Assembly: GCF_000015225.1 (NCBI RefSeq)
Contig: NC_008698.1
Coordinates: 1,290,001-1,322,000, forward strand
DNA from: Thermofilum pendens Hrk 5
GTDB taxonomy: Archaea; Thermoproteota; Thermoprotei; Thermofilales; Thermofilaceae
Direction: 5' to 3'
DNA: 32,000 nucleotides
Made by a program: the position numbers and the translations under genes
Notes under the pieces: model-generated
Database searches by the model: none
The model's input: only the letters and a program-made list of their open reading frames with translations
Told to the model about the DNA's origin: nothing
Shown: positions 1 to 32,000 of the stretch, one piece after another
How the letters are laid out: every line of letters begins with the position of its first letter
Position numbering within the stretch: position 1 is the first letter of the stretch

Positions 1-2
1 TC

Positions 3-185
3 GTTGTTGAGCGCGAGGTTTCGGATAGCGAGAGGTTCGCGCTGAGGAGTGTGGGGGACGTGGATGTAGAGGTCACGGTTGTCTCAAGGAGGGAGCTCGA
101 GGAGGCGGTGGCCGCCGGGAACCCTTTCTACGCGGAGGCTTTCGAGAGGGGTGTGAGGGTTTACAGCTCGAAGGCTTCCCGGTAG
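3..185 (+). CDS. 3' end of a nucleotidyltransferase-like gene (5' part outside window)
   Basis: Frame 3 is open from the window edge to TAG 183-185. The translation ...SVGDVDVEVTVVSRRELEEAVAAGNPFYAEAFERGVRVYSSKASR resembles C-termini of small archaeal MNT-type nucleotidyltransferases. This is motif-level recall only. Confidence 0.3.
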   Translation, partial: VVEREVSDSERFALRSVGDVDVEVTVVSRRELEEAVAAGNPFYAEAFERGVRVYSSKASR

Positions 186-229
186 CGGTGGCTGGTGTAC
201 GCGATGGTTTTAAGTGTGGGTGTACGCGT

Positions 230-439
230 ATGTTCTCGGTGCGTTGCTGGTGGAGGGGCGTGACTGTCTCTTTTAGGATTCCGGGGGAGCTTAAGAGGCG
301 TATGGATGAGCTTGGAGGCCGCGTTGACTGGGGTGAGGAGGTGAGGAGGTTTCTAGAGAGGAGGGTTGAGGAGCTTGAGCAAGCGAAGGCTGTAGAGGAT
401 TTAGAGAAGGTTATCGCTTCTCTTCCCCCCGGCGCCTAG
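230..439 (+). CDS. Ribbon-helix-helix (VapB-type) antitoxin-like protein, 3' end apparently disrupted
   Basis: Lies in ORF 188-439; the likely start is ATG 230 or GTG 260. VTVSFRIPGELKRRMDELGGRVDWGEEVRRFLERRVEELE fits the strand-helix-helix pattern of RHH antitoxins. The ORF stops at TAG 437-439, but a typical tail (GTAAKYVREDREDG*) continues in another frame at 441-485. That tail overlaps an ATG-GTT-GAT-GCC (MVDA...) PIN-like start at 478. Confidence 0.45.
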   Translation: MFSVRCWWRGVTVSFRIPGELKRRMDELGGRVDWGEEVRRFLERRVEELEQAKAVEDLEKVIASLPPGA

Positions 440-628
440 CGGGACCGCCGCTAAGTACGTTAGGGAGGACCGCGAGGATGGTTGATGCCGAGGGTGGAGT
501 GTCGGCTGTTCGCGTTGGGGTTGAGCGCGGATCTGCTCGTGGAATGTTTTGAGCTCATCGGTTAAGGGCTGAACGTTTACCACCGATTACTATTCGTTTT
601 CGATTCTTGATCGTCCGCCCCGAAAGCC

Positions 629-636
629 TTATTTAA
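629..636 (+). promoter_or_regulatory. TATA-like box (TTATTTAA) for csx1
   Basis: An AT-rich octamer lies about 30 nt upstream of the GTG start at 666, in otherwise GC-rich DNA. The spacing fits an archaeal leaderless transcript. Confidence 0.35.
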
Positions 637-665
637 CTTTTTGCACAGTAATTCCTGGATGCCCC

Positions 666-2273
666 GTGTCCAGGGTTTTGGTCGTCGCTACGTGGGGCTT
701 CCCGGGTAACTGGCTCAAAGAGCGGTACTCGGCCGCTGTTCCGCCGGCCAACGTCGATAAGTGGCATAGGTTGAGCGAGTGGAGCATTGGAGGCTACGTG
801 GAGGCCCACAGCCCTACTCCCGTGGAGGCGAAGGCTTTGAGCGAGATGGGCTTCGACGTGGGGGTCGTCGTCTACGCTCTTGACTCTCTGTCCGCTGTTC
901 CGAGATTGAGCGTTCCCTCCGACGACGACGTCAGGGGGAAGCTTGTAGAGGAGCTGAACAAATACGTCGACGGGTGGTTGAACAAGGACCCGGAGGGTTA
1001 CGGGGAGGTTCGCGGGAGGGCCGAGAAGGTTGCCGGGCTTTTCGTCTCCGGTTACTTCGGGGAGGTTGGGTTCCCGCTCGACAAGGTTTCCACGGTTGTT
1101 CTGCCGGGTACGGGTGTGTACGCGCTGGGCCCCGGTAGTAAGGGTAAGAGGTACGTGTTTAGGGGGTCGCCGCAGAACGCGGCTGTCGCGATGGAGCTGG
1201 ACCTGCTCGAGAGGGTCGACGCCTTCAAGCCGGACGCCGTTGTCTTCGACTCTACGCACGGGATAAACTACCTGCCCATAGTCGCGAAGAGGGTTGTCGA
1301 GAGGGTGGCTAGGGTTTACAGCGCGCTTGAGGGGAGGAAGGTCTGCGTCGCCACCGTTCAGAGCGATACTCCGGCGGGCGGCCTCGCGGGCTTGGAGCTG
1401 GGCGTCATGGTTGTCGACGTGAAGGTGTTCAGCGCCTCGCCCAGGGAGGTCTTGGAGGAGTTGCTCCCGCACTTCGACTCGGAGCCTTACAGGATGCTCA
1501 AGAAGGATGAGAAGGTCAAGCCGCCGGATAGCCTTAAAGAGCTGAGGAAGGAGTTCGGGGAGCTGAAGGAGGTTAAACCGCTGGCGAAGGCCTTGGTGGA
1601 GCTCGCCGGCTACGGCTTAACGCTTTACCTGTGCTCGAAGGTGAGGGAGCTCGCCGGCGGGGATTTCTCCTCGATGGCCGGGAGGCTTTTAGAGAGGGTC
1701 AGAGGGGCGCTCTACGAGAGGGACGTCGCCTCCGGTGGCGAGGTGCGCGTGGAGCATGTCTACGCGTTCAGCGACTCCGTGCCGGGCGTCTTGGAGGCTG
1801 TCTACGTGCTTGGACGCGTGGTCCCGAGGCTGGCGGAGCTGTGCGGGGTGGACGAGCAGGGGTTCATGGGGGTTGACAGGCTCTTGGAGGTGGGGAGGTC
1901 CCTCGGGCTTACGAGGCTCGGCGAGAGGTTGCTGGGCTACGAGGTGAGCGACGTTAAGAGGAGGGTTTCGGCGGCGAGGGATGCTGGGATAGAGCTTGAG
2001 GGGAGGGTTGTGCCCTACGCGGCTGTGTACGACGCTGTGGAGGGCCTGCTCCGCAAGGAGGGTGTCGGGGACTCGGTTAGGAGGGAGGCTGTGGAGAAGT
2101 TTAAGGAGATCCTCGGGAGAGGGGTTAAGTGCGACGTGGACGCGAGGAACTTCTACGCTCACGCGGGCCTGGAGAGGAACGTCGTGGAGGTCAAGGTGCA
2201 GGGTGGGAGCGTCTACGTGAGGTACAGGGAGGAGTGCATGGAGAACGTGAGAAGCGTTGTGGAGAAGGGTTGA
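666..2273 (+). CDS. csx1: Csx1-family CARF-HEPN protein (DxTHG family), predicted cOA-activated RNase
   Basis: 535-aa ORF with a GTG start. The N-terminus VLVVATWGFP looks like CARF beta1. The DxTHG motif FDSTHG is at residues 194-199 (nt 1248-1262 encode DSTHG). A C-terminal R-N-F-Y-A-H-A-G (R494..H499, nt 2145-2162) gives the Rx4H HEPN motif seen in Csx1/Csm6. Confidence 0.8.
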   Translation: MSRVLVVATWGFPGNWLKERYSAAVPPANVDKWHRLSEWSIGGYVEAHSPTPVEAKALSEMGFDVGVVVYALDSLSAVPRLSVPSDDDVRGKLVEELNKYVDGWLNKDPEGYGEVRGRAEKVAGLFVSGYFGEVGFPLDKVSTVVLPGTGVYALGPGSKGKRYVFRGSPQNAAVAMELDLLERVDAFKPDAVVFDSTHGINYLPIVAKRVVERVARVYSALEGRKVCVATVQSDTPAGGLAGLELGVMVVDVKVFSASPREVLEELLPHFDSEPYRMLKKDEKVKPPDSLKELRKEFGELKEVKPLAKALVELAGYGLTLYLCSKVRELAGGDFSSMAGRLLERVRGALYERDVASGGEVRVEHVYAFSDSVPGVLEAVYVLGRVVPRLAELCGVDEQGFMGVDRLLEVGRSLGLTRLGERLLGYEVSDVKRRVSAARDAGIELEGRVVPYAAVYDAVEGLLRKEGVGDSVRREAVEKFKEILGRGVKCDVDARNFYAHAGLERNVVEVKVQGGSVYVRYREECMENVRSVVEKG

Positions 2274-2285
2274 GCGCGCTGGGCG

Positions 2286-2732
2286 CTACGCTTCCACCTC
2301 ATCCAGGAACTTTACTCCGGCTTTCCTGAGGGCTTCGAGGACGGGTATCATCTCCTTTTCGGGCGCCCTGAAGAGGGGGGTGGCGTCTAGGGCTTGGGCT
2401 GTCGCTATCGTGTAGCAGTCTGGTAGCGCTATTCGAAGCCTCTTCTTCAGCTCCCCGGCCCTCACGGCTACGTCTTCGTCTGCGGCTACTGGGGTCGCCC
2501 TGGCGGTGACCCAGTCTATGAACTCTAGGGCTTTCTCGTTCGGGTCTTCGACGCCGGCGGCGCCGTATATCCTTGAGGCGACGTAGAGCGCTTCGCTCAG
2601 CGTGACTACGCTGACGTAGAGCTTGAGCCTTCCCCTCGCCGCCTCGCCGAAGAGCTTCTCGACCCTGGGCCTGTAGGGGGCCCTCGCGACTATGTACTCC
2701 GCCAGTACCCCGGTGTCAAGGACTGCCCTCAG
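2286..2732 (-). CDS. vapC: PIN-domain toxin (VapC-like); intact reading frame but no canonical start codon
   Basis: My own translation of the minus strand gives 148 codons without a stop. It reads LRAVLDTGVLAEYIVARAPY...LKLYVSVVTLSEALYV...LPDCYTIATAQALDATPLF...KFLDEVEA*, ending at TAG 2288-2286. This is a PIN-like pattern with conserved acidic positions. It overlaps the vapB stop by 17 nt. The frame has no ATG/GTG/TTG near the N-terminus, which is why it is missing from the ORF track; CTG at 2732-2730 is the only near-cognate codon. Confidence 0.55.
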   Translation of the reverse strand: MRAVLDTGVLAEYIVARAPYRPRVEKLFGEAARGRLKLYVSVVTLSEALYVASRIYGAAGVEDPNEKALEFIDWVTARATPVAADEDVAVRAGELKKRLRIALPDCYTIATAQALDATPLFRAPEKEMIPVLEALRKAGVKFLDEVEA

Positions 2733-2961
2733 CGCCGCCCACCCCGGCGCCCTCCTCCAGCTCGTACTCCTCGCGTAGTAGCTTCTCGACGAGGGAGGGG
2801 TCGACGTCCACGACCGTCGGCCTCAGCGGCTTCAGGACTATCGCTCCCCCCGCTACCTCGGCGTAGACCTCGTCCCCCTCGCTTATGCCGGCGGCTTCCC
2901 TCAGCTTCTTGGGCAGTATGACGACGCCCTTCCTGCGGACCCTGAGCACGGCTTTCATCAC
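2716..2961 (-). CDS. vapB: AbrB/SpoVT-type antitoxin (VapB)
   Basis: 81-aa ORF. MMKAVLRVRRKGVVILPKKLREAAGISEGDEVYAEV is the looped-hinge-helix signature of AbrB-fold antitoxins. It lies directly upstream of, and overlaps, the PIN ORF. Confidence 0.8.
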   Translation of the reverse strand: MMKAVLRVRRKGVVILPKKLREAAGISEGDEVYAEVAGGAIVLKPLRPTVVDVDPSLVEKLLREEYELEEGAGVGGAEGSP

Positions 2962-2979
2962 GGTTACCCATGCTTACAC

Positions 2980-3005
2980 GGTTAAACCCGGATAAAAGTT
3001 TAACC
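2980..3005. promoter_or_regulatory. Inverted repeat GGTTAAAC-N10-GTTTAACC in the vapBC promoter (putative autoregulatory operator)
   Basis: Perfect 8-bp arms at 2980-2987 and 2998-3005 flank an A/T-rich core (GGATAAAAG, read as CTTTTATCC on the minus strand). The element lies about 20-45 nt upstream of the vapB ATG at 2961. A related half-site GGTTAC is at 2962-2967. Confidence 0.4.
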
Positions 3006-3046
3006 ATCGTCAACTGTCGACCCCGAGCTTTTTAAGCCGGGCGCCG

Positions 3047-3496
3047 TTGCTTTCCGTGTTGCCGCGGGAGGTGGAGGAGAGGGTTCGGGAGGTTTGCGGC
3101 GAGCTGAGGAGGAGGGGCTTCGACTGCGACGTCTCGCCGGAGGAGTTCGCCGCGTACATGGAGGCCGACACCTACACCGGGGACAGGGCGGGGCTGTGGG
3201 GCGTCGTGGGCAACAGGTACCTCTTGATCCACGAGCTCGCGGAGATAAGTGCGCTCAAGAGGATGGGGTACAGGGTCGACCGGGGCGTCTTGAGGAGGGC
3301 CTACCCGGACTCCTACAGGGCCCACCTGGAGGCTATGGACGTCGAGCTGAGGGTCGCCGCTGAGGAGGGGGACCTCGGGTGGGTGGAGGCTAGGCTGAGG
3401 GACCTGGCCGGCTACCTCTCGGACCCCCTCCTGCCCGAGGGGCTCGCGGAGGAGGTGGGGCGCCTGCTCCGCAAGTACTCGGGCTACGTGCGCTAG
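3047..3496 (+). CDS. Hypothetical protein (149 aa)
   Basis: ORF with a TTG start at 3047; GTG 3056 is an alternative. A TATA-like TTTTAAG lies at 3030-3036. Composition is coding-like and no family was recognised. It contains LLIHELAEISALKRMG, an HExxE motif rather than canonical HExxH. It sits immediately upstream of the CARF gene. Confidence 0.5.
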   Translation: MLSVLPREVEERVREVCGELRRRGFDCDVSPEEFAAYMEADTYTGDRAGLWGVVGNRYLLIHELAEISALKRMGYRVDRGVLRRAYPDSYRAHLEAMDVELRVAAEEGDLGWVEARLRDLAGYLSDPLLPEGLAEEVGRLLRKYSGYVR

Positions 3497-3528
3497 GTTT
3501 ATCTACTCCGGGTTTTTTCCTGGAGCGT

Positions 3529-4374
3529 ATGGCGGGGGTGCTCGTAGTCTCCACGGTGGGTACGAGCATACTGGGCAACGTGGAGACCAAGTGGCTGGAC
3601 AGGGTCCCCGAGAAGTACCGCGGCCTCGTCAAGGGTTCTTCGAGGCTCAGCGTCACGGACGAGAGGCAGAGGGAGTTCGAGGCGAGGGCCCACCCCGGCG
3701 ACGAGCTCTTCGACGCCGTCTACAGGGTCCTGGAGGCTAGCCCCAGGGAGGCTAGCGCCGAGCTTAACGCTCTGCTAGGCTTCCTGGAGAGGAGGAAGGG
3801 TAGCCTTGCGGGCGCGGACGTCGAGCTCATGTTCTACTCGACCGACACTGGTACGGGGTACTTCTGCGCCAGGCTCGTCGAGAGGTACGCGAGGGAGAGG
3901 CTCCGGGGGGCGCTGGGCGGGGCGAGGGTCCAGGTCCAGGAGCCCGTGAAGCTGAAGAAGTTCGGGTGGGGCTACGAGTACTTCCACGAGGCCCTCCTCG
4001 ACATGGTGGACAAGGCGGCTAGGCTGATGGCGAACAAGAAGAGGAGCGGGTACAGGGTCTACGTTAACGCTACGGCTGGCTTCAAGGTGGAGGCGGCGTA
4101 CCTGACGCTGGTCTCGCTACTCGTAGGCGCGGACTCCGTGTTCTACGTGCACGAGGCTACGAGGGACGTCATCGAGCTACCCGTGCTACCCCTCGGCTTG
4201 AAGGCGAAATACGCCGATGCCTTGCGGGAGCTGAGGGAGCCCACCCCCAGGGGCGCCCTGGAGAGGAGGGGCGTAAGCGTGGAGGAGCTCGAGGAGAAGG
4301 GCCTCGTCGAGGTCAGGGACGGGCTGGTAGTTGCGAGGGAGTGGGTCAGGAAGCTCCTCGAGCTAGTCGAGTAG
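3529..4374 (+). CDS. CARF-domain protein (APE2256/Csm6-N-terminal type) with a short C-terminal helical/wHTH-like extension
   Basis: 281-aa ORF with an ATG start and a TATA-like GTTTATCT about 27 nt upstream. The N-terminus VLVVSTVGTSILGN and the later VYVNATAGFKVEAAY match the two CARF ligand-pocket motifs (xTxGTS and NxTxGxK). There is no HEPN Rx4-6H motif. The C-terminal ~60 aa (RGALERRGVSVEELEEKGLVEVRDGLVV) look wHTH-like, which is inference. Confidence 0.7.
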   Translation: MAGVLVVSTVGTSILGNVETKWLDRVPEKYRGLVKGSSRLSVTDERQREFEARAHPGDELFDAVYRVLEASPREASAELNALLGFLERRKGSLAGADVELMFYSTDTGTGYFCARLVERYARERLRGALGGARVQVQEPVKLKKFGWGYEYFHEALLDMVDKAARLMANKKRSGYRVYVNATAGFKVEAAYLTLVSLLVGADSVFYVHEATRDVIELPVLPLGLKAKYADALRELREPTPRGALERRGVSVEELEEKGLVEVRDGLVVAREWVRKLLELVE

Positions 4375-4445
4375 GAGCGTTGCCGCGCCGCGGCCCGGCG
4401 CCGGGTGTCCGTAAAGGTTTTTAGGCTTGCCGAGGTCTAGTCTCG

Positions 4446-5411
4446 ATGGCCTCCAGCCTTAAAGGCGAGATGCTCAGGCTGCTCAGGGAGGACGAGGAGT
4501 TTAGGTACGCGGTAGTGGGGCTTCTGGGGCTCGAGGATCTAAGGGCGGAGTTGAAGGGGTTGAGGGAGGCTGTCGAGAGGCTAGTGGAGGCACACGCGAG
4601 GGCCGAGGAGAGGCTGTCCAGGCTAGAGGCGGCGGTGGCCGGGCTCGGGGAGGCTGTTTCCAGGCACAGCGAGGCTATCGCTAGGCTAGAAGTAGCCGTA
4701 GCCAGGCACGACGAGGCAGTAGCTAGGCTGGAGGCGGCTGTAGCTAGGCTGGCGGAGGCTCAGGCGAAATCCGAGGAGAGGCTTGCCAGGCTGGAGGAGG
4801 CTGTGGCTAGGCAAAGCGAGAGCATAGCGAAGCTGGAGGCGGCAGTGTCTAAGCACAGCGAGGTAATAGCCAGGCTGGAGGCGGCAGTAGCCAAGCACGA
4901 TGAGACGATAGCTAGGCTAGAGAAGGCCGTAGCCAAGCACGACGAGTCCATCGCTAGGCTGGAGAAGGCTATAGCTAGGCACGACGAGGCAATAGCTAGG
5001 CTCGAGGAGGCTGTGAGGGGGCTTGCCGCGCAGGTCGGCAGGCTCAGCGAGGCAATCGGCTTCGGGCTGGAGGACGTGGCGGCCCTCATGGTCCCGGGCT
5101 GGCTGTACAGGCACCTGGGCGTGGAGGTGGAGCTGGGCAGGGGCGTCGTGAGGGTGGACGGGGAGGAGGTGGAGGTCGACCTGTACGGGGAGGGGACCAG
5201 GGAGGGGAGGAGGGTCTTGGTCGTAGGCGAGGTGAAGGCGAGGATTTACAGGGACGACGTGGACAAGTTCTACCAGAGGGTCTACGCGAGGCTCGCCGGG
5301 AGGGAGGCGGGGGAGGTCCTGGGGGTTCTGTTCGGCTTCTTCGTGCACCCAGCCGCCGACGAGAGAGCCCGGGAGCTAGGGCTCTACGCGCTCGCACCTT
5401 ACAAGCGCTGA
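4446..5411 (+). CDS. Coiled-coil protein with a C-terminal PD-(D/E)xK-like domain (paralog of 23241-23969)
   Basis: 321-aa ORF with ATG start and a TATA-like element at about 4414-4425. There is an N-terminal box MLRLLREDEEFRYAVVGLLGL, then about 150 aa of heptad/14-mer repeats. The C-terminus reads GEEVEVDLYGEG...RRVLVVGEVKARIYRDDVDKF, which fits a D...(D/E)xK nuclease-core pattern. Confidence 0.75.
   Translation: MASSLKGEMLRLLREDEEFRYAVVGLLGLEDLRAELKGLREAVERLVEAHARAEERLSRLEAAVAGLGEAVSRHSEAIARLEVAVARHDEAVARLEAAVARLAEAQAKSEERLARLEEAVARQSESIAKLEAAVSKHSEVIARLEAAVAKHDETIARLEKAVAKHDESIARLEKAIARHDEAIARLEEAVRGLAAQVGRLSEAIGFGLEDVAALMVPGWLYRHLGVEVELGRGVVRVDGEEVEVDLYGEGTREGRRVLVVGEVKARIYRDDVDKFYQRVYARLAGREAGEVLGVLFGFFVHPAADERARELGLYALAPYKR
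4617..5057 (+). repeat. In-frame tandem repeat (21/42-bp period) encoding ARLEAAVA(K/R)HDExI units
   Basis: Residues 58-204 are built from alternating heptads ARLEAAV / A(K/R)H(D/S)ExI. Five near-identical 42-bp units occupy 4785-4994. The repeats also generate spurious antisense ORFs (4686-4898, 4760-5089). Confidence 0.85.
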
Positions 5412-5458
5412 GACTGTGCTCCCGCGCGATGCGAAGAGGGGTTGGTGCGCTGGTCTCT

Positions 5459-6478
5459 TCACACGCCAAGTATCTTCTTCAGAATCTCTCTATACGAGGG
5501 TATTTGCCATGCATAGTACTCCCCTATGCCGATCTCCTTGTCTGGCTTCACATCCTCCCTCGCTATCGTCGGCATTCCTTTGTATATGATTAGATTGCGT
5601 CTTAACAGTATCCTCTCCGCCTCTCCCATCTCTACAGACGCCCTATGCCATATGTTGTCGGGGTCTTCGATAATCAGCTTAACTTGCTCCACGAGCCCTC
5701 TGCCTCTAACCTCCTTGGCTACTGAAACCAGCCTTGCGGTTGCATCCTTGATCATGTCGTCTATGCTCCACCCATACGTTACCTTAAGCTCTACCAGCTT
5801 CCCAGGGTTTCCACCCAGCAATCTCCAAACAGTTTCGAAGTCTATGCTACTTGGTGGGTTAAGCTCTTCGAACAGCTCCTCGAAACCCCTTTTATCAAGG
5901 TTCCATAGGAGAGCTATGTACGAGTGCCTATGTCTCAGTACAAGGTTTAGGCTTTCCCCCTCAGACGTTGTAACAGCCATGTTTATAGCTCTTGGCTTGT
6001 ATTCCTCGTAGAGCTTCCACATAGCTTCGTAGAGCCACTTAACATACAGCTCGATCTGGTCGAGCCCAACGGCTTTTGCAACATCGTCAACCGCTATGAG
6101 TATGTAGCTTTCCTCCAGCTTTCTCTTCGTAAGAGCTTTTTCAACGAGAGTTACGATGGATTCTGCTAGCGCTCTCCCAACCGCGAGACCCGAGAACCTC
6201 TCAACAAGGCTTAGAAGAGTCTCAGTTGCTATTCTCACAGACTTCGATGAGAGAAAAGCCTTTGACAGCGACTCTCTCTCCAAAGCATCGATGTATATAG
6301 CTATAGCGTCTTCACCGAAGAACTCCTCAAACCTAGAAACAAACTCTTTTAGGAGCCTCGTCTTCCCGCAGCCTTCGGGACCATAGAGATAGATGGGGGT
6401 AGCTCTCTGGGATGAGCACCAAGACCTTAGAGAATCGATCTCCTTGACACGGTTAACAAACCTCACATAAAAAGACAT
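5459..6478 (-). CDS. Archaeal-type AAA/STAND-like ATPase (Arch_ATPase-like), on a low-GC island
   Basis: ORF 5459-6496. ATG 6478 (MSFYVRFVNR...) is preceded by GAGGGG; the TTG at 6496 is an alternative. FVNRVKEIDSL...IYLYGPEGCGKTRLL provides Walker A, and ILIAVDDV provides Walker B. This is the typical N-terminal layout of the archaeal ATPase family. GC content and codon usage are clearly lower than in the neighbouring genes. Confidence 0.75.
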   Translation of the reverse strand: MSFYVRFVNRVKEIDSLRSWCSSQRATPIYLYGPEGCGKTRLLKEFVSRFEEFFGEDAIAIYIDALERESLSKAFLSSKSVRIATETLLSLVERFSGLAVGRALAESIVTLVEKALTKRKLEESYILIAVDDVAKAVGLDQIELYVKWLYEAMWKLYEEYKPRAINMAVTTSEGESLNLVLRHRHSYIALLWNLDKRGFEELFEELNPPSSIDFETVWRLLGGNPGKLVELKVTYGWSIDDMIKDATARLVSVAKEVRGRGLVEQVKLIIEDPDNIWHRASVEMGEAERILLRRNLIIYKGMPTIAREDVKPDKEIGIGEYYAWQIPSYREILKKILGV

Positions 6479-6695
6479 TTTTACGCCCCTCTGCAACCAC
6501 CCGCCTCAGCACCTGTTTAGCATCAATTTATTTCAACGCTTAAAGCTTTTACCGTTGGCTTTTGTTTTCACTGCAAATAGAAGCCTTGCTCCCTAAGGCG
6601 AGGAGGGGGTCAGAGATGCTTACTAGCAACCATTCCCAGCTCTTTGTAAAGCGCGGCTCGAGCACCGGTACGCATAGGAGGATCGGGGGGTTGAC

Positions 6696-6866
6696 GTGTG
6701 GAGGGTTGTTGAGGAGGCTTTGAGGAAGGCTGTCGAGGAGGAGAAGCTGAGGAGGGTCGAGGAGGCTCTGAGAGGCTTCGCTGAGAGCATGGGCGATCTT
6801 CCGGTCGAGGAGTGGGTGGAGGTCGTGAAGGCTTCCAGGAGGGGCAGGATTCCCGGTGCTCGTTGA
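6696..6866 (+). pseudogene. 5'-truncated RHH/VapB-type antitoxin remnant
   Basis: From GTG 6696 the frame reads VWRVVEEALRKAVEEEKLRRVEEALRGFAESMGDLPVEEWVEVVKASRRGRIPGAR*. This corresponds to the helix-2 and C-terminal part of the same antitoxin family as 230-439. The N-terminal beta-strand part is missing, and an in-frame TAG sits at 6675-6677. The remnant overlaps the downstream PIN start. Confidence 0.35.
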
Positions 6867-7266
6867 TGCCTCGGCCCTCTATCCTTTCATGAAGTTGTCC
6901 CGTGATCCCCGCGCGCTAGCTCCTCGAGGGCGCCGCCGTGCTCGACTTAACGCTGTACGAGGTTCTTAACGCCGTTGTAGTGGAGGGGCGCAGAGGGCTT
7001 CTCAGGGACTCTCGCTCGGCTGTATCGTCGCTAATCGAGTACTTGTAGGTGGTACGAGTCGAGCCCGAGGATCTCCAGGCCATAGCTGAGGCGGCTGTAG
7101 AGTTCGGCCTCACGGCTTACGACGCGGCTTACGTCCACTACGCTAGGGCACGAGGCTCGTTACTAGTGACAGGGAGTTGCTGGAGAAGGCTGGGGGTGTC
7201 GCCGTATCGGCGGAGGAGTGGTTGAGGGAGACTCTGCACCGCAGTAACCAAGGACGGAGCGTCTAA
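6856..7266 (+). pseudogene. vapC: Decayed PIN-domain toxin gene (vapC) with two frameshifts and one in-frame TAG
   Basis: PIN-like segments are found in shifting frames. VLVDASALYPFMKLSRDPRA runs from 6856. LLEGAAVLDLTLYEVLNAVVVEGRRGLLRDSRSAVSSLIEYL-TAG(7046)-VVRVEPEDLQAIAEAAVEFGLTAYDAAYVHYARARGSLLVT runs from 6920. RELLEKAGGVAVSAEEWLRETL...* runs from 7171 and ends at TAA 7264-7266. No intact ORF is listed in the track for this region. Confidence 0.55.
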
Positions 7267-7355
7267 GCCTCGGAGGGGCGAAAACCTTGGTAGACGGGCT
7301 TGGCACGCATTCTCACGGAATCTGAGTCTAGAGGAGGCTATCACGCTAATGCTTC

Positions 7356-7682
7356 TTACTCAGCCGCCGGCTTTAAGCGGTACCCGCCGCGGGCCGGGCT
7401 CTTAGGGCTACCGCTCCTCACTATCCTAACCCCTCTCGTGTCGACCCCGAGCTCCCTGAGCTTTGCGGCGAGCTCGGACAGCGTCTTTGCCTCGGCGAGG
7501 GTCTCTCCACCCTTAACTGCAAGGTAGCGCACATTTTCCTCTATCTCCAGGGAGGCTAGGTAGCTCCTGAGGGCGTCCTCGACCACCCTGGATACCCTTC
7601 TCCTCGACCCGTAGAGAGCCTCCGCGGCCCTTCTCAGGCGCTCTGCCAGGTCGTCGTCTATCGAAACGGTCAACCTCGCCAC
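7356..7682 (-). CDS. Ribbon-helix-helix (CopG-like) DNA-binding protein
   Basis: 108-aa ORF. MARLTVSIDDDLAERLRRAAEALYGSRRRVSRVVEDALRSYL is a classic RHH N-terminus. The C-terminal half was not recognised. Confidence 0.65.
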   Translation of the reverse strand: MARLTVSIDDDLAERLRRAAEALYGSRRRVSRVVEDALRSYLASLEIEENVRYLAVKGGETLAEAKTLSELAAKLRELGVDTRGVRIVRSGSPKSPARGGYRLKPAAE

Positions 7683-7761
7683 GAGATGTAAGAGGGCTCC
7701 GCGAATTTAAGCTTACTTGCACGGGCACCTAGCTGAGCACGGGCCCCGGCTGCACTGTTGC

Positions 7762-8874
7762 TCACCGCGTGGCTCGGAGTGCTCTTTCGACTAGCTCCTC
7801 GACGGGGACGTAGTCGTAGTCGAAGCCGAAGTGCCTGGGTCCGAAGTACCTGAGCCCCTCGGGCGTCCTCCAGATCTCCGGCGCCTTCGCGGCCACCCCG
7901 TGTACCTTGTCGCCGACCTTCAGCTCCGTGTTCGTGACGGGCTCGCCGTCGTCCCTGAGCAGGGAGAAGAGGTCGGGAGGCATTACCGCGGGCTCGCCGT
8001 CCACCCAGACCATTATGTGCTCGTTCTTTATCCAGGTCCTTAGGGTCCTCCCCCTGTACTCCCCCGTCCCCCTCACAACGGCCTCCCCCAGCAGGAAGCC
8101 GCCCTCGTCCCTCCACTCGTACCTCTCGACCACGCCCTCGAAAACCCTCCACCCGCCCAGGGCGCGCGTAGCCGCAGCCACGGGGCCCCTCCCCTCCTCC
8201 CTGGCCCTCAGCACCTCCTCGCCGACCCTCATCGCCCTCGACACCGTCCCCCTAACCACGGCCCTAGCCGCCTCGCCGCGCCTCATCGGCGTATCCGCCA
8301 CGGCGGCGCGCCCTCCCCCGAGCACCGAGAGGTGCCTCACTACCGCCTCGTAGTCGTCGATGCTCGCGTACTCCTTAACCACGACCACGTCTCCGCTAGC
8401 GGTCACGGCGGCCGAGGGGCACAGCGGGACCCCTGCGACGATCGCGGAGCACTGGTGCACCTCGGGCGCCGCCCTCCCGACGAGGTCACCGTCGACGGCC
8501 GGGACTCCGAGCTCGGCGGCTAGGCTGAGGGCTGCCGCGGTGTTCCCGCCGCCCATCTCGTTCGGGACTATCGCCGCAACCCTCCCGCCCAGAACCTTCT
8601 CCAGCTCCTCGACAGCCCTCCTCAAGGGGTCGGCGATCCTGCGCTCCCTAGCCGCCGCGGCGCCCGGGGCTATCGAGCCGACGTTGTACGCCGTGACCGC
8701 GAAGCCCTCCTCCGGGAGCTCGCCGACGTCGACGATCCTCACGGGCAACCCCCTCCGCAGGGCGTCTAGGATCGCTGCCAGCCCCCGCGAGGGGCTCCCG
8801 CCACCGCCCGTCCCCAGGATTGTAGCGCCGAGCACCAGGGCCCTCGCCTGCCTCTCCGTCCTAACCTCTATCAC
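7762..8874 (-). CDS. DUF917-family protein (hydantoinase-associated-like)
   Basis: 370-aa ORF with a GTG start. LGATILGTGGGGSP near the N-terminus and the overall size recall the DUF917 family. This is motif-level recall only. Confidence 0.6.
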   Translation of the reverse strand: MIEVRTERQARALVLGATILGTGGGGSPSRGLAAILDALRRGLPVRIVDVGELPEEGFAVTAYNVGSIAPGAAAARERRIADPLRRAVEELEKVLGGRVAAIVPNEMGGGNTAAALSLAAELGVPAVDGDLVGRAAPEVHQCSAIVAGVPLCPSAAVTASGDVVVVKEYASIDDYEAVVRHLSVLGGGRAAVADTPMRRGEAARAVVRGTVSRAMRVGEEVLRAREEGRGPVAAATRALGGWRVFEGVVERYEWRDEGGFLLGEAVVRGTGEYRGRTLRTWIKNEHIMVWVDGEPAVMPPDLFSLLRDDGEPVTNTELKVGDKVHGVAAKAPEIWRTPEGLRYFGPRHFGFDYDYVPVEELVERALRATR

Positions 8875-8934
8875 CGCGCAGACCCCGGGTTAACGCCGCT
8901 ACAAACCTAAATAACCCTCGGCCGGAAGTAACGC

Positions 8935-10320
8935 ATGGGTATGAAGGCAAAGACCCTCGCACTGCTAGTAGCAGTAGCAGTGGTCGCCGCCTACGTGATG
9001 TTCACGGCGCCTAAAATGCTACCCCAGCAGCCGGCTACAGCGCCCGCCGAGAAGCCTAGAAACGCCACAGTCGCTCTGAGGGTTCACGGCGTTGGGGCCC
9101 TGCTCGTCAACGGCTCAAGCTACGTGAACACCACCCTGACGCTCAGGGTTCCGGCGGTCCTGGCTATCAACGCGTCGGCGCCGAAGGGCTGGAGGCTGAA
9201 AACGCTGATGGTGAACGGGTCGCCCGTTTTACCTGGCGTAGCGAAGGTGTATGGGAACACTACCGTCGAGGCTGTGTTTGAAAGGGTTTTCTGCACTGTT
9301 TACCTGCGCGCGAACGTCGAGGGTGCTGGGGCTAGGGTTAACGGCTCCCTCTACCGGCTCCCGGCGTCCGTCGAGGTTCCGTGCCCGTCGACAGTGCTCG
9401 TCGAGCCCGTAGCCCCGGGCGGCTACAGGCCCGTCAACTCCTCGGCCGCGCTGGAGGTCTCCTCGAACTCCTCGTTGCTCCTAGTCTTCGAGAGGTCCAG
9501 GAGGGTGGCGCGGTTCGTCAACGTCAGGGTCCCCGTCTCCCTCAACGGGACTGTCTACGCGGGGGACTTCGAGGTGGGCTTCGAGGGGGTGCTTAGGCTG
9601 AACCTCTCGCCTTACGGCGTGGACGACGCTGGTTGCGTGCCGTTCAACGAGACCGTCAAGGTGTGCCTCGAGGGGTGGAGGAGGCTCTCGACGAACCAGA
9701 CGCTCAGGGCGAGGTGGCTCGCGCTCAACCTCTCGGATAGCGAGGTATTCGAGCAGGTGTGGGGCTATGCGCCCGCGAAGCTCGAAGGAGCAGTCATAGA
9801 GCTGATAGCCGGCAACACCACCGTGAAGACCGTCGCGCAGCCCTCCAAGATGATGGTCGTACCCTTCCGCGCCGTGTACAAGTACCTGGGCAACGGCTGG
9901 TTCTGGGTAAACGGCTCCGACTGGGTCTTCTACATATCCATGCCTCCCTGGAAGAAGATAAAAGTAGAGCTCAACTACACGGCTTGGGGAGGAGCATGGG
10001 GAAGGCTCGCGGTGGTCGTCAGGAACGACAACCTATACTTCGACGTGGGCGCAGCCTTAGGCAACACGCCTACGCTCACCTGCGTGATAGACAGGGGCAT
10101 AATCGACCTCTTCTACCCCTGGACCTTTAAGAGCGAAGACGAGATCAACCGACTCTTCATACAAACGGACTACTCCAAGTACTTCTCCTGCGCAACTTGG
10201 GAGAGGAGGACAGCCGCGGGGCCATCGCTCCGCGTAGAGCCGGGAATGAAGCAGGGAGACCTGAGGTTCGATGGCACAGGGGAAGCCTACATAAGGATAA
10301 CGATACTCGAGCAACCCTAA
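8935..10320 (+). CDS. Secreted or membrane-anchored protein with many N-glycosylation sequons
   Basis: 461-aa ORF with ATG start and a TATA-like CTAAATAA at 8907-8914. There is an N-terminal hydrophobic segment KTLALLVAVAVVAAYVMF. I counted 17 N-x-S/T sequons (NAT, NGS, NTT, NAS and others). No family was recognised. Confidence 0.7.
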   Translation: MGMKAKTLALLVAVAVVAAYVMFTAPKMLPQQPATAPAEKPRNATVALRVHGVGALLVNGSSYVNTTLTLRVPAVLAINASAPKGWRLKTLMVNGSPVLPGVAKVYGNTTVEAVFERVFCTVYLRANVEGAGARVNGSLYRLPASVEVPCPSTVLVEPVAPGGYRPVNSSAALEVSSNSSLLLVFERSRRVARFVNVRVPVSLNGTVYAGDFEVGFEGVLRLNLSPYGVDDAGCVPFNETVKVCLEGWRRLSTNQTLRARWLALNLSDSEVFEQVWGYAPAKLEGAVIELIAGNTTVKTVAQPSKMMVVPFRAVYKYLGNGWFWVNGSDWVFYISMPPWKKIKVELNYTAWGGAWGRLAVVVRNDNLYFDVGAALGNTPTLTCVIDRGIIDLFYPWTFKSEDEINRLFIQTDYSKYFSCATWERRTAAGPSLRVEPGMKQGDLRFDGTGEAYIRITILEQP

Positions 10321-10432
10321 AAGAATTCGCGCGGCGTGGCTACCGGCGATAGTAATCCTTAAAGCACCTTCACCAGCTATCGTGGCGTTGACGAGCGTTC
10401 TTCGCTAGCCTTATTAGCCCGGCTGTCCGGCT

Positions 10433-11275
10433 TTGCTTGTGAGGCTCGGGGTTTCGACTTACTCGTACTGGCACTTCGAGGGGCCTAGGTTGCCGCTGAG
10501 GGAGTACTTGAGGAGGGCCTACGAGGACGGCTTCGCGGGGGTCGAGGTTCTCGTGGACCACGTGGAGTCGAGGGCTAGGAGCTACCTGAAGGAGGTTAGG
10601 AGGTTCGCGTTCGAGCACGGCCTCGAGATATACGCCGTCGCGCTTCACAACAACTTCGTTAGGCCTGACCCCGCGGAGAGGGAGGCGGAGGTTAAGCGTG
10701 TCGTGGAGTGGCTTAACGTTGCCTACGAGCTCGGCGCGGACGTAGTCCGGGTGGACTCTGGGAGGTGGGGCACGGTGAAGAGCTTCGATGAGCTGATGGC
10801 GAGGAGGGGTGTTGAGCCACCGCTCGAGGGCTACAGCGAGGACGACGCCGTGGAGTGGGTGGTGGACTGCCTGTACCGGTGCCTCGACGCGGCCGAGGAG
10901 CTCGGGGTTATAGTGGGGCTGGAGAACCACTGGGGTCTCACCACGAGGGCTGAGACTATGCTTAAGATAGTGAGGAGGGTTAGCTCGAGGTGGTTCGGCG
11001 TCGTCATGGATACCGGGAACTTCGTCCACGACACTTACAGCGAGCTGGAAGCCATAGCGCCCTACGCCGTCATGGTTCACGCGAAGACTTACTTCGGCGG
11101 CGGCGTGTGGTACACGCTGGACCTCGACTACGGCAGGATATTCGGCATGCTCCGGAGGCACGGCTTCAAGGGGTGGGTTTCCCTCGAGTACGAGGGGAGG
11201 GAGGACTACTCCTCGGGCGTGAGGAAGAGCAGGGAGCTGTTGATGCGCTACGTCGGGGGCGGGACCTGTGGTTAA
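10433..11275 (+). CDS. Sugar-phosphate isomerase/epimerase (xylose-isomerase-like TIM barrel)
   Basis: 280-aa ORF starting at TTG 10433 or GTG 10439. RLGVSTYSYW..., GFAGVEV, LGADVVRVDSG, VGLENHWGLT and GWVSLEYEG are typical strand-end motifs of the AP-endonuclease-2/xylose-isomerase-like TIM family. Confidence 0.7.
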   Translation: MLVRLGVSTYSYWHFEGPRLPLREYLRRAYEDGFAGVEVLVDHVESRARSYLKEVRRFAFEHGLEIYAVALHNNFVRPDPAEREAEVKRVVEWLNVAYELGADVVRVDSGRWGTVKSFDELMARRGVEPPLEGYSEDDAVEWVVDCLYRCLDAAEELGVIVGLENHWGLTTRAETMLKIVRRVSSRWFGVVMDTGNFVHDTYSELEAIAPYAVMVHAKTYFGGGVWYTLDLDYGRIFGMLRRHGFKGWVSLEYEGREDYSSGVRKSRELLMRYVGGGTCG

Positions 11276-12689
11276 GGAGTACGCGCTGGAGTGGATAGAC
11301 GGCTACAGGGAGAGGCTGGTCAAGGTCTCCGACGCGATCTGGGAGTACGCGGAGCTCGGCCTCAGGGAGTTCAAGTCCTCCAGGCTCCTCGCGGGCGAGC
11401 TCGAGAGGCACGGCTTCAGGGTCGAGATGGGGGTCGCCGGGATGCCCACCGCCTTCGTCGCGACGTGGGGTAGCGGGAGGCCCGTCATCGGGATCCTCGG
11501 GGAGTACGACGCGCTGCCGGGGCTCTCCCAGAAGGTTGTCCCGTGGAGGGAGCCCCTCGTCCCCGGGGCGCCGGGGCACGGGTGCGGGCACAACATCCAC
11601 GGGGCTTCCGGGATGGCGGCGGCGCTCGCCGTCAAGGCGGCGATGGAGAGGGAGGGGCTGGGGGGCACTGTGAAGTTCTTCGGTTGCCCGGCGGAGGAGA
11701 ACTTCAGCGGCAAGGTGTTCATGGTGCGCGACGGAGTGTTCGAGGGCGTTGACGCTGTTCTCAGCCACCACCCCGGCGACATGAACGCGGCTACGCTTAA
11801 GAGTAGCCTTGCGGTGAACTCCGCGAGGTTCCACTTCTACGGGAGGGCTTCCCACGCCGGCGCGTCGCCGGAGGAGGGGAGGAGCGCGCTCGACGCCGTC
11901 CAGCTGATGAATATAGGCGTGGAGTTCATGAGGGAGCACTTGCCGCAGGACGCGAGGGTCCACTACGTCGTGGAGAGGGGTGGGGGCCAGCCGAACGTTG
12001 TCCCAGAGTACGCGAGGGCCTGGTACTACGTCAGGGCGCCGGAGAGGGAGGAGGTCGAGAGGATATACAGCTGGGTCGTGGACATAGCGAGGGGAGCCGC
12101 GCTGATGACGCAGACGAGGGTCGAGGTGGAGTTCCTCGAGGGTGTCTACAACCTCCTGCCGAACAGGGTTCTCGCGGAGCTCGTCGTGGGGAACATGCGC
12201 GAGGTTGGGCTACCGGAGTACAGCGAGGAGGACTTGAGGTTCGCCGAGGAGATAGCCAAGACGATACCGAGGGAGGTGAAGGTGGGCCAGCTGAGGAAGT
12301 CCGGGAGGCCCGGCTGGGAGCGGCTCGTGGACAAGCTCATCGACGACGAGGTCCCGGACCCGTGGGGCGAGGGGACGGTGATGCACGGCTCGACGGACGT
12401 AGCCGACGTCAGCTGGCAGGCGCCAACACTGGAGTTCAGCACCGCCGCCTGGGTCCTCGGAACCCCCGCGCACTCCTGGCAGGCAGTCGCCCAGTCAGCC
12501 GCCGGGATCGGGCACAAGGCGCTGATCTTCGCGTCGAAGGTGCTGGCCGCCTCGGCCCTCGACCTGCTCACGAAGCCCGAGATCCTGGAGAAGGCGAAGG
12601 AGGAGCACAAGAGGAGGCTCGCCGGGCGCGTCTACAGATCCCCGCTACCACCGGGCCACAAGCCCCCGCTCGACGCGTGGGAGAAGTAG
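11268..12689 (+). CDS. M20-family amidohydrolase (AbgB/aminoacylase-like)
   Basis: 473-aa ORF whose GTG start overlaps the upstream gene by 8 nt. The metal-binding block GHGCGHNIHGASGMAAA, plus PAEE and SHHPGD, is typical of M20D amidohydrolases. Confidence 0.8.
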   Translation: MVKEYALEWIDGYRERLVKVSDAIWEYAELGLREFKSSRLLAGELERHGFRVEMGVAGMPTAFVATWGSGRPVIGILGEYDALPGLSQKVVPWREPLVPGAPGHGCGHNIHGASGMAAALAVKAAMEREGLGGTVKFFGCPAEENFSGKVFMVRDGVFEGVDAVLSHHPGDMNAATLKSSLAVNSARFHFYGRASHAGASPEEGRSALDAVQLMNIGVEFMREHLPQDARVHYVVERGGGQPNVVPEYARAWYYVRAPEREEVERIYSWVVDIARGAALMTQTRVEVEFLEGVYNLLPNRVLAELVVGNMREVGLPEYSEEDLRFAEEIAKTIPREVKVGQLRKSGRPGWERLVDKLIDDEVPDPWGEGTVMHGSTDVADVSWQAPTLEFSTAAWVLGTPAHSWQAVAQSAAGIGHKALIFASKVLAASALDLLTKPEILEKAKEEHKRRLAGRVYRSPLPPGHKPPLDAWEK

Positions 12690-12712
12690 CTACGCCTGGA
12701 GACGGCGCCCTC

Positions 12713-12734
12713 CCCGGCAATGCACCTTGCCGGG
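12713..12734. terminator. GC-rich hairpin between convergent genes
   Basis: CCCGGCAA-TGCACC-TTGCCGGG forms a perfect 8-bp stem with a 6-nt loop. It lies in the 47-nt gap between the M20 stop (12689) and the CPBP stop (12737). No adjoining T-tract is present, so terminator function is uncertain. Confidence 0.25.
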
Positions 12735-12736
12735 AA

Positions 12737-13672
12737 TCAACGACTCCCGCGGTCCTCCCTGACGCTCCCACCCGCGAGGCCCGGCTCGCCGGGCTTGGCA
12801 CCCTCCGGCAACCTCTCCGCGCGCCTCCTGCGCCCCGCCACCGCCCATAGGGCTACGGCGACGATAGCCCACGCCGCGACACCGAGGACCCCCATGCCGA
12901 GGAGGAGCTCTCCCTCCGCGCCCCTGAGCCTCGAAGCCGCCACCGTCAACCCCCAGAGCGCGTTCATAGCCCCGTGGAGCGAGGCCGCCGGCAACACGCT
13001 ACCGGAAGCCGTGGTCGCGAGGAGGAGTGGGTAGGTGGCCGCGGAGAGAAGCGCGGAGTAGGGCAGGAGCCCGAGGAGCCTGGACTCGGGGTAGTTGTAG
13101 CCGAGGAGGATCGTCGCCGGCGCGTGCCACAACGCCCACGCAACGCCGACCACGAGCGTCGACTTGAGCCCCGGCTCGCCGCCCAGCAACCTGTACGCGT
13201 AGCCCCTCCAGCCGAGCTCCTCGCCCAGGGCTAGCGCGGCGTTCACGGTCACCGCGGCCAGGTAGGCGGACGCTATGCCGGCAACGGCGAGCGCGGGGGC
13301 GAGCGCCGAGGGAGCGCCGGAGCGCTCGAGGGCCTTGGCCAACAGCTCCACGTAGGCGTCGAAGTCGAAGAGCCCCAGGAGGGTTGCGAGCACCGCGTAA
13401 ACCCCGAGCGCAGCGTAGGCCACGAGGGGGGAGAGCAGGTAGAGCTTCAAGGCCGAGGAGGGGGAGCCCAGGAAGCCCCTAACCCCCCACCCCGTACCGT
13501 TAACCCTGTCGGCGAGCCACACCGCGAGGGCCACGCTCCACATCCTCGCCGCGCCCCACGCAACCGTCGCCAGCGCCCCCCGAAAACCCGAGGCATACAC
13601 CGCTACGTCGATAGCCGTTGCAAGCGCGTACGCGATGGCCAGGAAGGCCGCCAGGCGGCGCCACGCGCCCAT
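12737..13672 (-). CDS. CPBP-family (CAAX/Abi-type) intramembrane metalloprotease
   Basis: ORF 12737-13705 with a TTG start. ATG 13672 is preferred because a TATA-like GGATATAGG (plus strand 13707-13715) lies about 35 nt upstream. The protein is multi-pass hydrophobic and carries the three CPBP motifs: GEELGWRGY (EExxxR), WALWH (FxxxH-like) and HGAMNA (HxxxN). Confidence 0.75.
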   Translation of the reverse strand: MGAWRRLAAFLAIAYALATAIDVAVYASGFRGALATVAWGAARMWSVALAVWLADRVNGTGWGVRGFLGSPSSALKLYLLSPLVAYAALGVYAVLATLLGLFDFDAYVELLAKALERSGAPSALAPALAVAGIASAYLAAVTVNAALALGEELGWRGYAYRLLGGEPGLKSTLVVGVAWALWHAPATILLGYNYPESRLLGLLPYSALLSAATYPLLLATTASGSVLPAASLHGAMNALWGLTVAASRLRGAEGELLLGMGVLGVAAWAIVAVALWAVAGRRRRAERLPEGAKPGEPGLAGGSVREDRGSR

Positions 13673-13732
13673 AAAGCCGCACCAGGGGAAACGGGCGAGG
13701 GGCAAGCCTATATCCTTACCGGTCCTTCCAGG

Positions 13733-16297
13733 CTAGGCGGCGGGCGCGGGAGGCCTTTCCGCTTCGAAGAGGTAGCGCGAGACGGGGTGCAGGTCCCCTA
13801 CTCTCTCGACAAGCCTCTCGGAGACAGAGATACACCCATGCCTAACCCAGTCGAGTAGCCTGAGCGCCCCCTCCACGTCGTAGAACCTGTGCTTCGCCTG
13901 CCTCACGCACTCTTCGCGCAGGAGCTTGTCTTCCTCTAGGGTCTTCTCGCTTATGCGGGAGTACCCGAAGCTCCTCCTGAGCTCGAACGCTACCACGTAG
14001 ACGTAGGGCGAGCTCTTCACGGCCTCCTCGACTTCCCTTCGGCCCGCGCCCAGGAGGTACTCCAACGGGTCGAAGCTGGCCTCGTGGCGGACCAGGATGC
14101 CGTAGCTCCTCGGGATCACCTTGCTCACACTCCCGCTACTCCAGAGCAACGCCGCCAGGGTGTTCGCGATGTAGTCGCCGAAGGGGTAGAGGAGAACAGT
14201 CGTCGTGGCGCGAGGCTCTGGGGATACGCCCAGGAACCTGTCCAGCGCGCCTAGAGCGCTGGCCTTAACTCTGTCAACGACCATCCTGCGGGGGCCGGGC
14301 ATGGGCACGCCGCGCGCCGAGAGCTCCTCTGCGAGCACGGCGAGGCCCCTCCTAGCCTCCTCGTCGAGCCTGAACGCCACTCCGCCGGATCTCCACTCGC
14401 CGAGTGAGGTGCCTCTCCTGTGAAGCCTCGCGGCCTTCGAGAGGAAGCGGTACACCTCTAGCCCCACGCTCTGAGGTGCCAGCACGTAGCCGCCCCTCCA
14501 CACGGGGATGGCGAAGCGGTCAGAGGCCTCGGGCTCTACGATCACAAAGCGCCCCCTCAGCTCCTTCACCCTCCAGCACTTACCCCCCAGCCTGATGACA
14601 ACGCCCCTCTTCATCAGCCTCAGGTTGACTACGTCCACGACGCCCACCCTCTCCCGCCCGTGCCTCACCTCCAGCTCGCTCCTCTCGGGGATCATCGTGA
14701 AGAACGCGCCGATCTTACGCCACGCCTCGGGGAAGCGCCCCCCGAGCCTGAGCACCCTCGCCCTCTCGCCGTAGACGTCCACGACTTCTCTCTCCTCGAC
14801 GAGGCCCCTCTCCTCCAGCACCCTCAACGCCTCTCTAGCGCCGAGGCCCCAGGACGCGGGTACGTGCGAGAGGAGCGAGCCCAGGAGCTCTGCGACAGCC
14901 TGAGCGCCCGCCTTGTCCCCGTGCTGTAGTACCAGGGCTAGGGCCTGGCGCAGGGCTAGGTCCATTGCCGGCGGAGGCCCTCTTCTCGCTCCGAACGAGC
15001 CCCTGCCGAGCATGGACAGTATGGCCGCGGACTCCACGAGGTCGTTCATGTCGAGGCACACGAGAGTCCCCCTAGCGGGCTCGCCGGGCCTGTGCGAAGC
15101 CCTCCCGACGCGTTGCGCAAAGTACGCCGGCAGGGACGGGGACCCGACCTGGAAGACCCTTTCAACGGACCCCACGTCTATCCCTAGCTCGAGGGTCCTA
15201 GTGCACACGACGGCTTTCACCTCGCGGTCCTTGAACTTCCTCTCAGCCTCCCTCCTCTTCGACGCGCCCATCGAGCCGTGGTGCACGAGTATATCGCCCA
15301 GCCCCCTCTTCTCGAGCTCCGCGTGGAGTTCCTCCGCCTCGGACCTCGTGTTGACGAATACGAGGTACCCGCTACCCTTCCCCATTAGCTCTTCGAGCGC
15401 GTCTACGAGCTCCTCAGCGCTCCTACCGCGGCGTAGCACGACCTCCGCGTCAATCCTCCTGAGCCCGGGATCCCGCACGACCCGGACCTTCCCGTCCGAC
15501 CCGCCGAAGAGCCGCGCTATCCTGCGGGGGTCGCCGACTGTCGCGGAGATGAGTATCCTCTGGAGCCTCGGGATCCCGAAGGTCGCCTTCAGCCTCTCGA
15601 GGAGGACGAGGAGGTGCAACCCCCTCTTCGACTCTGCGAGCTCGTGGACCTCGTCCACTATGACCCACCTCAGCTTCGCGAGGTGCTTGCGGAACCTGTG
15701 CTTGGTGTCGAGGATTGCCTCCAGGGACTCCGGGGTGGTAACGAGGACGAGCGGGGGCTTCTCGGCGAGCTTCGTCTTCTCGTTCTTCTTGATGTCGGCA
15801 TGCCACACGCCCACGAGGTAGCCGTCGCCGAGGGCCGAGCGGACGTAGGATCTAAGCCTCCTCGCGACGTCGCTACAGAGCGCCCTCAGGGGGGTGATGT
15901 AAAGCACGTAAACCCCTGGCTCCAGCCTCCCAGCCTCCCTCTCGGCGGCCAGGAAGTGTAGAACGGGCAGGAAGGCGCACTCAGTCTTCCCGGAGCCCGT
16001 CGGCGCCACTAGGAGGACGTTCTCCCCCCTGAGTATCCTGGGTATCCCGAGGACCTGGATCGGCGTCGGCTCCCTAAGCTCGCGCTCTCTCCCACGGATC
16101 GCCTTCCTCACCGCGGGGTGCAGAGCGGAGAAGGGGTACTCGGCCCCCCTCAGGGTAGCCGTGAGCCTCAGCCTAGCGGTGATCGAGAGCTTGCGCAAGC
16201 GTAGCGCCAAGGCGGACAGCCACGGCTCCGAGTAGACGCCGGCGAGCCACGCGAGGAAGGAGGCGTAGGCGCGTAGCTTCGAGACAACCCCGCTCAA
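13733..16297 (-). CDS. Lhr-type superfamily-2 DEAD/DEAH-box helicase
   Basis: 854-aa ORF. Motifs present are PTPIQ (Q motif), VAPTGSGKT (I), DEVHEL (II), SAT (III), HHGSM, TRTLELGIDVG (V) and QRVGRASHR (VI), followed by a long C-terminal extension. The start was read as TTG 16297-16295, overlapping the cas3'' TGA (TTGA). The start codon is uncertain, but no alternative ATG or GTG lies upstream of the Q motif. Confidence 0.8.
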   Translation of the reverse strand: MSGVVSKLRAYASFLAWLAGVYSEPWLSALALRLRKLSITARLRLTATLRGAEYPFSALHPAVRKAIRGRERELREPTPIQVLGIPRILRGENVLLVAPTGSGKTECAFLPVLHFLAAEREAGRLEPGVYVLYITPLRALCSDVARRLRSYVRSALGDGYLVGVWHADIKKNEKTKLAEKPPLVLVTTPESLEAILDTKHRFRKHLAKLRWVIVDEVHELAESKRGLHLLVLLERLKATFGIPRLQRILISATVGDPRRIARLFGGSDGKVRVVRDPGLRRIDAEVVLRRGRSAEELVDALEELMGKGSGYLVFVNTRSEAEELHAELEKRGLGDILVHHGSMGASKRREAERKFKDREVKAVVCTRTLELGIDVGSVERVFQVGSPSLPAYFAQRVGRASHRPGEPARGTLVCLDMNDLVESAAILSMLGRGSFGARRGPPPAMDLALRQALALVLQHGDKAGAQAVAELLGSLLSHVPASWGLGAREALRVLEERGLVEEREVVDVYGERARVLRLGGRFPEAWRKIGAFFTMIPERSELEVRHGRERVGVVDVVNLRLMKRGVVIRLGGKCWRVKELRGRFVIVEPEASDRFAIPVWRGGYVLAPQSVGLEVYRFLSKAARLHRRGTSLGEWRSGGVAFRLDEEARRGLAVLAEELSARGVPMPGPRRMVVDRVKASALGALDRFLGVSPEPRATTTVLLYPFGDYIANTLAALLWSSGSVSKVIPRSYGILVRHEASFDPLEYLLGAGRREVEEAVKSSPYVYVVAFELRRSFGYSRISEKTLEEDKLLREECVRQAKHRFYDVEGALRLLDWVRHGCISVSERLVERVGDLHPVSRYLFEAERPPAPAA

Positions 16298-17127
16298 CCC
16301 ATCACCCCCCGCGCGCGCCTGAGCGGTACGCTCACGGCAGTTAAGCCCGCGAGCAACCCTTGCCCGAGGGCCTCCCCGGCGAGCCGGAGGGGGTCTCGGC
16401 GGCCCGCCTCGCCCAGCGACCAGAGCCAGTAGCGCCCCTCCCTCGCGCTCGCCGCCCTGTTGTCAGCCTCGTAGAGAACCCAGTAGAGGGGTAGCACCCT
16501 CTCCGGCACCGCGACCCGCGCGATTTTCACCTTGACCTCGCGCTTAACCTCGTAGACCTCCTTCTCGCCGACCAGCCGGGGAACCTCGGACCCCAGCCCG
16601 GCGCGCTCCAATAGGCCGGAGAGGGCCTCCAGGGCCGCACGCGCGCTCCTGTGTAGCCTGAAGGGCCCTCCTCTGAGCGTCTCGATCACGTGGCCGGGGA
16701 GAGGCTCCCTGAGGAGCTCCTCCCAGTGCCTAGCCTCGTGGTGAAGGAGCACTGCGCTCGCCACGACGAACCTGTCCTCGCCTACACCCATGCGGGCCAG
16801 CACGTCCTCGGCTACCACCGCGGAGGCGAAGTTGTGGTAGTGGTAGGCCCGCTCCACGTACTCCTCGGTGAGCTTCCCTACGTCGTGTAGCAACGCGGCG
16901 TCTAGCACCGAGCCCCGCAGGCCCAGCCTGCGCAGGAGAGGGTCCAGCTCCTCAGCGAGATCCGCGGCCTCGACCGCGCTGAGCGCGGTGTGGGCGACCC
17001 AGCAGCCCAGCCCCCTACCCTCGCGGAAGTAGGAGGGGAGCGGGGGCCCCCGGCAACCGGGGCACGGCCTAGCGCCCTCCGGTAGGCCGAGCCTCCTGGC
17101 CAGCGCTACGCACTCCGGGACCTCCAC
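16294..17127 (-). CDS. cas3'': Cas3'' HD-domain nuclease (type I-A split Cas3)
   Basis: The C-terminal ~277 aa of ORF 16294-17571. CWVAHTALSAVE (H), AALLHDVGKL (HD) and VLLHHEARH are HD-nuclease motifs. GTG 17127 is the first in-frame start after the region overlapped by cas3'; the upstream part of the ORF is Arg/Gly-rich shadow sequence. Confidence 0.75.
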   Translation of the reverse strand: MEVPECVALARRLGLPEGARPCPGCRGPPLPSYFREGRGLGCWVAHTALSAVEAADLAEELDPLLRRLGLRGSVLDAALLHDVGKLTEEYVERAYHYHNFASAVVAEDVLARMGVGEDRFVVASAVLLHHEARHWEELLREPLPGHVIETLRGGPFRLHRSARAALEALSGLLERAGLGSEVPRLVGEKEVYEVKREVKVKIARVAVPERVLPLYWVLYEADNRAASAREGRYWLWSLGEAGRRDPLRLAGEALGQGLLAGLTAVSVPLRRARGVMG

Positions 17128-18812
17128 GGCCGAACCACCCCGAGCTCGTCCCCGCCCTCGCTCAGGTAGAACGCCGGGTTCAGCAGGAAGAGCTCGCCGG
17201 ACTCGACGGCGCGGGGGAAAGCGCGGGGCTCCATGCGCCTCCCCCTCAGGGCTAGCCCTCCGTCGACCCGCTTGTACTCGAGCGCGACGACGACTTCGCG
17301 GCCGCCGACCTCGTGGACGACGGCCGCCGGGGCCTCTCCGCGCCCCTCCACGGACAGCCTCACGGTGTAGTCCCTGAGCCTTTCCAGGGATACTGCGGTC
17401 TCCCCGCCGCCCAGCAACGCCTCGTACTCGCCAGCGCTCCCCGGCAGGTAGCAGGCGACCTCGTAGCCGAGCCTGAGTAGGGGCCCCGGCTCTCTGTGCG
17501 CTTCCTTGTGGAGGAGGCTTCGCGGGAACCTCAAGGCCCAGCCCTTCACCTCGCTCAGGGCGCGCTCCCACCCCTTCCTAAGCCTCTCGACGACCTCCGC
17601 CGCGTACACCCCGTCTACGAGCTCGCGGGCAACGCTTAGCCTCCTAACGCTCTCCGCCAGCGACTGGGCGTCGACGACCCCCAGCGTTCTCTCGACGAGC
17701 TCCCTCGGGTAGACGTTCCGCGCCGCCTCCTCGTCCAGGAAGACGACGGCGTGGCCGTCGCTCCTCCGCGCGCACCTGCCCAGCCTCTGTATCAGCGAGT
17801 CGACAGGCGAGACCTCGGTCACGAGGAAGCGCACGTCGAGGTCCAGCCCCGCCTCCACGACCTGGGTTGCGACCAGGACTAGGTCCCCGGGGGCGCCGTC
17901 CCCCTCGAACAGCCCCTCAACGCGCGCCCTGACGCCGCCCCTCAGCCTCGAGTGCAGTAGCGCAACGCTCCCCCCGAGGCAGGAGCGGAGCGCCCTGTAG
18001 GCCTCGACGGCCTTCTCGACCTTGTTCACCACGACGAGCGCGGGCCTCGGGGCGCCCTCGAGGAGGCTGCACAGCCCCTCCACGGGCATCCCGCCGCCCC
18101 TGAGCTCGACGTCCAGCCTGCCCCTCGCCGGCTCGTCCGCCGCGTCTACCACTGCCGGCTCCTCCCCGCGGCTCACAAGCCTGTACTCCCTCCGTAGCTC
18201 CTCGAGCAGGACCTCCGGCACCGTGGCCCCCACCACGAGCACCTGGGCCCCCAGGGATACGAGGGACGCGACGTGGGCCGGGAGAAGGCTCGGGGCGTAC
18301 CAGTGGGCGTCCTGGAGCAGGTGGGTCTCGTCGAGGACCACGAGCGAGCCAGAGACTTTCGCCGCGGGCAGGAGGAGGTGGTATCCCGGGGAGACGACGC
18401 CGTAGAACTGGTGGAGGAGCGTGTCGTACGTCGTGACTGCCACGTCCCCCTCGAGGTACGGCCTGGCCTCCCAGAGGCCCCCGTAGCTCAGCGTCGCGGT
18501 GGTCCACTCCGCCCCCGCCGCGGCCAGCGAGCGGGACAGTCTCCTCAGCATCGCCGAGGCGAGGGAGCGGGTGGGTAGCGCGTAGACGAGCGAGACCCAG
18601 CGCCTCGAGCCTTTAGCCGCGTCGCTGATGAACGGCGCGGTGGCCGCTTCCGTCTTGCCGCAACCAGTGGGTGCCCTTACGACGACCAGCCTGTGCCCCT
18701 CGTCTACGGCCCTCCAGACGTCCTCGAAGTACGAGTAGCGCACCGGTCTCCTGTTCCTCGACGAGACGACCCTCTCCACTACCCCCCAGTACTCCTGCAA
18801 GCTCACACCCAC
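17106..18812 (-). CDS. cas3': Cas3' helicase (type I-A split Cas3)
   Basis: 568-aa ORF. VVVRAPTGCGKTE (motif I), LVVLDETHLL (DExH motif II) and helicase C-terminal motifs (VATQVVEAGLDLD, QRLGRCAR). It lies between cas8a and the HD gene. Confidence 0.85.
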   Translation of the reverse strand: MGVSLQEYWGVVERVVSSRNRRPVRYSYFEDVWRAVDEGHRLVVVRAPTGCGKTEAATAPFISDAAKGSRRWVSLVYALPTRSLASAMLRRLSRSLAAAGAEWTTATLSYGGLWEARPYLEGDVAVTTYDTLLHQFYGVVSPGYHLLLPAAKVSGSLVVLDETHLLQDAHWYAPSLLPAHVASLVSLGAQVLVVGATVPEVLLEELRREYRLVSRGEEPAVVDAADEPARGRLDVELRGGGMPVEGLCSLLEGAPRPALVVVNKVEKAVEAYRALRSCLGGSVALLHSRLRGGVRARVEGLFEGDGAPGDLVLVATQVVEAGLDLDVRFLVTEVSPVDSLIQRLGRCARRSDGHAVVFLDEEAARNVYPRELVERTLGVVDAQSLAESVRRLSVARELVDGVYAAEVVERLRKGWERALSEVKGWALRFPRSLLHKEAHREPGPLLRLGYEVACYLPGSAGEYEALLGGGETAVSLERLRDYTVRLSVEGRGEAPAAVVHEVGGREVVVALEYKRVDGGLALRGRRMEPRAFPRAVESGELFLLNPAFYLSEGGDELGVVRPWRSRSA

Positions 18813-19885
18813 GCCCTGACCAGGGACTCCACCACGCCGTGGAAGCCAGCCTTACCCTCGTACGCGCAGTACACGCTCCTCGCGAAGCCGTAGAGCGAGT
18901 CCGGGGACGCTGTCTCGAAGAACTCGAAGAGCCTGGAGAGGGCCTCGAGCGCGTAGCCGGCCCTCGGGCTGTCCGCGCCTGTAGCCCTCGCGAGCTGCTT
19001 CAGCATGTCCCGGAGCTTGGAGTAGCTGGCGTCGTCCACGCGCGCAAGCGAGCTCATAGCCCCCACCACGCTGTCCACCTCCACGTCGTAGAAGCCCCTC
19101 ACCTGGACAGCCCTGCCCGTGTCGAACTTCACCGCGTAAACCCTCCACGTAGCGCCCGCGTGGTCCAAGGCCTCCAGGGCGTTGCGGGTGAGGAGCGCCA
19201 CGGCAAGCTGGGCGAGGAGCCTCTCAGGGACGTTGTCCACGCGGGGTCCCAGGACGCCGAGCACGTCTTTCGCCTCTTCTCCCTGGAGGAAGTCGTAGTA
19301 CCCGCCGAGCGCGTCGTAGCCGGCCTCGCCGCTGAACGCCAGCGTAACCACGAGGACCCTCGCCCCCCTCGCCACGTACACAGAGGAGGCCAGCCCGAGC
19401 GCGGCTAGGGCGGCGCAGTACTTGCACACCCTGTACTCCTTGGCCTCGTACTTCGGCTTCCTCGTGAGGTCTGTGTGGAGGTACTTGCCCGCCGACGGCA
19501 TCAAGGGGAGCTTGAACGTCAAGCCGTCGAACCCCCTCCCCTCGGCGCCCGCGTGCCCCGGCCTCGAGAGCTCGCCCTCCAGGAATGCCCGTAGCCCCTC
19601 GGGGTCGAGGGCGGAGTCGAGCAACCTCACGTCCTTGTCCTGGAAGAGCCTCCCGAGCCTCTGCCTGTCCAGGAAGGCTGCGTGCACCTCCTCGAATGTG
19701 CGCCGGAGCTCGTACGCCAGCGTTCGCGCGTCGACAGAGGTTTCGAGGACGTACTCAAAGCCCGTGCCGCGAACCCTCAGAGCCGCGTCCCTCGCGCCCC
19801 ACGCCGCCCTGGCAAGCGCGTGCATGATCAACGTGTCCGTGTAGGGCGAGTGCCCCGGCGTGTACAGGGTAGGCGTAGCCCTCAC
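18803..19885 (-). CDS. cas8a: Cas8a-family large subunit (Csa4/Cas8a2-like)
   Basis: The C-terminal ~360 aa of ORF 18803-20257. GTG 19885 overlaps the cas5 TGA (GTGA); ATG 19825 is an alternative start. The call rests on size, position between cas5 and cas3', and the Cys pair CKYCAALAALG. It is made by context more than by motif. Confidence 0.5.
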   Translation of the reverse strand: MRATPTLYTPGHSPYTDTLIMHALARAAWGARDAALRVRGTGFEYVLETSVDARTLAYELRRTFEEVHAAFLDRQRLGRLFQDKDVRLLDSALDPEGLRAFLEGELSRPGHAGAEGRGFDGLTFKLPLMPSAGKYLHTDLTRKPKYEAKEYRVCKYCAALAALGLASSVYVARGARVLVVTLAFSGEAGYDALGGYYDFLQGEEAKDVLGVLGPRVDNVPERLLAQLAVALLTRNALEALDHAGATWRVYAVKFDTGRAVQVRGFYDVEVDSVVGAMSSLARVDDASYSKLRDMLKQLARATGADSPRAGYALEALSRLFEFFETASPDSLYGFARSVYCAYEGKAGFHGVVESLVRAWV

Positions 19886-20706
19886 CCCCTCAGCACGATG
19901 TCCCCGAGGCTCGACTCGCAGACCGCGACCTCCCCGGGGTACTCTATCTCCGCGTAGCCGGGCCTGAACACGGGGACCTTCGCGCGTCCAGCGCGCTCGA
20001 AGCCCCTGAACCCCGGGACCGCGAACGTCCTCAGCTCCCTGAGCTCGTCGCTCATCTTCGCGAAGACAGCCCCGCCGCTCCTGACCAGCATCCCGTCGAC
20101 TGCGGGGGCCGGGAACAGGGTCCTGACGACCTTCTTCCTCGCGACCGGGCACCTCTCGACGGACACGTCCACCACCGTGCAGAGGGACTCGGTGTCGCCG
20201 AGTCTGTGCACGCTCCACGCCGCCCTGGGGTCCACGGCGCCCTCCTCCGCGACCCACGCCGCCAGGATTTCGAAGCCGACGACGTACTCCCTGTACAGCG
20301 CGTCCGACAGCTCCACCTCGATTATCCTCTTCGCCTCCGCGTAGTCGCCGGAGCCCACGGCCTCGCGGAGGAGCTCTATGGGCTTCCTCTCGCCCTTCCC
20401 CTTGGCCTCGTGCGCCTTATCGGCCACCCTGAACCTCCTCAGGACGACGGAGGAGAAGACCAGGGGTAGCGAGGCGCCCGGCGGGGCCGCCGCCCTGGCC
20501 GCCATCAGCCTGCCTTTCCTCGCCAGCTCCACTACCTCCTCGTAGGCCCTCGTACCGCGCCCGCTCGCGACGCCGACGCCGTAGGCTAGGGCGCCTAGAA
20601 GCGTGGAGGGCTGGGGGAGCGGGAGCGCCGACATGACCTGGAAGGCCTCCGGGGATTTAACGGAGAAAAAAGGTAGTTTAAGCCTGGCGAGGATCAGCTC
20701 AGCCAC
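19882..20706 (-). CDS. cas5: Cas5a (type I-A)
   Basis: 274-aa ORF. The N-terminus LARLKLPFFSVKSPEAFQVMSALPLPQPSTLLGALAYGVG is the typical Cas5 beta1-helix1 signature. It overlaps cas7 by 13 nt. Confidence 0.75.
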   Translation of the reverse strand: MAELILARLKLPFFSVKSPEAFQVMSALPLPQPSTLLGALAYGVGVASGRGTRAYEEVVELARKGRLMAARAAAPPGASLPLVFSSVVLRRFRVADKAHEAKGKGERKPIELLREAVGSGDYAEAKRIIEVELSDALYREYVVGFEILAAWVAEEGAVDPRAAWSVHRLGDTESLCTVVDVSVERCPVARKKVVRTLFPAPAVDGMLVRSGGAVFAKMSDELRELRTFAVPGFRGFERAGRAKVPVFRPGYAEIEYPGEVAVCESSLGDIVLRG

Positions 20707-21671
20707 TCCTCCGCCACCTTCGCGGCCTCCACGAAGGCTTCGACGGGCGAGCCAACCTCCTTGACCGCGTCCCTCCTTACCTCGGAGAGACCCGAGAACA
20801 CCTCCGCGACCCTCCTGCCGTAAACGAACACCTTGACGTCCTGCGCGGCGCCCGCTGAGAGGAAGCCCCTGAGTAGCCTGTAGCTCTCCTCGGCGTAGTC
20901 GCTGTAGAAGCCGTGCACCAGGCTCGGTATCGGCTGCCTACCGACGGCGCATACGAGCTCCTCTACCTTCACGATGGGCAGCGCCCTCGCGCTGGCAGCC
21001 CCGAACCTCCCGGAGAGCACGTCGGCCATCGCGAGCAACGCGGCCTTGGCTCTGAGCCTGCGCTCGTCCAGCGGCAGGACCTTGTTGGCGTTGTCGGGGT
21101 CTGCTAGGGGCCTGCCGACGTACTTGAGGTCCATGACGGCGGAGAAGCCGTAGAGGCCGCTGGCGTGCTCCCTCTTGAACACCATCATCGCCTGCTGCTC
21201 CCTGGGCACGGAGCCCCTCTCGTCGAGGAAGACCCTGTTGTGGGTCACGGCGGTGGAGCCGGCGTCCAGCTCCTCGACTGGGACCATGAAGGAGAACTTG
21301 ACGAGGCTCTCCCTCCTAACGCCCGCGTCGGGCTGGAGGAAACCGTGCACGTCCTCGATCGCGCAGGCCTTCACGTACTCGAACTCGTCGTTGAAGTTCA
21401 TCGTAGACCTGTACATTATGAACCTCTTGCAGTTATCGCAGAGGCGCGCCTTCCCCCCTCCAACCTCCTTGAGTATCTCGACCATCCTGACGGCGTGCCA
21501 GTGCTTAACCATGTTCCCGGATATCACGGGCTCCTCGACGACCTCGTAGCCACTGCCCCTTCTCTTGACGACGAAAACCCTGCTGAGCCCCGTGTAGTTC
21601 CCGACGGCGCCCTCGGCGTTCGCGCTGTGCACGTTCACTATAGCCCTACCAGTCACCCTGACGTACACCAT
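20694..21671 (-). CDS. cas7: Cas7 (Csa2, type I-A backbone subunit)
   Basis: 325-aa ORF. VRVTGRAIVNVHSANAEGAVGNYTGLSRV and PVISGNMVKHWH are hallmark Csa2/Cas7 N-terminal motifs. Confidence 0.85.
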   Translation of the reverse strand: MVYVRVTGRAIVNVHSANAEGAVGNYTGLSRVFVVKRRGSGYEVVEEPVISGNMVKHWHAVRMVEILKEVGGGKARLCDNCKRFIMYRSTMNFNDEFEYVKACAIEDVHGFLQPDAGVRRESLVKFSFMVPVEELDAGSTAVTHNRVFLDERGSVPREQQAMMVFKREHASGLYGFSAVMDLKYVGRPLADPDNANKVLPLDERRLRAKAALLAMADVLSGRFGAASARALPIVKVEELVCAVGRQPIPSLVHGFYSDYAEESYRLLRGFLSAGAAQDVKVFVYGRRVAEVFSGLSEVRRDAVKEVGSPVEAFVEAAKVAEEWLS

Positions 21672-21677
21672 GTCCCG

Positions 21678-22103
21678 TCACCCCCTCCTCTCGGCCTCCA
21701 CTATCCCGCCGTAGCTGAGGGCGAGGGACGCCAGCACCGACCCGACGAACCTAGGGTTCTCCGCGGCGAGCCTAACCACCCTCTCGACGGCCTCCGAGCC
21801 GACGTTGAAAACCCTCCCGACGTCCTCAGCCTTAGCATCGAAGGCGAGCCTGTACTCCCCCCTCCTAACGCCCTCCTCGAGCCTCGAGAGAACCCTGTCC
21901 TTCACCCTCACGCACTCGTAGAGGACGGAGGCGAACTCCTCGACGCTCCTACACCTCGCGAGCCTGTCGAAGAGCGAGAGGTTCTGCTCCACAACCTTGT
22001 AGGCGGCGAGGTAGCGGACGAACTGGTCCAGGAAGGCCCTGTCCTCGCTTCCAGGCGAGAGCACCCTCTCAACCAGACCCTTAACCGAGGTTTGCTGCGC
22101 CAT
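21678..22103 (-). CDS. csa5: Csa5-like small subunit (type I-A)
   Basis: The internal ATG 22103 of ORF 21678-22256 gives a 141-aa, mostly helical protein directly upstream of cas7, which is the canonical csa5 position. The upstream part of the ORF runs through an AT-rich promoter region. The call is made by size and synteny. Confidence 0.55.
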   Translation of the reverse strand: MAQQTSVKGLVERVLSPGSEDRAFLDQFVRYLAAYKVVEQNLSLFDRLARCRSVEEFASVLYECVRVKDRVLSRLEEGVRRGEYRLAFDAKAEDVGRVFNVGSEAVERVVRLAAENPRFVGSVLASLALSYGGIVEAERRG

Positions 22104-22126
22104 ACAAGATAGTCGCGAAGTTGGGG

Positions 22127-22134
22127 TTAATATG
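22127..22134 (-). promoter_or_regulatory. TATA-like box (CATATTAA on minus strand) of the type I-A interference operon
   Basis: Lies 24-31 nt upstream of the csa5 ATG (22103), inside the 109-nt csa3-csa5 spacer. Confidence 0.35.
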
Positions 22135-22188
22135 TCTTTTGCACGGGTGTAGCTTCTTTTGTCACGGTGTTGCAGTTTTATGCACAAG
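22135..22188 (-). promoter_or_regulatory. Phased direct repeats abutting the csa5 TATA box (putative Csa3 or other regulator sites)
   Basis: Plus-strand tcttttgcacgggtgtagc (22135-22153) and tcttttgtcacggtgttgc (22155-22173) are 19-nt near-identical units with a 20-nt period. A degenerate third unit ttttatgcac follows at 22176-22185. Confidence 0.4.
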
Positions 22189-22212
22189 ACCCCGAACGCG
22201 TTGCTACGTTTA

Positions 22213-22923
22213 TCACAGGAGGAGCCTTCCGAGGTCCGTCGCGACGTAGCCGCCATCGACTTGCCTCACGAGCCCCGCTTCCTCCATCCTCTTCAGGTAC
22301 CTGAACACGGTGCTCCTATCCTTGCCCAGCAACCCGCCGAGGTCGCTTGCGCCTAAGGGGCCGCTCTTCTCCAGGGCTGAGAGCACCTCGAGCCAGGCCT
22401 CGGGGACGCCTACCCCCAGCACCCTCGAGAGGCGCGGCAACCGCAAGGCCCTCCCCTGCCCCTCCAGGTACACCTCGACCTCGGGGTCAACCCTCCACCT
22501 GGTGAGCAAGTAGGCCGTCAGAACCGCGATGCCCAGCGCCCTCATGCCGCCCGTAATCGAGATCCTCACCCTTTTGTCCTCGAGCCCCCTGAACAAGGAC
22601 TTCACGTTGATAACTGCTGCAACGAAGTCGTCGAGCGGGACCTCCCTCTTCTCCACGGAGAAGCCCGGCCTCCTCGCCAAGCCCATCATGCCGACTACGC
22701 GCTGGAACTCCAGCCACGCGCGCTCAGCCCTCTCGTCCGGGAAGCCAGCGGTCAGCACCACCACCCTAGCGCCCTCCGCCAGCCCCTCCGACGCCGCCGA
22801 GGCAACAGCGCTTATCAGGGGCCCCGGCTCGAAGCCCAGCGTCAACACCAGTGCATCGATCACGCGTATAGCCCCGCCCCGCCCCCTAAATAACCTCGCG
22901 GTCGGCGCCCCTAGTGTCATCAC
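22213..22923 (-). CDS. csa3: Csa3-type CARF + winged-HTH transcriptional regulator
   Basis: 236-aa ORF. ALVLTLGFEPGPLISAV and ISITGGMRALG are Csa3 CARF motifs. The C-terminal LGASDLGGLLGKDRSTVFRYLKRMEEAGLV is a wHTH. It lies immediately upstream of the I-A operon. Confidence 0.8.
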   Translation of the reverse strand: MMTLGAPTARLFRGRGGAIRVIDALVLTLGFEPGPLISAVASAASEGLAEGARVVVLTAGFPDERAERAWLEFQRVVGMMGLARRPGFSVEKREVPLDDFVAAVINVKSLFRGLEDKRVRISITGGMRALGIAVLTAYLLTRWRVDPEVEVYLEGQGRALRLPRLSRVLGVGVPEAWLEVLSALEKSGPLGASDLGGLLGKDRSTVFRYLKRMEEAGLVRQVDGGYVATDLGRLLL

Positions 22924-23027
22924 GGCTCAGCGCACTCGGCACTCCCCATGCAACCGGAAAGAGGAAGCACGGCCACATATAGTTTCCGCGGGCGAAAAGC
23001 TAATCCGGGCGGGAGGCGTGAAGAGAG

Positions 23028-23086
23028 AGGCGGTGATGAGCAACACCTAGTCCGAAGTCATGAGGCGGGCGGGGAAGCTGAGCCGG
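23028..23086 (+). ncRNA. Candidate C/D-box sRNA
   Basis: The elements run in order: GTGATGA (C box, 23033-23039), a 12-nt guide (23040-23051), CCGA (degenerate D', 23052-23055), GTCATGA (degenerate C', 23057-23063), a 14-nt guide (23064-23077) and CTGA (D box, 23078-23081). Short complementary flanks (GGC/GCC) and an A/T-rich AAAAGCTAAT about 30 nt upstream are also present. The candidate lies in a 317-nt non-coding spacer. It was detected by eye only. Confidence 0.3.
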
Positions 23087-23240
23087 CTCCTCGCCTGCCG
23101 ATAGCCTTCTCCCCCGTGTTATCACTCGTCGCGGCGCTCGTGAAGGAGTAGCGGGGGAACGCGGGAAGAAGGTTCCCGCGTCGTCGAGCCGAGAGGCTGG
23201 AAGGCTTCCATCTGTGTTGTCAAGGTTCAGGGAAGCTATT

Positions 23241-23969
23241 CTACGTGTATATCTCTACCCCTAGGATTCTCGCGTCTTCGAGCGCCCTAGGGTCGACGTA
23301 GGGCGATACCATGATCAACCTCGGCTTGACTCTGTTCACCTTCTCGTATAACTCTCCGATCCTCCGGAAAACCGCTACGTCTCCTCTTGAAACGCTCGAC
23401 TTTACCTCGATCAGTATGTGCTCGCCGTCTTTCACGGCGACGTCTACCTCGACCATTGCCGGGTGCCCGTAGACCTCGCCTTCCCTATCGTAGTACATCC
23501 ACCTTTCAACCTTCCCGGCGCCGAGGATCCTCTCAATAACCCCCCTCATGCCCTCTCTGAAGGCGGACTCCGACGCTATACCCCATCTAGCGCCGAGCGC
23601 GTCTATCCTCCTCCTGAGCTCGTCGAAGCCTCTGTTGAAGTCCTCTCTCAGCCCCTTGAGCTCTGCCTCGATCGCCTCGAACCTCTTGTACGCCTCCTCC
23701 CACTTCCTGTTGTTCTCCTCCCATCTCTTATTGTTCTCTTCCCACCTCTTGCTATTCTCCTCCCACATTCTCCAGTTTTCTTCCCACCTTTTGCTGTTCT
23801 CTTCCCACCTTCTGTTCTCGAGCTCGACGAGCTTGTTGAAGTCCTCCCTCAGCTTCTTCAGCTCGCCCAGTACTGTGTCGAGGCCCAGGAGGCCGGCTAC
23901 GGCGAGCCTAAACTCCTCGTCCTCCCTGAGTAGGCGCAGGAGCTCGGCTTTAAGAGCTTGCACGGCCAA
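23241..23969 (-). CDS. Coiled-coil protein with a C-terminal PD-(D/E)xK-like domain (paralog of 4446-5411)
   Basis: 242-aa ORF with a TTG start and a TATA-like TTTTTAAG (plus strand 24001-24009) upstream. It has the same N-terminal box (LLRLLREDEEFRLAVAGLLGL) as 4446-5411. The stalk consists of WEEN heptads. The C-terminus reads GHPAMVEVDVAVKDGEHILIEVKSSVSRGDVAVF, a D...ExK pattern. Confidence 0.75.
   Translation of the reverse strand: MAVQALKAELLRLLREDEEFRLAVAGLLGLDTVLGELKKLREDFNKLVELENRRWEENSKRWEENWRMWEENSKRWEENNKRWEENNRKWEEAYKRFEAIEAELKGLREDFNRGFDELRRRIDALGARWGIASESAFREGMRGVIERILGAGKVERWMYYDREGEVYGHPAMVEVDVAVKDGEHILIEVKSSVSRGDVAVFRRIGELYEKVNRVKPRLIMVSPYVDPRALEDARILGVEIYT
23682..23807 (-). 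repeat. In-frame 21-bp tandem repeat encoding six WEENxxx heptads
   Basis: Residues 55-96 read WEENSKR WEENWRM WEENSKR WEENNKR WEENNRK WEEAYKR. On the plus strand this appears as a repeated ttctc(c/t)tcccac unit. Confidence 0.85.
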
Positions 23970-24087
23970 TGCTTAGCACCACGTCTAGTTCCCGTTGGGG
24001 CTTAAAAACGTAGCCAAGCCGTTTCCTCGCAACCGGCGAGAGGCGTTGCCGTTGAAGGCATTCGGCGAGGCTGGAGAAGTACGTCGC

Positions 24088-24957
24088 CTAGCCCTGCGCC
24101 CTTGCGTGTCCCCCGGGCTTCCGGGGCGCGGCGCGCAGGCGCCTCGGGGGGCCTAGCGGTGACATCTCGACGTGGCCGAAGCCTATGCTCCTCGACCTCC
24201 CTATGCCGAAGCGGAGCGCGAAGGCCATCAGCCTCCTGAAGTCCTCCGCGTACTCGGACTTCGTGTCTAGTAGCTCGTAGGCGACGAAGCCCACGAAGCC
24301 CCTCTCGGTCGCGGGCTTCCCGTCCCTGACGGTGTAGAGCGCGGTGACGGGCCTAGCGTCGTAGTCGAGCTCGGCCAGCGCCCTGAGGGCCCACGCGTGT
24401 ATCCTGCCCGGAGTAGCCTTCGCCAGCCTGACGCCTCTCATCGCCGCGTCGTAGGCTAGGTGCGCCAGTGCGAGCGGGAGGTCCGGGACGAGCCTGTACC
24501 TCCTCCTCGGACCCCCGGCTTTGAGCAGCGACCCCCTGCCGGGGACGGGCACGAGGGTTGGGGTCAGGAAGCGCAGGGCGAACTTCTCGGGGACATCCTC
24601 CCTCAGCGCCGAAGCCTCGAAGACCTCGACCTCGGCTACCCTAGCCCTCATCTCCGCCGCCCCGAACACGAAGACAGCCTCCTGCCTCGGCAACCCGGGG
24701 GCGCCGTCCCAGAGCATCGAGACCCTCGCCCTCAGGACCTCCCCCTCCCTCGCGAGCAGCGGCGCCTCCTCCCCGGCGAGCTTGTACAGCGGCCTATCCC
24801 CCCTGAAGAGCACGGAGAAGGAGGCCCTCCTACCCATGGTCTCCGGATCTAGCCCCCAGAGAGCCGCGAAGGCTGTCCTCGTCACCTTGCTCGTAAACGG
24901 GGGTAGCAGGGCGTCCCTCAAAGGCACGATCTCCAAGCGGGCGGTAAAGACGTACAC
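24088..24957 (-). CDS. cas6: Cas6 endoribonuclease
   Basis: 289-aa ORF with a GTG start; a TATA-like TCTTATAG (plus strand 24979-24986) lies about 25 nt upstream. The C-terminal glycine-rich loop FGIGRSRSIGFGHVE fits the GxGxxxxxGxG pattern of Cas6. It lies divergently next to the CRISPR leader. Confidence 0.7.
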   Translation of the reverse strand: MYVFTARLEIVPLRDALLPPFTSKVTRTAFAALWGLDPETMGRRASFSVLFRGDRPLYKLAGEEAPLLAREGEVLRARVSMLWDGAPGLPRQEAVFVFGAAEMRARVAEVEVFEASALREDVPEKFALRFLTPTLVPVPGRGSLLKAGGPRRRYRLVPDLPLALAHLAYDAAMRGVRLAKATPGRIHAWALRALAELDYDARPVTALYTVRDGKPATERGFVGFVAYELLDTKSEYAEDFRRLMAFALRFGIGRSRSIGFGHVEMSPLGPPRRLRAAPRKPGGHARAQG

Positions 24958-25222
24958 GTAGGAGAAAGTGGCGAGCCCCTATAAGAGCATACCGCCGTAA
25001 ATTCCCGGCAGAGGTCGGGATTTCGATTTTCTGTTTACGAATCCCACTCGACGGGAAGAATCCCTGTTGAAAATACTTCCCACAAATTCCCGATCTCTGT
25101 GGGGAATTTCCCGTGCCTGTTTTCGAAGCCTCCCATGGGTAAACTTTGTCAAAGAGGCAGTTTTGCAGGCTTCGACTCACTGAGAAAAGAATTTATAGAC
25201 CCTCTGCCGTGAAAAGTGGTCG
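24958..25222 (+). promoter_or_regulatory. CRISPR leader with promoter (TTTATA at 25192-25197), shared with the divergent cas6 promoter
   Basis: A 265-nt AT-rich spacer. TTTATA lies 26 nt before the first repeat and is preceded by an A-rich BRE-like GAGAAAAGAA. Orientation is supported by the repeat 3' end ATTGAAAG and by the degenerate repeat lying at the far end of the array. Confidence 0.6.
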
Positions 25223-25592
25223 GAAGCAACTGTGAAAGCATTGAAAGAGAAGCTTAGGTTCTACATTCTCGTCGCGCGCGTGAGAGATGGAAAGAAGCAA
25301 CTGTGAAAGCATTGAAAGGACGCCGAGGCGAGCCGCCTCAGGGCGTCGTTCGTGCCGAAGCAACTGTGAAAGCATTGAAAGGACAGGGAGTTGCCGCTCA
25401 CGCGCAACCCGCGCTCCGCGAGCGCCGCGAAGCAACTGTGAAAGCATTGAAAGGGGGCGTCACGGCTTACACCCCGCGTATCCTTTCGAGGAGAAGCAAC
25501 TGTGAAAGCATTGAAAGTTTCGTAGTCCGCACAGTGGCCATGTGAATTCTCTTGATAATTCCATGCAGAAGCAACTGTGAAAGCATTGAAAA
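25223..25592 (+). CRISPR. CRISPR array: 6 repeats of GAAGCAACTGTGAAAGCATTGAAAG (25 bp), 5 spacers
   Basis: Repeats start at 25223, 25294, 25357, 25429, 25493 and 25568. The first five are identical; the last ends in A instead of G. Spacer lengths are 46, 38, 47, 39 and 50 nt. The repeat 3' end ATTGAAAG matches the 8-nt crRNA 5' handle known from archaeal type I-A/III systems. Confidence 0.95.
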
Positions 25593-25698
25593 ATGAAAAT
25601 GAATCTGCCCTAGTCTATCCCCAAAAATACTACCAGCTGGCTTAAGCGAAGTGGCTGTAGAGAAAAATCATAAGGATATTCGTTTCTGCTAGGGATTC

Positions 25699-28458
25699 TT
25701 AGACCTTGGGTTGCGGGCTAGCCTCTCTAGGCTTTCTCGCGGCGAGGGCTAGGAAGTCGAAGAGCGGCTTGAGGGCTGCCAGCTTTCTCACGACTTCGTT
25801 GCTCGGGTCCTTGGGCCCGGGGAGCCTTACTCCGTGCTCGCCGAGGAGCTCGGAGAGCTTCTCGAAGTCCTTTCCGCGCCTAGCCTCGAGGTAGCGGTAG
25901 TGTACGACAACCCTCGCGACTCTGAGCGGGCTTTTGCCTAGAGCCTCCTCCGCCTCTTCGGCTTCGTGGGCCAGCTCGGCGAGGGCGTAGACTAGGGGCT
26001 TGAGGCTCTCGAACTCCCCGGCTTCCTCTCCGAGGGCCGCTCCGACTACCGCGGCTAGCCTCGCGAGGTCCAGCTCGCCGCCCGACATTGGTATGGGCTT
26101 CCTGCAGATACCGCTCACGGCGAGGGAGCCGCCGGGCTGGCTCCGCCTCTTCGCCTCCCTCTCGGCGGCTCTCGCCGCGTCGTAGACGTGGAGCACGGGG
26201 TCCTTCCTGTCTGCTACGGCCATCCCGCTGCTCGCGGCGAGGGGGTTGAGGAGCCCTTCGAGGACCTCCCTCCTCACGATGTCGAGTATCCTGAGCACGT
26301 CGTGCCACTCGCCGTAGACCGCTAGGTCGTCTCCCGCGGCGTAGAGGAGGATCCCCCTTCCCCCCTCCCTCTTCTTCGCGTCTGCTAGGACGGCCGAGTA
26401 CGCCTTTACGCCGAACCCCATTGAGAGGAAGTCGGAGACCGCGGAGAAGATAGCGGGGTAGGCGCCTAGGGACTTCGACACGTCCCCCATCTTGTCTGCG
26501 TCAAGGAGGGAGACGGCGATCACGCCCATGTCGTCCAGGTCCAGCAAGCGCACTTTCTCGGCGACGCGCCTTTCGCCTCCCATTATCGGCCGCGCCTCCT
26601 CCTCGGCCCTCACCGGGTGGTACGGGTTGGTGTAGTAGGGCGCGAATGAGAAGGCCACGGGCAACCCCCTGTAGTGCTCCGCGACGCCCGCCGAGGGTAT
26701 GAAGTCGCGCGGGGCGTTCACGACCCTCACCTCCACGTGGATCTTCTCGGCGAGCCCCGCAGCCCCTTTCACGTACCCCTTCATGACCCTGAGGAGGGTC
26801 TCCGCGGCCTTCAGGTTCTCCTCCGCCTTGGCGAGCTCCCGCCTCGTGTGCGCCACGAGGACGTGGATCGCCCCCGCCTCCGTGAAGGGTGCGAGCGCGA
26901 CGGCGAGGGGCTGGTCCCCTTCGAGGACGAAGTAGAGCCTTCTGCCCCGCTCCCTGAACACGGCGCCGAGCACGGCTTCCGCTGCCTCGCGGCAGGGCCT
27001 GCCGCCCTTGAAGAAGTAGAGCGAGACTACGGCCGCAAGGTTCCTCGCGGCGCTTCCGCAGGCCAGGCTGATGTGCGTGAGCCCTCCGAGCAGGTCCCCG
27101 TCGGAGAGCTTGTCGGGTGCTAGGCTCTCCGCGTAGTCCCTGGTGCTCCGCTCCACCCTGAGCTTGAGCCCGTCGCCCTTTAGGACGGGCTCCCTGGTCA
27201 GCGAGTCGAGGTCCTCGACGTCCTCGTTCCCGAGGGCCGCGAGCTCCGCCGCGAACCCGGAGAAGCGCGAGTCCTTCGAGAAGGCCACGGCGGTTGAGTA
27301 GCTCTCGGAGACGGCTACGAACGCGCCTCCAGGATTCGCGGCGTTGGCTGTCGGCGCGGGGTCGGAGCACGCCACCGTGAGCCACAGCGAGCCCTTGAAC
27401 TGCCTGGCCATCCACCTTCCCAGGATCTCCCTGAGCGCGTCGACCTTGTCCCTGAACGAGCCGGGTAGCACGAAGGTGGGGGCTCCGCCCTCCTTGCTGA
27501 GCTGGGCCGACCACGTCGCCCCGGCGAGCTCGAGCACGATCCTGGTCGCTGTGAACTGCACGAGCTCCACCAGTAGGCTTCTGCCCCTCAGCACCCTCGA
27601 GGCCGCGCTTTCCCTTACCGGCGCGTAGACGAAGTCCTGTATCCCGTTGACGTCCAGGCCTAGGAGGACGAACCCTTCTCCAGCGGACGCCAGGGCGGCG
27701 TGCAGCCTCGCCAGAGCCGGCAGGGGCACGGAGGGCAGGAGCGGGTGCGAGGGCACGAGCGCTAGGGTGCTCGAAACCACGCTTTCAAGCGTGTCGTCGA
27801 CGCCGTTGCACGAGCCGAGAGCCTCGTAGAACTCCGCCGCCCTCCCGAGCATGGAGAGTAGCGCCTCGGCGACCTCGCCGTAGTCGCTTCCTCTGACTGC
27901 CTCCTCGAAGGAGCGTAGCTTCAAGGCTTCGAGGATCTCCGTGAACTCCCGCGGGAGGGGTCTCGCCGCGAGCCACGACCTACTGCCCTTCGCCTCCCCG
28001 ACGTACCTCTTCAGCTCCTCCGGGTCTCCAAGGAGCCTCCTCGGAGCCTCCGCGTCGAGCTCGGCCCTGGAGCCGGACAGGAGCTCCCGGTAGCCCATTT
28101 TCTCGAGGATCCGGAGCGGGCTGAGTAGCGGCGCGTCCCAGGGGTCGGAGACGCCCGCCCAGACTTCCCGCACTCTCCCCGCGTACTCCTCCACGCCCGA
28201 GAAGGCGCCGGCGGACAGCGGGTCCACCCTCTCTATTAGGCTCAGGGCCTCCTCGGCCGTGCCTTGGAGGTCTCCGCGGAGCCCAGCCCTCCTCGCGAAC
28301 CACTCTGCAAGCTTAGCCCCGGCTGTCTTCGGGTCTGCGAGCTCCTTCTCGCTTCCGAGCTCCCTGCACCTCCACTTCTCCCTGCCCTCCGCCGCTCTCT
28401 TCGCGTGGCGCGAAAGCGCTAGCCCGGCCTCGTAGAGCAGTATCAGGCCTGGACGCAT
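25699..28458 (-). CDS. cas10: Cas10 (Csm1-like large subunit) lacking an HD domain
   Basis: ORF 25699-28527. ATG 28458 (MRPGLILLYEAG...) was chosen because the upstream 23 codons overlap csm5. The first palm/cyclase-like block is LLGLDVNGIQDFVY...LRGRS. The second palm motif is ILLYAAGDDLAVYGEW (AAGDD at 26326-26340, a GGDD variant). The ~270 aa N-terminal of the first palm contain only 3 His and no HD dipeptide. Confidence 0.85.
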   Translation of the reverse strand: MRPGLILLYEAGLALSRHAKRAAEGREKWRCRELGSEKELADPKTAGAKLAEWFARRAGLRGDLQGTAEEALSLIERVDPLSAGAFSGVEEYAGRVREVWAGVSDPWDAPLLSPLRILEKMGYRELLSGSRAELDAEAPRRLLGDPEELKRYVGEAKGSRSWLAARPLPREFTEILEALKLRSFEEAVRGSDYGEVAEALLSMLGRAAEFYEALGSCNGVDDTLESVVSSTLALVPSHPLLPSVPLPALARLHAALASAGEGFVLLGLDVNGIQDFVYAPVRESAASRVLRGRSLLVELVQFTATRIVLELAGATWSAQLSKEGGAPTFVLPGSFRDKVDALREILGRWMARQFKGSLWLTVACSDPAPTANAANPGGAFVAVSESYSTAVAFSKDSRFSGFAAELAALGNEDVEDLDSLTREPVLKGDGLKLRVERSTRDYAESLAPDKLSDGDLLGGLTHISLACGSAARNLAAVVSLYFFKGGRPCREAAEAVLGAVFRERGRRLYFVLEGDQPLAVALAPFTEAGAIHVLVAHTRRELAKAEENLKAAETLLRVMKGYVKGAAGLAEKIHVEVRVVNAPRDFIPSAGVAEHYRGLPVAFSFAPYYTNPYHPVRAEEEARPIMGGERRVAEKVRLLDLDDMGVIAVSLLDADKMGDVSKSLGAYPAIFSAVSDFLSMGFGVKAYSAVLADAKKREGGRGILLYAAGDDLAVYGEWHDVLRILDIVRREVLEGLLNPLAASSGMAVADRKDPVLHVYDAARAAEREAKRRSQPGGSLAVSGICRKPIPMSGGELDLARLAAVVGAALGEEAGEFESLKPLVYALAELAHEAEEAEEALGKSPLRVARVVVHYRYLEARRGKDFEKLSELLGEHGVRLPGPKDPSNEVVRKLAALKPLFDFLALAARKPREASPQPKV

Positions 28459-29558
28459 ACCTTGACCCACCCCGCGCCCAGGTAGGCGCCGCCCACGTCT
28501 ACCAGCTTGAACGTGAGCTCGTCCCACGTCCTGCCGAGCCTCCTGGACATCGCGTCGGCCACCTCCTTGTAGAGCTCAGGGTCGAGCCTTTTAACCAGGA
28601 GCGCGAGCGTCTTGCTTGCGTGGCCGGTGGCGAAGCCCAGCCTGGCGACGGCGCACCCGCCACCCCTAAGCCCCTCCAGCCTGCCGAGGTACGTGGCGAC
28701 GTCGTAGCCCGCCTTGGCGAGGCTTTCCCGCGCGCCCCTCAGCCTCTCCACCTCGTGCTCCAGGAGCGCTGAGCCGAACTCCTCGAGGGCCCGCGCAAGC
28801 TCCTCGGGGCTCGGGGAGGCGAGGAGCCCCGCGATAGCCTTGAGCTCGCCTTCGAGCCCGCCGGCGCTCGCGAGGTTGACGGGCGGCGGCTCCGGGAACA
28901 GTACCTCGTACTCCAACGAGCCCCCCTCCAGGACCTCCACTACGAGCTCTCCGACAGCCTTCCCGGAGGCCTCCACCACGCTGAGCTTACTCAGCGAGCT
29001 CGCGCACCCCGAGGCCCTCGGCTCCGACACGACGACCGACTGCATGGCGTCGGCGTACCCTCCCTGCCTCCTCAGCCTGGGCACCCTGAGCAAAGCGTTC
29101 TCCAAGGCCTCCCCGGCGCGCCTCGGGTCGCCCCTAGTGTTCACGGTGCCCCTCAGGAGCTTGGCCGCCTCCTCGGATCCGCGCTCCTCCGCCACCCTCC
29201 TCAGCAACCGGAACAAGAGCGCGGTCCTCAGGTAGCCCTTGAGCGACGACGCGGGAACGAGGGTCGGCGGTAGCAGCCTCACGGCGTCCCCCACCCTCGG
29301 CTGAGCCCTCATGCCGACCCGCCTGGAGCACGGCAACGCCCCCTCCCTGACCCAGCGCGCAACCCTCTCGGCGAACTCAGCGAGCCCGGCCGGCGGCTCT
29401 CCTCTCAGCGCGTCGGGCCTCAGCCTCTCGAAGTCGGCTACGCACGCCTGCCCGTCCACCGCGACAACGTCCAAGCCGTACACCCTCTCGTACCCGTCCC
29501 AGACGTGGACGGGGGTCACGACCTCTACCTTGAGGGTGAGCCTCCTCATGCTAGGCAC
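28443..29558 (-). CDS. csm5: Csm5-like RAMP subunit
   Basis: 371-aa ORF with a GTG start. LTLKVEVVTPVHVWDG (RAMP beta1), VPASSLKGYLRTALLF and the C-terminal ARLGFATGHASKT glycine loop fit the Csm5 pattern. Confidence 0.65.
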   Translation of the reverse strand: MPSMRRLTLKVEVVTPVHVWDGYERVYGLDVVAVDGQACVADFERLRPDALRGEPPAGLAEFAERVARWVREGALPCSRRVGMRAQPRVGDAVRLLPPTLVPASSLKGYLRTALLFRLLRRVAEERGSEEAAKLLRGTVNTRGDPRRAGEALENALLRVPRLRRQGGYADAMQSVVVSEPRASGCASSLSKLSVVEASGKAVGELVVEVLEGGSLEYEVLFPEPPPVNLASAGGLEGELKAIAGLLASPSPEELARALEEFGSALLEHEVERLRGARESLAKAGYDVATYLGRLEGLRGGGCAVARLGFATGHASKTLALLVKRLDPELYKEVADAMSRRLGRTWDELTFKLVDVGGAYLGAGWVKVCVQA

Positions 29559-30549
29559 CCTGCACGAGGAGCGGGTTGAACACGAATGTCGAGGGGACGT
29601 CCTCGCTACCCACCTCCACGCGCTCGTACTTCCGCTTAGCCACGTAGAGCGAGGCGCCAGCCCTTGACGCCGCGATGGGCCTGGCGAGGCGCTGGGCGTA
29701 GGGAGGCCCCACGTAGCCCGTGATCACCGATAGCTCGAAGAAGCTCCGCCTCCAGTCCACGGCGTCCGACGAGAGCGGCACTTCTCCGAGCGACACGGCG
29801 TACCTCCCCGTAGAGGCCCGCGGGAGGGGGGCGACGCCCCGGCTCTCTCCGAGGTCGATCTTCCTGGCCGTGAACCTGCCCAGCCCCCTGCTCCTCAACC
29901 CCCCGAGCCCGAGCTCCCCGAGTAGCTTGAGGGCTCTCTCAACGTCGAGGCCTTCGTGCTCGACCAGCAAGACCATCGGGCCCCTGGGCTTAGCGTACGT
30001 TACGAGGAAGGGGTTGGCGGACGACGTGAGCCTATCGATGGCGTTCCTGTGCTCGGCGGCAAGCCCCACGTCGGTCGGGGTAGCCCCCGCGACGGCGGCT
30101 TCTTCTCCATCGTCGACGAGCACGGCGTCACCCCCCTTGAGGACGACGACCTTCAGCCTCTTCGAGAGCTCTCCTACGAGCTCCGCGCAGGGAGCCACGC
30201 CGCACCCAGCGGTGTCTAGGGCCTCTGCCAGCCTCCTCGCGCCGCCCAGGGTGGCGTACAGCCTAACCTTCCTGCCGAGCCCCGCGGACTTCGACAGCGA
30301 GGCGTGCACCACGCCCTGGGGTGCGAGAGGCACCAGCGGCACGAGCCTGCCCCCGTCGTGGAGAGCCGGAAGAATAGCGGAGGCCGCAACCCGCCCCTCC
30401 AGCACTGCGCGTAGCAAGCCGGTATCCCCCGTCATAGACGCTACGCTCGCGAGGGCACGGAGCACGGCTGCGGCTGGGACTACGCGCTCCGGCCTGCGGT
30501 ACCCGACCCTGAACCCCTTCTCAAAGTCCACCCTGAACGCTTCGAGCAT
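29551..30549 (-). CDS. csm4: Csm4-like (Cas5-family) subunit
   Basis: 332-aa ORF with ATG start. AEHRNAIDRLTSSANPF... and the glycine-rich loop LGELGLGGLRSRGLGRF are typical of Csm4 (Cmr3 is related). It overlaps csm5 by 8 nt. Confidence 0.7.
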   Translation of the reverse strand: MLEAFRVDFEKGFRVGYRRPERVVPAAAVLRALASVASMTGDTGLLRAVLEGRVAASAILPALHDGGRLVPLVPLAPQGVVHASLSKSAGLGRKVRLYATLGGARRLAEALDTAGCGVAPCAELVGELSKRLKVVVLKGGDAVLVDDGEEAAVAGATPTDVGLAAEHRNAIDRLTSSANPFLVTYAKPRGPMVLLVEHEGLDVERALKLLGELGLGGLRSRGLGRFTARKIDLGESRGVAPLPRASTGRYAVSLGEVPLSSDAVDWRRSFFELSVITGYVGPPYAQRLARPIAASRAGASLYVAKRKYERVEVGSEDVPSTFVFNPLLVQGA

Positions 30550-30554
30550 GAAGT

Positions 30555-31559
30555 CTACCCGAAGAGCGTCTTCTCCACTTCTCCTGCTATCTCGTCCACC
30601 TTGCCCAGCAGAGCTTCGACGCTAGCTAGGTCCGCTAGCTTCCTGTACTCGGGCTTCTCCGCGCCGAAGGTCTTCATTACCTCCACCGAGATGTCCTTGA
30701 ACTTCACCCTGCCGTACCCCCTGCTACCGGAGGCGCCCAGGTACGTCTCCTCCACCAGCCTGAGCCCCTTGGCGACTAGCTCGAGGTTCCTCTTCACGTA
30801 CCCCTTGTCGATGTCGAAAACGAGTAGCCTCAACGCTCCCTGGAACACCACCCCCGGCTTGACGCGGGCAACCTGCCTCGGGTCAGCCGCGGAGGTTATC
30901 CTGTCGATCCTGTTCTCGCCTTTCTCTTCGAGGAAGTCCGAGATCGCCAGGATCCTCCTGCCGTTCTCGCTGAGCACGCCAACGTAGTCCTTGTCCGGGG
31001 TCATGTCGTCGACCAGCAGCCTCGTTAGCGCAAGGTTCAGCGCCAGGCTTCGGGCAACCTTCCCCGCCTCTTCGTAGTCGGCGTCATCGGGTTCCTCTTT
31101 GCCCTGCTTCGAAGCTAAGTCTCTGGCAAGCATTTCGACGAGCTGGTCGAAGCCCACGGCGGGAGATCCAAATACTTCGTCTACTTCGCACCTACCGCTT
31201 ATGTCCCGAATTAGCTCGTCTGTGGACATCGGATGAGCACGGGTACCCCAGAGGATTCTCGCATGGAGCCATATCCTCTCGTCCGAGGTGTAAAGGCGCT
31301 TGCCGAGCGAGAGCTCCAAGAGCCCGCGCATCCTCCCCTTCAGGCTGGAGCCGGGGACCAGCGGAACCTCCACTTCGACTTCCGCGCCGCCGAGGCTGTA
31401 CTTGCGCTTGGTCACGATCGGGTAGAGGTCTGCGCCCCCGATCCTGTATACCTGGGCGTGGACGGGCATCCTGATCAGGAGGCCCGTGACTGTCTCCATC
31501 TTCAAGCCTAGCCTGACTATGCCCCGTAGCTCCCTTTGAAGCGCGGACATGGCTATCAC
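30555..31559 (-). CDS. csm3: Csm3-like (Cas7-family) backbone RNase subunit
   Basis: 334-aa ORF whose GTG start overlaps the csm2 TGA (GTGA). YRIGGADLYPIV..., PLVPGSSLKGRMRGLLE and the C-terminal YLGASGSRGYGRVKF are Csm3 signatures. It is longer than the classical ~220-aa Csm3. Confidence 0.8.
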   Translation of the reverse strand: MIAMSALQRELRGIVRLGLKMETVTGLLIRMPVHAQVYRIGGADLYPIVTKRKYSLGGAEVEVEVPLVPGSSLKGRMRGLLELSLGKRLYTSDERIWLHARILWGTRAHPMSTDELIRDISGRCEVDEVFGSPAVGFDQLVEMLARDLASKQGKEEPDDADYEEAGKVARSLALNLALTRLLVDDMTPDKDYVGVLSENGRRILAISDFLEEKGENRIDRITSAADPRQVARVKPGVVFQGALRLLVFDIDKGYVKRNLELVAKGLRLVEETYLGASGSRGYGRVKFKDISVEVMKTFGAEKPEYRKLADLASVEALLGKVDEIAGEVEKTLFG

Positions 31560-31975
31560 CTCTCGTATTTGTAGACTAGCACGGCGAGAGCATCGAGGAT
31601 CGCGCGCCCGCGCTCTGCGACTTCGATGAGATCTCCTCTGTTGTTAAGCCTGCTAGCCACGCTGTCTAGGACTCTCATTACGACCTGGTATATCCCGTCG
31701 CTTATCTGCTTCCTGGCCCACTGGTAACTTACGATGGTCTTCGCGCGTGCCAGCTCGAGCGAGGCCCTAGCTGTACTTGGAGTGCTTCTCGTTAGGTAGT
31801 CGAGAACAGTGCCCACCACCTCGTGGATCCTCCTATAGGCAGTGGTGGTAGTTTTACCGACGAGTTCCTGCGAGGCGAGAATGGCGTCAACCGCTTCGAG
31901 AACCTTTCCGGCGTTCAGGGCGTCGGTTATCAGTTTATCGAGGTTGCGCGGGAGGTGCGAATACTTCTTCGACAC
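31556..31975 (-). CDS. csm2: Csm2-like small subunit (Cas11)
   Basis: 139-aa helical ORF with a GTG start and AT-rich DNA upstream to the window edge. GKTTTTAYRRIHEVV, AKTIVSYQWARKQ and LDALAVLVYKYER resemble the three conserved Csm2 blocks. It is the first gene of the operon within the window. Confidence 0.55.
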   Translation of the reverse strand: MSKKYSHLPRNLDKLITDALNAGKVLEAVDAILASQELVGKTTTTAYRRIHEVVGTVLDYLTRSTPSTARASLELARAKTIVSYQWARKQISDGIYQVVMRVLDSVASRLNNRGDLIEVAERGRAILDALAVLVYKYER

Positions 31976-32000
31976 GAAATATTTTTCATTAACATGTATA

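Follow-up and report, generated by a model that had tools for sequence, protein, structure and literature searches.

Copy 1, one of two coiled-coil and PD-(D/E)xK proteins encoded in the window (the whole stretch of 32,000 nucleotides from Thermofilum pendens Hrk 5 analysed here), is the product of an open reading frame of 321 amino acids with an ATG start at positions 4446..5411 of the + strand. Sequence comparison and structural modelling suggest that it is probably a stand-alone nuclease that forms oligomers and belongs to variable or defence islands, and not a dedicated CRISPR accessory. It falls within a functionally uncharacterised superfamily that comprises COG5493, DUF3782/PDDEXK_10 and the related DUF8196. 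The initial annotation divided the protein into an N-terminal box, a stalk and a C-terminal domain, and this three-part layout is borne out by the ORF, the heptad listing and the AF2 model. In the model, a long heptad coiled coil of parallel type is predicted to end C-terminally in a flexible hinge that bears a small head, and to be capped by a highly conserved N-box of 26–30 residues. The same annotation stated that no function was known for this architecture, which is correct, but the architecture itself had been published (PMC1913061, PMC4786415) and has been catalogued since 2007, and copy 2 had been proposed as C3a181 (PMC6546367).

The locus tag of copy 1 is presumably Tpen_1343/ABL78740, as deduced solely from the accessions of the neighbouring proteins, and a protein identical to it is recorded on two contigs from two T. 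pendens assemblies. Directly upstream lies a gene for a CARF protein of the APE2256 family (3529..4374, + strand; Pfam 1.5e-42). The gap of 71 nt between both genes holds a TATA-like element read from the sequence, AAAGGTTTTTAGG (4413..4425, + strand), about 21–33 nt 5' of the ATG, which suggests that copy 1 has its own promoter. An archaeal ATPase gene (PF01637; 5459..6496, - strand; Pfam 1.2e-56) is convergent with copy 1, and csx1 is also found in this neighbourhood. The ATPase_2 family is probably abundant in Crenarchaeota; since it was also seen near a few loci only, we judged the adjacency to be due to chance and rejected ATPase_2 as a partner gene. Opposite-strand ORFs within the repeat region (e.g. 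4760..5089, - strand) were rejected as by-products of the GC-rich repeat. The second gene of like architecture reported at 23241..23969 was confirmed on the - strand: copy 2 (ABL78756.1/WP_011753021.1, Tpen_1359) is a paralog of 242 amino acids with an N-box, a RWEENxK heptad stalk and a head that matches DUF3782 (93.4 bits, 9.4e-27) and PDDEXK_10 (91.6 bits, 3e-26). Upstream of it lies a TATA-like element, CGTTTTTAAGCC, similar to that of copy 1. The window contains only these two copies of the architecture and a single CRISPR array of 6 repeats (GAAGCAACTGTGAAAGCATTGAAAG; 25223..25592, without strand assignment) between cas6 and cas10. Copy 1 had been described as CRISPR-flanking; however, the array adjoins cas6 and copy 2, which sits between csa3 and cas6, 1.25 kb away from the array, whereas copy 1 lies between the CARF (APE2256) and archaeal ATPase genes.

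The head (residues 208–321; 5067..5408, + strand) was delimited by AF2, Foldseek, conservation and hhalign. It had been proposed to be a restriction-endonuclease-like core, and a PD-(D/E)xK fold is indeed predicted with high confidence for residues 189–321 (pLDDT 89.7), with the elements H20-36, E43-49, E52-64, E67-75, H81-96 and E102-108 in this construct. Foldseek returned NucS, AF1548, MspJI and Card1 from the PDB with a probability of 1.00, and XisH, Can2 and Bax1 as further matches. With TM-scores of 0.4–0.6 and identities of 15–19%, this likeness is to be understood at the superfamily level only. When the PDB sequences were searched with the profiles of the two families, only coiled-coil noise and no solved head of any member came up. 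Likewise, full-length copy 1 gave only coiled-coil noise (SlyX, DUF16, SMC) against Pfam and NCBIfam, and neither the full length nor the head searched separately contained a CARF, SAVED or other nucleotide-sensing domain from Pfam. The head scored 15.6 bits (E 0.016) against PDDEXK_10 (PF07788), below the cut-off of 21.2 bits, and no DUF3782 (PF12644) match was found in copy 1 or the isolated head at the cut-off of 24.4 bits. The kinship to DUF3782/PDDEXK_10-type domains, for which the initial annotation had suggested HMM searches, became apparent in a profile-profile comparison with the corresponding head of the copy 2 family (hhalign 95.7%, E 8.8e-9, 125 columns), on which basis the heads of both copies are homologous. 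Homologs of copy 1 at 45–65% identity carry a precomputed match to DUF8196 (PF26618), partly flagged as 'weak'; the record of copy 1 has none.

The EVD...GEVK pattern recognised earlier corresponds to D245, E262 and K264. Together with E209 in alpha-1 and E243, which like D245 is located in beta-2 (E262 and K264 are in beta-3), these are the candidate catalytic residues, and copy 1 thus has the full set of motif I Glu, motif II Asp and motif III (D/E)xK (E209, D245, E262-V-K264). Conservation of the D/E/K triad across 154 family members was found for E262 (152/154) but not for its partners: position 245 is Asn in 79 and Asp in 75 members, and position 264 is Lys in 87 and Arg in 64 (about 40%). 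E209 (152/154) and E243 (146/154) are more conserved than D245. Given Asn245 in half and Arg264 in about 40% of the sequences, many members may be inactive or have another active-site geometry. These substitutions would suit a catalytically inactive protein whose head binds DNA uncut and whose stalk bridges, spaces or tethers DNA as a chromatin, partition or scaffold component, an explanation that we consider unlikely in view of the near-invariant E209, E243 and E262 and the complete D...ExK set of copy 1. The motif III Lys is also absent in some copy-2-type members (EVS/EIS), in agreement with its frequent replacement in DUF1626 (PMC1913061; PMC3424549), and some bacteria possess stalks without a nuclease head, e.g. 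Tcar0761. On the other hand, the genes of the family are single transcription-unit-like and occur in multiple copies and patchily across thermophilic archaea and bacteria, a horizontally transferred distribution unlike that of core chromatin proteins.

N-terminal to the head, AF2 predicts an N-box followed by a single long helix (residues 1–207). The conserved box MLRLLREDEEFRYAVVGLLGL that had been pointed out at the N-terminus is present in copy 1; we define the N-box as residues 4–29, SLKGEMLRLLREDEEFRYAVVGLLGL (4455..4532, + strand), which are predicted to form two short helices (residues 2–15 and 17–27 in the AF2 model, pLDDT 63–71). It is common to copy 1 and copy 2, and an alignment of 24 sequences revealed L, L, D, F, G and G as its invariant residues. 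The stalk (residues 30–201; 4533..5048, + strand) is predicted as an unbroken heptad-repeat helix of about 172 residues and about 25 nm at a pLDDT of about 95, and coiled-coil matches are the sole Pfam matches in this region. Val or Ile occupies the 'a' positions of its heptads, while the 'd' positions alternate between Leu and His (or Ser/Gln). The hinge at the stalk/head junction (residues 198–206, GRLSEAIGF; 5037..5063, + strand) is the only segment of the full-length model with a pLDDT below 50.

Two repeat blocks can be distinguished within the stalk. The first consists of two 14-residue units, SRHSEAIARLEVAV and ARHDEAVARLEAAV, with H74 and H88 (4659..4742, + strand), and the second of six 14-residue or 42-nt units with S109, Q123, H137, H151, H165 and H179 at 'd' (4764..5015, + strand). 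TRF detected a period of 42 at 4788–5014 (5.4 copies, score 214, 78% matches), a repeat search found 16 copies in a 21-nt register, and the periodicity of the stalk is accordingly 21/42 nt. The five 42-bp units at 4785–4994, previously called almost identical, share a pairwise identity of just 64–81%; in the protein, it is the final three or four stalk units that are near-identical. A histidine about every 14 residues had been noted as well: the six positions (H74, H88, H137, H151, H165, H179) are correct and all at 'd', but the two blocks are offset by 7 residues. The additional stalk histidine, H50, is at an 'a' position. Across the wider set of N-box proteins, His has a strong preference for the stalk 'd' position (63% vs 15%), and no other residue of these stalks has a stronger bias to core 'd'. 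This family-wide preference is new in this analysis, and there is no mention of the His-at-'d' feature in Hartmann et al. 2016 (PMC4786415). The trait emerges only over the wider N-box set. Histidine makes up only about 1% of stalk residues in the proteins most closely related to copy 1 and to copy 2, and we rejected the idea that the closest families are characterised by His layers.

Relatives of copy 1 number 163 in 185,579 species genomes and are found in archaea and bacteria, those of copy 2 number 2,706, and neither head had a viral relative in PHROGs or IMG/VR. The N-box profile retrieved 551 cluster representatives, in every one of which the box is N-terminal, and it is paired there with at least six head subtypes or motifs. 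This breadth of combination is new in this analysis and demonstrates that the N-box and stalk form a module combined with several kinds of head. Variable stalk length by slippage of the repeats had been anticipated, and close relatives do vary in length by whole units: two proteins of 197 amino acids (P0006/P0007) differ from one of 218 (P0010) by one exact 21-residue unit, and syntenic Vulcanisaeta genes encode 300 vs 244 and 323 vs 178 amino acids. The stalks evolve as units of 7, 14 and 21 residues are gained and lost in tandem, and that their length changes by insertion and deletion of whole repeats is likewise a new result. Module exchange is evident from a chimeric relative (L075) and from Vulcanisaeta distributa, where two paralogs that differ in their heads are 100% identical over 360 nt in their N-terminal parts. 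Heteromers of neighbouring paralogs with shared stalks were considered and rejected, as this V. distributa pair is the only one of its kind and other pairs share the N-box alone or nothing. Two relatives (L029, L049) have 18-residue stalk units of two nonads. A metagenome scan with the DNA pattern of the AKHDExIARLE unit gave a single match, L092, an unrelated protein in which the string ARHDEAIARLE occurs by chance.

The position of copy 1 near CARF and cas genes had been interpreted as indicating an accessory immune role, to be judged by the enrichment of such genes near homologs. Homologs of the window's Cas proteins were present at 0/80 copy-1-family loci and a CRISPR array at 1/80; cas genes were absent from 5/5 copy-2-family loci and from 8/8 loci of Pfam-annotated homologs, where Cas proteins were sought with queries from T. 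pendens, with Pfam and PADLOC in the two genes on either side only, and through array detection. When 262 immediate neighbours were sorted by Pfam family, the 25 most frequent families included no Cas family, and PADLOC yielded only single matches to Csx1, Csa3 and CARF3. At the level of the family, the CRISPR-accessory reading is therefore not supported. For the T. pendens proteins themselves, both the initial annotation and the C3a181 proposal imply a dedicated type III CRISPR-Cas accessory nuclease, recruited or activated during interference beside CARF/Csx1 effectors and degrading invader DNA. The locations of both copies agree with this, copy 1 amid the csx1, CARF and ATPase genes and copy 2 close to the array and the cas10 module, as does the resemblance between the head and the Card1 and Can2 nuclease domains. 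Shah et al. 2018 listed copy 2 as the example locus of C3a181, a borderline type III accessory cluster with a score of 25.55 against a cut-off of 24 (PMC6546367 Table 2). The C3a181 HMM (PADLOC PDLC01085) fits copy 2 over its full length (E 9e-98) and copy 1 only at residues 4–135, i.e. N-box and stalk (3.6e-10). However, that cluster has 3 members compared to more than 2,700 in a wider family that is not linked to cas genes, each T. pendens copy has a separate TATA-like element, and copy 1 lacks a nucleotide-sensing domain, which together render a dedicated type III role quite improbable. Moreover, the published function label of C3a181, 'diadenylate cyclase' (PMC6546367), is not supported by Pfam or by the fold.

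If copy 1 is instead an island-borne nuclease, its location among cas genes in T. pendens would be explained by a variable or defence island in which it resides. The commonest neighbour of the family, at 7–8 of 80 loci according to all-against-all clustering of 594 neighbours, is a paralogous nuclease, followed by toxin-antitoxin-type genes and others (MNT, ABC ATPases, TnpB, PIN, HEPN). Apart from the like paralog, a conserved operon partner was not found, and copy-1- and copy-2-type families are also paired at Vulcanisaeta loci. Matches of defence type comprise 5 PIN, 6 MNT and 3 HEPN among the 262 immediate neighbours, so that the defence-island reading rests on a modest enrichment; several homolog loci are flanked by housekeeping genes. 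It also speaks against an island-only view that both paralogs lie in one 32-kb CRISPR-Cas supercluster, a coincidence that is unlikely should paralogs be few in the genome.

As a stand-alone nuclease, the protein, modelled as a monomer, would oligomerise through its stalk, and two or three heads would then be held together. The rule of V/I at 'a' and L at 'd' suggests a dimer, family precedent a trimer. The joined heads could act as a Mg2+-dependent DNA endonuclease via E209, E243, D245, E262 and K264. The N-box may serve to set the repetitive stalk in register or to dock a partner, and the His-Asp/Glu pairs at core d/e might tune stalk assembly, for example by metal or pH dependence. A more far-reaching idea, to which we assign little probability, is that all N-box/stalk/nuclease proteins constitute one modular and fast-evolving conflict system. 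Its universal cap, hypervariable stalks and at least six swappable heads would be complemented by metal-, pH- or temperature-responsive His-Asp/Glu layers that gate assembly and nuclease activation, and the system might have been co-opted into the T. pendens CRISPR-Cas supercluster.

Copy 2 is already part of CRISPR-typing HMM sets as 'C3a181' under an unsupported function label. Since the CRISPR linkage fails to generalise, C3a181 matches in CCTyper- or PADLOC-type pipelines should not be taken to indicate a type III accessory function. With the N-box in 551 clusters, the variety of heads and the whole-unit stalk indels, the family also far exceeds the size and modularity that its Pfam entries convey. 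For coiled-coil biophysics, the bias of His to core 'd' is a concrete and testable oddity, and, if gating by His layers were true, the protein would be a natural example of a 'switchable coiled coil' controlling an endonuclease. Should a defence or toxin activity be shown, a widespread nuclease family of thermophiles would join the defence-island repertoire.

The DUF3782/PDDEXK_10 superfamily is one of the closest known systems. Knizewski et al. 2007 (PMC1913061) described the 'coiled-coil + PD-(D/E)XK' architecture for DUF1626, the former name of PDDEXK_10, in thermophilic Crenarchaeota, T. pendens among them, and patchily in bacteria, with unknown function (PMC1913061; PMC3424549); DUF1626/PDDEXK_10, DUF3782 and COG5493 were also covered by Steczkiewicz et al. 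2012 (PMC3424549). To this group copy 2 belongs in full, whereas copy 1, related by profile-profile comparison of the head, has neither the 'DREGxVYGxP' insertion nor the GARWG helix, and its relatives have a Pfam entry of their own, DUF8196. The stalks of crenarchaeal DUF3782 endonucleases, which belong to the same protein superfamily, were reported as unusual repeat-rich coiled coils by Hartmann et al. 2016 in eLife (Hartmann/Lupas; PMC4786415), who described Tcar0761's alpha/beta coiled coil (PDB 5APZ). In contrast to the latter, the stalk of copy 1 is purely heptad with a period of 7/14 and contains no nonads or hexads. The beta-layer motif [aliphatic]-A-T-K-[polar]-[DE] is missing from it, the closest segment being V-A-K-H-D-E with 4/6 positions and no inserted residues. 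The cOA-activated CARF nucleases Card1, Can1 and Can2 have a similarly folded PD-(D/E)xK domain (6xl1, 7bdv, 8q3y) and are likewise encoded near type III cas genes; copy 1 differs in having no CARF domain, and its stalk and N-box take the place of the sensor found in Card1 and Can2. NucS/EndoMS, finally, provides the best structural match of the head with its C-terminal nuclease domain (E 1e-4, TM-score 0.4–0.5), to which the Foldseek alignment is confined. A NucS/EndoMS- or Hjc-like repair or recombination nuclease, dimeric on mismatches, flaps or junctions, would accord with the top matches (2vld, 5gkj, 5gke) and with the Meta-BASIC link of DUF1626 to DUF91/NucS and Hjc/Hje, yet it is hardly probable for a family that most archaea lack, that varies its stalks quickly, that often has several paralogs per genome (three loci in JAGGXX01) and that matches these folds at the superfamily level only. 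Compared to NucS/EndoMS, the stand-alone nuclease favoured here has another genome distribution, replaces the N-terminal dimerisation and DNA-binding domain, which it lacks along with the PCNA-binding motif, by a coiled coil, and retains 15–19% identity in the shared nuclease fold.

The open reading frame at 4446-5411 (+), termed copy 1, is real: it starts with ATG and encodes 321 residues. The identical protein sequence is recorded on two contigs, and the proteins encoded next to it identify Thermofilum pendens Hrk 5 as the host. Copy 1 presumably corresponds to Tpen_1343/ABL78740, as derived by accession arithmetic. Judging from sequence and structural models, copy 1 is most likely a stand-alone DNA endonuclease, in which the C-terminal head would cut DNA and the coiled-coil stalk would oligomerise the protein; its family is modular, evolves fast and is found in variable or defence islands. 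The initial annotation described a real feature, but its statements on DNA-unit identity and array adjacency have to be corrected.

The C-terminal 138 residues of copy 1, scanned alone, gave only a sub-threshold match to PDDEXK_10 (15.6 bits, E 0.016). A homolog search with the head returned 84 relatives of 43-65% identity, many of which carry the precomputed Pfam entry PF26618/DUF8196. Foldseek matched the head model in the PDB, in rank order, to NucS/EndoMS (2vld, 5gkj, 5gke), AF1548 (1y88), MspJI and the cA4-activated Card1 (6xl1), with further matches to XisH, VC1899, Bax1, PaqCI, NucC and Can2; every listed match is a PD-(D/E)xK nuclease. Profile-profile comparison of the head family with a 7-sequence alignment of the copy-2 type reached 95.7% probability (E 8.8e-9, 125 columns), pairing EVEVD with VEVD and GEVK with IEVK as well as the downstream motifs DV..F and (H/D)P.A..A..LG. 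The predicted model, Foldseek and this profile match confirm the proposed PD-(D/E)xK fold. The suggested EVD...GEVK pattern is complete in copy 1, but its D and K are no family invariants: among 154 distinct family members, position 245 is N in 79 and D in 75, and position 264 is K in 87 and R in 64. Better conserved are E209 and E262 (152/154 each), E243 and R266 (146/154 each), H301 (144/154) and P302 (152/154).

The stalk spans residues 30-201, with V/I at heptad position 'a' and Leu alternating with a polar residue at 'd'. The heptad listing bears out the reported histidines and places them in two blocks: two 14-residue units containing H74 and H88 and, after a 7-residue offset, six units with S109, Q123, H137, H151, H165 and H179. 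H50 occupies an 'a' position. The repetition is far beyond chance. Tandem Repeats Finder detected a 42-nt period at 4788-5014 (5.4 copies, 78% matches, score 214) and a 21-nt period across 4671-5014, and a second repeat search found 16 copies in the 21-nt register. 'Near-perfect' describes the peptide units well but not the 42-nt DNA units, whose pairwise identity is only 64-81%. In the full-length monomer model (mean pLDDT 89.1), the conserved N-terminal box (N-box) forms two short helices (2-15 and 17-27; pLDDT 63-71), residues 30-201 a single unbroken helix of about 25 nm at 1.5 Å per residue, and residues 198-206 a low-confidence hinge before the head. By classic GCN4 rules, the pattern of V/I at 'a' with Leu at 'd' favours a parallel dimer for copy 1. 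Stalk fragments from the superfamily have been crystallised as trimers (PMC4786415).

The N-box matched no model of the local Pfam library when scanned alone. A profile of its 36 positions, searched against 1.84 billion representative proteins, retrieved 551 clusters at E ≤ 1e-3, of which 137 reach E ≤ 1e-10, with the match N-terminal in all 551 and the consensus LKxxxLRLLREDEEFRYAVAGLLGL (alignment A6, proteins P0211-P0358). Hypervariable stalks join it to at least six PD-(D/E)xK-like head motif types among the 48 full-length top hits, all of which show an acidic β-2 and a 'GE-x-K/T/R' β-3 signature. Histidine makes up about 1% of stalk residues in the closest relatives of both copies. In 110 N-box clusters, 63% of 184 stalk histidines fall at d-like positions, defined by hydrophobic residues at -3 and +4, compared with 15% of all residues and 26% of Leu; no other residue prefers the coiled-coil 'd' position as strongly in these stalks, although the repeat units of a single protein do not count as independent observations. 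Histidine accounts for 10% of all d-like positions in these clusters and typically precedes Asp or Glu there (HDE, HEE, HDK, HDR); at least one d-like His occurs in 58 of the 110 clusters, and at least four occur in 14 of them. Proteins with different heads (e.g. P0298, P0224, P0260 and P0318) share the 14-residue frame h-x-x-L-x-x-x-h-x-x-H-D-x-x. Possible roles of the His layers are metal sites, a pH/temperature switch or the specification of oligomeric state.

Copy 2 (23241-23969 (-); 242 aa, start codon TTG) lies across the cas genes, as initially noted. The two copies have the N-box in common, and their first 100 residues are 47% identical; copy 2 has its own stalk of RWEENxK heptads and a DUF3782 (9.4e-27) plus PDDEXK_10 (3e-26) head in Pfam. 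Its public annotation reads 'PD-(D/E)XK nuclease family protein / DUF3782 / DUF1626', and its relatives number 2,706 at E ≤ 1e-5. The PADLOC model for C3a181 covers copy 2 over its full length (9e-98) and also hits copy 1 in the N-box and stalk (3.6e-10). A TATA-like element of the GTTTTTA(A/G)G type lies 20-35 nt 5' of each start codon (4413-4425 for copy 1; 24008-23997 (-) for copy 2), which suggests that the two are transcribed independently.

The window is a CRISPR-Cas supercluster broken up by metabolic genes. Copy 1 is preceded by csx1 (666-2273) and a CARF gene (APE2256; 3529-4374), between which lie a MazE-type antitoxin-like gene (about 2716-2958 (-)) and a 149-aa ORF without Pfam matches (3047-3496 (+)), both with coordinates transferred from locus L001. 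An archaeal ATPase gene (PF01637; 5459-6496 (-)) adjoins copy 1. Metabolic genes occupy 7.7-13.7 kb, and the two cas regions also have a 461-aa ORF without Pfam or PADLOC match (8935-10320 (+)) between them. The cas region includes an Lhr/BrxHI-like helicase gene (13733-16297 (-)) immediately upstream of the type I-A HD/cas3 genes; its 854-aa DEAD/DEAH product matches BrxHI (1e-106) and SngC (1e-83) in PADLOC. The type I-A genes (about 16.3-22.3 kb) include the HD nuclease, cas3', csa4/cas8a and csa2/cas7, and unassigned ORFs among them may be cas5 and csa5. Then come csa3 (22213-22923), copy 2, cas6 (24088-24957) and a type III module of cas10 and RAMP genes from 25699. The sole CRISPR array of the window (about 25223-25592) adjoins cas6 and copy 2 instead of copy 1, which is not array-flanking as had been stated.

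An accessory role in CRISPR immunity had been proposed from the proximity of CARF, cas6 and csa3 genes, and both T. pendens paralogs do sit in one 32-kb cas supercluster. A scan with the copy-1 head over 185,579 species, one genome each, yielded 163 relatives, and the best 80 of these 163 loci were analysed with flanks of up to ±10 kb. Their hosts are archaea (Thermoproteota, Bathyarchaeia, Caldarchaeales, Asgard, Archaeoglobi, Methanomethylicia) and thermophilic or subsurface bacteria (Anaerolineae, Aerophobetes, Armatimonadota, Acidobacteriota). Phmmer searches with 15 window proteins, 14 Cas-associated and the adjoining ATPase, found Cas homologs at 0 of the best 80 loci (E < 1e-4), and a relaxed search (E ≤ 1) of the first half of the immediate neighbours (set A2) found none. 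A k-mer-based array finder, which recovers the window array, detected one genuine CRISPR array (L013) among these 80 loci; its remaining hits are the stalk-coding repeats themselves. The leading Pfam families of 262 immediate neighbours (±2 genes) were PIN (5), MNT/Polbeta (6), HEPN (3), DUF3782/PDDEXK_10, ABC ATPases, radical SAM and wHTH, and Cas families were absent from the 25 commonest. PADLOC scans of neighbours gave six matches to C3a181, the paralog, one each to Csx1, Csa3 and CARF3, and otherwise generic ATPase and TnpB cross-hits. Around three genes of the copy-1 family and five of the copy-2 family, Pfam annotation showed no cas genes; some of these neighbourhoods held RM, HEPN/MNT, PIN or paREP1 genes and others housekeeping genes only. 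No relatives were found on viral DNA in IMG/VR contigs or PHROGs. In these neighbourhood searches the proposed association of homologs with CRISPR-Cas does not hold, and a CRISPR-accessory role is not supported beyond the T. pendens genome. There is a modest link to variable regions rich in toxin-antitoxin genes, and the paralog pair in the cas supercluster fits defence-island residence, for which a mechanistic link is not required.

When the 594 neighbours located within 4 kb were clustered all against all, the copy-2-type paralogous nuclease came out as the top recurring neighbour (7 loci, 8 with L047). Two Vulcanisaeta genomes carry a DUF3782/PDDEXK_10 gene at a distance of 1.5-2.4 kb from one of the DUF8196 type. 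A convergent pair in V. distributa (CP002100.1; L087:8001-8903(+) and L087:10383-11354(-)) encodes different nuclease heads, and its first 360 nt, covering N-box and stalk, are 100% identical, with about 30% identity beyond; this sequence pattern indicates that the module of N-box and stalk was recently converted or exchanged between genes with different heads. Other paralog pairs have the N-box alone in common. L075:726-1478(+) is a natural chimera of a copy-2-like N-box and RWEENNK stalk on a copy-1-type (DUF8196) head. Within the family, stalk length varies as predicted: one exact unit of 21 residues separates P0006/P0007 (197 aa) from P0010 (218 aa), the near-identical P0004 (234 aa) and P0005 (207 aa) differ mainly in how many stalk repeat units they have, the P0070-P0077 series measures 187, 201 and 229 aa, and syntenic genes of V. 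distributa (L087) and Vulcanisaeta sp. JCM 16161 (L088) encode 300 versus 244 and 323 versus 178 aa. Among 75 sampled relatives the stalk of copy 1 is the longest, with 192 aa ahead of the linker and a median of 79. Separately, proteins that join an acylphosphatase domain to FRDYREEF-type tandem repeats are encoded 0.1-2 kb from DUF8196 genes at four unrelated loci (L033:2011-2709; L053:7955-8614; L063:2938-3180; L067:3536-4285 and 4239-4946). At two copy-2-family loci (L086:10121-13462 and L089:9905-13188), T2SSE/T2SSF (type IV pilus-like) sets lie 1-2 kb downstream, possibly as mere synteny among relatives.

Shah et al. 2018 (PMC6546367) listed cluster 181 (C3a181), with three members and Tpen_1359, i.e. 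copy 2, as example, at a type III association score of 25.55 (cut-off 24), and predicted it as 'diadenylate cyclase' (their Table 2; PADLOC PDLC01085). This label is not supported: copy 2 consists of DUF3782 and PDDEXK_10, the homologous copy 1 head models as PD-(D/E)xK, and neither Pfam nor fold speaks for a cyclase. Knizewski et al. 2007 (PMC1913061) described DUF1626 (PF07788, COG5493) as a PD-(D/E)XK domain following a coiled coil, with T. pendens among its hosts and the motif III lysine often lost. Steczkiewicz et al. 2012 (PMC3424549) gave the function of this family as 'unknown' and its distribution as patchy and HGT-like, and Anantharaman et al. 2013 reported that REase (DUF1626) genes share operons with HEPN/MNT genes. 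Hartmann et al. (PMC4786415), who do not discuss His layers, described nonad β-layers for crenarchaeal proteins of the family, and the Tcar0761 fragments that they solved are trimers. Both the coiled-coil/PD-(D/E)xK architecture of copy 1 and its family had thus been described before, and copy 2 is already flagged as C3a181.

Follow-up and report, generated by a model that had tools for sequence, protein, structure and literature searches.

A length-variable tryptophan heptad ladder in the predicted coiled-coil stalk of Tpen_1359, a PD-(D/E)XK nuclease family protein encoded in a CRISPR-Cas cluster of Thermofilum pendens

The window analyzed here is a 32,000-nucleotide stretch of the Thermofilum pendens Hrk 5 genome (NC_008698.1, positions 1,290,001 to 1,322,000), with all coordinates counted from its first letter. 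Within it, Tpen_1359 (ABL78756.1 / WP_011753021.1), identified by an exact protein match and annotated as "PD-(D/E)XK nuclease family protein", has cas6 on one side and csa3 on the other, both on its own strand (Table 1), with gaps of 118 bp and 317 bp, respectively. It is located 1.25 kb from a CRISPR array and 1.7 kb from cas10, consistent with the position between csa3 and cas6 and near the array reported in an earlier sequence-only reading of this DNA. A TATA-like element upstream of the start codon suggests that the gene may be transcribed from its own promoter. This 32-kb CRISPR-Cas cluster includes two paralogs of the same family, the second of which (hereafter "the paralog") is flanked by a CARF gene (3529-4374) and an archaeal ATPase gene (5459-6496).

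Table 1 Features of the Tpen_1359 locus and its surroundings (window coordinates).
Feature	Position	Strand	Basis
Paralog, 321 aa: N-terminal box, 14-aa-repeat stalk, distantly related head	4446..5411	+	BLASTP, TRF, profile comparison
csa3 (CARF + wHTH regulator), downstream of Tpen_1359	22213..22923	-	Pfam Csa3_N + HTH families
Tpen_1359 CDS, 242 aa, TTG start	23241..23969	-	ORF list and exact-sequence match
Pfam PDDEXK_10 (PF07788) nuclease head, aa 172-239	23253..23456	-	E 3e-26, 91.6 bits vs cut-off 21.2
Catalytic signature D176 (23442-23444), E188 (23406-23408), K190 (23400-23402)	23400..23444	-	Alignment A1
Pfam DUF3782 match, aa 87-170	23460..23711	-	E 9.4e-27, 93.4 bits vs cut-off 24.4
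Motif I candidate E134	23568-23570	-	Invariant in alignment A1
Canonical heptads after ladder, aa 97-125; F97/L104/F111/L118/L125 at "a", I100/L107 at "d"	23595..23681	-	Heptad print-out
Trp heptad ladder, aa 55-96, six 21-bp units	23682..23807	-	TRF, unit table, register
N-terminal box KAELLRLLREDEEFRLAVAGLLGL, aa 7-30	23880..23951	-	Invariant D17, F20, G26, G29 (alignment A1); BLASTP vs paralog
TATA-like TTTTTAAG, 32-39 nt 5' of TTG start, in the gap after cas6	24001..24008	-	Direct reading
cas6, upstream of Tpen_1359	24088..24957	-	Pfam CRISPR_Cas6
CRISPR array, six repeats GAAGCAACTGTGAAAGCATTGAAAG	25223..25592	+	Repeat search and k-mer scan

Tpen_1359 exceeds the gathering thresholds of two family models, first that of the stalk (DUF3782, PF12644) and then that of the head (PDDEXK_10, PF07788; formerly DUF1626, COG5493), a combination described for coiled-coil-stalked PD-(D/E)XK nucleases of archaea and some bacteria (Knizewski 2007, PMC1913061; Steczkiewicz 2012, PMC3424549; Hartmann 2016, PMC4786415). 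Both models are matched over their full length with no difference at the family level, and T. pendens is already among the published DUF1626 hosts. Tpen_1359 is thus an ordinary member of an already catalogued archaeal and bacterial family of stalked nucleases: neither the gene nor its family nor the idea of the stalk is new, and their recovery here is not a breakthrough. The family is very large, with 2,753 homologues of Tpen_1359 at E ≤ 1e-3 and 331 loci in species-representative genomes, the best match among the latter being 65% identical. Meanwhile, a search against PHROGs and a tblastn search against phage and plasmid collections both yielded zero matches, and structural matches in BFVD were generic restriction-endonuclease folds, so that a virus- or plasmid-borne origin is without evidence.

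For the C-terminal head, the alignment and the structural model together predict a restriction-endonuclease fold with an intact E...D...ExK site and, by extension, nuclease activity. Across the 23 sequences of alignment A1, E134, D176, and E188 never vary and K190 is present in at least 90%, while the helix carrying E134 and an invariant ALGARWG motif (23580-23600, minus strand) both fall inside the DUF3782 match. Beyond the stalk helix, the AF2 model contains five strands (154-161, 171-180, 183-189, 217-221, and 238-241) interleaved with two helices (195-212 and 227-236), in agreement with the topology published for the family. The best solved-structure neighbors of this head in Foldseek were EndoMS/NucS, VC1899, Can2, and Cdn1, all at probability 1.0 across ~105 columns. 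The closest of these, NucS/EndoMS (PDB 5GKJ, 5GKE, 2VLD), aligned over ~105-109 columns at 16-19% identity, albeit with E-values of only 2e-3 to 6e-3. Unlike NucS/EndoMS, Tpen_1359 lacks the N-terminal DNA-binding domain and any PF01939 match, and carries a 120-residue helical stalk instead. A sequence-profile link between DUF1626 and DUF91 has already been published.

These results bear on a different label attached to this protein. Tpen_1359 is the named example of C3a181, a putative type III CRISPR accessory family (score 25.55 vs a cut-off of 24; Shah et al. 2019, PMC6546367), and PADLOC model PDLC01085 for this family matches it over aa 4-242 with an E-value of 9e-98. In both sources, C3a181 is designated a "diadenylate cyclase", and this label is itself the sole support for such an activity. 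At E ≤ 1, Pfam returned DUF3782, PDDEXK_10, and coiled-coil noise but no DAC or DisA_N domain, and NCBIfam yielded nothing of the diadenylate cyclase kind, with only sub-threshold matches to SMC/Rad50-type coiled coils. In addition, the AF2 model consists of a helix and a restriction-endonuclease fold, and its Foldseek neighbors are nucleases. At the level of domain content the cyclase designation is therefore refuted, and we assign it a negligible probability; it probably stems from a coiled-coil artefact in the profile search. This corrects a label that has been propagated in a defence-system database.

Within the stalk of Tpen_1359, six consecutive 21-bp units encode WEENSKR, WEENWRM, WEENSKR, WEENNKR, WEENNRK, and WEEAYKR. 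The sequence-only reading had noted one Trp every seven residues from a tandem repeat, and the six Trp (positions 55, 62, 69, 76, 83, and 90) are indeed spaced exactly seven apart. Its description of six WEENxKR units holds for the number of units, but strict WEEN occurs in five of them only, the sixth being WEEA. The repeat was delineated by TRF at 23694-23814 (5.8 copies, 76% matches, score 109), and a six-step Trp run at i+7 spacing has a chance expectation of ~6e-7 given the Trp frequency of the protein itself. At the DNA level, the units have only 11-18 of 21 bases in common and differ at synonymous sites, which argues that the ladder is kept at the protein level and is not a fresh duplication. 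The same substitutions help to dismiss the idea that the frame is an artefact of a non-coding 21-bp repeat, with either an antisense ORF or no gene at all being real. Two antisense ORFs do overlap Tpen_1359 on the plus strand (23418-23933 and 23548-23976; 171 and 142 aa), yet their translations are low-complexity S/L/P strings, whereas the two Pfam domains, well over their cut-offs, are found in the minus-strand frame only and the catalytic residues are kept in thousands of homologues. Given these domains, this conservation, and the synonymous differences between units, we regard the artefact reading as refuted, with virtually no probability left to it.

Next, we considered how the ladder fits in the stalk. 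A single i+7 column extends over 12 heptads, from V48 through W55-W90 to F97, L104, F111, L118, and L125, with the i+3 positions occupied by N58-N86 and then by I100 and L107. Because V48 and the hydrophobic column that follows share the phase of the Trp run, Trp occupies heptad position "a" and Asn position "d". Computed with alignment A1, the AF2 model (mean pLDDT 84.7) displays an unbroken helix over aa 30-149, with block-mean pLDDT of 89-95 over aa 41-100, ladder included; the model is of a monomer, and the placement of Trp in a core is argued from the register alone. Together with the Pfam matches, this supports the helical stalk on a nuclease-like protein that had been proposed from the sequence. 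A PDB sequence-profile search with Tpen_1359 returned coiled-coil noise only (chemoreceptors and designed bundles), and no family member.

Alternatively, the ladder could be a rigid single alpha-helix stabilized by E-to-K/R i+4 salt bridges, in which an exposed Trp stripe flanked by Lys and Arg would bind a ligand, e.g., by stacking on the bases of a nucleic acid or by contacting a membrane interface, and the length of the helix would act as a ruler. Each heptad has just one hydrophobic residue, as would be expected for such a helix, and 88-97% of 578 units have E/E at positions 2-3 and K/R at positions 6-7, which is ideal for i/i+4 salt bridges. Moreover, some head-less proteins are built largely of Trp ladder (P0139, P0140, P0144). 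An AF2 run from the single sequence, since superseded by the run with alignment A1, also predicted a straight isolated ladder helix at pLDDT 94-98 (with a poor head, at pLDDT 36-56 over aa 130-180), although this says little because monomer AF2 cannot show oligomers. Against the single helix, canonical a/d hydrophobics on both sides share the exact phase of the Trp column over the 12 heptads. Asn is conserved at i+3 in 71% of units, which fits a structured "d" layer, and residues at i+4 vary freely. Furthermore, DUF3782 has been treated as the coiled-coil stalk of these endonucleases, with a trimeric stalk fragment solved experimentally, and Asn-at-d layers are a recurrent polar core motif of coiled coils (PMC4786415). 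We thus consider the single-helix reading rather unlikely, and favor a coiled coil with Trp and Asn in its core.

This arrangement differs from three that have been described. Stalks of crenarchaeal DUF3782 proteins have been reported as alpha/beta coiled coils, with nonad or hexad insertions that form beta-layers and carry the motif [aliphatic]-A-T-K-[polar]-[DE] (PMC4786415), whereas Tpen_1359 has no [LIVM]ATK motif and its ladder is strictly 7-residue periodic. The designed tryptophan-zipper pentamer (PDB 1T8Z; Liu et al. 2004, as cited in PMC4619341) likewise places Trp in the heptad core of a parallel coiled coil, but is man-made and, as described there, has Trp at both "a" and "d". Similarly, the Asn-at-d anion-binding layers of trimeric adhesin stalks (Hartmann 2009, as cited in PMC4786415) are, in that account, paired with Ile or Val at "a", again in a parallel coiled coil. 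By comparison with both, the ladder of the Tpen_1359 type is a natural repeat combining Trp-a with Asn-d over 1-20 consecutive heptads. Searches of the accessible literature with the motif strings and with combinations of Trp, heptad, and archaeal endonuclease found no description of a Trp/Asn heptad ladder.

Across the family, the ladder is a standard module of one large clade and is not special to Tpen_1359. Among the closest listed relatives within the 2,753 matches it recurs with 1-13 units, and a remote match displays up to 20, so it does not represent a strain-specific expansion, a possibility that had been named as a potential refutation of the initial proposal. The 578 units identified family-wide follow the consensus W100/E88/E94/N71/x/[KR]97/R83 (percent per position). 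Pairs of alleles that are 93-100% identical outside the ladder differ in unit number, e.g., 13/7/4, 9/5, and 7/3, and the ladder is therefore a spacer of variable length, in which whole 21-bp units come and go while the heptad phase is kept. Consistent with this, the distance between the N-terminal box and the ALGARWG motif ranges from 47 to 344 aa and is quantized modulo 7, with 88 of 151 sequences in one class (chi-square p 3e-54), although this value overstates the independent constraint as the quantization is partly inherited by relatives differing by heptad indels. Tpen_1359, at 107 aa, has the modal length.

Stalk repeat types also vary among 80 related loci, with many types found on the same head. 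Conversely, the Trp ladder is associated with a head of the paralog type (P0182, BLASTP 5e-47), as well as with bacterial-like relatives and head-less proteins. Taken together, these observations support the modular, fast-changing spacer that had been suggested. The segment conserved best across the family is the N-terminal box.

The comparison with the paralog was at the origin of this suggestion. As anticipated, the N-terminal box is common to both proteins (BLASTP, 47% identity over 101 aa, E 4e-18), and the paralog stalk is built on a different repeat, of 42-bp / 14-aa units. For the C-terminal domain, the proposed match exists but is more distant than stated: BLASTP found none, and Pfam PDDEXK_10 misses the paralog C-terminus, while a profile comparison restricted to the C-terminal parts gave a probability of 87.5% (E 3.6e-6, 66 columns) and lined up the D and E-V-K motifs. 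The claim that the two paralogs keep both ends is thus too strong, since their heads belong to different subfamilies.

We then evaluated whether Tpen_1359 could be a dedicated CRISPR-Cas accessory nuclease of the C3a181 type, acting together with the type I-A or type III modules next to it, e.g., by degrading invader DNA once the effectors are triggered. Its location near the array, cas6, csa3, and cas10, the CARF gene adjoining the paralog, and its status as the exemplar of C3a181 are all in line with this role, as is a Thermofilum sp. paralog (L065) found beside cas3' and cas3''. The head also has the PD-(D/E)XK fold of Can2, the Card1-type VC1899, and Cdn1 (PDB 8BAO, 1XMX, 9U49), all of which are found in CRISPR loci. 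In Can1, Can2, Card1, and Cdn1, however, the nuclease is fused to a CARF sensor, whereas Pfam and NCBIfam detect no CARF in Tpen_1359, and Pfam no SAVED or other sensor domain either, its N-terminal 150 residues being predicted as helix. Consequently, it cannot read cyclic oligoadenylate as Can2, VC1899, and Cdn1 do, and the likeness to Can2 (E ~6e-3) is that of a generic fold. The promoter-like element and the gaps on either side of the gene also argue against a dedicated accessory, and the C3a181 cluster of Shah et al. comprises 3 members only, at a marginal score.

Genomic context across the family provides a further argument. A cas-related gene was detected by PADLOC within two genes at just 2 of ~75 related loci, and at none of five annotated metagenomic or genomic contexts of Trp-ladder homologues. 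Within 1.05 Mb of sequence around 80 relatives, we found zero homologues of the Csa2, Csa3, Csa4, Cas6, Cas10, and CARF proteins of the window, and no true CRISPR array. A conserved cas neighborhood was thus observed in T. pendens only, and not across divergent hosts. Instead, the five closest long-contig contexts contained housekeeping or HEPN/MNT/PIN genes, and the immediate neighbors at related loci included HEPN (10 times) and PIN (6 times) genes and genes of the MNT-type nucleotidyltransferase families Polbeta (4 times) and NTP_transf_2 (3 times). Separately, a naive CRISPR finder flagged six related loci, but each of these "arrays" was located inside the stalk-coding region of the gene itself and was discarded. 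Overall, the family has a weak, loose link to CRISPR, the CRISPR role implied by the sequence-only reading is weakened accordingly, and a dedicated accessory function appears improbable.

We therefore favor, with a probability of about 55%, a reading in which Tpen_1359 is a stalked PD-(D/E)XK nuclease that forms oligomers, has a stalk of variable length with a Trp/Asn core, and is resident in defence/toxin-antitoxin islands, a role that we infer from the features above. The protein comprises three parts, i.e., a 24-residue N-terminal box, one predicted alpha-helix of ~120 residues, and a C-terminal head of predicted restriction-endonuclease fold. Within the helix, the six Trp at "a" and the Asn at "d" would form alternating core layers as several chains pack in parallel in a homo-oligomeric coiled coil, and this stalk may keep two or three nuclease heads together, set at a constant distance and phase relative to the N-terminal box. 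Stalk length shifts by whole 21-bp units without any change in heptad phase, as the alleles show. The enzyme itself would be a metal-dependent DNA endonuclease, expressed from a stand-alone gene that tends to reside in defence/toxin-antitoxin islands, and its place in the T. pendens CRISPR-Cas cluster would reflect this island habit and not an obligate CRISPR function.

A more speculative extension, which we consider unlikely, is that the WEENxKR ladder constitutes a natural "tryptophan zipper", i.e., a parallel coiled coil of Trp (a) and Asn (d) layers over up to 20 heptads, perhaps with at least four chains or with ion binding in the core. Heptad length polymorphism might then be selected, e.g., in an arms race with viruses, to tune the distance between the heads and a docking partner of the N-terminal box, and in Thermofilum the protein may also have been recruited to type I-A/III CRISPR-Cas.

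Regardless of its exact assembly, a natural Trp-a/Asn-d repeat sustained over many heptads falls outside the usual sequence rules of coiled coils, and does so in proteins from hyperthermophiles. Because natural copy numbers range from 1 to 20, studies of structure and stability could draw on the ladder as a length series that already exists. More broadly, Tpen_1359 exemplifies a very large family with an intact nuclease site and a length-polymorphic stalk that is often found among HEPN/MNT and PIN genes. With regard to the number of chains, PD-(D/E)XK heads of the NucS/Hjc type act as dimers, whereas the sole solved stalk of the family is trimeric.

Tpen_1359 is encoded by a single uninterrupted ORF (242 aa, start codon TTG), and there is next to no chance that this ORF is a non-coding artefact. 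Long antisense ORFs over the same interval were discarded as genes, their translations being unsupported low-complexity strings. Within the gene, Tandem Repeats Finder delineated a 21-bp tandem repeat (5.8 copies, 76% matches), and translation places Trp at residues 55, 62, 69, 76, 83 and 90, in the successive units WEENSKR, WEENWRM, WEENSKR, WEENNKR, WEENNRK and WEEAYKR. Hence the six WEENxKR units of the sequence-only reading hold as six Trp at i+7 spacing, but only five are strict WEEN units, the sixth being degenerate. Given the protein's own Trp frequency, ~6e-7 such six-step runs would be expected. The DNA units share 11–18 of 21 bases and, since they diverge mostly at synonymous sites, the pattern is upheld at the protein level.

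An exact-sequence match identified the protein as ABL78756.1/WP_011753021.1, now annotated "PD-(D/E)XK nuclease family protein" and earlier "Protein of unknown function DUF1626". Pfam assigned DUF3782 to aa 87–170 (E 9e-27), followed by PDDEXK_10 at aa 172–239 (E 3e-26), both scoring well beyond gathering thresholds. DUF1626, with T. pendens among its named hosts, was placed in the PD-(D/E)XK superfamily in 2007, when its N-terminal coiled coil was already noted (PMC1913061), and a 2012 superfamily survey entered the family as function unknown (PMC3424549). Work from the Lupas laboratory presents DUF3782 domains as coiled-coil stalks belonging to these "prokaryotic endonucleases" and includes the solved structure of a trimeric fragment of such a stalk, taken from a related protein (PMC4786415). 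Literature and databases already covered the gene itself, its family, the idea of a stalk and even its flagging as a CRISPR neighbour. In the literature searched, we found no description of the Trp/Asn heptad ladder or of its copy-number polymorphism.

Across an alignment of 23 diverse homologues, D17, F20, G26 and G29 of the N-terminal box, the ALGARWG motif, and E134, D176 and E188 are invariant, while K190 is retained in at least 90%; judged from this alignment, the catalytic signature is intact. An AlphaFold2 model built with the same alignment (mean pLDDT 84.7) consists of two short helices, then an unbroken helix spanning aa 30–149, and the nuclease head, with block-mean pLDDT of 89–95 across aa 41–100, ladder included. 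No DUF3782/PDDEXK_10 member was detectable by sequence among solved structures. By Foldseek, the best PDB neighbours of the head were EndoMS/NucS (5GKJ, 5GKE, 2VLD), VC1899, Can2 and Cdn1, each with probability 1.0 over ~105 columns and E-values of 2e-3 to 6e-3; the likeness to NucS/EndoMS is consistent with a published DUF1626–DUF91 profile link (PMC1913061).

The cluster C3a181, which has three members, takes Tpen_1359 as its example locus; it is called "diadenylate cyclase" in Table 2 of Shah et al. 2019, and its type III association score of 25.55 barely passed the cut-off of 24 (PMC6546367). PADLOC model PDLC01085 matches the protein at E 9e-98 and keeps this label. Pfam detected no DAC domain at E ≤ 1, and the fold prediction shows a helix with a nuclease head, so that a cyclase identity can practically be dismissed. 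The PADLOC label seems to be an annotation error carried over from the 2019 study, and its correction for this family is a useful by-product.

Along the predicted helix, V48, W55, W62, W69, W76, W83, W90, F97, L104, F111, L118 and L125 form an unbroken i+7 column, accompanied by an i+3 column of N58, N65, N72, N79, N86 and A93, then I100 and L107. Because both columns run through, the Trp fall in register with canonical "a" positions on either side, and Asn occupies "d". A logo of 578 homologue ladder units gave W 100%, E 88%, E 94%, N 71% (A 19%), a variable fifth position, K/R 97% and R 83%. A structured core seam would be compatible with Asn being conserved at "d" while "e" varies freely, and polar layers of Asn at "d" are known from the cores of parallel coiled coils (PMC4786415). 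The structure prediction is of a monomer, and it is from the register that we infer placement of the Trp in a coiled-coil core; the E/K/R pattern would also stabilise a single α-helix with its Trp exposed, a reading we consider unlikely.

At a probability of about 0.55, we favour a model in which Tpen_1359 would form a parallel homo-oligomer via a Trp-a/Asn-d core, the stalk would space the nuclease heads from the N-terminal box while keeping their phase, the heads would cleave DNA in a metal-dependent manner, and the protein would have a role in genome conflict. The oligomer may be a trimer, as precedent in the family suggests, or a dimer like NucS/Hjc heads, and the N-terminal box, common to both window paralogs, is a probable docking or nucleation element.

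The ladder is a module of the family and no peculiarity of one strain. Among 5.8 billion proteins searched, 2,753 relatives were retrieved; nearly all of the best 120 carry a Trp ladder, of 1 to 13 units. Of 80 related loci in species-representative genomes, picked through motifs lying beyond the stalk, 18 have at least three units, in Desulfurococcales, Caldisphaera, Ignisphaera, Thermofilum/Thermofilales and Vulcanisaeta. These observations argue against a strain-specific expansion, which the sequence-only reading had named among its possible refutations. The remaining loci keep the same ends around other repeats (KLREDMN heptads, ILKRLDxHDxKFxE 14-mers, EEHSKRIEELSKRI, LQEQV and others), bearing out the expectation that stalk type and length vary between conserved termini. 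A ladder-only query returned just 69 matches at E ≤ 1e-3 among 1.84 billion cluster representatives. Alleles with 93–100% identity over the rest of the protein have different numbers of ladder units (e.g., 13/7/4, 9/5, 7/3 and 4/3/2), and therefore whole heptads are gained and lost on short time scales. Across 151 distinct stalks from the homologous proteins and loci, 47 to 344 residues separate the N-terminal box from ALGARWG, with Tpen_1359 at the modal value of 107, and this distance is strongly quantised modulo 7: one class takes 88 stalks, and the two that follow it are shifted by 3 and 4 (classes 2, 5 and 6 together, 135/151; chi-square p 3e-54, a signal in part inherited rather than independent). 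This quantisation suggests that the angular phase between N-terminal box and head has to stay fixed.

Stalks and heads are also shuffled. The two window copies differ in stalk as had been proposed, the paralog carrying a 14-residue repeat in place of the 21-bp Trp heptads; the accompanying claim that both ends match stands for the N-terminal box (BLASTP, 47% identity over 101 aa, E 4e-18) and is too strong for the heads. The paralog head had no Pfam match and none to Tpen_1359 by BLASTP, while profile comparison of the C-termini (probability 87.5%, E 3.6e-6; 98.7% at full length) paired EVEVD/VEVDV and GEVKA/IEVKS, so the heads are distant relatives from different subfamilies. The proposed modular swap, right in spirit, is better illustrated by P0182, a 244-aa protein among the 69 ladder-query matches, with the same N-terminal box, a 5-unit ladder and a paralog-type head (BLASTP 5e-47 to the paralog). 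P0136 (338 aa) likewise joins this box and a 20-unit ladder to a paralog-type head; in its motif III, Thr replaces Lys (GEVT), a variant noted by Knizewski 2007 (PMC1913061). Four further matches to that query (P0152, P0156, P0171, P0189) combine another N-terminus with the ladder and DUF3782/PDDEXK_10. Four others (P0139, P0140, P0144, P0175) are short proteins (~190–230 aa) with no Pfam domain and no nuclease head, comprising a small N-terminal helix, 7–12 WEENxKR-like heptads and a C-terminal coiled coil, and recall head-less bacterial stalk proteins (Hartmann et al. 2016, PMC4786415). The family is multi-copy within T. pendens and Vulcanisaeta sp. genomes. The window paralog is flanked by CARF and PF01637 ATPase genes, and homologues of the latter also lie near family members at L007, L032 and L045.

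In T. pendens, Tpen_1359 does lie between cas6 and csa3, all on the same strand, with a type I-A operon downstream and a six-repeat array and cas10 module upstream. The 118-bp gap to cas6 contains TTTTTAAG, 32–39 nt upstream of the start codon, which suggests a putative promoter of its own. The CRISPR link implied by this position is weak across the family: 1.05 Mb around 80 relatives held no true CRISPR array and no homologues of the window Csa2, Csa3, Csa4, Cas6, Cas10 or CARF proteins. In a census of the two nearest ORFs per side (~75 loci, 262 ORFs), cas-related neighbours occurred at just 2 loci, one with cas3' and cas3'' beside a Thermofilum sp. paralog and the other with a Csx1-like match. 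Five annotated contexts of Trp-ladder homologues comprised housekeeping genes or HEPN, MNT and PIN genes, and the 140 nearest ORFs included HEPN (10), PIN (6) and the nucleotidyltransferase families Polbeta (4) and NTP_transf_2 (3); HEPN/MNT linkage with DUF1626 nucleases has been reported earlier. By its neighbours, the family thus looks like an inhabitant of defence and toxin–antitoxin islands, with CRISPR adjacency occasional and perhaps more frequent in Thermofilum. That Tpen_1359 is a dedicated CRISPR accessory, as its place beside cas6 might indicate, appears quite improbable given this census.

Coordinates of the window features and of related loci
Feature	Location	Remark
Tpen_1359	window 23241-23969 (-)	
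21-bp tandem repeat	window 23694-23814	
Paralog	window 4446-5411 (+)	321 aa
CARF gene	window 3529-4374 (+)	Cas_APE2256
PF01637 ATPase gene	window 5459-6496 (-)	archaeal
Helicase	window 13733-16297 (-)	854 aa, closes type I-A operon
CRISPR array	window 25223-25592 (+)	final repeat 25568-25592
Probable leader region	window 24958-25222	
Family member, LQEQV-type stalk	L065:6579-7193	Thermofilum sp. KUA_Bin21; directly adjoins cas3'
cas3'	L065:4573-6363	Cas3a1 E 4e-42
cas3'' HD gene	L065:3815-4576	
Second DUF3782/PDDEXK_10 gene	L089:9837-10466	Vulcanisaeta sp.; 3 kb from Trp-ladder copy
Helicase homologues	L005:1384-4224; L002 about 3205-4188	Caldisphaera

The L065 arrangement hints that type I-A adjacency recurs within Thermofilum, and the same contig carries a homologue of window ORF 666-2273. 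The window helicase was rejected as Cas3, being BrxHI/SngC/DpdJ-like instead (PADLOC E 1e-106). In one Caldisphaera genome, the nuclease with the Trp ladder is directly adjoined by a homologue of this helicase (E 2e-99), and in a second the two lie ~2 kb apart; orientations differ among loci, and the proximity may be coincidental. At six loci (L025, L033, L037, L050, L071, L075), a simple scan based on repeat spacing took stalk-coding tandem repeats of 50–70 bp inside the family gene for small CRISPR arrays, and such repeats could yield false CRISPR calls in metagenomes. On the + strand, ATTGAAAG closes the repeat of the window array, which makes transcription away from cas6 probable; the final repeat terminates in A rather than G.
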